From Octopus vulgaris (Eukaryota), in contig OX597820.1 of NCBI GenBank assembly GCA_951406725.2, positions 30,070,001 to 30,134,000 on the forward strand: DNA of 64,000 nt, given 5' to 3'. Every line of letters starts with the position of its first letter. Position 1 is the stretch's first letter. Made by a program: the position numbers and the translations under genes. Shown piece by piece: positions 1-64,000 of this stretch. The notes beneath the pieces are model-generated. The model was not told where the DNA came from and ran no database searches. It was given only the letters and a program-made list of their open reading frames with translations.

Positions 1-99
1 ACTATTGTCTAGACATGCAGCAATACGTATACATATAGTTTCACGTCTAGACATATGCTCATGCATCTATTTACATGCTAAACTTCTGGAAAGTTTTAC

Positions 100-500
100 A
101 TAACTTGACTGTTCCATTGATGTCTAGTAGTCTTCCAATTAGCTATCTCCCTTCTGGTTTTCCGAACCATAATTTCTCAAGATTAGTATGGAGGCAGTTT
201 GTTCATATACCAGTACCTCAATAATTACGAGTATAAATCTGAACGTGTATTCTGGGTTGTGTAGCTGTAAATTTCTTAATGATTTAGTGTAGGTGTTTTC
301 GCTTTCACTAATCTTTAGCTTTCTGTTGACATCTGCAGGGCAATTGATTTCCAATACTCCATATAGTTTCTCTTTTCTGCACCAGATCAGTGTGTCTGGT
401 CTATTATGTTTGCATTTTATTGAGGTTTTTACAGAGACATTCCACCAGTAATCTTTGGTATTATGAATTGTTATGGTCTCTGCCACACTGGGTTCTTATA
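100..500 (-). mobile_element. 3' fragment of a non-LTR retrotransposon with restriction-like endonuclease (R2/R4/NeSL-type), degraded
   Basis: ORF 139..486 reads YWWNVSVKT..KHNRPDTLIW..KLYGVLEINCPAD, matching the RLE 'W..RPD..E..(C)P' pattern. The reading frame appears to continue upstream at about 1741-1800, beyond the mariner insertion. A related copy lies at 32853-33120. Confidence 0.75.
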
Positions 501-1740
501 TACACGGTCTGACAAAAAATATTTGGACTAATGCAATAAAAAGAAAACTGCAACAGACATCAATTTTGCATTTAGTCTCCTTTGAAGTGGTCCCCTTCTG
601 AAGCCGCACACTTTATTCAGCATCGTTTCCATTGATAGAAGAATTTCTGGAACTCCTTTTTGGGAAGAGGAAAAATTCGCAAGGGACGAGATCTGGTGAA
701 TATCGTGGTTGATAGATCTGGGGAATGTTGTGCTTGGCCCAAAACTGCTGCACAAACTGCGCTGAATGGGCAGGTGCGTTGTCATGATGGAGATACCTCT
801 GACCGGACGCATGCAATTCTGTCCTTTTCCGAAGAACAGTATCTCGCAAACGTCGCAAAACGTCGCGGTAGTACTTCTTGTTCACTGTTTGGCCAGGTGA
901 AGCATACTCATGATGAACTATCCATTCTAGGCGAAAAAGGGTATCTACAGTGTCTTCACATTTCTTCGACTCATTCGTGCTTTCTTTTTCGCGAAGAGGT
1001 CGGGGTCTTCCATTGAGCCATGGTTTTAGTGTCATAACCATAGATCCACGATTCATCACCTGTTATGACCATTTTTTAAAAGTTTTTTTTTCCTCAACAC
1101 AGTCAAAGAGATCTTGTACAGCTGAAACCCGATCTTCTTTTTGGCCAGTCGAAAGCAGATTTGGCACAAACTTGGCAGACACACGTCTCATACCCAAATC
1201 TTCAGTGAGAATGAACTGAACTGAACTGTAACTAATATTCACATTCTTCGACAACTCACGCACAGTGATTCGACGGTCGTTCCGAACAGCTTCTCACACA
1301 TTTGCAATGTTTTCTTCAGTTCCGCTGGTCTCTGAAAACGTGCGTCACTGTCGACATTTTGTCGGCCATCTTAGAAATGTTTGAACCACTCGTACACTCG
1401 TGTCTGGCTCAGACACACCTCTCCATATACTTTCCGCAACTTTGCGTCGGTCTCTGCGCATATATCACCAAGCTTTTGGCAAAATTTTATACAGATTGTC
1501 TGCTCAGTTTTCTCTGCTATGGTCTCTGATGGAACCTCTGTGGTGTTCTGAAACAGCCACACTCTACACTCTTTACTTCCAAGCACTGCTGCAAACAACG
1601 GAAGTAAGTGAGAACTTTATAACTTTGTGTGTATGCGCTACAGAGTTCAAGGTGTATCTCTGTGCGAAGCGGCTTCATTCTGTCTACTTTAACTCCGTTA
1701 CCATAGCAACAGTCCCGATATTTTTTTATCAGACCTCGTG
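501..1740 (-). mobile_element. Near full-length mariner (Tc1/mariner) transposon with frameshifted transposase
   Basis: Imperfect TIRs: tacacggtctgacaaaaaatatttggact at 501, and revcomp cacgaggtctgataaaaaaatatcgggact ending at 1740. Split ORFs give EQTICIKFCQKLG..YGEVCLSQTRVYEWFK, RRVSAKFVP, HHDNAPAH..YSPDLVPCEFFLFP. Confidence 0.92.
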
Positions 1741-2800
1741 TTTGATCATAGTATTATCCTTCAAGAGGAACTCATTGTACATTTTCGGAGATATGTTGTA
1801 CGTAAGCATGTATGTATAATGTATGTACATGTATGTACGTACGTATGTATGTATATATGATCCAATGACGTCATTCAAAGTCCAATGGTGTGTTTTCAGG
1901 CAAAATATGTTTCAGAATTTTCCCCCTCCGATTATTTCCGCATCGAAAAGTTTTCCCATGTTCATGTGTGCACGAGCATGTTAAATACATTTGTAGGTAC
2001 ATATTTCATTCACTGCTACTTTGTGCGCCTTCATTTGATCAATCCCAGCTTCCCCGAGCTTTGTGTACATCATCAAATGTACTATTTGTTGTTCCTATAT
2101 ATAAGAACAAGCATTCTGACATGGCTGTGAACGACCGATTCGATATTTGTAACTGATGAAGCACAATCATGCAGAAATGCATGCATCCTACGATCTGAGG
2201 ATGTCATTCATAGGACAATGATATATTTTTACACTCATTGTCTATGAGGAGAATTTTCTCCCAAGACTATTTCCACAGTGAAAGGTCTTCTCATGTCCAA
2301 GTGTACACGTATGTGCTAAATATTATTGTACTCACAAATACGTGCAACACACACACATTCCTACATATACATTTATACATACATAAACGCGCTAATGCAC
2401 ACATACAGACACACGTACACACATAGAGTACAAGAGTTTATATGAACAAATGAGCAAAACTAGAGTACTTATACGAGTGAGTGTAGAATAATACACGATT
2501 CTGTACATATCTTCCTGTCTGTCTACGAGCGTTGCTATTGTCAAATAATGAGTTAACGCATTGTTATTGTTAGTTTCATAACAAAGCTAAAAATTTCATT
2601 CGGTCTTCAGATGATATAAGACCAACGACATTTCACAGAGACACCCAGTATTCATTTAGATGGTTTCAGAGACCAGTGTTATAAGGGACATATCTTTATT
2701 GAAACTTTCAACGGTGGTACTTCCACACATAATCTTATGTAGGTAACTTTCAATCTTATTACACTATGTAACAATTTTTATATTTTTAATTCTTTTATTT

Positions 2801-3230
2801 TTGGTCAGTAAGTATTATTTCCTATTTGCTTCTATCTAAAAATCAAAGGAAATAACTACTATTTCCTTCAAACTCTGCTTTTGTGACCGGAACATCAATG
2901 ATTTGAAACTGACCTATTTTCCATTACTTTTCAAACAGATTCAGGGCTGAGCTGCTGAAGCAGAAATATCGTTACAGCAAATGTTCTGCTCAATATCACA
3001 GATGTGCTTGTCAGTTGATTGACCTTAACCACTTGAGAAAATCACTTATAGGCTAACAATATGTGCGACTTTGATCATGAGCAGGATTAGTGGGGGTGCA
3101 TCACAGCCATTTGTTGAGAGGGATTCCTTGGATTTGAATAAATGTAACAAAAGCAAAATTTGAAGGAAATATTAACCATTTTTCAGACTTTCTAGGAGTA
3201 AGCAAATAAGAAATAACAGTTGCTACCCAA
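2801..3230. mobile_element. MITE-like element with long imperfect terminal inverted repeats
   Basis: About 85-bp imperfect IRs, including tatttccttcaaactctgcttttgtgac (about 2860) versus gtaacaaaagcaaaatttgaaggaaata (about 3143). No coding capacity. Confidence 0.6.
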
Positions 3231-3279
3231 TGACAAATATCGTGGTACACAGTGTTATTAGCTTTATTCTTTTATTCTT

Positions 3280-3506
3280 TCTTTTTTTTTTCTGCTTCAG
3301 CCATTTGAGTGCGACCATGCTGGAGCACGGCCTTTAGTCGAACAAATCGACCCCAGAACTTATTCTTTGTAAGCCTAGTACTTATTCTATAGGTCACTTT
3401 GCCGAACTGCTAAGTTACAGGGACGTAAACACACCAACATCGGATGTCAAGCGATGGTGGAGGGACAGACACACACACACACAGACACATACACATACAG
3501 ACACAT

Positions 3507-3556
<50 letters not shown>

Positions 3557-3715
3557 GACAGGCTTCTTTCAGTTTCCGTTTACTAAATCCATTCACAGGG
3601 ATTTGGTTGGCCCGAGGCCATAGAAGAAGACCCTTACCCAAGGCGCCACGCAGTGGGACTGAACCTGGAACTATGTGATTATGAAGGAAGCTTTTTACCA
3701 CACAGCCATTCTTGC
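3280..3715 (-). mobile_element. tRNA-derived SINE, family B (CORE-like box, internal microsatellite)
   Basis: Reverse complement of the element at 55930-56345, with head and tail separated by (CA)n(TA)n. Confidence 0.85.
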
Positions 3716-4347
3716 GCTTATTCAACTTCATTTTCTCTTCCACGCATTTCCTATCCTTTCTGACAGCCATTGTTTTCTGCTGATCTTTTTCCCCCTGATG
3801 AAAATTTTGCAAGCCAATGAGGTGAAGCATCTACGCGGTCGCTAGACTTACTAGAGAAGCATAATTACTTAAGCCCTTTGCTCACTATGTAATATAGGCT
3901 ATTGACGACTTTTCTCCACTGTTCTCGATTCTTAGCGTCGTTTCCGCCCCCAAGTCTTGATGTTGAATTGTCATCGACATTTCTGTAACTTTGCGTTTTC
4001 TAAGTAGTGGCGTTAGCAAAACCATATTTCTGAGAAGAGGTAGTTGATGTTTGTCTGATATCTATCTTTTTGACTTGTCTAGCATGAATGGCCCTAATAG
4101 TAGCTTGTGCTCCGCTGGCACAGCTCTCGCGATAATTGAGTACTGGACTCTGTGGCGGAGAGAAACATAGTTGTCAAATAAGAGCCATATTTCCTTCAAA
4201 TCCTGCCATACCAACTTAAATCTTTGAATACCGACACGTCTAAGGTCGCCTGCGTTTCTATGATACAAATTTCTTGCTGTGACGTGGTCTAAATTAAAAC
4301 CTTTCATAAAATTATCATATACATTTATATTCCAAACGACATATAAG

Positions 4348-4577
4348 GGCGGCGAGCTGGCAGAAACGTTAGCACGCCGGGCGAAATGCGTAGCCGTATT
4401 TCGTCTGTCGTTACATTCTGAGTTCAAATTCCGCCGAGGTCGACTTTGCCTTTCATCCTTTCGGGGTCAATAAATTAAGTACCAGTTTCGCACTGGGGTC
4501 GATGTAATCGACTTAATCCCTTTGTCTGTCTTTGTTTGTCCCCTCTATGTTTAGCCCCTTGTGGGTAGCAAAGAAAT
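4348..4577 (+). mobile_element. tRNA-derived SINE, family A (Meta-domain-like core)
   Basis: ggcggcgagctggcagaaacgttagc..gagttcaaattcc (A/B boxes) and core gtcgactttgcctttcatcctttcggggtc. Flanked by the 16-bp direct repeat tatattccaaacgaca (4326-4341 and 4579-4594). Confidence 0.88.
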
Positions 4578-4710
4578 ATATATTCCAAACGACAATGTAA
4601 CAGCAACAAAGTTACTCTATTATATTAGAAAAGAAGTGTATTTCAATTGAAATATAGTAGCAGAGGTTAATGAGGAACGACATGAATAATGATACAATAT
4701 GGAAAAATAT

Positions 4711-4950
4711 GTGGAGGCGCGTCGCTCAGTGGTTAGGGTGTCAGCATCATGATCGTAAGATTGTGGTTTCGGTTCCTGGACCGGGCGACGCGTTGTGTTC
4801 TTGAGCAAAACACTTCATTTCACGTTGCTCCAGTCCACTCAGCTGGCAAAAATAAGTAACGCTGCGATGGACTGGTGTCCCGTCCAGCTGGGGAACACAT
4901 ACTCCATAGAAACCGGGAAACCGAGCTAAGAGCCTGGCTCGGCTTTAAAA
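4711..4950 (+). mobile_element. tRNA-derived SINE, family D
   Basis: gtggaggcgcgtcgctcagtggttaggg..ggtttcggttcc head, followed by gtgttcttgagcaaaacacttcatttcacg and a gcgatggactgg..cccgtccag tail. Confidence 0.85.
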
Positions 4951-5280
4951 GGGCGCATTTATTTTTGTTATTATTTTATGGAAAAATATACAGAAGAGCC
5001 ACGTTTGGAACAGCATTGATCATATGTTTACACGTTCAGGTTCGTTCCGAAGGTAAACAACAACTACAAATTTACAGTTTTTTTTTTTTAAATCTTAATC
5101 CTTTGAAACCATTTCACTCTGTCCTTTTAAGTCTTTCCACAAATGCATGACTTGATATTATGGATGTAAATTCACAACAAAATGTTACCTTTTATCACGA
5201 TCTCCTGTTGAAAGTCAAATGATTTATAACAGGAGTCGATACGAGAAAAATATCACCAAGAGCAACAACAACAACAACAA

Positions 5281-5311
<31 letters not shown>

Positions 5312-5656
5312 AATAGCGATGATGATGATTATAATAAGTTACATCAATCGATTTCATGCCATCACTAATCGAGCGTATAACTACGAAACTCACAGCAAAG
5401 GTCATAAATCACGTGTCCATGGTATCAGGATAACGAATCAAACGGGACATAGTAAGAGAACTCTGTGTTTGTGTGTGTGTATGTGTGTGTATGTGTACAC
5501 GGACAAACACATATGCATATATGCATATACATAAATATATATGCATGTGCGTACACACACACACACACATATATATATGTATGTATATATACAAATATAT
5601 ATATATAGTTATATAAATATATTTATATTTATATGTATATGTGTGTTTATATATAC

Positions 5657-5688
<32 letters not shown>

Positions 5689-5722
5689 ATATATTTATAT
5701 ATATATATATATAATAAAAATA

Positions 5723-5968
5723 AATGCGCTCTTTTAAAGCCTAGCCAGGCTCATGGGACTGGTTTCCCGATTTCTATGGCATATATTTTCTCCAGCTGGA
5801 CGGGACGCTAGTCCATCGCAACGTTACTAATTTTTGCCAGCTGAGTGGACTGGAGCAATGTGAAATGAAGTGTTTTGCTCAAGAACACAACGTTTCGCCC
5901 GGTCCAGGAATCGAAACCACAATCTTACGATCATGATGCTGACACCCTAACCACTAAGCTACGCGCTT

Positions 5969-5972
<4 letters not shown>
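5723..5972 (-). mobile_element. tRNA-derived SINE, family D
   Basis: Near reverse complement of 4711-4950; ORF-track peptides 4620..4808 and 5875..6090 share the same N-terminus. Confidence 0.85.
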
Positions 5973-6040
<68 letters not shown>

Positions 6041-6199
6041 GGAGAGAGAGAGAGAGAGAGAGAGAGTGGAATAGAGAAACAAACCGATAGGCAGATAGGT
6101 ATAGAGAGAAAGGCAGGGATTAGCATTGCATGTATTTGGAACTTAAGCTAATGCTGTTGTACCACTTTTACTGCTATTCAGTTTCTTCATTGCTTATAA

Positions 6200-7190
6200 T
6201 AATATCTGTATCTGTCTCATGAGTCTATTTTCAATTTGTATATACTCCACTACTATATTCACACAACAAATTTTGATAAAAATATATCAAAATTGGAATT
6301 TTTAATAATTTTCTAGACAACAGAGACTTTAATAATTGCCTTCTCTTTGTAAAAGTTACATAATTCCAACTAAGAGATTTTCTCTATTATAGTTTAGATG
6401 CAGGATACTTCGAGAGGCTTTACTAGGTAAAAAAATATTCTTTATTGGTAAGTGCCGTAATACAAGATGTAGTTAAAATTATCAAGTTCATTTAGCCACA
6501 CATTAAATAGCCAACTCTTCATTAATCTACACCAGGATATAGAATCTGTCTTCCGTACACTTACTGCACATAGAAGTATGATGGCTTTCAAAGAAACGAG
6601 CTTTGACGACTCGTAAACTGTAAAAAAAGAAAATTATAATAATGTATTTGTCAAGAAAGGAAACAAAAGAAAAGAAAAACACACACACACTACTCTTCTA
6701 AAATTTTTATTTTATGAGATTTAGTTCTGCAAATTACGCTATGTGTCAGACATATTTGAGAGGTTTAATGAACGTAACAAGTTTCTGCAAGGAAAGAAAC
6801 ATAAATATTTTCACTTTGAAATGTAAAATGGAAGCATTCGTGAAACAAAATAATAATGATAATAATAATAGTAATAATAATAATAATAATAACAAGAGCA
6901 GCAACAACAATACTTCGAAAACATGCAGTTCAAAATGGTAGATTTGAAATGTTTTCATGTGCTGATGATTTTGTCTGTGTAAACAAGTTGATGTTTAAAT
7001 CGATTAAGCTGATCATAAGTATGCATTTAGTATGTATAGAGAAAGAAAAAGTAGTCTCGCAGCAAATGTTCTTTAGTTGTTTTTTTTTGCTTAGACATGG
7101 ACAATTGTAAATAACATGGAGTGCAAATTCCATTTGCAGAACAGATTAGATATATTTATTTGAAGGCTCAAGGTGCAGTTGCAAAGCTGC
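6200..7190 (+). pseudogene. Degraded hAT (Charlie/Buster/ZBED-type) transposase relic
   Basis: Manual translation across frameshifts gives KIIKFI..LNSQLF..H.EV.WLSK..L.RL, KLRYVSDIFE..N..LQG and W...PF, which are Buster/Charlie motifs. Confidence 0.7.
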
Positions 7191-7541
7191 TATGCGATTC
7201 GAGTTTCGAATTTTCATTTTTTTAAAAATGTATTTGTTTTATATTTTTATTTGTTTTAATGATTCAACTGCGGTCATACTGGAGCATTGTCTTGAAGCTT
7301 TTTTTTTTTTTAGTCGAAGAAATCAGAGCCGGTACTTGTTTTTTTTTTATTATTTATTTAAGTCTAGTACTTATTCTATCGGTCTCTTATCACGAGTTAT
7401 GGGTACGTAGACAATTGACAAGCAGTGGTGAGAAACAAACGCAACATAAATACAAAGACACACAAACATTCATAGATACATACACGCACGCACACACACA
7501 CACGCACAGATATATATATATATATGTATGTTTGTATATAC

Positions 7542-7575
<34 letters not shown>

Positions 7576-7636
7576 GGCGGTGCCCCAGCATGGCCACAGC
7601 TCATTAGCTGAAACTAGAAAAATCAAAATCAAAAAT

Positions 7637-7678
<42 letters not shown>

Positions 7679-7708
7679 ATATATATATATATATATATAA
7701 ATACATAC

Positions 7709-7740
<32 letters not shown>

Positions 7741-8089
7741 ATATATACATACATACAAATGTCTATATGAATATATATATGCATGTGTATATATATATAT
7801 ATATATATATATGTGTATGTGTGTGTGTGTGTGTGTGTATGTAATGTAAATACTCATACAGACATATATATATATGCATATGAATATATATCTGTATATA
7901 TACACACACACGCATATATATTTATATATTTATGTATACATATATATATTTATATATATATATACCACAAGGCTTTAAACATTATACTTTTAGTAATTAA
8001 TATCTTCTTTTCACTATGTGTGTGTGTACGTGCATGCTCGCGTGTATACATACATATACATATATATATGTATATTTATATATAAATAT

Positions 8090-8139
<50 letters not shown>

Positions 8140-8400
8140 GTATATCCGAGTGTAGGAAGTTCGTAAGTTTCAGGCAGTTGGACTCACCATTGTGTTGTGG
8201 TTGACTTAGGAATTCGGCGCTGTGTGCAATCTTCATTAAAGTAATCGCAGCCTAGTGATTAGCTACGCTGAGAAGAGTTCATTCCATAACGTTTGCGTAA
8301 TGAGCGCAGAGAAGAGTTCATTTCGTAACGGTTACGTAATGTTCAGAAACATATGTAGCTCTCATTTTACCTGTTCCACTCACTCAATTTGGTATACATA

Positions 8401-8487
<87 letters not shown>

Positions 8488-8949
8488 CGTGCGTGTGTGT
8501 GTGCGTGTGTGTGTGTGCGTGTGTGTGCGTGCGTATGTGTTCCACATAAAGCTTGCTACTGTAGGAATTCACGATCAAGCAACAAACAATTAGCTGTCAA
8601 GACAGCAAAAGTGTCTCTTCGGGGGTCATTCGATCTGCAAGAAAGAACAGTCAAATCTTCCCCAAATTGACTTCTACCGCAAATAACACTTCAAGCAATG
8701 CGATCTTAGACACTTGTTTCTAACAAAAAACAAAAATAAATTAGAACTTCCATTGTTTGATTACGTTCGGTGTTACGTCGTCTGGATCAGGGACCAACTA
8801 GTTCTAAACAAGAGCAATAACAATTAGCAATTAAAACAAAAAATAGCAATTAAAACGATAATTAGCAATTAAAACAATAATTAGCAATTAAAAAGTAATC
8901 AATAAAAGAAGCAGATTCTCGTCGCTATTAAGCAAAATGTAGTTGTTTG

Positions 8950-9330
8950 TAATCGTGTTGCTAAGGAAATATCTTCGTGGACTTTATTGACTATGCCGAA
9001 GGCCAGTTCTATCGGAAAAGTGGGTCTATTGATATGTATTACTTTATTATAAAATCTACCCAACGATATGGTTTATCGGCTCAGAACGGATAAAATAAAG
9101 CAAATTTAACCGCATAGTCAATGACTTGAGTGGCGTCTGCAGGATGTACGAATTTCATTGGGTGGCCACTTTATACACGTGTGTTGGCTGTAGTTGAAGA
9201 TATGTTACGTTTAAAGAAGGAAGTGCCAATTTGTTTATTGCATATGTCGCAAAAACCCTCGCTTCAGCCACGGGTGGGCTGCCAGCGATCGTAGCAAGAC
9301 AGGTATTGCAGAGAAGGGCGTGCTATTTTT
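8950..9330 (-). pseudogene. Possible Penelope-like GIY-YIG endonuclease relic
   Basis: Minus strand reads CDICNKQIGTS, resembling C..C.KQYIG.T. It lies downstream of the PLE linker at 10140-10540. Confidence 0.35.
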
Positions 9331-9501
9331 TTCCATTTATTATTGCTTTATTTCGTATTGCATATATAGGGGTCATAGAATCGTGAAGATGCACAAACAT
9401 ATATAGTTTTGAAATTTTGCACCCCTATGAATTTTACTGCACCCGTGTTCGAACCGCAGAAAATCAAAAAGGTAAAATTGATTCGTTCTCTGTTGCTGAG
9501 A

Positions 9502-9554
9502 ATTCTTATTCTTATTCTTATTCTTCTTACTACTACTACTACTACTACTACTAC

Positions 9555-9623
<69 letters not shown>

Positions 9624-9673
9624 TGATAATGATAATAATAATAATAATAATAGCAATAATAATAATGGCAATG

Positions 9674-9751
<78 letters not shown>
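9502..9751. repeat. (CTTATT)n/(CTA)n/(AAT)n compound microsatellite
   Basis: Direct reading. Confidence 0.97.
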
Positions 9752-9769
9752 TTCCTTCGTAACACAGTG

Positions 9770-10138
9770 TAGGTAAAAATGCACCGGAGTCTTTCAGTTG
9801 ACCAAAAAAGACACTTGGGTTTCAATTGCGCAAGATCTTGATTGCGTAGAGAACGATGGAACTTTTTGAAAACTTTGCATAGGCCTCTGAGCAAGTATCG
9901 CCAATCTTTTGGCAAATTCTCTGCCCAGCTTTCGCTGTCATGGTCAATGCGACGATCACACGCTGCACACCTTTCTTCTAAGCTCTGCTGTAAACAGCGG
10001 AAGTGAGCTAGAACGTTAAAACTAAGTGCGCATGCACAGCAAAGTTCAAGGTCAATCTGTGCCAAGCAGCTTTACTCTGCATGCTTTAGCTTCGTTACTA
10101 TGGAAACAGTCCGGATACTTATTGATCAGACCACGTAC
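9770..10138 (-). mobile_element. Truncated mariner 5' end, related to the element at 501-1740
   Basis: TIR acagtccggatacttattgatcagaccacgta (about 10107-10138). The internal sequence encodes FCQK.GDTCSEAYAK-like N-terminal residues. Confidence 0.72.
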
Positions 10139-10139
10139 A

Positions 10140-10720
10140 GTGTGCAGAAACTCCAATATTAGTTTTCTTGGAGTCAGAAGTAGAGGTTAATGGTTCTCTT
10201 GTTTTTATTTCGTGTAAAAGCTACTATAGGCGACTGAGGAAATATTTGTTTGAAACGAGGATATTCTTCCGCAACATGCTGGTAACTTTTATGTAACACT
10301 CTTTAAATGCCAGCGAAATTTCGGTGCCACTTAATCACTAAAGGAATTCTGTCACATATTGTACTTTGCTAAAATTATGCATGAAAGTTTGACTTTATTT
10401 GCTAATCTTAGCTATGTCTTTTGCTATTTCCTTTAATCGTGATTCACTGTAACCGCATTTGACACAATGGTGTACAAAAGCATTTGCATGTTTCCAGTAA
10501 TCCCCTATGTCAATACAATTCTCTCTTTGCCGATTGTAAACTTGAAATTTGAAGACTGATGATGTCATTTCATCAACTTGGGGACGCTGGTTGTCCTCGT
10601 TCATATTTTCGATTTGAATTTCTATTATTCTGAATTTTTGTGTATCACTTTTCATTTTGAACTCGACAAAGACAGGCTAGCTGTCGAAATATCGTCCAGT
10701 CAATGAAATATCGATTGCAA
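10140..10720 (-). mobile_element. Penelope-like element (PLE) fragment: RT thumb/linker plus possible inverted pLTR
   Basis: Minus strand gives HANAFVHHCVKCGYSESRL and EYPRFKQIFPQSPIVAFTRNKN, matching the PLE 'F..PP.VA(Y/F)RR..N' linker. A degenerate CTGATGA..GAAA..GTC motif lies on the plus strand at about 10556-10700. Confidence 0.65.
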
Positions 10721-10772
10721 TCGCATCGCGCTCTTCGTATTGTCTATTTAACTTTATGAAGACTTATGTCAA

Positions 10773-10827
<55 letters not shown>

Positions 10828-10831
10828 TCAA

Positions 10832-11060
10832 AGGCGGCAGAATCGTTAGCCCGCCATGCAAAATGCTTGGCAGCATTTCGTCCATCCTTATGTACTGAGC
10901 TGAAATGCAACCGAGGTCGACTTTGCCTTTTATCTTTTCGGGGTCAATAAATAAAGTACCAGTCGAGTACTGGGGTCGCTATAATCGACTAGTCCCCCCA
11001 CACACACACACACATACACACATAAATTTCAGACTTTGTGTCCATAGTAGAAAGAATTGT
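10832..11060 (+). mobile_element. SINE family A
   Basis: aggcggcagaatcgttagc..gaggtcgactttgcctttt..cggggtcaataaa. Confidence 0.8.
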
Positions 11061-11501
11061 TATCAATATTATTTGTTCAGCTTAGCCTTCCTTTCTTTCA
11101 GGGTCGATAAAATAAATATAAGCTGAACAGTAGAGTTGATGTCATCGATTAACCTCTATCGCACAATATTTCAGTCCTTGTGCCTCTAGATAGAAGGAAC
11201 CATCCAGCGGGAAGCTGACAGATTCAGACAGAATAAACGTGACACTGAGTGTGACATGGCAGTACCTCTGTGAATTATAAGTACAATCCGATCGACAGAC
11301 TTCTACACAGTTTCCGTCTCCCCCACTTTCACTTATAAGGTAAGGGTCAACCCGACGCTATGGAAAATGACATTTGCCCAAGATGCTACGCAATGGGATC
11401 AAACCTGAGATCTCATAGCTATGAAATGAACTTCCTAAGAATTTAGCCACAGTGCGACCACACAGTCAGTTATATCCACTACAATACTTGACTATTACTT
11501 T

Positions 11502-11667
11502 AGGAGTGGCTGTGTGGTAAGTAGCTTGCTTACTAACCACATGGTTCCGGGTTCAGTCCCACTGCGTGGCAGCTTGGGCGAGTGTGTTCTACTATAGCCT
11601 CGGGCCGATCAAAGCCTTTTGAGTGGATTTAGTAGACGGAAACTGAAAGAAGCCCGTCGTATATATG

Positions 11668-11700
<33 letters not shown>

Positions 11701-11900
11701 ATATGTATATGTTTGTGTGTCTGTCTTTGTCCCCCCTCCCAACATCGCTTGACAACCGATGCTGGTGTGTTTACGTCCCCGTAACTTAGCGGTTCGGCAA
11801 AAGGAGACCGATAGAATAAGTACTAGGCTTACAAAGAATAAGTCCTGGGGTCGATTTGCTCGACTAAAGGCGGAGCTCCAGCATGGCCACAGTCACAGAG
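11502..11900 (+). mobile_element. SINE family B, near complete
   Basis: aggagtggctgtgtggtaag (A box), gggttcagtccc (B box), ttgggcgagtgt core, internal (TA)n(TG)n, and tail ..cgactaaaggcgg.gctccagcatggcc. Confidence 0.88.
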
Positions 11901-12775
11901 TAAAAGTTCAGAAGGATATATATATATATATATATATACGAAATTCGACCTCTACGGGATTTGAAACCGGAAGTATAAAAAGGTCGCGTATCAAAATATA
12001 TCAAGACAAGTATTTTTTTTTCTTTTTTCTGAAGCTCTAACGATGCTGCAAATCCATCCTTATTATTCAATGAAAATAATTACAGATCGATGAAATATTT
12101 GTGGTGCCTCATATGTGAACTATTTCTGAAAAGAGAATAATCACAATACCCGTTATTCATGCCTTGGAATCGAACATGCTAATAACGCCGATTCAATTAG
12201 GTGTGTTCACGGCAGATAATTACAAATTAAACACCAAGAGTAATATCCAAATAGATCAATACATGCTTCGATTCACCATGCTTTTGTTGTTGCTGGGGGT
12301 TTTTTAATGCATAATAGGCTGGAAGGAGGAAGTTCGATTCGATCGATCAGAGATCAAATATTTAAATTTTGTTATTTTTATTTTCGAATTGTTTAAAAAT
12401 CGTCTTGTGTATTTATGTTAATATTTTTTAATTTTATTTTCATTTTACTTTATTTCAAATGTTTGATTTACTGATCGTTACCATTAAACAGAACTCTTTG
12501 ACATTCATCTGTATTTACATTCCATGCAATAACCGTAACGTTTCGGTGATGTCATAGGCAAAAAGCATTGAGAAGGCTATGCTCTTGTTACCTGTAATGA
12601 AACTAGCTATCTATTTATACAGGTGTATACGAGTGGAAACAGCAAATTTGTAGCTCTTTGTCAATTCAGCAGTTACTTCTAAAGAATCATTTCGCGTAAT
12701 TGAGAAATATTCTTCAATTCCAGTAAAGCATGTCAACCTCCTTTGGATTCTTAAATTCTAGACTGACGCTTTTGG

Positions 12776-12780
12776 TCATC

Positions 12781-12856
<76 letters not shown>

Positions 12857-12889
12857 ACATAATCATCATCGTCGTCGTCGTCGTCGTCG

Positions 12890-12937
<48 letters not shown>

Positions 12938-12964
12938 ACATTATCATCATCATCATCATCATCA

Positions 12965-12997
<33 letters not shown>

Positions 12998-13010
12998 TCA
13001 TCATCATCAT
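12776..13010. repeat. (ATC)n/(GTC)n compound trinucleotide microsatellite
   Basis: Direct reading. Confidence 0.97.
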
Positions 13011-13015
13011 TATTA

Positions 13016-13234
13016 AGACGGCGAGCTGGCAGAATCGTTAGACTGCCGGGCGAATTACTTAGCGGTACTTCGTCGGTCCTTACGTTCTGAGTTCAAATTC
13101 AGCCAAGGTCGACTTTGCCTTTTATCCTTTTCGGGTCGATAAATTAAGTATCGTTGAAACACTGGGATCGATGTAATTGGCTAGCCTCCTCCCACCAAAT
13201 TTCAGGCCTTTTGCTTATAGTAGAAAATATTATA

Positions 13235-13304
<70 letters not shown>

Positions 13305-13505
13305 TTGTTGTTGTTGTTATTAAGGCGGCGAGCTAGCAGAATCGTTAGCGCGCCGGGCGAAATGCTTTACTACCCACAAGGGGCTAAATACAGAGGAGAC
13401 AAACAAGGACAGACAGACGGATTAAGTCAATTATATCGACCTCAGTGTGTAACTGGTACTTAATTATCAACCCCGAAAGGATGAAAGGCGAAGTCGACCT
13501 CGCCG
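13016..13505. mobile_element. Cluster of family A SINE pieces (plus, plus, minus) with a (GTT/GCT)n tract
   Basis: ggcgagctggcagaatcgttag heads at about 13020 and 13325. A reverse-orientation body (cccgaaaggatgaaaggcgaagtcgacc) lies at 13370-13505. Confidence 0.8.
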
Positions 13506-14065
13506 TAATGTTCTTCTTCTCAGTAGCCATCAGTTGGGGTACAAACTTGGCAGAGACATGCCACAGGTCCAATTTAGACGTTAGGACTACCTGCACGGAC
13601 CCATACGACTGACCAGCAACATCAGCACTATTGTTGATTGTCCTTCGACGATCCTTATGCATAAGCTGATGAATTTTCTCCACATTTCTGGGGGTGACGC
13701 TTGTGGAAATTCTTCCAGATCGCTCATCACCTTCCAGATCGCCAATAGTCTTCCAGGGACGTTCCTCCGCTTTTGAAGCGCCGTAAGCTTGCCGAAGAAT
13801 GCCCAATGTCTCTGTAGCAGACTTCCCAAATTTAACGAAAAATTTCACCTTGACTCTTTGTTCTAACTTCCTGTCCATGACCAAATCACTGACTACAGAC
13901 CACACGTGATCACAAAAACACAAATTTCACAACTTTCGAAGTAAACACAGCAATGTCCCTGGGCACACTGCCTCATGACGATCACTTTTAGATCATGCAA
14001 CCGTGTGCTGCCGTCTGTTGGCACGCTACGTAACTAGTCCGGGAACTTTTTGATACCATTTTGTG
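13505..14065 (-). mobile_element. 5' half of a mariner transposon
   Basis: ORF 13384..13923 gives EQRVKVKFFVKFGKSATETLGILRQAYG..DERSGR.STS..VSAKFVPQL (HTH region plus WVPH-like linker). TIR-like ccgggaactttttgataccatt at about 14040-14060. Confidence 0.85.
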
Positions 14066-14112
14066 GTGTGTGTATATATATACCATTTTTGGGTGTATAT
14101 ATATATTTTTGG

Positions 14113-14174
<62 letters not shown>

Positions 14175-14248
14175 ATACTGGGAGGAAGAGAAATGGAACG
14201 AAACGACGAATCGAATCGAACCCGACGCGAACACACTGTCAGACAATA

Positions 14249-14465
14249 ATGTAATAAATAAAATATATGCATACATACAAACATACATGTACGTACCTAC
14301 ATCTACATGTATCTATACATGCATATATAAATATATATACGTGAGTACAGGACACCAGTTATGGTGTCCTGTACTCACGTATATATATTTATATATGCAT
14401 GTATATATACATGTAGATGTAGGTACGTACATATATGTTTGTATGTATGCATATATTTTATTTAT

Positions 14466-14470
<5 letters not shown>
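14249..14470. repeat. Long hairpin: 109-bp arms with a 4-nt loop
   Basis: 14249-14357 is the reverse complement of 14362-14470 with 2 mismatches; loop gtta. Confidence 0.93.
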
Positions 14471-14523
<53 letters not shown>

Positions 14524-14785
14524 ATCAGCAACAATTTAGATTCAAATGAATATTGTACTTAATTTAGATGCACCAGAAGTTTGTATGATGTTACCCATAA
14601 AAATTTGCGGGGTGATTATAATCAAAAATAAGCAACAAGAATGACTCCGGTGATTTGGTACAATTGTTTCGTACTACAACATTTTATTAAAAGCTGTAAG
14701 TATTACAGCAGATTTAAGATGCTGAGTACTCTTCAGCCAATTTATATAGGTTTTCCAATAATATAAAAGCTTTGTTTTCTCTCCT

Positions 14786-14887
<102 letters not shown>

Positions 14888-14989
14888 TGATAGAAATGGC
14901 AAGACAACAAAAGAATTAAAGAGATTTCGATATTATATCAATAGAGGAATTTATCTGTAACTATAATATGTGACAATTATTCGGTAGCC

Positions 14990-14992
<3 letters not shown>
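14888..14992 (-). mobile_element. Truncated copy of the hammerhead-bearing repeat at 55337-55560
   Basis: gatagaaatggcaagacaac..gacaattattcggtagccat matches 55337-55440 and stops just before the ribozyme core. Confidence 0.75.
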
Positions 14993-15023
<31 letters not shown>

Positions 15024-16524
15024 GGCGATGATGTCCTGGATACATCTAGCTGCATCTGGTGGCGAGGCTCCAGTTTTCGAGTTCTGGAGTTGTGGGGAGT
15101 ATGGAGTCACCCCTTAATTACCATTACTCCCAATTCTGTTCTAGCTTGGAATGGTAGTACCTGTCAGGGTCTCATCCTTGGGTTGAGTAGGTTTCCCACT
15201 GGTGGTTAGTCTCTCATTATTTTTGAAAAAGCCGTGGTGAAGGCAGCTCTTCTAGGAAAAAGACATTGTGACGTAAGTTTTGCAGGTAAAATAGTTACCA
15301 GCCATCTTGTAACGTTTGTCGCTCGAACCTACTTTGGCAACCGAGAGAGTGACTAAAGTGTTGTACATGCTCTTGTCACTTAAATCCAATGACGTATAGA
15401 TGTATCACTATCGAATGTTAGGCGGCTATCATATGACAAAATGAGGTAATCATCGTCTTATCTTCTCTCTTACACACACATACACACACATACACAGACA
15501 CTCACACACACACACACTGATATATATATATCATGTTTTATTTATCCCACCATATCTATGGCCTACTTGTATATCATATCCTGTCATATATTTCTTCTCC
15601 TTCATGACTCACATGTTTATATATCGTACTTTATATATCCTTCCATTTCCATTGCCCACAATATATATTGTATACTAACAAACGCACCCGTCCTTTGGAC
15701 GGTTAAAGTTACTTTGATGGTATTTTTTTTCACCAAATAATTGAGCTACCTAGGTTTATGAGTCGCACGGCAATCTACGGTTCCGATTAGCCTAGGAACG
15801 GAAAATCAAATTGAAAGCTGATTATTGTGGAGGCAGTTGCACTTTAATGATCATAGAACATATAAGTTTGCAAGCAATGCAAAGTAGAGCTACTGAAGTG
15901 TTTTGGAAGTAGATTACAGATACTGACTACAAAATATAGTTGTTTTACATGAAAGCGAAATCTCTTGTCAGAAACAGCCACATAAATGGTGTAATGAAAT
16001 TGAAGGAAGACGTCGAAACTTCCTCTCTGCGAGTTTCTTTTTTTTTTTTTTGTTTTTCAACAACAAAGGGAGCTATTTTTTCGGAGAGATAAGCTAATAA
16101 AAGCCCCTTTATTCTGTCTTCCCAAATAGCCTGCGCATAAACTAACAGCGAATGCTGCATAAAGTTAAATTGGCACGGAGCTTTCTGAAAGATACGTATA
16201 GCTTTCGCTAGTGGAAGCAAAACTGTTATTTAAAGGTTGATTCTTTGAGTCGAATCATATGTGATTGTTTTTAAAAAAGGCTAGAACGTATTTGAAACAA
16301 AGGACAACAGTCGAAATTTTATAATGGATAGGTAAATAAGCATCCATCCTTAAAGTGAAACAATGCATCGGTAGGTAAACAAAGGTGTCAACAAATAAAA
16401 GAGAAGGAAGGGAACATCACCTTTCAAGTAACTCAGAACAGGTAAAGGTAAGCTTACCAAAAGTTAATGCAGTTTACATATGGAGATTAAAATTGCTTGG
16501 TATTGGATATTCATTGCGTACAAT

Positions 16525-17098
16525 GTTCCTAGTCAATTTAATCACCGTGGCAGGCGGACAGTCGAAATTAACAAATAAACAAAATCCTTTCACTTTTATA
16601 AAAAAAAAAATTTAAGTATGGAAGACCTTACATGCAAAAACACTATGTCCGTTTAGGTCCATGTACGCGGGAGGTCTGGGCAAAATGCTTAGTACATGAC
16701 CATCCTTGGGACATAAGTAATGTGTGCGTAAAGTTTGGTGAAAATTTGGTTGAGAATTGTGGAAATGTATGCGTCTAGTGTTCCTAGTCGATTTAATTAC
16801 CGTCGCTGGTGGACAGTGGAAATAAATAGAAAAAAAAAACCCTTTCAATTTATAAAAAGATTAAAAGAGTATGGAAAACCCTACAGATTATAAAATAGCT
16901 GATTGATGCAAATGAATAGGATTATCTGTTATTGGTTTCCCATTGCTCTCGAGGTCCCAGAATCGATTTTTTTTATAAATTTAAGTAGCCTATGTTCTGG
17001 TCTGGGATATGAAACAGATGTGTATAAAATTTTAAAGAAATCGGATGGAAGATGTAAAAGTTATTGAGGTACGTTAAATTTTTGTACACTCACACACA

Positions 17099-17148
<50 letters not shown>

Positions 17149-17171
17149 ACTTCAGTTTTATAGATATTAGA
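16525..17171 (-). mobile_element. Non-autonomous Helitron-like element with a duplicated 3' module
   Basis: The minus-strand 5' end TCtaatatctataaaactgaagttttctgtgtgtg resembles the 5' end at 51580. Two similar hairpin+CTAG modules occur at about 16529 and 16784. Confidence 0.6.
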
Positions 17172-17623
17172 TTACACATAAAATCGTTTTGGAATCTCTC
17201 TCTCTCTCTCTTTCTCTCACACAAAGAAACACATACGCACACATACACACACATACATACACACACACACGCGCGCGCACACACACATACACAGAGTTCT
17301 ACCAACCAGCAACACCTCATGGATCTGATGAAGGCATTCTTATTACCGCATAGAAAGGAAGGCCATGCAACAAGAGTCTATGGCTTTGCTAAGAATCGGT
17401 CTTGAATGAACTGTGAAAAAAGAGGAAAGAAGGGAAGATCGATCGAGGAAAAGAGGGATGGAAACCATCAAAAGACGAACAGACAAATCATTAATAGAAA
17501 CCCGAACTCTGACACACAGCCACGACTGAGGGAGGTAGTTGGTGTGATTCATGCCATACGGCACCCATATGACCTCATGGGGATTGAAGATTAAAACAAT
17601 CAAGCAATCAATGCTTCACATTT

Positions 17624-17666
<43 letters not shown>

Positions 17667-17669
17667 TCT

Positions 17670-17880
17670 TTTAAATGTTTCAGTCATTTGACTGTGGCCA
17701 AGCTGGAGCACCGCCTTTAGTCGAGCAAATCGAGCGCAGGACTTATTCTTTGTAAGCCTAGTACTCATTCTATCGGTCTCTTTTGCGAACCGCTCAGTTA
17801 CGGGGATGTAAACACACCAGCATCGGTTTTCAAGTGATGTTGGGGGGACAAACACAGATACACAAACATATACACACACC

Positions 17881-17968
<88 letters not shown>

Positions 17969-18133
17969 TACGACGAGCTTCTTTCAGTTTCCGTCTACCA
18001 AATCCACTCACAAGGCTTTGATCGGCCCGAGGCTATTGTAAAAGGCACTTGCCCAAGGTGCCACGCAGTGGGACTGAACTCGGAACCATGTGGTTGGTAA
18101 GCAAGCTACTTACAACACAGCCACTCCTACGCC
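17670..18133 (-). mobile_element. SINE family B, complete, with expanded internal (TA)n
   Basis: Reverse complement of the family B head and tail. Confidence 0.88.
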
Positions 18134-18141
18134 TAAAAGAG

Positions 18142-18224
<83 letters not shown>

Positions 18225-18349
18225 TCACACGAGGTTCCGGTTATAAATATAGAAACAGAAATATAGAACTTGTCATGCAAACACGTTGCCTCAGCGTGTC
18301 TTCTTCCATTGGCAAGTGTTTTATGAATATCGATTTCAAGAGGTCACCT

Positions 18350-18760
18350 GTTTCAGAGGAGGATGTAAGTCGATTACGCCGACTCTTTTGTTCAACAGGT
18401 ACTTATTTTATCGACCCCGAAAGGATGAAAGGCAAAGTAGACCCGGCGGCATTTGAACTCAGAACATGAAGACGGACGAAATACCTATTTCTTTACAACC
18501 CACAAGGGGCTAAACATATAGTGGATTAAGTCGACTACATCGACCCCAGTGCGTAACTGGTACTTACTTTATCAACCCCGAAAGGATGAAAGGCAACGTC
18601 GACCTCGGCGGAATTTGAACTCAGAACGTAGCGATAAACGAAATACCTATTTCTTTATTACCCACAAGGGGCTAAACATAGAGGGGACAAACAAGGACAA
18701 ACGAAGTACCGCTAACCATTTTGATCGGCGTGCTAACGATTCTGCCAATTCGCCACCTTA
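18350..18760 (-). mobile_element. SINE family A, tandemly reiterated body
   Basis: Two successive atcgaccccgaaaggatgaaaggc..atttgaactcagaac blocks. Confidence 0.8.
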
Positions 18761-18989
18761 ATTGTTTTAATGAATATCGTCGCCTACACATCTTTCTCAC
18801 TGACAAACATTCGAATCAACAAGTGTATCTATGTGGTCGTAAAATATGCTAGAAGTTATAGCTAAAAGTTCAGTCAACTCAGACTCTACTATCTTAAAAA
18901 CGCAAGCTTGTTACATGATTTGTTGTAGTCCGAGATATTCAACGCCTGGATAAAAAGTTGGAGTGGTACGGCAGTAATTCTTTAATCGA

Positions 18990-20135
18990 GCGATCCATAC
19001 ACCCACCCATCCATCTACCCATCCATCCATCCAGCCAGCCACCCACCCACCTATCCATCCATCTACCCACCCATCCATACATCCATCCATCCATCCATCC
19101 ATCAATACGTACATGTGTATATACATACATCCGTCCGTCTACTCTTTTGTCCAATCAACCAAACATCCATCCATCCATCCATTCCAGACACCCATGAATG
19201 CATCGATCTATTCATCACTTAATCAATACATTTAGTCATTAAATCAGCCATCTAACTCTCGATCCATCCATCCAACCATCCACCCACTCACCCATCCATC
19301 CGTACATACATACATACATACATTCACACATACATACATGTATACATCCTTTCCTCTATCTAAACATCTATCGATCCATTGCAGCCATCCATGAATCCAT
19401 CGATCCATTCATCATTTAATCAATCCATTTAGTCATCAAATCAGTCGTCTAGCCCAGATTCCATCCATCTATCCAAACGTCTTTCAATCTATCCAACCAG
19501 CCGTTCATCCATCTATCCATACATACATACATACATACATACATACATACATACACATACATACATACATACATACATACATACATACATACATAAATTC
19601 AGCTGTTCATTCATCCGTCCATCTATCCATACGTCCACTCCATCTACCCGTCACACCATCACTCCATCCACCCGTCTGTCTATCCATCGAACCATCCATT
19701 CATCCATCCGTTCAGCCATTCGTCCAACCGAATAAACAACCATCTTCCCATCTATGAATCTATCGATCTATTCATCATTAATCAATCCATTTAGTCACCA
19801 AACCAGCCGTCTGACCCTCGATCCATCTATCAATCCATCATTCCTTCATCTGTCCATCTATCAATCAGATCGTCCATCGACCGATCGCTCCATCCATCAA
19901 CTCATTCATCTATCAATCCATCTATTCATTCGCCCATCGATTCATCCCCCACTCCATCCTATCATTTCGCCATCGATCTTCTTTTATATCCACCCATCCA
20001 TCTGCAAATCCTTCCATTAATCAAACCACCCACCCAGCTGTTCAGCCATCTGTTCACTCATCCATCCATCCACCCATTCATCCATCCACCCAACCATCCA
20101 GCTACCCATCCCTCAGTGCATTCATCCCTACCCAC
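18990..20135. repeat. Degenerate (CCAT)n/(CATA)n satellite with a recurring ~60-bp block
   Basis: The block catgaat.catcgatc.attcatca.ttaatcaat.catttagtca recurs at about 19192, 19389 and 19752. Confidence 0.85.
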
Positions 20136-20338
20136 TTCCGATCATTAATATATAAAAAAAAAAAAGTTTTCAAATTTAACATCACCCGTCTATGACATCA
20201 CTCAGTTATTATTCTTACTCATATGTAAAGGGTGTCTACAAACACTAGACTAACAGCTGACACTCCTCAATGGGAAGGGAAGAGCTGTCGATAAATATGA
20301 CTCTATTGTAACATTGATGATACAGAATCCCATTAAAC

Positions 20339-21776
20339 AAGGCCCCCAACTAGCCGGCCGTGGTTCATTTAGTGCCGGGCACACAGAAAGAATAAAGTTT
20401 TTAATTTTTAAGTTGTATTACGTACATTGGTTTAAAATTTTAGCATAAGGCCAGCAATGTGGGGGGAGGGAGAAGTCGATTTCATCGACTTCAGTATTCA
20501 ACTGGTATTTATTTTATCGACCCTGAAATCATAAAAGGCAAAGTCGACGCCGGTGGAATTTGAACTCAGAACGTAATGGTGGACGAAATGCCGCTAACCA
20601 TTTTGCCCCGGGTAGTTATCGAATCTACAAGCTCGCCACCTGAGTCGTACTATATGTATTACAATGTAATACTTATTTTCGGCTCTTGGCACAAGACTAA
20701 AATTTTGGAATAAGGGTATAGTCGATTACATCGACCCAAGTGCTCAACTGGTACTTATTTTATCGATTCTGAAAGGACAAAAGGCAAAGTCAAAAACAGG
20801 CGAAATTTGAACTCAGAACATAAAAATAGACGAAAATCCGCTAAGCATTTTGGCCGGCGTGCTAACGACTCTGCCGGGTCGTCGCCTTGTGTTTCAATGT
20901 AATAATATTCGAAATGAAAAGCGTAATATTGCTTTCAAATTTTGGGACAGGGCTAGTAATTCCGGGGGCAGGGTAAGTCGATTACTTCGATCCCAGTGTT
21001 CAACTGGTACTTATTTCATCGATCCCGAATGGATGAAGGACAGAATCGACCCCGGCGAAATTTCAGCTTAGAACGTAAAGACAGAAGAAATATCACTAAG
21101 CATTTTTGTCCGCCGTACTAACGATTCTGCTTACAATTGTATTAGATATGTTGCCTTACAATTGTATTAGATATGTAATAGTTAAATAAGACGGCGAGCT
21201 GGCAGAAACGTTAGCACGCCGGGCGAAATGCGTAGCCGTATTTCGTCCATCTTTACGTTCTGAGTTCGAATTCTGCTGAGGTCGACTTTGCCTTTAATCC
21301 TTTCGCGGTCGATAAATTAAGTACCTGCTGAGTTTTGGGGTTGGTATAATCGACTTAACCGCCCTCCCGCCACTAAATTTCAGACCTTGTGCCTATAGTA
21401 GAAAGCATTAGAAATGTAATAATTATATAAGGCGCTGTCAGAATTGTTAGCATGCCTGGTTACATGCTTAGAGACATATCATCCGTCTTTACGTTCTGAG
21501 TTCAAATTCCCCAGAGGTCGACTTTGTCTTTCATCCTTTCGGTTTCAATAAAAGAAGTACCTGTTGAATATTAGGGTGGATGTAATCGATTTATCCCTAC
21601 CCACCCCCCGAAATTACTGGCCTTGTGCCAAAATTTGAAACCTATATATGTAATAATTAAATTATATACTATGTTCTTTACTGTGATTTGTTATGTACGT
21701 GGTTCCTCCTCCGGTCCGAAGAAAAATTGTCTTTCATGAAACTAGTGCATTCTCCAAAAAAATGTTGGAACTGCTG
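20339..21776. mobile_element. MER1/Charlie-like hAT MITE split by five family A SINEs
   Basis: Left end caaggcccccaac..gccggccgtgg; right end ggtccg.agaaaaattgtctt.catgaaac..ccaaaaaa.gttgg..ctgctg, resembling the MER1 termini. SINEs lie at about 20430-20640(-), 20680-20888(-), 20930-21130(-), 21190-21410(+) and 21430-21640(+). Confidence 0.6.
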
Positions 21777-21999
21777 CGATACAAGATCCTCTGCTAAGGA
21801 AAAAAAAACGCTGGCAAACCTTCGTCATATTATATGCTAATTTCTTTGAGGCATACCGAAAATCATGTAATTACTGGTATACACATGATCTTTTTTTTCT
21901 TTTTAATAACCCTTTTAAACTGAAATTTGGATAAAAATATAGAAAACCTTGTTTCATGAATCGTATTTGTGTGCGTGTGTGTGTGTGTGTTCTTTTACT

Positions 22000-22350
22000 T
22001 GTTTCAATCATTGAATAACGACCATGCTGGGGCACCGCCTTGAAGGACAAGTCGACTCCCACTCAGTATTTATTATATATATATTTTTAAAATCTGGTCC
22101 TTATTCTATCGTTCGCTTTTGCCGAACCGCTAAGTTACGGGAATGTAAGCAAACCAACACCAGTTGTCGAACGACTGGGTACAAACATACACTCACACAC
22201 TTATATATGAATAAGACAGGTTTCCACACAGTTTCCGTCTACTAAATTCACTCACTACAGTAGAAGGACTACAGTAGAAGATGCTGCGCACTGTGACTGA
22301 ACCTGAAACCATACGGCTGTAAAGCGAGCATCTTAACGACATAGCTATGC
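22000..22350 (-). mobile_element. Older, diverged SINE family B copy
   Basis: ccatgctggggcaccgcc, tttgccgaaccgctaagttacgg, cagtttccgtctac. Confidence 0.75.
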
Positions 22351-22519
22351 CCATTTGCTAAAGATAAAATAGTATTTTTCGGTAACTACGATGACTCTAG
22401 ACATCCTTCGTGATACATCAAGATATAAATTGTTGCGCACCTTGATATTGAATGAGGACCCCTATGCACCAGAGCTACTCTTTCCCTGCAAATGTCCTGA
22501 GAAACATTGCCCTTAATAT

Positions 22520-22662
22520 CGAAATGCTTAGCGGTATTTCGTCTGTCTTTATGTTCTGAGTTCAAATTCCGCCGATGTGGACTTTGCTTTTCATCCTTTC
22601 GGGGTCGATAAATTAAGTACCAGTTTCGTACTGGAGTCGATCTAATCGACTGGCCCCTTCCC
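22520..22662 (+). mobile_element. 5'-truncated SINE family A
   Basis: gaaatgcttagcggtatttcgtc..catcctttcggggtcgataaattaagtaccag. Confidence 0.8.
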
Positions 22663-22720
22663 AAAAACGACGACGACGGCAGCAACAGCAACAATAACAA
22701 TAGCAGCAACAACAGTAGCA

Positions 22721-23196
22721 GTGGAGGCGCAATGGCCTAGTGGTTAGGGCAGCGGACTCGCGGTCGTAAGAACGCGGTTTCGATTCCCAGAGTGTTTATT
22801 GAGCAAAATCACCTAAGCCCCACGAGGCTCCAGCGAGTGGGGGTGGGTGGGTAAACCCCGCTGTACTCTTTCAACACAACTTTCTCTCACTCTTTCTTCC
22901 TACTTCTGCCACAAAGTAAGGAACCATGGTGTAACCCACCATGGTGTGGTAAACTTTCAGACCCTAGTCTAGATTGCGAATCATCTGTGCCCCAGGATGG
23001 TTCAGCTCTCCACCCGTTAAAAGCCACCGTTTACGGAATGAGGATAACAACGTAGCTTTCGCGCCCGTGCAACCGCCAGTCTATCGCGTGTGGTGGGTGG
23101 AACTTCAAGTTGCCACTCGCATTCTAGTAGCTTAGAGTAGGCTCGAATTAGAGATTATTCTTTGTGGCTAATGGCGTGAGTCCTGATTGGAAGAAG
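22721..23196 (+). mobile_element. tRNA(Arg)-like-headed SINE (family C) with a distinct ~290-bp tail
   Basis: gtggaggcgcaatggcctagtggttagggcagcggactcgcggtc head. The tail matches the reverse complement of 39432-39720. Confidence 0.85.
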
Positions 23197-23816
23197 AAAA
23201 CATTAGCAACAACAAATGGTAATGCACATTTTAAAGATGATAGGTTTCTGCTGCAACCCAGGGCTGTGCTTGCTTTGCCCGCTCCTCTTTACACCATCAC
23301 TATAACCACTACAACCGGCGCTACCACCGCTGTTGCCGCTACCGCCGTAGTTGCCTCCTCCGTCACCGCGACCGCGGAAGCCCGTACAAAATGGTTATAT
23401 GCACTCCTGCTCTTTGATTAAATTATATAAATTTTAAAAAGTATCTAATTAATATAAATTAATAAGGTAACACTGTAGTCATTAACAAGGTGTCTCGAAG
23501 TGGAGTCATATTTTCGATACACTGACAAAGAAAGAAAAACAGGAGGACAAAATGAAAATGGGTGGCGGGGGGGGGAGCAGAGAGGGAGAAAGTAGAGAGA
23601 AAGAAAAGAAAGAAAAAGAGAGAGAGAAGAGACAGACAGACAGAGAAAAAGAAAAAGAGGAGGGAAAGATGTGCTGGAGAACGAGAGGAAGAGACAAAGA
23701 GAAAGAGAGAGCAATGGCTCTTAAATGAAAGTGCATTTATCTGCAGTTATGCAGCTTTTACATGTGACAGTATGCATTATAAATTCGATTTCTGTCGAAG
23801 CCAATGACGTCAAATA

Positions 23817-23901
<85 letters not shown>

Positions 23902-24199
23902 ACACATACATGTATATATGCATAGTTAAGAATTGAAGTGTTTGGTCAATATGTAGATATATGTATGTAACTATCCGTGTCTCTCTATGTGTATCGACCA
24001 ATCACATTGTTCAGATGAGTGCATGGTGACTTTCACTGTTTCACTGTCTCATTGCACAACGCCTCACATGTACCATACAATGCATTTCCCCTTGTACTGT
24101 ACCGTACTTTGCCGTAGCATCAACACAAAAGGTGTTCTGGCGATGCGGTTTCAATTCTTGTATCGATCAATTCACTACACTCACTTTCCATTCTCCAGT

Positions 24200-24930
24200 T
24201 TATAGCACGCCGGGGAAAATGTTTAGCGATATTTCGTACGTCTTTTACGTTCAGGGTTCAAATTCCGCCGAAGTCGACGTTGCCTTGCATCATTTCGGGG
24301 TCTACAAAATAAGTGCCAGTTGAGTGCTGGGATCGATGTAAACAACTTCTCTCCTCCCACTTCTGCCAAAATTGGAAATGAATATTTTTCCTTTGGAAAT
24401 CGGCGAAAGAAGTCAGCGGAATCGGCGAAATAAAAAACTAAGTGTTCTGCAAAATAGCAATGAATATTAACATTTTATCAGACGCAGAATTACTCAATAC
24501 TTTTTCGTAGAGTATACTTTTATTAAACTTCTGAGAATGGGGAAATTTGACAATGACTTTGACGTTTCGGTTTGTTCGCCTTCGTCAGACAGACAGTGGA
24601 AGGCGAACAAACCGAAACTTTGAAGTCACTGTCAACCTTTTCTTTGTGAAAGTTAAGTAAACACGCACGCACACACACACATGTATGTATGTGTGTGCAA
24701 TATGTATACGTATATAACGAACAGTGAGTTGGCGGAATCGTTACAGCGCTGGGAAAAATGATTTGCGGCATTTGGTCCGTCTTACGTTCTGAGTTCAAAT
24801 TCCGTTGAGGTTGACTTTACCTTTCATCGTTTCAACGTCGATAAAACAAGTACCAGCTACGCACTGGGGTCGATGTAATCGATTTAACGCCCCCCTCGAA
24901 ATTGCTGGCCTTGTGCCAAAATTTGAAAGA
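24200..24930 (+). mobile_element. Two diverged family A SINEs (about 24200-24370 and 24720-24930)
   Basis: ttacgttc.g.gttcaaattccg..gtcgac/gttgac..catc.tttc core in both. Confidence 0.75.
24547..24635 (-). ncRNA. Inverted pair of hammerhead-like modules (37-bp arms)
   Basis: Minus strand 24557-24592 reads CTGT-CTGACGA-AGG..CC-GAAAC-GTC-AAAG. The arms 24547-24583 and 24599-24635 include a perfect 20-bp IR. Confidence 0.5.
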
Positions 24931-25152
24931 AAGAAAGAAATATTAAGGGAGGACTAAGAGGAAAAGGGAAAGAGAGACGTGAAGGGAGGGAAAAAAGAAA
25001 CAGTAAAAGAGAGTGAGAGGGAGAATTTCAGAGAAGACAACAACAAATATCATCCTAAATACCCAAAATTCTTGTAGTTTACTGAGATTGTATTAGATTA
25101 TATACATTATTTACAATGGACGGATATGTGTCCTCATCTTGTTTGTTGTTAC

Positions 25153-25195
25153 CACAACGTTTCGGCTGATTTATTCTGCAGCCTTCATCAGGTGT
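25153..25195 (-). ncRNA. Minimal type I hammerhead ribozyme motif (PLE-type)
   Basis: ACAC-CTGATGA-A-GGCTG-cagaataaat-CAGCC-GAAAC-GTT-GTG: core intact, 5-bp stem II, palindromic ACGT stem III, 3-bp stem I. Confidence 0.65.
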
Positions 25196-25667
25196 CAGGT
25201 GGAATTTTGAACCCAACCCTGGGTTCTCATTCCTAAAGTATTTTTTTGCTGATATTATTATAAGTGACTTATATCACTTATATCTATAAATGAGAGGATT
25301 TCTCAAAACGAATACCGCAGTAATACGGTGTTCTAACATTACGTCCACTTTAATTAGGATATTAAAATTGCCTTTCAGCAATTATAATTTTACTTCTATT
25401 TAAATTTCTTGGTGCTTATGCAAAATGATAAATTGGAAAGATATATGAGTTAATATTATGGAAGGGTAACTGTGCCAGAAACGAACAATGGTTTTAGACG
25501 AAGTGCTTTTGTTCTGTTCTTGTTCAGTTTTCCTTCCACACTCGTATTTTATTATGAAAGCGGCGACATTCAATGGCTGTCGAATATTGTAAAACCTTTG
25601 TGTCAATAGTGCAACTGAACATTTACAGACAAGATGTTTTCTTTAATATATATACGTACATATATAT

Positions 25668-25780
<113 letters not shown>

Positions 25781-26409
25781 CATGATGTACGTATGTTGTC
25801 AATATTCATTTTTGTAAATTCTGTACAATGAACTTTTGATCTTATGATTTGGCATTTTATCTTGCGACACTTGGCACCCTGTGACTTACGTTCAGTTGTG
25901 CATTGACTGTCTAAGATAAGGAATTTTATTCATTTATTTATGTCGTGAATTGCAGTAATAATATATTTGTTTACAGGCATGATTTTGTGATCTCGGTCTG
26001 GAAATATAACACTGCCAGTGAGATGTATCACAATAGTAAGAACATGGTGAGATAATTTAACTTTCATAAGAGTATAGTTTATCCAAAAGATCGACAAATA
26101 CGGGATTAGCCAATACCATCTATTACAGTACTTGACTGGTGCTTTATTTTATCGATCCCAAAATGTTTAAAAGCAAAGTTGTCCTCGGTGGAAATTGAGC
26201 TCAGAACGTAAAGAGCTGGATCTGATCCCGCAAAGCATTTTTTAGATGCCTTAAAGATTCCATCATTTCACTGTCTTTCCCCCACTCCAATTTTTTGAGT
26301 AACTATCTGAGACATATAATTAAGTAAAAAATATACAAAAAACTAGACTTGAAATGTTTTAATTTAGAATATATTATATAGTTTGAACACTTAGAAATAT
26401 AAATATAAA

Positions 26410-26960
26410 TGCTACAGCAAAGACAGGTCTACTTCTCAATGCAAAGAAAGCCCAGAAGAAGACCAACAGTGAGGACTAAAATCATCTGGCCCTTTGTACC
26501 AACGATAGTACACAGCGCAGGAAAAACAATAACTTCAAGTACCTTGGGTCTTATGTTATTGAGAAAAAGGAAAACTTCCTGTCTCGCAAGGAACTAATCT
26601 GGAATACCTGACAATCATCACAATATCTGGCAGTCGAGTATCTCAAAGTCAACAAAGCTTGCCTTCTTCAAAACGAGTATAGAGTATTCTTGTCTCTGGA
26701 GCCAATGCTTAGACCATGAAGAAAGAGCTTCAAGATCGCCATATGGTACATACATAAAGCTTCTTTTGGTGACTCAAAATATCTCATGGAATGAGTACAA
26801 GATCAAAAGAAAGATTTATTTCACCCATTTCTACTATTAATACTCAATGCAAAGTAGGTTTTGCGGGCATTGCTATCGGACTGAACATCAGACTGTGTCA
26901 GATGTTATGTTTCGGAAACTTCCGCATTCTAATAGAAGACGAAGGTCACTCAATTACATG
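26410..26960 (+). pseudogene. Degraded RTE-clade LINE reverse transcriptase fragment
   Basis: Across frameshifts: TGL.LNAKK, FKYLGS, IWQS.ISK.TKLAFFK, WTMKKELQDR, QNISW, FAGHCYR. Confidence 0.75.
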
Positions 26961-26964
26961 GATA

Positions 26965-27340
26965 TTGGTTTCAAATTCTGGTACAAATCCAGTAAGTTCG
27001 AGGAAGGGGATTAGTCGATTACATCGACCTCACTGTTTAACTAGTATTTATTTTATCGACTCCGAAAGGATGAAGGTAAAGTCAATCACGGCAGAGGAAA
27101 TGCCGCTAATCATTTCGCCAGGCACAAGGGGCTACATACAGAGGGGACAAACAAGGACAGACAAACGGATTAAGTCGATTATATCGACCCCAATGCGTAA
27201 CTGGTACTTATTTAATCGACCCCGAAAGGATGAAAAGCAAAGTTGACCTCGGCGGAATTTGAACTCAGAACGTAACGGCAGACGAAATACCGCTAAGCAT
27301 TTCACCCGGCGTACTAACGATTCTGCAATCTCGTCGCCTT
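26965..27340 (-). mobile_element. SINE family A (two nested or tandem pieces)
   Basis: cgaccccgaaaggatgaaa..gacctcggcggaatttgaactcagaacg..ctcgtcgcctt. Confidence 0.83.
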
Positions 27341-28128
27341 ATTCTCGTACATTAATATTTATGAATGAGACATAGAACATGAAACTGAGGACCTACGAAA
27401 GATTAAGCGGGATAGATATTTCTGGAGCTGTATGATGAAATACATCTCGGTTGTGGAAGGTTAACGAAATGTATATTAGTCTCGACAAACTTAAGAGAGT
27501 TATTGAGGTTTTTCAGTTATTTATTCTTTCATTCTCTTCCAGCCCTAAGGCTGTGGCCATGCTGTGTCACGGCCAGTTAGAAGCAGGCAAGCCAGCCGCC
27601 GAATTGAACCAGAGATCTTTAGATCTTCAGTCTAACGCTCTGCCAATAGTTAATTGAAGATCCCTATCCATAGTTACATTTGTGGAAGAACACGGCAGGA
27701 AACGACGCTGAAGTAATAATTCCAGTAAAACATGGTTACAGAAGCACGAAATAGAAAATAATGGAACAACAGAAGCTGGACAATCCTGCGCAAAAAGAGG
27801 AAGTATAACGATTAACTATTCATTTACTTATCTCAAAAACGGATTTATTTACGCTCTTAGGTTTAAAGAGCAATAACAAATATTTGGTCAGTAAAAATAT
27901 AAAACCCGCTAATTAAAAATGCGTTTTGATACAAGACATACTTCTTACACAGATAAATCTTTATCGTATTTTTTTAGAGATCACTGAATGGACGAAAACT
28001 TCTTTTTAAGAAACATACGAGTGTTCATGAAAAATGTTTAAGAGCCATCATGCAAAGCCTTGTATTTATTTACAACAACAAAGAAAGTATATGTAATTGG
28101 GAAAACTGTATACGAAACTATTTGAGAA

Positions 28129-28337
28129 ATTCTGTTATGTCTGGGGAGAGTCATTTTCTTTTTGTGCCTTATAATGTAACACACTCACCGGTAAAGAGTC
28201 AAGATTGTTGAAAAGGTTGCAAGACGCAAAGAAAATTTTAGGAAAATAAAAATAAGAAATAAGTGGAAATTTTACCGTTGAGTGTGTTACATTATAAGGC
28301 ACAAAAAGAAAATGACTCTCCCCAGACACAACAGAAT
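28129..28337. repeat. 67-bp inverted repeat pair with a 75-bp spacer
   Basis: 28129-28195 versus 28271-28337, 2 mismatches. Confidence 0.92.
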
Positions 28338-28499
28338 ATGCTTCAACACACGAACTCATATAAAGAATCTTGCAAACCAAATCCAGAAACGAAATATTTG
28401 AGAAATTATATACGATTGACGAAGAAGGTGCGTTGCCAGCGACGGGTAGAAGCGTACAAAATCTCCATAGGAACCTTCTTTATAATTTTTTTTCTAACT

Positions 28500-29705
<1,206 letters not shown>

Positions 29706-29719
29706 CGCATATAATAAGG

Positions 29720-29988
29720 AAAATCCCACTGTTAAGTGATATGATAGCAAAATCATGCAGAAATTAGCAATAATATATTTCGTGCAACTTATTGAAAGAA
29801 TTTAAAGAACTTTCTATTTGGATCGATGAATTGGCGGAGATTAAAAATACAACTCAGCTATTGGTATTTGTCAGAAAATCGTAATAAAACTGCTTATGAG
29901 AATGTATTCTTTCGTCGATCATCTGATGATCGTATAACGAGTGAAGTTGTTTCTTCTCACAGTTGAACGCTTTTGTTGTTGTTGTTGT

Positions 29989-30027
<39 letters not shown>

Positions 30028-31200
30028 TTTATTAAGTGGATCCGAAATGAAAGAACTGTGTCTATACAGATGATGCGACAACATAAAACGTGAGATTTCA
30101 AGCTAAAAGCACAAGCAACGCGCCAACTGCATCTAGTTATTCTTTGAGACATCAAGAAAAAAATATTGTGAGAAAAAGATTTCTTCACACCTGAGGGCGA
30201 TAATATAAGATGGAATTACATTAATCAGCTTCATTAAAAGGCAAGCATTGAATAGTCATCTGTTCGTAGATCTATGGCAGAATAAAATCCGTGTTCAGCA
30301 AACTTACGTCAGATACAGAATTGCGGTAGCTACCAAAGGAGCAAGCTTTAAGGCGTCTAGTAAACAGAAAGAAGAAAGTAATATTTTTGTCGGAAGGATT
30401 CTTTGATAGTGAAAACTGGTTTTGCAAATAATGCTTAATTGTTAGACAGAAATGTAACTTAATGAGCTTAATTTATCTGTGTAAGACAGATATAGGTAAA
30501 CTTTTCCGAGAAACGAGCCGTATTACTAAAAATACTCCAAAGCAATGTTTTGTTAGGTATGCCATTCAGAAAGTACCAAGGGCTGCATACGGCTTGCAGT
30601 TTGCTTAAGAACATGAGCCCATTTCAATTTGATTGGTAAAAACTGTACCATTCACGAAATAAATAAACACTTGGGAACATGCAGTATAGAATGATAGATT
30701 TAAAATGTTTTTTATTGTATTGCTTACTTCGTCTTTGAAAATAATTTAATTTTTAATTATTTAGATTAAGTAGATCATAAGTGAGCATTTGGGATAAAAA
30801 TCAGTCTCGCGTTTTTATTTAAACTAAAGTCAATTATAAATTAGATCCCTGTATTTTTATAGCAAGATGAGGGATGAAATACCTTTCTTTGAAAGCTCAT
30901 AAAGTATTTACGAAGCACTAATGCAACTCACATCACAAACTTGAATTTTCAAAAATCATCTTGGGCATGTTTTAGCTGCTTTGGAATCAAAATCTCCAAT
31001 ACTATCTAAATCAGCAGTGGCATTTCTCCTACACCTTACTTTCTCATATTCATTTGAATCTGTATTTTCAGTTTTAACGAGCATAAAAATTCCGCGCAAC
31101 TATTCAGAACAGAAAAAATTACCCCTTATGGCTATCAAGGACCAATATCAAACCCCTATCTGATGTATAGCGCCAAAACAAGCACACACACGCATCCCTT
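29720..31200 (+). pseudogene. Degraded hAT (Charlie/Buster/ZBED5-like) transposase
   Basis: KIPL, IDELAEIKNTTQLLVFVR, TD.A, FIKRQALNSHLF, TELR*L, and C-terminal SPILSKSAVAFLL..SYSFESVFSVLTSIK (hATC dimerisation region). Confidence 0.8.
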
Positions 31201-32208
31201 TCTAGCTATTCCTATGATATATTTGCTGCTATTAGTAAAGTTTTGTGCAGTCCTATCTTGTATCTATATTGTTTTATAGTTCTCAAGTTTCAGTTTGTTG
31301 TTAGTAAATTTTTGCTTAATATAATCGCATACGAGTTATATTGCTTTGTTAGGTATTTCCATAGAATTCTTTCTAATTTTGAAACAAGGTCAGCATTTCT
31401 GAGGGAAAGTGGGTGGGAAGTCAGTTATATCGATCTCAGTCTGTTGCAAAACTTTGAACATGGTCTCCAGTTTGAGGGTATCTATCCCCTCCACTTCATC
31501 CTACCAGTTTCGGAGTCTCTAAAAAGGGTCATAAATGGGTGGCTCTTTTATACGTAAACCAATACCCTGCCCCAAATGGTACCATATCTATTTTTCATCA
31601 ATCCATCAAACAAAGCATCCATCTAGCCATCCACCCACTCCTCAATAATCAGACTATCCATCTAGCCAGGGCCGGATTAAGACCCGTAGAGGCCAAGCAT
31701 TTAAAAGGTTTGGGGGCCCTCATATATATATGTAATTCAAAACATAAATAATAATTAACCATAAAATTAATTGTCTATTTTAAAACTAACACTAAGATGG
31801 AAAATAATGCTTATTTTTGAATGCTTCTACTTAGTTTATATTTGAAAATTTCTTTCTACTTTTTCAGACCATCCCTATGACACCATGAACACTTCAAAAA
31901 TCCATCCTCCGATCCGTTCCCGTATCCACCAATCATTCCATTCAATAATCCATTAATCCACCAACCAGTCCGTTAATCCCTCTATCCATCAGTCCCTCTA
32001 ATTTATCTACCATTTATTCATAAATCACTCCGTCGACTTCTCCATCAATCTATTCCTCATCCAATCAGTCATAAATCCGTTCACTAAATAATCCATTTAT
32101 TCGTCCATGCAATGATCAAATATATTTTAATCCCTTAATCCATTACCTGATTTCTTCGAACCACTGCACACTCAATATATTTATCCATCTGCCAGCAACA
32201 ATTTAAAC

Positions 32209-32592
32209 CAGTGATTCTCAACTGAGCTCCATATGGGCCTTGGGGGTCCTTGGGTGTCCATATAACCATTAGGAGGTTCATATAGCTCTTGGGGGACCAT
32301 ATTGCCCCTGGGGGTCCATATAGCCCCTAGGAGTCCATATAGCCCCTGGGGGTCCATATAGCCCCTGGGGGTCCATATAGCCCTTGGGGTGTGGTCTTTT
32401 ATTGTTAAACTTTATCTGCAATAAATTAGTTATACACAAAATATTTCAACAACTTTTTTTGTACAATTCCTAATATTTAATTATAAAAACATAATAGGAT
32501 TTTTTGAACATCGAATGACTGTGAGGTTCCAGTAGAGTAACACAGGAATCAAAGGGGTCCATAGGTAAGAAAAAAATGATTGCGAAACACTG
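32209..32592. mobile_element. hAT-type MITE with 8-bp TSD and an internal 20-bp tandem repeat
   Basis: TIRs cagtgattctcaac and gattgcgaaacactg; flanks atttaaac and atttaagc; internal (ggggtccatatagcccctgg)n. Confidence 0.8.
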
Positions 32593-32852
32593 ATTTAAGC
32601 CATCATTCACCACTACTCCATCAATCTAGCCATCCCTCATCCATCTATCCATTCACCCATCCACCCATCTATCCATCCATCCATCCATCCATCCATCCAT
32701 CCATCCATACATACATACATACATACATACATACATACATACATACATACATACATACATACATGCATGCATGCATGCATACATACATACATGCATACAT
32801 ACATACATACATACATACATACATACATACATACATACATACATACATACAT

Positions 32853-33120
32853 ACGAAAAAGAACACCTATGCTGAACTATTGAGAAATCTGAAGTTACTC
32901 TATCCAGATTACAAGTTCAGGTTTATACCTGTAATTAGGGGGGGGGCCTAGGATATGTAACACACGGCCTAAGTACCAATCTTGAGCAATTAGGCTTCTC
33001 AAAACCAGAAAGGAGAAAGCTAATTCGAAGACTACGGATGCAATCCATCATTGGAACTGTAAAAATCTGTAAAACTTTCCAGAAGTTTATCATTTAAATA
33101 ATATGAGCATGTCTAGTTTA
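32853..33120 (+). mobile_element. 3' end of an RLE-type LINE (same family as 100-500)
   Basis: [26 protein letters not shown] matches ENTYTKSLRNLQLHNPEYTFRFILVI. Followed by a (CATA)n tail. Confidence 0.8.
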
Positions 33121-33379
33121 TACAAATATATGCATGAGAATACTTACATAAAACATACAAAGCTGCACATACATACATACATACATACATACATACATAC
33201 ATACATACATACATACATACATACATACATACGTACATACATACATACATACATGCAAGCATACATACAAAAATGTTGAAATTTCAATGAAGGAGCCTTG
33301 GATCTAGGTTAGAAACCGATTCTTTCTCTATTGGGAAGAAATCTTGAAATAAACTGAATAATGACATACATACTTACAT

Positions 33380-33960
33380 ACGTCTGTCTATCACCAATTT
33401 ATCAATGAATTAACCCACCCATCAATCCATTCATCCATTAATTTATCTATCTATTAATTCATCGAATCTTCCAATCACCCAGCCGTCTAGTCGTCCATCC
33501 CTCTCTCTCTCTCTCTCTCCCTCCATCCATCCATCCAGCCAGCCAGTCATCTCTTCATCCATCCATCCATCTGTAATTGATCAATCCAGCTATATGATCC
33601 ATCAATCCATCAGTTAATCTATCCATCAGCCCAGCCAACCACACATTTAGCTATTCGTCCATCCATCTGTCCATACGTCTATCCATCCAGCAATCCAATC
33701 CATGCAGCCAGCCAGCCATTCGTCAGCCGTCCACCCATCCATCCATCAATCCATGTATTCGTCAGCCGTCCATCCATGCGTCCATCCATTTATCCGTCTA
33801 TTCGTCAACCGTCCATGCGTCCATCCATCCATCCATCCATCCATCCTTCCATCCATCCGTACGTACAAACACCCATCCATCCACCCAGCAGTCCATCCTT
33901 CCATACATCCTTCTGTCAATTCTTTCCATTCATATATATCCGCCAGTCAACCTGTTTGTT
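33380..33960. repeat. Degenerate (CCAT)n satellite
   Basis: Direct reading. Confidence 0.85.
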
Positions 33961-34784
33961 TACCATTTTTACTAACAACCATCCTATTATTTGTTCCTCT
34001 CGCTTTCTTTTTCTCTCTTTCGCTCTTTCTTCTCTGGCTCTCTCTCTCTCTTTCCAGTTTCTCTCTCTCCTTTCTTTCAGCCTTTCTATCAATCTATCTA
34101 TCCGTCTGTCTGTCTGTCTGTATGTCGTGTCTGTCTATCTGACTCTTCAAAATTTACCAACACAAATTCTACGTTCCTTTCTGTCTTTCCGAACCGTTAT
34201 GTGGATGCCACACACCAATTTTTCTTATCCATTTCAAAGAAATTTTACCGCCCGTGTCTACCTTTATCGAATCTAACAACAAAAACAACAACAACGAGAA
34301 CAACAACAACAACAACAATAACAGCAGCAGCAGCCCTAAGAACGACATACAAACACAACAAGACTTCACATCACAACTCAACAACACAACAACATGGCAA
34401 CGCAGCTACATAGCAACACAACAAGAACAACGATGACAACAACAGTAATAACAAGAATATGGAAAAAGAAGAAAACAATTCAGTATTACAACTCATTTCA
34501 TAACCTAACAACAATGTGATAAACTATACAATACAAAAATATGAGCGCAACAATAGTACACAATAACATTGCATTATATAAAAAAAAACATAGCCTAGCA
34601 ACACCACGAAACAAACAATATAACCCAACAACATAACAATAACATCAGCAATGACAACAACATCACAACAACTGCGTAACATTAAACGATTTCGCAAACC
34701 AACCACCTAACCGAAAAATATGGAAATTCTTTGGCGCGCCGTAAAGAGAAGGAAGAACGAAGAAGAAAAATCAAACTGAATGAA

Positions 34785-35320
34785 AAGAAGAAGAAGAAGA
34801 AGAAGAAGAAGAAGAAGAAGAAGAAGAAGAAGAAGAAGAAGAAGAAGAAGAAGAAGAAGAAGAAGAAGAAAGAAAGAATTAAGAAAGAAGAAGAAGAAGA
34901 AGAAGAAGAAGAAAGAATTAAGAAAGAAGAGGAAGAAAGAATTAAGAAAGAAGAAGAAGAAGAAGAAGAAGAAGAAGAAGAAGAAGAAGAAGAAGAAGAA
35001 GAAGAAGAAGAAGAAAGAATTAAGAAAGAAGAAGAAGAAAGAATTAAGAAAGAAGAAGAAGAAAGAATTAAGAAAGAAGAAGACGACGAAGAAGAAGAAA
35101 TAAGAAAGAAGAAAGAGAAAGAATTAAGAATGAAGAAGAAAGAATTGGGAAAGAAGAAAGAATTAAGAAGAAGAACAACAACAAAGAATTAAGAAAGAAA
35201 AAAAAGAATTAAGGAAGAAGGAAGAATTAAGAAAGAAGAAGAAGAAGAAGAAGAAGAAGAAGAAGAAGAAGAAGAAAAAGAATGAAAAAGGAAGAAAGAA
35301 GAAAGAAGATGAAGAAGAAA
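34785..35320. repeat. Polypurine (GAA)n tract with interspersed GAATTAAGAAA
   Basis: Direct reading; a further (AGA)n run lies at about 35690-35780. Confidence 0.96.
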
Positions 35321-36178
35321 GAGAAAACTGTAAAATGAGTTCTAGCCATAGAAAAGGCAGTCTCAATTTGTATGTTATTCTAGAACTATCTCTTTACGTC
35401 AGGAATGGGGCGGCTCCATGATGTTCCGTGGTTTTTGAAGTACTACCGTAAATGGTAATGTCTAGCTTGGCAATTCATGAAAACTAAGAGAAGAGAAGAA
35501 TGATGAAAGAGATAGAAAGAATGAAAGGAAGAGAGAGAGAGGAGAGGAGAGGAAGATGGGGGTAATACGAGTGAAAAAGTGGTGGAGGGGGGGAGAAGAA
35601 GAAGAATGAGTGAAAGGGAAAGAGAGATGGAGGGAATGTGAGAAAGGAAGGGAAAGAGAGGAGAGAAAGAGAGACAGAGAGACAGAGAGAAGAAGAAGAA
35701 GAAGAAGAAGAAGAAGAAGAAGAAGAAGAAGAAGAAGAAGAAGAAGAAGAAGAAGAAGAAGAAGAAGAAGAAGAAGAAGAGAAAAATCACCGGGAGAGAA
35801 AAGAGTAAACAGAAAAAAAAAAGAAGAAAAATAATTCTGAAAGGAATTAAGGAATTCGAGGAATACCAGAATACAGCAAACCGATTACGTAAAGAATAAT
35901 ATACGAATATGGATAGAATGTGTATGTGTGCGTACGAGTGTGAACGCGTGTATGTATGAGTGTATCTTTGCTCATCTCTGTCTCTTTCTCTCTCTCTTTC
36001 TCTCTTTATATATATATATATATATATACACATGTATAAACAAACACTTGCAATGCACAGATATACATATAAATGTGTGTATGCATGTATATGTGTGTGT
36101 ATGTGTGTCTGTATTATAGTATAATTGTGCGTGTCTTTCTTTTGACCTAGTAACGAAATCTTTCCGTTCACCTTCCCC

Positions 36179-36234
<56 letters not shown>

Positions 36235-36911
36235 CTCTATCTATCTATCTCTATCTATCTATCTCTATCTCTACCTCCCTCTCTTTCTCCTCTTTCTTTT
36301 CTCTCCCGCTATCTCCTATTAGATTTCTATCTCTTTACAGCTCATTACACCGTCTAAATCCCTTACTCTCTCTTCCTATTTTCCCGGTTTTTTCTACACC
36401 TCCTCCCCTCTTCTTTCATTCTCTCACCTCTCACTCTCTCTGTCTCTCCATCTATCTACCTCTTGTTACATTACTACTCAATTCACTCAACACTTTCTTC
36501 TTTCCTCTTCACTCAACTTTCACTTTCACTTTTGATCCATTAACTCGTTTTCTTTCCTGCTTTCCATCTTCTTTCCTTTACTCTCTGTCTCTCGGTCTCA
36601 TTATACATCCATGCATTCAAAGTCTACATATATGTGTATATATATGTATACTTATATAAAGAGAGAGAGGGGGATCCCTCTCTCCTTGCTATTTCCCCTC
36701 TCTCTCTCTTTGTCTCTGTCTCTCTCTCCCACTATCTCCATTCCCAATATGCCAATCTTTATGAATGAACACTTCCTATCGATCCACTAAACTGTTACAA
36801 TTGTGTAATACTCACTCACAGTTCACTCTCTCTTTCTCTTTCTATCATTATTTTCTGGGTTTTTTTGGGTTTTTTTCGTCTTTTTATTTTAACACTGTGA
36901 TACCAGAACCG

Positions 36912-37012
36912 TTGCCGCCGCCGACGCCACCGCCGACGCCACCGCCGACGACACTGCCGGCGCCACCGCCGACGCCACCGCCGACGCCACCGCCGCTGCC
37001 ACCACCACCACC
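36912..37012. repeat. GC-rich 12-bp minisatellite (CCGCCGACGCCA)n inside a CCA/ACA low-complexity tract
   Basis: Direct reading. Confidence 0.9.
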
Positions 37013-37720
37013 AATAACAACAACAACATTAGGCAACAATACAACCACCACCACCTCCACTGCCAGCCCTCCAACACTGCAACTACCACTACCAACAACA
37101 ACAGCTATCAAGAACAAACAACAACAACAACAATACCACTACCATTAATACCATCGCAAATATCAACAGAAGCAACAAAAACAAAAGCACTGCCGTCACT
37201 ATCGGTGCCACCGGCGTCACCACCACCACCACCACCACCATCAACACCACCAAGAACAACAATACTAACAACAACACTACTTTTGCTACCATTGCCACCA
37301 CGCTACCACTACCAGCACCAGCATTACCACCACCTCGCTATCATCATCTAGAAAACCATCACAACCATCAAACAGCAACCACAACCATCACAACAACCAC
37401 AACCATAACCATCACCACCACCAACAACAACATTGCCACCACCACCACCACCACCTCTACCGCTATTACCCTCACAATTACTACTAACACTACAACGCTA
37501 AGTACTACCACCACCACAACCACTACCGCCACTACGACCACCAACAGCCCTGCAACTACCGACACCACAAACGTCTAAAGATGGGATGATCATGGCTGGA
37601 ACGCCGCTGAGTGCTAAGTCCCATCTGCTCCGTCACAGCTGATTTGAGGAGTGAGACGAGGTTGAACAACAACGGCTTTTACTACTACCCCAACTACTAC
37701 TACTACTGCTGCTGCTACTA

Positions 37721-37766
<46 letters not shown>

Positions 37767-37925
37767 ACAGATATACGCACCACCGCTACCACTAACCACC
37801 ACTACTGCTACTAAAAGACAATAATAAAAGCAGACACACATGCATACATGCATATATGTATATGCATATATATGTGTGTGAGTGTCTGTGTGCAGATACA
37901 TGCATACACACACATATATGCATAC

Positions 37926-37977
<52 letters not shown>

Positions 37978-38005
37978 CCAGGCAGACAGGAGACAGACAG
38001 ACAGC

Positions 38006-38088
<83 letters not shown>

Positions 38089-38116
38089 CCAGGCAGACAG
38101 GAGACAGACAGACAGG

Positions 38117-38180
<64 letters not shown>
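37926..38180. repeat. (GATA)n with a duplicated gccaggcagacaggagacagacagacag block
   Basis: The block occurs at about 37977 and 38088. Confidence 0.93.
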
Positions 38181-38181
<1 letters not shown>

Positions 38182-38419
38182 TTAATATGATTTTTTGTAA
38201 AGTTAATCGACTCCACCCTTGCTACATCACACACATACGCACATACACACCTATCATTGTTCACCATCACCCACACCGTAGAACCGGTAGTTACCGTCAA
38301 CCCACCCCGTCCCCTCCCGAATACTTCATTCATTGTCGAACTCCTTTTATGGAAGTATCAAATGACAGCGACATACCTATTACAGACACGTGTCAGAATC
38401 GAACCAGCAAGGGACCCTG

Positions 38420-39170
38420 CATTCAGTCGTTCGATCTGCGAGAAATAGCAGCCAAATCCTAATTCTTTCATATAATCTTCGAACATCTTTAAAATGAAAG
38501 ATAAAGCTACATTGGATAATATAGTCTGAAATAATAAACATAATACTGTCATGGCTGGAGCGCCTTTGATCCTACGTCTTAGCAATGAGAGCTAAACTCA
38601 TAGACGAGACAAAAGGAATCCTCCATTTGGTCGATTGACTTCCTAGAAACAACTGCCAAGCTCCAATTCCCTCAAACCATACTCTACATACAAGCTTAAA
38701 AATTATGGGAAAGAAACGACGAGACGGCCACGGCTGGAACGCCTTTGATCATATATCTTAGCAATGAGAGCTGACCTCAGAGACGAAGCAAAAGGGAGTC
38801 ACTATGTGGTCGCCCGACTTCCAAGAAACAACAGCTAAACTCCAGTTCCCCTCAGCCCATACCCTACAGTCTATCAAATATAGGAAAGAAAAGATGAAAC
38901 AGTCATGGCCGGAATGCTTTTGATCATATTCTTAACAACGAGAGCTGACCTTAGAGATGAAGCAAAACGGGAGCCTTTATGTTGTCGATCGACCTCCTAG
39001 AAACAATAACGAAATTCAAACAAACCAACTGTCTCTAGAATATGGAAAAGGATGCGTTAAACATGGTAGTTTTTAAATATATATAAAAATACGAGAAGTT
39101 CACGACTAGAACATCCTTTGATCATTGGTCTGTTACTTAATCATGTATGACCTGGGGCTACACAGAGCAA
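38420..39170 (+). repeat. Diverged ~180-bp tandem array (about 4 units) of an interspersed-repeat fragment
   Basis: Units gtcg..cgac.tcctagaaacaa..ca.ggctggaa.gcctttgatc..cttagcaatgagagct start near 38425, 38628, 38808 and 38985. Single related copies occur at about 3835, 8620, 18835 and 53050. Confidence 0.75.
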
Positions 39171-39431
39171 CAAGAGCAACAATGTTTATAACAATAATAA
39201 CAACAATAGCATGTGGATATAAATCTATGATCAAATGCATTCCAGTTGTGACCACCCCGTCTTATTTTAGCTAGACAATGTGTCTACGTTTTTATTATCC
39301 AATGTCTTCCCGTCTTAATTCTATTTTTAAAAACCTGGTATGGGATTGTATTTGTGGGTGATTTTGGCTGCGATTGCCAGCAGATCTAGCAACAACGTAA
39401 AAGATCTTTTGTTTGATACGTGTAGTGGACC

Positions 39432-39883
39432 TCTTATTCTAATCAGGACTCACGCCATTAGCCACAAAGAATAATCTCTAATTCGAGCCTACTCTAAGCT
39501 ACTAAGAATGCGTGTGGAAACTTGAAGACCCACCCACCACACGCGATAGACAGGCGCGAAAGCTACGTTGTTATCCTCATTCCGTAAACGGTGGCTTTTA
39601 ACGGGTGGAGAGCTGAACCATCCTGGGGTACAGAGGACTCGCAATCTAGACTAGGGTCTGAAAGTTTACCACACCATAGTGGATTACACCATGGTTCATC
39701 TGCTTTGTGGCAGAAGTAGGAAGAAAGAGTGAAAGAAAGTTATGGTGAAAGAGTACAGCGGGGTACAGTGGAGCTTAGGTGATTTTGCCCAATAAACACT
39801 CACAATGCCCGGTCTGGGAATCGAAACTGCGTTCTTACGACCGCGAGTCCGCTGCCCTAACCACTGGTCCATTGCGCCTCCAC
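39432..39883 (-). mobile_element. Family C SINE with the distinct tail and an 11-bp TSD
   Basis: Reverse complement of 22721-23196; TSD acgtgtagtgg at 39418-39428 and 39884-39894. Confidence 0.88.
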
Positions 39884-40099
39884 ACGTGTAGTGGTTGCTG
39901 TCTTTGAGATTAGCTTTGATCGAGTAAACTCACGATCAAAAGCGTGCCAGTCGTGACCATCCCTTCCTTCCATTTCCCTCTCTCTCTCGCCTTCTCTACC
40001 TATCTGTCTCTATCTTTATCCCTCTCTACCCCTCAAATTGTTGGGCAAATAGATAGAATATAATGAAAAGGAAAACAAAATTACTGCCACTGCATCACA

Positions 40100-40586
40100 G
40101 TAAGATGAGAGTTCGGCGAGATTGTCACTCTGTGGCAAAAGACAAAGTCGTTTGCAACCATGAGAACCGTTGAAAAGAAATCTGTTTATGGGACGACATG
40201 GTTAAGTGAGAGTTTTAGCGACAAGGTGACACCCAAACAATATCTGCTATCTCATAAACATTCTTCTTTGTTTTGTTTACTTCTTGATGTTTTTTCAAAT
40301 TTTGAATAGGATATTTTAATGCCGAAATATCAAATAGATGTTATATAAACTATTAAAAATAGATGAATGATATAAATTACGAGAACAAATGGTACGGCTT
40401 CCACATTTTCTAGATTGAGTAACATTTCAACGGCAAACTCACGGTGTACACCGGTTCAAACCACGATGGTAAATTTTAAAAAATTATAACATTAGCTACA
40501 TGAAGACATGATCTTCTGGCAGGCTTCCCTATCACCACAGCAATGGCCGTGTAAAATATAGAAGCTTTGATTGTCGCACCCTGTAC
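40100..40586 (-). mobile_element. Relic of a Tc1/mariner-superfamily element with a DUF4817-like N-terminus
   Basis: The minus strand starts TACAGGGTG (TIR-like) and reads V*TGVHREFAVEM, similar to 'W.G.HRAFAVE.F'. Confidence 0.45.
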
Positions 40587-40928
40587 AACAGCTTGTGCCG
40601 TTTCACATTTTTCAAGTGTATATTAAATTATGAAACCTGCTTTGTATGGCTTTCTTTCTTTTATTTCTTTGTAGCAACAGTACTTTCAAGGGAAAATCGT
40701 TAGTTCGGCGGACAATGTGCTTAGCAGCAGTTCTCCTGGCTTTAGCATCTGAGTTCAAATTCCATCGAACTTTACTTTCCTTGTTCTGAGAACAATAAAA
40801 TAAGCACTAGGGTCGATGTAATTGACTGACCCTCCTCCCTTAAAATTTCAAGCCTTGTACCTATAGAAAAAAAAATTGGAAGTTGTTCCAGAACGCCCCG
40901 CTATTTTATTGCAACTAATCACCTTAAT

Positions 40929-41225
40929 GTGGAGGCACATGGCCTAGTGGTTAGAGCAGCGGACTCGCGGTCGAGGGATCGAGGGTTCGAATCTCAGACC
41001 GGGCGATGTGTGTGTTTATGAGCGAAACACCTAAGCTACACGCGGCACCGGCAGAAGGTAATGGCGAACTTCTGCTGACTCTTTCGCCACAACTTTCTCT
41101 CACTCTTTCCTCCTGCATCTTGCAGCTCACCTGCGACGGACTGGCGTCTCGTCCAGGTGGGGAACCTATACGCCAAGGAAACTGGGAATCCGGCCCTTAT
41201 GAGCCAGGCATGGCTCGAGAAGGTA
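40929..41225 (+). mobile_element. Family C-headed SINE with V-domain-like tail
   Basis: gtggaggcacatggcctagtggttagagcagcggactcgcggtc..gggttcgaatc head; tail cctgcgacggactggcgtctcgtccagg. Confidence 0.85.
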
Positions 41226-41619
41226 CAAACAATCACAATAATAATTCATTCAACTGATTTTACATGGTGGCGAGTTCAATTTTTCTCTTTAAGAATCAAT
41301 ATCAATAAGTATCAGTAATTCATTGGGGAAAAAGGAGAAATTACTATCTGAAGTCAGATATGAGACTGTCGGCTATAGATCTGCACTGTATATAAATCTG
41401 AAGTGAAATAATATTGTTCCTGCACAGGACATTTTAAGCACCCTCGATACAATTGTAGCTTTCTACATCAACCATTGTATAATATGAAAGAAATGCACAG
41501 TGATCTTGCCATCTCTACTTCGGTATGTTTTACAGATCGGATGAAAAGAAATAAAACCGAAACATCTGATGTGGTCCCTCGTACATGCTAAAATAATTAA
41601 AATAATGTTAGTCATTGAC

Positions 41620-41847
41620 GAATATCGGTTTCAAATTTTGGTACAAGGCCAGCAATTTCAGGGGAGGGGGTTAGGGTTAGGATTAGGTTACATCGAACCC
41701 AGTACTCAACTGGTACGTATTTTATCGACCCCGAAAGAATGAAAGGCAAAATCGACCCTGGCGGCATTTGAACTCGGAACGTAAAAATAGACGAAATGTC
41801 ACAAAGCATTTTTCCAGCATGCTAACGATTCTACCACCTCGCCGCCC
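41620..41847 (-). mobile_element. SINE family A with 12-bp TSD
   Basis: ttagtcattgac on both sides (about 41608 and 41848). Confidence 0.85.
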
Positions 41848-41877
41848 TTAGTCATTGACTAATGTTGTATTTTCTTC

Positions 41878-42230
41878 AGGGCGGCGAGCTGGCAGAATCG
41901 TTAGCACGCTGGACGAAATTCTTTGCGGTATTTCGTCTGCCGCTACGTTCTGAGTTCAAATTCCGCCGAGGTCGACTTTGCCTTTCATCCTTTCGGGGTC
42001 GATATAATCGACTTAATCCGTTTGTCTGTCCTTGTTTGTCTTCTCTGTGTTTAGTCCCTTGTGGGTAGTAAAGAAATAGGTATTTTGTCTGTCTTTACTT
42101 TCTGAGTTCAAATTCCGCTGCGATCGACTTTACCTTTCATCCTTTCGGGGTCGATAAATTAAGTACCAGTTGCGTAATCGACTAGCCCCTCCCCCGAAAT
42201 TTCAGGCTTTGTGCCTAGAGTAGAAAAGAA
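41878..42230 (+). mobile_element. SINE family A with reiterated body
   Basis: Head ggcggcgagctggcagaatcg; the core appears twice. Confidence 0.85.
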
Positions 42231-42314
42231 TATTGTATTTTCTTCTCTGCATATTTATTTCTGATTTTTTTTAATGCTCCCTAAATTAAAAACGCTAACA
42301 CTATCTTAAATAAT

Positions 42315-42530
42315 GTGGAGGCGCGTGACGTTGCACTCATGATCGTAACATTCTGGTTTCGATTCTCGGATCGGGCGATGCGTTGTGCTCTTGAGCAAAA
42401 CACTTCATTTCAAGTTGCTCCAGTCCACTCAGCTGGCAAAAATGAGTAATCCTGCGACAGACCGGCGTCCCGTTTAGCAATGGAATATATACGCCACGGA
42501 ACGCTGGAAACTGGCCTTACAAGTATAACT
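42315..42530 (+). mobile_element. Single-headed family D SINE, paralogue of the 24-headed copy
   Basis: Shares head variants (gcactcatgatcgtaacatt, gattctcggatc), body and about 60 bp of upstream flank with 43265-45148. The A-box region is deleted. Confidence 0.88.
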
Positions 42531-43338
42531 CGGGAATGAGTTTTATCGTTTTTTTTTTATCTTAACTATGTTGTTTTTTTTTTTATGTGGTTAGTAACAA
42601 TTCTAGTCTTTTTACGCTTGCCTTTGTACAGTCATCTATACATATAATTACTAGTTTCTTCATCACTACTTCGTTAAGTATGACAGAGGCTGTGCATCAC
42701 TGATGAGATCATACCAAAACCGAAACACGCTCGGAGTTACCTCCCGTACTTGCTGGAATAATTAAAATATTGATTTTGCTTCTTTTTTTTTTTCTCACAA
42801 CATAAATGTTTCTAGTCATCTGTTTTTATGTTCTAGTTAGCTGTTTGGTGTTCCCTATAACAAATACGATACCACTAACATAGCAACATTAACTATGTTA
42901 CTACAAGAACTAAATTTCCTTTAAATTATGTATTTTTGCATTGGGAAAGAAAGGGACTCGCCGGATGGGATAATACTTTTTTATATTAGATTGAGCTGGA
43001 GAAAGGAGTCATGCTCATAGCTTTAATATTCACTTGCAGTGTGATCGACACGATTAACGTTCTTCTTGAACACTTGCAAGTCGACGACTCCAAGGAAAAT
43101 ATGCAGAATCAGATTACCAGAGGAACGTCTCTATGGAGACGTCCTTCTGGCGCAGTGGTTAATGCGAGGCCTAAATAAAGGGACCCTAATGTTACTGAAA
43201 ACAACGATAGAGATGAGTGAGTCTTTTATATTGTTTGGTCAGGCAAAAAGAATTCCCCGTGGCCCTTTATTTCTGATTATTTTTTTTTTAAGCTCCCTGA
43301 ATTAAAAATGCTAATATTATCTTAAATAAGGTGGAGGC

Positions 43339-45040
43339 GCGTGACTTAATGGTTCGGGTGTTGCACTCATGATCGTAACATTGTGGCCTCGATTCTCGGA
43401 TCAGGCGATGCGTGACTTAGTGGTTAGGGTGCTGCACTCATGATCGTAACATTGTGGCTTCGATTCTCGGATCAGGCGATGCGTGACTTATTGGTTAGGG
43501 TGTTGCATTCATGATCGTAACATTGTGGCTTCGATTCTCGGATCAGGCGATGCGTGACTTAGTGGTTAGGGTGTTGCACTCATGATCGTAACATTGTGGC
43601 TTCGATTCTCGGATCAGGCGATGCGTAACTTATTGGTTAGGGTGTTGCACTCATGATCGTAACATTGTGGCTTCGATTCTCGGATCAGGCGATGCGTGAC
43701 TTAGTGGTTAGGGTGTTGCACTGATGATCGTAACATTGTGACTTCGATTCTCGGATCAGGCGATGCATGACTTAGTGGTTAGGGTGTTGCACTCATGATC
43801 GTAACATTGTGGCTTCGATTCTCGGATCAGGCGATGCGTGACTTAGTGGTTAGGGTGTTGCACTCATGATCGTAACATTGCGGCTTCGATTCTCGGATCA
43901 GGCGATGCGTGACTTAGTGGTTAGGGTGTTGCATTCATGATCGTAACATTGTGGCTTCGATTCTCGGATCAGGCGATGCGTGACTTAGTGGTTAGGGTGT
44001 TGCACTCATGATCGTAACATTGTGGCTTCGATTCTCGGATCAGGCGATGCGTAACTTATTGGTTAGGGTGTTGCACTCATGATCGTAACATTGTGGCTTC
44101 GATTCTCGGATCAGGCGATGCGTGACTTAGTGGTTAGGGTGTTGCACTGATGATCGTAACATTGTGACTTCGATTCTCGGATCAGGCGATGCATGACTTA
44201 GTGGTTAGGGTGTTGCACCATGATCGTAACATTGTGGCTTCGATTCTCGGATCAGGCGATGCGTGACTTAGTGGTTAGGGTGTTGCACTCATGATCGTAA
44301 CATTGCGGCTTCGATTCTCGGATCAGGCGTGCGTGACTTAGTGGTTAGGGTGCTGCACTCATGATCGTAACATTGTGGCCTCGATTCTCGGATCAGGCGA
44401 TGCGTGACTTAGTGGTTAGGGTGTTGCACTCATGATCGTAACATTGTGGCCTCGATTCTCGGATCAGGCGATGCGTGACTTAGTGGTTAGGGTGTTGCAC
44501 TCATGATCGTAACATTGTGGCTTCGATTCTCGGATCAGGCGATGCGTGACTTAGTGGTTAGGGTGTTGCACTCATGATCGTAACATTGCGGCTTCGATTC
44601 TCGGATCAGGCGATGCGTGACTTAGTGGTTAGGGTGTTGCACTCATGATCGTAACATTGTGGCCTCGATTCTCGGATCAGGCGATGCGTGACTTAGTGGT
44701 TAGGGTGTTGCACTCATGATCGTAACATTGTGGCCTCGATTCTCGGATCAGGCGATGCGTGACTTAGTGGTTAGGGTGTTGCACTCATGATCGTAACATT
44801 GTGGCCTCGATTCTCGGATCAGGCGATGCGTGACTTAGTGGTTAGGGTGTTGCACTCATGATCGTAACATTGTGGCTTCGATTCTCGAATCAGGCGATGC
44901 GTGACTTAGTGGTTAGGGTGTTGCACTCATGATCGTAACATTGTGGCTTCGATTCTCGGATCAGGTGATGCGTGACTTAGTGGTTAGGGTGTTGCACTCA
45001 TGATCGTAACATTGTGGCTTCGATTCTCGGATTGGGCGAT
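43339..45040 (+). repeat. Tandem array of 24 x 71-bp tRNA-like SINE heads
   Basis: Unit gcgtgacttagtggttagggtgttgcactcatgatcgtaacattgtggcttcgattctcggatcaggcgat. It starts after gtggaggc (43331), and the last unit runs into a normal SINE body ending near 45148. Confidence 0.96.
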
Positions 45041-45512
45041 GCGTTGTGTTCTTGAGCAAAACACTTCATTTCACGTTGCTCCAGTCAACACAGCAGGCAA
45101 AAATGAGTAATCTTGCGACAGACCGGCATCCCGTTTAGCAATAGAAACTGGTGGAATTGAGAGAAAATGTATCCTCAAACAAGACACCCGACCCGAATGC
45201 TAACAACTCAGTAGGCTCCGTAAAAAAGTGCCCAAATAGCAGCTGGTGGTGTTAAATCGGGGTTGCGGGTTTATTTCGTTTCTCTGAATCGACGAGGCAA
45301 GCGACCAGCCAGATTCGAGATGCAGCGGTTATTAAAGTATCGGTTGGAAAGAGAGAAAGAACAGACAGCAGATCGGTGAGTCGGACGGAGGCTGGAGCGT
45401 GTTGGGTGAGGCCACTTCGGTAAAATACTTCTAAAAAATACAGGTGGGTCTTAGCTGGAATGACTTCAGTCATGGTCCTGCGCAATGAGGTCCGACCTGG
45501 AGCTAAACAACA

Positions 45513-45516
45513 GCTA

Positions 45517-45566
<50 letters not shown>

Positions 45567-45804
45567 ATTGCTGCTGCAGCTACCACTACCACTACTACAA
45601 TTTCTACCACCACCACAACACTACCGTCACTACGGCACTACCACCACCTTCACTACTACTACTACTACTACTATCACCACCACCACCATCACTACCGCCA
45701 CTACAATTACCACCACTACTACTAATGCAACCTTCACTACCACTACTACTATATCACCATCACTACTACAACTTCTACCACTACTGCTGCTGCTGCTGCT
45801 GCTG

Positions 45805-45871
<67 letters not shown>

Positions 45872-45884
45872 TGCTACTACTACT
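45513..45884. repeat. (CTA)n/(CTG)n/(CCA)n compound trinucleotide tract
   Basis: Direct reading. Confidence 0.95.
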
Positions 45885-46579
45885 AAAGTTTTCTTAGCTA
45901 GGTGCAGTATGTTAAAAGTCAATTCTGACAGCTATTTTGCATCATCCGTTTAATAATTACGACAGACGAATCTGTTCCATGAAAACCGACCTTATGGACC
46001 CATGTCATTCCTGAAAGGATTTACCGCCATTTACATTATATAGTTATGTCATTTAATCAACTAAAGTATGTGGACGATGTTGGTCGCATAGTTTGTCAAA
46101 GAAAATTCTTATCTTTATTGTGATTTATAATCGCACCTTTCAGCTAACGCAAGCGATTAGGTGTGTTACCATAGAAAAACAGGAACTCACTCTCTCACTC
46201 TCACTCTCATTTTTCTATCTTTCTATCTATCTGTCTGTCTCTCCCTCTGTGTCTGTATCTATATGTAGATTTTTATGAGATTGAAGTCGCTTGTAGCCAA
46301 GACTTCGCTTAGCGAGACATCCCTGAAGTTGTCAACGTAACTGCCAAAGATCAGGCACGAAGTTCTCCCTCTTACCTCCTTTGAAAATAATTTCCATGAA
46401 ATACAATGATTTTCCTTCTATTTATGATAATAATTAAAAATTATCTTTTAGTTTAGCACCATAATACTCAAGTATTCAAGTATGATGACCTGCAAATATA
46501 TATAATTGAGTCAAGGACCTATAATCTTTTAAGGGATGTTAGCATCGTAGTTCTCCGCCGGTTTATACTAGTATTCTGA

Positions 46580-46706
46580 GTCACGATGAATCTCCCTGAG
46601 AACTACGTTTGGAGTGCTCAGCCACTTGTACGATAATTTCACGAGTAGGCTGTTCCGTTGATCGTATCAGCTGGGACCCTCGTCGTCGTAACCGACGGAG
46701 TGCTCC
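46580..46706 (+). mobile_element. Isolated SINE 3' tail (shared with 51083 and 60078)
   Basis: gaatctccc.gagaactacg..ggagtgctcagccacttg..cgtcgtaaccgacggagtgc. Confidence 0.8.
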
Positions 46707-46708
46707 TT

Positions 46709-46783
<75 letters not shown>

Positions 46784-46863
46784 TAATCCAAACAAGAAAA
46801 CAAAAAACAACAACGCAAGGATGTGGAATGCATATATATATATATACACACACATATACAATC

Positions 46864-46910
<47 letters not shown>

Positions 46911-47125
46911 TACGTATATATGCATGTATATATGTATATATATATATATGTATGTACATGTATAGATAAATATGTATATACATATATAAATATATATTTA
47001 TACCTATACATATATAAATATATATTTATACATATACATATATATATGTATATATATGCAAGTATGCATGCATGTATGCATATATATATATATATACACA
47101 CACACGCACATACACACACACACAT

Positions 47126-47213
<88 letters not shown>

Positions 47214-47297
47214 TTTTAAGCCGTAGTTTTTCTGTCCCTTACCTCCGCGTCTTTTATAAACATAAGGCTAGTGTTTAATGTTAGTAAATACTTACTT

Positions 47298-47355
<58 letters not shown>

Positions 47356-47368
47356 AATCTTTCTAAGC

Positions 47369-47443
<75 letters not shown>

Positions 47444-48172
47444 CAGACAGATAGATAGACAAATAGATATGTGTGAATATACTCAATGAGCTTCCACACA
47501 GTTTCCGCCTACCGAATTCATTCAGAGGGTATTGGTTGACCCGGGGTGATGGTAGACTGAATTTAATTCATGGCGCCTTTTTCAAACTCGAAACACTAGT
47601 TAACTGTCTAGTATTAATGTAGTTTACAATGGTGGCCTCTACCTATGCTATCCTATGTTATCTATTAACTGCGGCAGACAGAATGGACGCCAGTTTATTG
47701 ATAACTAATGAGATATTGAAACACCATAGGTCGAACTGATTATTATATATCATATATTATTGCGATCAATAGTGTGGTTGCTTATAGATTTCCAACGGGT
47801 CAATCACTGATGTATTGCATTTCTGGTGGCGAGAGTGACAAGGAAGTGTCTGTATGATTCGGACGATGATAACTGTTCACCGATGGTTTTCTGGCCATTA
47901 TGTTACTCCTTCGTCATAAAAGCATATGCGTTTTTTGTGCGTATCTGCGTGTATGTGTGTGTGTATGTGTGTGTCCGTGTGCGTATCTGTGTGAGGATAT
48001 GAGTGCGCGTTCGTGTGTGTGTGCGTGCGTGCATTGTATTTCCGTTGCAGTACGATGTGGACTACTTTCATATTTAGTACTCAACACATGCTATTAGTGT
48101 GGAAGTTTGTACTTTTTATATTCAAAAGTGGCACTTGATAATGACCTGTGATCGAAACAATCGTTGTAATAG

Positions 48173-48248
<76 letters not shown>

Positions 48249-48286
48249 TATATATATATATGTATATATATATACACACACACACG

Positions 48287-48333
<47 letters not shown>

Positions 48334-48519
48334 GAAACAGGTTTCAAAGGAAACAAGACTACACGTGGTCTAAATAGGGGGAAAAGTAAAAAGAAACAAA
48401 GAAAATGCATACCAAGTATAAAAGTAATGCCTTTTTAAAATATAAAAACAAAGATATACATATAAATAAATGGTTTGAGGTGGAATTAAGAAGTATAAAA
48501 ATCATTATCATGAGTCAAT

Positions 48520-49850
48520 AGAGAAAGTCATACCGGTTTCGTCATCGCTGTTCACTGACTTTGAATCAACACCGATTTCCAAACGGTGTTGGGTCTAATA
48601 GTACCTGAGTGAAAAGATTGCATGCAAGGGAGGTAAGCTGTTCTGTAAGTGATGCAATTAGACTAATATGATTAATAGAGTATGAATGGTATATGGGATA
48701 TATGAGGATTAGCGGGACTATTGGTATTAGAAATGTTAGTAGTGTCCTGTATTAAGTTGTGGTTATTAATGAAAGTTGCCTCTCTATTTAGTTTTTGCTG
48801 CACTGAGGTGTTCTGGGAACATTGATAAAAAGGGAAAATTAGGAAGTTTTGTTTAAGGTTCCAACAACATCTATCTATGTGCTCACTGACCTGTATCTGT
48901 CTATACTGTGGGAAACGGATTTGTTCTTTGTGGTGATGGTGGCGGTGGTTTTGGTGGAAGATGATGTTGGTGGTGGAAGATAGTGCTGGTGCCGTATGTT
49001 ATAATGTTGGTTGTAGTCACCGTAGTGTTTTCATAGGAGCCACCGGCCCATCTCCGATCGACTGTAAATTTTCGGGTTGGAGGCGATAGATCAATATTGC
49101 TTCTTTGATACGAAGATTTCCAGTGTTCTTCTCCGAGGCCAGTATGGGGGCGTGTATCTCTTTGATGGTGTTACCGCATTTGGTCATGTGTTTGCGGAAG
49201 GAAGGCTGGTCGGTTCTGAGATACTCCTTCACTCGGACGTAGTGTGGTCGGACTGTGCTACCGATGTAACAGTTGTTGCATTTGGAGCATCATATTTGGT
49301 ATACTACTTATGTACGTAGTGTTGCGAATAGGGCAGTTCACCAGTGTACAGGGTTGTTGTTCTGCGTGTGACTACCTTGTTGATGGGTGCTTATGTAGGG
49401 ACAGCCCCTAATGGGCCAGTAGGGTGTGGTGTCCTTCCTTGCAAATGACCTTGTAAATGGCTGAGGTGATCTTCTTATTGAAATGGGTATTCTTCAAGAA
49501 GAAGGTCTTAGAGAGATCGCTCTTGTATGGAGTTAATAACGGACGTCGGACATCCGTTGGTCTCAAGTAGCTTGAAGAACTGAGCAACATATGCGTCACG
49601 GCTGGTATTGTCTCTGCATCTTTTGTGCATCCGCACATTCTCATTATGCGTTCCCTAATGGTAAGGGTTAACTTGAGGTCCCGAAAAGCTGATTTTCGGT
49701 AGAACATTGTGTTAATTTCCCTCGTCCGTGATATTTAGCCGAAAGTCAAGTAAGGAGAGGGAACCATTGCTGTTTGGGTATTCTACAGTGATGCTGATGT
49801 GATGGCCCATGTTACTGAAATTCTCTAATATTGTTTTGTCTATGGAGGGT
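48520..49850 (-). mobile_element. Penelope-like element relic (RT C-terminus, GIY-YIG endonuclease, 3' region)
   Basis: Minus strand: MFYRKSAF; KVVYQI*CSKCNNCYIGSTVRP..R.KEYL; ILASEKN..LRIKEAILI..LQP. A partial hammerhead 3' half, GAAACCGGTATGAC, lies at about 48527-48540. Confidence 0.82.
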
Positions 49851-50076
49851 CTTTATGCCTATAAAAATTAAAATAAACACACGCACAGGTTCAATACCAC
49901 TTCTTTATTTTACCAACTTACTATTCAATGGTTTGTTCAATGGATTGACTGAACAATCAATTGGTTGTTAGTTTTCTCTATCAGAGTCCTTTCGTTGCTA
50001 TTCGCTACTTCATCAATGACATACCTTCATTCTTCAAGGTCTGTTTTGAGTCTGTCTGAAAACTAATCTTATGCCT

Positions 50077-50800
50077 ATGTATGTATGTATGTATGTATGT
50101 ATGTATGTATGTATGTATGTATGTATGTATGTATGTATGCATGTATGCATGTATGTATGTATGTATGCATGTATGTATGTATGTATGTATGTATGTATGT
50201 AGGTATGCATGCATGTATGCATGTATGCATGTATGTATGTATGTACGTATGTATGCGTGCATGTATGCATGTATGTATGTATGTATGCATGTATGTATGT
50301 ATGTATGTATGTATGTATGTATGTATGCATGCATGTATGCATATATGCATGTATGTATGTATGTATGCATGTACGTATGTATGCGTGCATGTATGCATGC
50401 ATGTATGCATGCATGTATGTATGTATGTATGTATGTATGCATGTATGTATGTATGTATGTATGTATGTATGTATGTATGTATGTATGTATGCGTGCATGT
50501 ATGCATGCATGTATGCATGTATGCATGTATGTATGTATGTATGTATGTATGTATGTATGTATGTATGTGTGTATGTATGTATGTATGCATGCATGCATGC
50601 ATGTATGTATGTATGTATGTATGCATGCAGGTATGTATGTATGTATGTATGTATGTATGTATGTATGTATGTATGTATGCATGCATGTATGTATGCATGT
50701 ATGTATGCATGCATGCATGCATGTATGTATGTATGTATGTATGCATGCAGGTATGTATGTATGTATGTATGTATTTATGTATGTATGTATGTATGTATGT
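50077..50800. repeat. ~720-bp (ATGT)n/(ATGC) tetranucleotide array
   Basis: Direct reading; identical 60-bp variant blocks start at 50581 and 50701. Confidence 0.97.
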
Positions 50801-51082
50801 ATAAGAACAGGAAACGGTTGTCGATACTCTGCCAACATGCCAGAGATCAACGGACTGGCGCGTTAATTCAAATTAATATTGAAATCTTGTCTAAACACTC
50901 GTGAGATTCATCGTAAGAGATAAGTGAGTTGGTTCTCATAAACGTGACAATGCTAACACGAAATAGTAAATCTCCATAGTAAATAATAGAACCACATCAC
51001 CACTGCCGCAATACAAACAATGTTGGTGTATGTGGATCCGTGTGGGTAGGAAGGCATGTGTGGGTACGGATAGGTATATTAA

Positions 51083-51398
51083 CTGGCACTCCGTCGGTTA
51101 CGACGATGAATTTTCCAGTTGATCCGATCTACGGAACAGCCTGCTCGTGAAATTAACGGGCAAGTAATTGAGTATTCCACAGGCACGCATACCCTTAACG
51201 TAGTTCTCAAGCAGATTCAGCGTGACACAGGACGTGGCAAGGCTGGCCCTTTGAGTTACAGGTTAAACTCATTTTTGCCAGATGAGCGGACAGGAGTAAC
51301 GTGAAATAAAGTGTCTTGCTTAAGGACACAAGGCACTGCCAGGAATCGAACTCACGACCGTGAACAGAATACCCTAACCACTAAGCCACGTTCCCTCA
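51083..51398 (-). mobile_element. Family D-like head joined to the family C tail
   Basis: Head ..accctaaccactaagccacg (revcomp); tail ctggcactccgtcggttacgacg. Confidence 0.78.
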
Positions 51399-51579
51399 CA
51401 AGTAGGCATACATAGAATAGTATTAGCAGGAGACACAGAAATCCATAAAGATAAATACATGTAATTATAAACAATTCCAACGCACAACGATACACATTCC
51501 ATCCATGCACACGCATACACACACGAAAATTCACACATACAACAACACACGACCACACGCACCTCTACGCCCGAAACTG

Positions 51580-51969
51580 TCTATATATATAAAGCTGAAG
51601 TTGTCTGTGTGTGGCAGGTTTGGTAGCCTTCAACTAACACTATCTCCTCCGAGACCCTGTGGCGCAAGTTGACCAAAATTGAGTGTATGATAGAAGAAGG
51701 CTTGCTCTTCATTCCGTAGAAGAAAAAATTCAAATCGGACCATGTTAACACCAAAAATTATTTACATCAAAAAGGTGCTTTTTTCTATGAAAATCCCTAT
51801 TTTTTTACGATTTTTTTACTGTTGTGTCGCCATTTTTCGGTGTATTTCAACCAGAAAAATGTTCACTTAAAGAGAATAACAAGCTACATAATGCAAAATT
51901 TTTACTTTTCAGAAATTTCAATTCTAAAGGGTCGAAACAAACTCGAGCAACACCGGGCGATACTGCTAG
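51580..51969 (+). mobile_element. Non-autonomous Helitron
   Basis: 5' TCtatatatataaagctgaagttgtctgtgtg; 3' imperfect GC hairpin ctcgagcaacaccggg, then CTAG followed by T. Confidence 0.78.
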
Positions 51970-52506
51970 TTAGTGTAAAAACTACAAGACACTCAAACCC
52001 AGAAAATGTCTCGCAGTGGAATAGAACGCGGAGCCACGTGCTTATGAAACGAGCATCTTAACGACGCACCCCATGACTGCTCCCTTATGACGAAAGCTAG
52101 CAAAACAATAGAACTAGGTCAGAATCATTGTTATGTCATATAAGCCATGTAAGTGACATGATGACGTGTTAGCTACGTCCTGATTCATCCAGCAAAGAAT
52201 ACGGAGAAGGAAGAGGAGGAGGAGAGAGAGTAAAGAAAACAGAACAAAACAATAAAGAAAAGCTGTCATTTTGAAATATAATGGAAATCACATGATGTCA
52301 GAAGCAGGATTGTTTACTAGTTTGTCACAGTTTTCACTACACTCCCTGCAGGAACATATTAATTTTATTTCGCTACACATATTTAATTAGCCACCTACGA
52401 ACCGAACAAGGGAACACGTGTAAGTGGTTGAAAGATTTGTTAGAAATAGCAGCCGAGTATCTATGATATCCAAGAAGAACGAGTTTTGAAAAGAAATTAA
52501 AATAAA

Positions 52507-52664
52507 AGGAGTGACTGTGTTGTAAGTAGCTTGCTTGCGAACCACATAGTTCCGGGTTCAGTCCTACTGCGTAGCACTTTGGGCAAGTGTCTTCTACTAT
52601 AGCCTCGGGACGACCAAAGCCTTGTGAGTGGATTTGGTAGACGGAAACTGAAAGAAGCCCGTCG

Positions 52665-52698
<34 letters not shown>

Positions 52699-52918
52699 TG
52701 TATGTATGTATGTGTGAGTATATGTTTGTGTGTCTGTGTTTGTCCCCCCCCCAACATCGTTTGACCATTGATGCTGGTGTGTTTACATCCCCGTAACTAG
52801 CGGTTCGGCAAAAGAGACCGAGAGAATAAGTACTAGTCCTGGGGCCGATTTGCTCGACTAAAGGCGGTGCTCCAGCATGACCATAGTCACATGACTGAAA
52901 CAAGTAAAAGAGTAAAAG
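52507..52918 (+). mobile_element. SINE family B with internal (ATGT)n
   Basis: Complete head and tail. Confidence 0.88.
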
Positions 52919-53214
52919 ATAAATAGGTTTGAGATGGTCACTGCTGGAAATCCTTTGAATGTATGTCCGTTTGGTCGTGGCGAAACAATTACAATAACAG
53001 CTTCACATGAGTCGGTGAGATATGATGCCTCGGGGTAAAAGAAACAGGGCCACCTAATCTGCTAGAAATAACAGACAAATCTCCTTCAAATGTCGCACAT
53101 GCCGTCTTAAGAAAGGACACATTTGAAGCAATAATCAAGGATACGATATTCCTGTCAGTTATGGCAGGATGGTCTTGACCAGAATAGCCTTAAACAGAGT
53201 TAATTCAGATGAAG

Positions 53215-53500
53215 TGAAGGTGCATGGCTCGGTGGTTAGAGTGTCGTGCTTACAGTTGTGTGTGGAGTTCTTGATGCTCTTAAGCAAGCCACTTTATTTC
53301 ACGTTGTTCCAAGGCACTCAGCTGTAGAAATGAGTTGCGACGTCACTGATGCCAAGCCTTTTCCTTTCCCGTGAACATCGTCCATGGAGAAGGGAGCCCG
53401 GTATACATGGGTGACTGCTAGTCTTCCTTAAATAACCTTTGCCCGGACTTGCGCCTCGGAGGGGAACTTTCTAGGAGCAATCCCATGATCATTCGTGACA
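53215..53500 (+). mobile_element. Diverged family D-like head with another tail type
   Basis: gcatggctcggtggttagagtg..ctttatttcacgttg..cactcagctgtagaaatgag, then a tail not seen in other copies here. Confidence 0.6.
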
Positions 53501-53559
53501 AAAGTGCCACGAATGACCCATGATCATTCGTGGCACTTTGCTACTATTCGGTTTCGACT

Positions 53560-53870
53560 TCAGTCTCATTGCGTGGAACCTTGGGCAAGTGTCTTCTACC
53601 ATAGCCTCGGGCCGACTAATGCCCTGTGAGGGAATTTGGTATACGAAAACTATTTGGAGAGCTGTTTTAGATAGGTAGATAGCTAGAGAGAGAGAAACAG
53701 AGAGAGGGAGATAGATGTCATGGCTGTGTGGTAAAAAGTCTGCTTCCCAACCATATGGTTCCAGGTTCAGCCCCACTACACGGCACCTTGGGCGGGTATC
53801 TTCTACTATAGCTGAGCAAAGCCTTGTGGGTCAATTCAGTAGACGGAAACTGAAAAAAACCCATCGTATA
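53560..53870 (+). mobile_element. Two family B head fragments
   Basis: ccttgggcaagtgtcttctac.atagcc and ggctgtgtggtaa..ggttcagcccc. Confidence 0.75.
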
Positions 53871-53892
53871 TAGTATATGTACATATCTACAA

Positions 53893-53961
<69 letters not shown>

Positions 53962-54018
53962 CATATATATATATATAATATACATATACATATATATATA
54001 TATATATAATATACATAT

Positions 54019-54107
<89 letters not shown>

Positions 54108-54289
54108 ATATACATATATATACATATATATATATATACACACACTATATACATATACTCGAATCAAAACAACGATACTAACAAGATCATGTCAGTAAAT
54201 GTGTCTTTACTTATTCGTTCAATGTACTGGAAACAGCAGTTAAGTCACCCTCATCTTGCTCCTTTCTGTAATTTTTTCCTTTCTGCTAT

Positions 54290-54665
54290 AGATCCCAGTA
54301 CTCGACTGGTACATAATTTTATCGACCTCGGAAACGATGAAAAGCAAAGTCCGCCTCAGCGAAATTTGAACTCAGAACGAAAAACCAGAAGAAATACCAG
54401 CGTACTAACGATTTTACCAGTTCGTCGCCTTACACTTTTCTGTAATAGGTTTCGAGTTTTGGCACAAGGCCTGCAATTTTAGGTAGGGTTGAAATCGATT
54501 ACATCACCCTTAGTGTTCGACTAGTACTTGTTTTATCGACCCCGAAAGGATAAAAGGAAAAGTCGACTCTTAGTGAGATTTGAACTCAGAACGTGAAGAC
54601 GGACGAAATGCCGCTAAGTATTTTGCACGCATAGCGCGCAAACGATTCTGCTAGCTCGCCGCCTT
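54290..54665 (-). mobile_element. Two tandem family A SINEs
   Basis: Two atcgac..gaaa.gat.aaa.g.aaagtc..tttgaactcagaacg blocks, each ending cgcctta. Confidence 0.8.
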
Positions 54666-55023
54666 AACACATTTCTGTAATTAAGAAGGAAGCATCTGTA
54701 ATGCGGTTATACATACACTCTATCAGAAAAAAACATATTTGGAAACCCAGTTGCTATTAAGTATTTAATTATAGACCGGTTTGATCATGGTTAACCTGCG
54801 TCTAAGCTACAATTGTCCCTCCCACTTTTCAAACACTCTCCTCCCGTCTCTTAATTCATCTCTCAATCTGGCTTTATATCTTTAAAACTTTTCTACTTCA
54901 CTCCTTCCAATTGCTATTCATTTACTTTCAGTCACTCACTAACACGATCATACCTTTCACCAACACCCAACCAATTTTCATAATTCGTTTTACTGTTTAT
55001 ACACCAATCTGTTTCCATCACTC

Positions 55024-55105
<82 letters not shown>

Positions 55106-55299
55106 CTTCTTTTCTGCCTTTTATTCTAAATATACGTTGCTTTTAAGGATCGTTATAGCCGGCTATAACGATACATGCAAGCTTTTTCCACCTGGATTTA
55201 CTACAATGTTATAAGATGTTGGAGTTTAAAGACCTACCAGTAAATGAGCTCTTGATGCTTTATACATCATCCCTTTTCATATACATACATACATATCTA

Positions 55300-55338
<39 letters not shown>

Positions 55339-55440
55339 ATAAAAATGGTAAGACAATAAAAGAAAGGAAGAGACCTCGATATTATGTAAATAGAGGAATT
55401 TATCTGTAAATGTAATATGTGACAATTATTCGGTAGCCAT

Positions 55441-55501
55441 GATAAAACTCCGAGTTTCGGATGCCGAGGTGGAAATCTTCGCCGCCATCTCTTCAGTTAT
55501 C
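55441..55501 (-). ncRNA. Type I hammerhead ribozyme motif
   Basis: GATAA-CTGAAGA-GATG..CATC-C-GAAA-CTC-G-GAG-T-T-TTATC: 5-bp stem I, extendable stem II, 4-bp stem III, GUU cleavage triplet. Confidence 0.75.
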
Positions 55502-55696
55502 CGGCCATCGGCAAAATGCTATGAGAAATGACCGTTATATAAAGGGAAATTACTGTGTGATTGATCGTTATTAAGGCAAAAGAGCTATTTGAATGACCGC
55601 TAAGTGAGGGAAGGGAGTAAAAGTAAGGGGGTAAAAAGTTCATAGTATTCGCGTATGCGCGCATGTTCATACCTGCACATGCGCGCCCGCACAAAA

Positions 55697-55737
<41 letters not shown>

Positions 55738-55746
55738 TATATGTTT

Positions 55747-56345
<599 letters not shown>

Positions 56346-57119
56346 AGTATATATATATACATGAAGTTAAGAAACTCACGTTCATTACTTAGAGTCGAAT
56401 GCACTCATCTAATCTATCAGATATACGTGATGAACGAAGTTTTAGCCACGTTTAATTTGCAAGGTGATTCCTTGTTAGTTGGTGGTAAACTAGAACCTCT
56501 AGTCACCTGCATATTTAGCTAATTTGATATGGCTGACTGTAACTCTTCCATATCAAAAATCGTTCTTTTGTATCATATCCTATATATACGATTCCAGAAT
56601 GTGCTACCTGTACACTGGAGAAAAATATAAAATAATATTTACAACGAATATGCTTGCTCGACCGAAATGAAACTTTGGTAGATGCCAGATTAAAATAATT
56701 TTATCAACTAGACTGAACAGCAACCACGATAAGCATCCAATGATTTCACAGCAGCGATGATTTCACAAGATCAGTGGAAGCATATTAATGCCAGCAGTAA
56801 GGCATTATTAAAATTAATTGATATCAGATATAAATATCCATAATATATGTCTAAAACATTTTTGCGAGTTCATATGTAAAAGAAATTTACGACGCAGACA
56901 AAACCACCTTAGCAAAGCAGGATGTGTATGACGTAATCAACAGGTAGATAAAACATAACTACAGAACCAAAGTAAGAAGTTTATTTCGCAACCACATGGC
57001 TCCGGGGTCACACTCATTGCGTTGAACCTTCCGTAAGTGTCTTCTACTATAGCCTGGGCCACCGAAGACTTTGTGAATGGATTAGGTGAGAGGAAACTGA
57101 AAGAAGCCTGAGTGTTCAA

Positions 57120-57659
<540 letters not shown>

Positions 57660-59179
57660 TATATAAATATATATATAACGGTGTGTGTGTGTTTGTCCTT
57701 GCCGTTATTCTCCAGTACTACCTGAGAACCGGTGTTGGTTTGTTTGCATCCTCGTAACTTAGTAGTTTGGCATCCGAGACCGACAAAATAGGTACCAAGT
57801 TTTAAAACGTAAGTACTGGGTCGATTCGTTCAGCTAAAACCTCAGCCAGGCCACTGTCCATTAATGAAAACAAAAGAAAAATTGAAGGAAAACACGACTC
57901 AGAACAAGTGAAAATATCCGAAAGGCAAACAGAGACAGTCCGACAACTGATTTTGCCAGCAGAACAGAAAACAATGTTTATACATATAAACTATTTCATG
58001 AAAAGAATTTCGGAATGACAGGCCAAGACCCCATCCTCCGATCCTTCCCATTCCCCTCTCGAACCCCCCAAAATGATGCATGGATAAACAATATCGAAGC
58101 TGTTCAATGACAAGACAGAACATCATGAAATATATCAAAAGCATCATCAGCGACATCCGATACAAAATATCAATGATATAGACATGCAACAAATTTAGCA
58201 ACGCAGGATATAAATGACGTAACCAACAGGCAGATACACCACAGTTTTAGAATCATCGAATAACCAAGCGGTAAAGAAAAAAACAAATCTAATAAAATAT
58301 GAAAGTATAATACAGTTTAGCAAAACAGGATGCGATTACAAAATGTGGAAGGAGAGAAAGAGCGAGTTACTAAGACTGGCCAATGGGAAGCGATTTACTG
58401 ATAAACAAATTCATATAAATAACTTCTGGATAACAACAGTATCTGAAAAACGATATATAGAAAAACAACTGTGAAAAATAGAATGACCATCGAATAAGCC
58501 AAAAATATCTTTAGCGATTTCAGATACAAGATTACAATTTAAAAAGTAAACAGAAGGGCAACTTTAACAAAGCATGATGTAAACAACAGACCGATACAGG
58601 GAAACTATTGAATCAGCTAATCAATAAACAGTAGGTAAATGAACAACACTAGCAAATCATGCTATAGCTTAGAAAGACTGGCTGCGATTACGCAGGACGA
58701 CTCCTGCATTAGTCTTTGGCAAACGATATACAGATAAACAATTTCCGAAAGACAACTTTTGAATAAAGGATCTAAAAACTATTTGTAGATAGATAAACAA
58801 CAGTAAAAATGACCAGTAAAAGTTGAACAACCAACGAATTGCCATGTGAAACGACGACAGCCTCAGGCAGCCTCACAATAAAACATCTTTTGAAACCAGC
58901 CAATGAAAGTGTCACATAGAGATAGAAGGCTGAACACCGCTAAAGTAAATAAAAGCAGCCTCAATATAGGACAATTTTCGCTTGAGGATCTTAGTGATGC
59001 AGAAATTGCGTCGTTAGGGAAAGTATAAATAAATATGACATTCTACATCCTGTATTGAGTACTTTATTCCGCTTTTGCAGACAGACGATAAAATTTGAAT
59101 GCTTATACATCCATACTTAACGATATATATATATATGAGTGTGTATGTGTGTGTACGTATACATACATACATACATACA

Positions 59180-59500
<321 letters not shown>

Positions 59501-59929
59501 AGTTATGGTTTTATATATGTATGTTGGTTTCCATCGAGCGATGGGAGAAGAGTGCTCAGCACATGTAGAGTATAAGATTTAATATTCAAATTAAAACGGT
59601 TTTTTCGCGACTCCAGTTTCAATCATTATAGTTCTTATAGGTGTTAGATCTCGTTATATTAGTCCCTCCAAGTTATCTTTCCTGCGCTTAATCCATATGA
59701 AAACCTATGGAAGACTAATACATTTTTGAAAGATTATCTAGGAAAGAATTTCCTCCAGAATTTGAACTTATATTATGTGTAGTATGGTGGGTTTTTTCTA
59801 TGATACAGAATGTTTAATTCTGTCTTACATTTTCACTCTCAAATCCATTGATTCATCGAGTTCTCTTATAAGAAATTGTTTACTTTTGTTATATTTCGTA
59901 AGTTCTTAAGTTTCTTCATTCAGAAACAG

Positions 59930-60438
<509 letters not shown>

Positions 60439-60511
60439 ATATGTATGTGTATATACACACAGACACATACATACATACATACATACATACATACATACAT
60501 ACATACATACA

Positions 60512-60545
<34 letters not shown>

Positions 60546-60561
60546 CATATATGTATGTTTG

Positions 60562-60615
<54 letters not shown>

Positions 60616-60616
60616 C

Positions 60617-61263
60617 ACAAGGGAGTACCTGAAAAAACCGGGATATTGCAATATTTTATTCACTTAGCTTTCCATGTTTACACTTTTATAGCCTTCAAAG
60701 TATTCTCCATTGGAAGCAATGCATCGGTCCAGACGCGTTTTCGCTATTCGAACCAGTGTTGAAACTCTTGCGAAGTGGTGCCTTTTAACGCCTCCGTCGT
60801 TTTTTTCCTCCACCTCTTCCACATTTGCAAATTCAAGGACACAGAAGTCATATCAACAAGTTCGGTGACAGTCCTCCAAGATCAGTTCATGAATTTTCAT
60901 GATGTTTTCATTTGTTCGGGAGGTCAACGGTCGCCCTTGAACGACAAGTGTCCATATCCTAAAACGTGAAAAACCACTCTTAAACTTGTGTTTTGCTCAT
61001 AGCAACGTCCTTGTAAGCTGTCATTTTCCTCAGCAGGAAAGAGAATTTCACGGAAGCACGGTGCTCCTTCGTTTCAGCCATCGCAAAATTCGACGAACAG
61101 GGGAAAAACATTGCAAAACAAAGACGAATCACGGATCAGACCCCACGACGCCGATCGACAGACTGATGTCTGAGGATCGCATCAAGTGGCTTCTAGCGAC
61201 AGAAGTCTGAACTAGAACGAGCTTGTCCCACAGGGGACGTTTCCGGATACTTTTGGGTACACC

Positions 61264-61269
<6 letters not shown>
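60617..61269 (-). mobile_element. Internally deleted, non-autonomous mariner
   Basis: Imperfect TIRs (agggagtacctgaaaaaaccggga and ttccggatacttttgggtacaccttc). Remnants of the transposase C-terminus (CIASNGEYFEG-like) and N-terminus remain. Confidence 0.72.
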
Positions 61270-61305
<36 letters not shown>

Positions 61306-61310
<5 letters not shown>

Positions 61311-62035
61311 GAGGGGCGTTAAATAAGTAATGCCCCTGACCCACTTCCCATAGCAGTAGAACAACGAAACTTGGCACAGTTATTAGACTTTTTCTACATA
61401 GGAACCACCCAGAGTTACGCATTTCTCCCATCGTTTGATGCAGCTCTGGAGACCGTTTTTGTAGAAGACCCCAGCTTGGTCCTCCAACCACAACGTGACT
61501 TCAGAAATCAAGGCTGCATCATCTGGGAAACGCTTTCCTTTCAAAAACAACTTCATGGCTGGGAAGAGGTGAAAATCAGAGGGTGCAAGGTCAAGAGAGT
61601 AGGAGGGATGGGAGAGGAGTTCATAGCCGCACGCCTGTGCTTCTGATCTGGTGACACGCGAGTTGTGGACCGGAGCGTTGTCCTGCAGGAGGAGGATGCC
61701 TTTGCTGATCTTGCCCCGCCTCTTGATTTTGATAGCTTCTCTTAAATACCTCAAAAGTGAAGCATAATAGGCTCCTGTAATTGTGGTACCCTTTGCCAGG
61801 AACTCTATCATCACTACTCTGTCCTGGTCCCAGAAGACTGTGAGCATGACCTTGCCATCGGAGGGCTGCACCCTTGCCTTCTTTGGAGGAGGTGAGTCAC
61901 GGTGCTTCCACTGCATTGACGGGGCTTTGGTCTCTGGACCATAGTGATGGACCCAGGTTTCATCCTGTGTAATCAGTCTTTTGAAAAATTTTGACTCATC
62001 TTCTTGGCACATCTCCAAATTCATCCTCGACCACT
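61306..62035 (-). mobile_element. Mariner 3' half with an uninterrupted DD34D catalytic-domain ORF
   Basis: ORF 61383..62075: ITQDETWVHHY, KVMLTVFWD, LLQDNAPVH, HPSYSLDLAPSDFHLF, with 34 residues between the second and third Asp. TIR cacgaggggcgttaaataagtaatgcc at about 61308. The 5' part is replaced by a SINE. Confidence 0.93.
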
Positions 62036-62039
62036 CGAC

Positions 62040-62488
<449 letters not shown>

Positions 62489-63524
62489 TGTACTTCTGAT
62501 GCGAATACGTCGAAACTCTGAACTCCCTGGCATTAACCTTTACCTTGTAAAAGTTTAGTACACATGCTCAACCAAGTAAAATAGTAAAAGACTATGTACT
62601 CTACTAAAAAGAAACGAGTAATCTTTCAGTTTAATGTAGCCTTTTATATGCATATAATCTGACATAGAAACAAACATTAATTTCCACATATGTGTGTGAG
62701 TGTGAGTGTGAGTGTATATGTACATGTTATTTTCCTTCCCGCCAAGTTTCCTCTTCGTCTTCCTTTTTTTCTTTTTTACCTCCCCTTTTTTCTCGTTCTT
62801 TCTCACTTTCTCTCAAAGAGCTGCCATGTTTATTCTGAACCTGAAAGACTTCAGGACATTAGACAGCACACTATGCAACCCCGTCCGATCACTGTATTAT
62901 CAGAACATAAAACTTATAGTAGCTCAATTTTAAATTCCTTTCTTTTTTTTTATTAAACAGTGTGTGTGTGAGAGAGAGAGAGAGATCCTGCGCCTCTCTC
63001 GTGACATCTCTACGTTACGAAATTGGTTTTCGACACTAAAATAAAAAATTCTGTTTCCGGTTCAATACGCATAATTTTTCTCTATCACATCTTACTCGTG
63101 CGTATGTTGGCTCACCCTAAGTAGTTTGTAAATATGGCTTTCTTATCATTAGTTCATATGAAAACCAGCTGAAGACGAATATATTTTTGAAAGCTTATCC
63201 GGAAGCGAATTTTATCCACTATCATTATTAATGTATTTTTCACATATTTTCTGTGTTGTGTGGATTTTTTTCTGCTTAAATCTGTGTCATATGCTTTTCG
63301 TTACGCGAAAATCTAATGTATCATTGTGTTATCTCGTGAGAAATATACTCCTCAGCTGCAAAGCTGTGAGATTGTTTTATATTCCACTTGTATGAATTAT
63401 ATACGTGTGCGTCCGGGTGTGGGAGTATGTTTGTGTACATGTGTGTGTGTCTGTATATATGTATGCTATGTATGCATAGTCGTATATATATATGTATATG
63501 TATGTCTCTCTATCTGACTCTCTC

Positions 63525-63560
<36 letters not shown>

Positions 63561-63648
63561 CGTGTATGGGTGCGAGTGTGTGTACATACATATATGTGGG
63601 GGTGCGTGCATGTATATATATATATAAGTACGTATGTATGTATGTATG

Positions 63649-63698
<50 letters not shown>

Positions 63699-64000
63699 TA
63701 CACACACACGCATATTAAAATTCGACTAGAGATTATGTTAGCCTCATGAAGATGGTGCCATCCAAGGAAATATTGGTAGAATACCAAATATTTTGGGGGA
63801 ATTGATTTCCTTAAAATAATAGGTATTTATATATAACCATGTATCAGGTCATCCCATAAGTTCTGTCCGATTTTACTTTTTTTTTTTAAATTGAATGAAA
63901 TTTAATAGTATTTTAGAATGTCTAATGGAATTTGAAATTATTTTTATGCATTTGTGCACATTTAAACTAATTAAATATTATTTTACAGAATAATAGAATT

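Follow-up and report, generated by a model that had tools for sequence, protein, structure and literature searches.

Organization of the array and its parent SINE

The window, the whole 64,000-nucleotide stretch analyzed here, corresponds to C7:30070001-30134000 of a 2.8-Gb animal genome, and positions within it are given relative to its first letter. TRF detected one long-period tandem array in the window, at 43339-45044, with a period of 71 bp, 24.1 copies and 96% matches. Cut at the repeat, the array (43339..45040, + strand) comprises 24 units, 22 of 71 bp and two of 70 bp, each covering about positions 9-79 of a SINE. Such a row of 24 near-identical units behind a family start had been described in an earlier note on this DNA, and TRF bore it out; each unit is 0-3 letters off the commonest unit (mean 1.9%), with a pairwise difference of 3.5%. 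The normal SINE 5′ start, GTGGAGGC (43331..43338, + strand; from alignment to 28 dispersed copies), lies outside the repeat unit. The unit had been taken for exactly the tRNA-derived head, but the repeat starts 8 nt inside it. At the other end, the last unit runs into a SINE body (45041..45146, + strand) that is not the ordinary one formerly assumed: its similarity to the family ends at about 45146, roughly 65 nt before the family 3′ end, and the tail is missing. Directly behind the truncated body, the stretch 45146-45500 contains CpGs and has no other match in the genome. A long trinucleotide repeat follows at 45514-45885. The array is interstitial, 30 Mb from the contig end.

The junction between units sits inside GCGT, a 4-bp direct repeat present at both head ends, in agreement with the microhomology proposed earlier. 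A genome-wide search with the exact junction, as the earlier note had suggested, gave 15 matches, 15/15 of them inside the array. With a loosened pattern, 20 matches were found outside it, and the 13 of them that were inspected are single heads. The units had been reported to lack the TTTT terminator, which is correct: neither TTTT nor TTT occurs inside the array, and the first TTTT on the + strand lies at 45889. The reported five CpGs per unit hold exactly for 17/24 units, the full range being 4-6. Both are inherited traits, as dispersed family copies show them too: TTTT is absent from the head in 27/28 of these copies, and the same stretch carries 4.0 CpGs on average (CpG o/e of the window, 0.86).

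The parent is a tRNA-headed SINE of about 250 nt; its aligned copies end in a T-rich stretch and have direct repeats on either side (repeats judged by eye). The last unit plus body matches dispersed copies on many contigs with 87-91% identity. Genome-wide, an exact 14-mer from the A box occurs 12,390 times and one from the body 16,166 times, compared to 18 and 6 for the reversed controls. The family thus displays the hallmarks of a tRNA-derived SINE, with at least 12,000 short, interspersed copies and direct repeats around several of them. For comparison we used 28 dispersed copies, the best matches to the array query and therefore skewed to young copies. Array units are 96.5% identical pairwise, against 87-91% for the best dispersed matches.

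The window also contains a 19-bp tandem array of 7 copies at 32251-32389 and a 179-bp tandem array of 2.6 copies at 38548-39006 (both TRF). Three telomere-like TTAGGG units lie at 41690-41790 and lead into the beginning of another common repeat. Of 133 stop-to-stop frames, the majority consist of simple repeats; a Pfam scan of 8 frames gave two matches to transposase families. The latter are mariner-type remnants (PF01359, PF13358) on the - strand at 613-1062 and 61383-62081; the segment 13384-13926 resembles them by eye and has no Pfam match.

Evidence on the reality of the array comes from contigs assembled from short reads in runs with different organism labels, depth being a rough guide; contig joints that may stem from other SINE copies were left out. 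The junction sequence is found at about 10-30x flank depth in contigs of runs under three labels. In X2 (label A), a 59-base contig of the unit core has a depth of 514.5 compared to 50.1 for a unique flank contig, a ratio of 10.3; the mean k-mer multiplicity predicted for this stretch from the assembled array is 10.6, on the assumption that the single difference in it represents the commonest letter of unit position 50. In X6 (label C), contigs cross the junction by 20 + 31 letters at 18 and 6x flank depth, and in X8 (label D) the junction is crossed by 60 + 10 and 20 + 40 letters, the first contig having 19-33x flank depth. X5 (label B) has a summed depth of 870 at 44966, versus 24. The flanks of B, C and D are 0.6-1.9% different from the window, and the array is present at roughly similar depth in runs of several labels.

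It is extremely improbable that the array is an assembly artefact or that its length is greatly overstated. Such an error would fit the observations that the array is spanned by no short-read contig, that contigs are missing at the 23/24 junction in X1 and at the 5′ flank in X4 (where filters may have removed records), and that on their shorter side the DNA contigs extend past the junction by 5-20 letters, fewer than the 31 letters on each side that the bridging rule demands. However, private variants are ordered among the units, the X2 core contig has almost the depth predicted, and both X6 and X8 hold high-depth contigs across the junction. A true length of one or two units, which the earlier note had allowed for, is unlikely given these contigs and the ordered private variants.

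A sister copy and the probable growth of the array in place

About 1 kb upstream of the array lies a sister copy (42254..42522, + strand), absent from the earlier note, which consists of a 5′ flank of about 65 bp and a single-headed SINE. It has lost most of its A box through a 14-bp deletion and keeps more of the 3′ body than the array element. The 5′ flank of the array element (43266..43330, + strand) was duplicated along with the SINE and has only two matches in the genome, at the array and at the sister copy. Compared to the last unit plus body, the sister copy differs at 11/156 positions; the two share 12 non-CpG variants, and the remaining pairs compared share 0-10. In a tree of 46 copies, with bootstrap not fully settled, the sister copy groups with the array element at 98/95. 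The private head variants of the locus are present in every array unit, which indicates that the units were copied from this locus in DNA, after the variants had arisen, and were not gathered from many RNAs.

Further analysis of the unit variants revealed a higher-order organization. Units 5-8 recur as units 11-14, six units apart (43623..44330, + strand), with 8 shared variants at lag 6 (p = 0.005; 20,000 permutations, best of 12 lags). In addition, a T-to-C change is concentrated in units 15-21. We infer that the lag-6 block and the clustered T-to-C change are marks of block duplication via unequal exchange or slippage. A variant at unit position 46 is present in 3/24 assembled units and, in X8 (label D), lies on a contig of about 19-33x flank depth, the deepest array contig listed for that run; this shift in frequency suggests turnover between lineages. 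The array element, having no tail and a 3′ end cut off some 65 nt early, would lack the portion considered necessary for retroposition.

These features suggest the following course of events. A tRNA-headed SINE, of the family with at least 12,000 copies described above, would have inserted at the locus. Next came a local duplication of about 250 bp of flank plus SINE, its direction being presumptive, and the array-bearing copy is without the 3′ end. A single head then doubled across the 4-bp repeat GCGT at the head ends, where the junction is seen today, probably by slippage. Out-of-register exchange or slippage may then have multiplied the unit, at least once as the multi-unit block visible at lag 6. 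To judge from contig depth, the array would have persisted through the split of organisms A, C and D, and probably B, its variants continuing to turn over. Transcription of the array would be at most background read-through. We therefore favor, with good confidence, the reading that the locus is a 24-unit minisatellite derived from the head of one truncated SINE, likely grown in place by slippage and unequal exchange and likely neutral. The sister copy, the confinement of the junction to one locus and the lag-6 block all support the earlier proposal of a satellite forming from a SINE head.

Hairpin-assisted slippage was also considered. Folded as DNA, array heads do no better than shuffles (z of +0.6 to +1.4), and hairpin assistance in the present unit was rejected on this ground. 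One ordinary family head does fold, with z of -2.3 as DNA and -3.6 as RNA, and hairpin-assisted slippage is possible for the ancestral head alone.

Promoter boxes and tRNA-likeness of the units

The A-box-like motif, the loop CTCATGA and the B-box-like motif reported earlier are all present in the units; in total, the window has 27 A-box-like matches, compared to 0 in 100 shuffles. In unit 4, taken as an example, the A-box-like motif occupies 43555..43565 and the B-box-like motif 43599..43609, both on the + strand. The key bases of the A box are T, G, A and G at positions 1, 3, 7 and 11 (PMC11724288). All 24 units keep 3/4 of them, the G at position 3 being replaced by A in 24/24, whereas 25/28 dispersed copies, a set that leans young, have 4/4. 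For the B box, the consensus reads GGTTCGANTCC, in which one C is essential (PMC3395662). Unit 4 matches it at 9/11 positions, as do 16 units altogether, and the remaining 8 units match at 8/11; in the same young-leaning set, 22/28 dispersed copies reach 10/11. The central essential C is intact in all units, and a variant that breaks T54 of the B box has spread to 6/24. The boxes make up 31% of the unit and hold 5/17 variants, with no depletion at the low power that 17 variants afford, and they show no sign of selection in this small sample.

The resemblance to a tRNA is limited. The D-arm had been called pairable, and its stem does pair if two G-U wobbles are allowed; the anticodon stem can form with a bulge only, and neither the T stem nor the acceptor stem is intact (our own reading, by tRNA numbering). 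ARAGORN, run over the whole array and hence over all permutations of the unit, as had been suggested, predicted 0 tRNA genes, and an Rfam search of the whole array gave three chance-level matches, none of them a tRNA at E ≤ 10. RNA folding z-scores of the array heads range from +0.5 to -0.4, no better than shuffles. A tRNA gene or an array of tRNA genes was rejected, as ARAGORN, Rfam and folding reveal no cloverleaf with paired acceptor and T stems. The processed tRNA-like RNAs of 71 nt envisaged earlier are unlikely in view of this missing fold.

From its sequence, the array might be read as a cluster of TFIIIC sites or of Pol III promoters, acting as a boundary or giving a ladder of transcripts, whatever its origin. 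TFIIIC binding to the units is possible, since the central C of the B box is intact, and yeast ETC6 binds TFIIIC with a non-G at the same B-box position (PMC3395662). The array offers 24 such B-box-like motifs, and the DNA upstream of unit 1 is AT-rich (20% GC). CpG changes are not in excess (2/15 substitutions), which suggests little germline methylation. Moreover, in X11, a run guessed to be RNA, a 97-base contig bridges the junction by 64 + 33 letters at a depth of 30.6; the contig attests molecules that exceed one unit in length, an outcome expected of read-through and of DNA alike. The 3′ flank is without cover in X11, and the 5′ flank has no RNA run listed; neither gap counts as evidence. 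The array is also found in runs of several organism labels, which constraint could account for too, though the flanks differ by just 0.6-1.9%.

We nevertheless consider a functional role of this kind very unlikely. The key G3 is missing from every A box, a third of the B boxes (8/24) are down to 8/11 and variants are not depleted in either. The upstream DNA of internal units is the previous unit, with 44% GC, and TFIIIB sites there would overlap the previous B box. By a crude estimate, X11 depth per array copy is about 1.3-2.9 compared to about 1.5-4.2 per average family copy, which places it at family background. Furthermore, another array type of this family (34-bp unit, 17 units) holds no B box, and the 8 Pfam-scanned frames identified no host gene in the window, though the array may still lie in an intron. 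The multi-promoter Pol III locus with a 71-nt ladder and the TFIIIC boundary proposed earlier are thus not supported, its boxes being worse than those of dispersed copies, and the neutral minisatellite remains our preferred reading. Binding of TFIIIC to the array, if it occurs, would make the locus matter more.

Other head repeats and comparison with known systems

The genome contains at least seven other head repeats of the parent family, with 2-17 units; other arrays were searched for with a strict two-motif pattern (periods of 56-86 bp, exact matches), so that the counts are lower bounds. The one with most units, at C1:170.04 Mb, has 17 units of 34 bp, covering the SINE start and A box only, before a complete body. 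Its junction fits a TTGA microhomology with the flank. Head repeats also occur at C23:30.9 Mb (about 11-12 x 80 bp), C23:32.78 Mb (3 x 80 bp), C23:33.62 Mb (5 x 79-80 bp), C7:19.37 Mb (7 x 82 bp), C19:51.57 Mb (3 x 81 bp) and C24:26.6 Mb (2 x 85 bp), and a related SINE at C7:117.6 Mb carries a dimer of B box plus body. Internal head or body duplications of 2-3 copies were seen at C19:51.57, C24:26.6, C7:117.6, C20:64.6 and C23:25.4 Mb, two of them being perfect dimers. Multi-headed copies thus recur in the family with different periods, one of them without any B box. The 24-unit array is the longest and least decayed head array found. It and the seven other loci lie 17-56 Mb from contig ends.

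A control search with the body found two loci with 2-3 copies. Head repeats are not significantly more frequent than body repeats among dimers (5/12,390 versus 2/16,166 motif sites; Fisher p = 0.25). Every array of at least five units found in the parent family is made of heads, a pattern not obviously expected from chance alone and one that counts against the neutral reading.

Four of the head repeats, three on C23 within 2.7 Mb and the one at C7:19.37 Mb, share one junction, which runs from SINE position 79 through an A to position 1 and has no microhomology. They have 3-12 heads of 79-82 bp, different flanks and heavy CpG decay, and three of the four show near-perfect direct repeats of 10-16 bp around the whole element. 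In several of them an outer head, the first or the last, is unlike those between, a pattern that unequal exchange acting on an old dimer might produce. Of 19 matches to the shared 80-bp junction, 4 lie outside known arrays and none of these is an array; no two-headed copy with the junction was found. A single clade for the four loci was rejected, as only two of them pair, at 93/92, in the 46-copy tree with its bootstrap not fully settled. Any one of three origins could account for the four loci: a common multi-headed source, local conversion or template jumping.

Multi-headed forms might alternatively have been made at retroposition, by reverse transcriptase jumping between head RNAs, or have arrived as a mobile multi-headed SINE. 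The four loci with one head-to-head junction lacking microhomology, three of them inside direct repeats, fit such an origin, as does the end of the 24-unit repeat at about SINE position 79. For the 24-unit array itself we regard it as very improbable. Its single-headed sister has the same flank, every unit carries the private variants, the unit begins at a microhomology 8 nt into the head, a tail is missing and the junction is unique; even the four loci form no supported clade beyond the one pair. The shared junction does not explain the 24-unit locus, though its unit ends at the same position. A broader proposal is that the family has a head-specific route by which multi-headed elements arise repeatedly, the seeds then expanding as minisatellites, with the 24-unit array as the DNA-level case that used the same end spot. 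A cut or a jump at the 3′ end of the head, around position 79, would be followed by joining to another 5′ start, through template jumping in reverse transcription or through transcription of multi-headed copies from any head and reinsertion; the four loci with identical junction (3-12 heads, different flanks, no two-headed example found) would be its products. We consider this proposal unlikely. If heads nevertheless prove specially prone to multimerize at their tRNA-like end, Pol III RNA processing or retroposition would be tied to the birth of satellites.

Growth in place by slippage and unequal exchange, our preferred reading, may be set beside several known systems. A literature search covering main texts found no report of head arrays in cephalopod SINEs, and no word beginning with "satellite" occurs in the available part of PMC13282606. 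Amphibians possess Pol III-type tandem repeats, namely newt PolIII/TAN, Xenopus OAX, Rana/polIII and Hy/polIII (as summarized in PMC10702118). Like the array, they have a tRNA-like Pol III promoter in each unit, and transcription in vitro is reported for the newt family; unlike it, they are high-copy with units of at least 200 nt and have no confirmed parent SINE, whereas the parent, sister and junction of the octopus array are all visible at one locus. In the bivalve Scapharca broughtonii, tRNA SINEs form direct arrays of 4-15 units, one type with a complete first head and truncated inner units (PMC11481361); these arrays repeat most of the SINE, often with target-site duplications between units, whereas the 24-unit array repeats the head only. 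The dimeric or quasi-dimeric SINEs Alu, B1-dID and Twin resemble it in having more than one Pol III head per element (SINEBase, PMC3531059), but they amplify as families, and the octopus junction is confined to one locus in a tailless element. A complex, multimeric SINE family was rejected on the same grounds of a single-locus junction and no tail.

The closest likeness is to the SINE-derived satellites sSat1-3 of squamates, whose units of about 70-290 nt each derive from a portion of a tRNA SINE (Vassetzky, Kosushkin and Ryskov 2023, PMC10702118). In these satellites, end units continue into the SINE, long loci are highly homogeneous and locus-specific subvariants alternate; variants that cover the head include sSat3Gja2 and sSat3Ppi2, and most primary duplications stay single instances. 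The octopus unit, 71 bp of a SINE of about 250 nt, lies within this size range, and the array has 22 middle monomers compared to the at least 4 asked of an sSat. Its 5′ unit reaches the SINE start and its 3′ unit runs 106 bp into the body. Its units are 96.5% identical pairwise, versus 87-91% for dispersed copies, and carry a locus-specific lag-6 block. Differences are that it resides in an invertebrate genome and that its unit has both A and B box. Abundant sSats also tend, outside the working definition, to many subtelomeric loci with one unit, whereas the array is one interstitial locus. PMC10702118 leaves open whether SINE-derived satellites are confined to squamates, and the octopus locus offers a clean, datable example outside reptiles of a satellite seed growing from a SINE, with the pre-array state kept 1 kb away; it might be of further use as a single-locus length marker. 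Altogether, by analogy, the locus likely belongs with the SINE-derived satellites already described in reptiles, and it fits the early, single-instance stage that PMC10702118 portrays.
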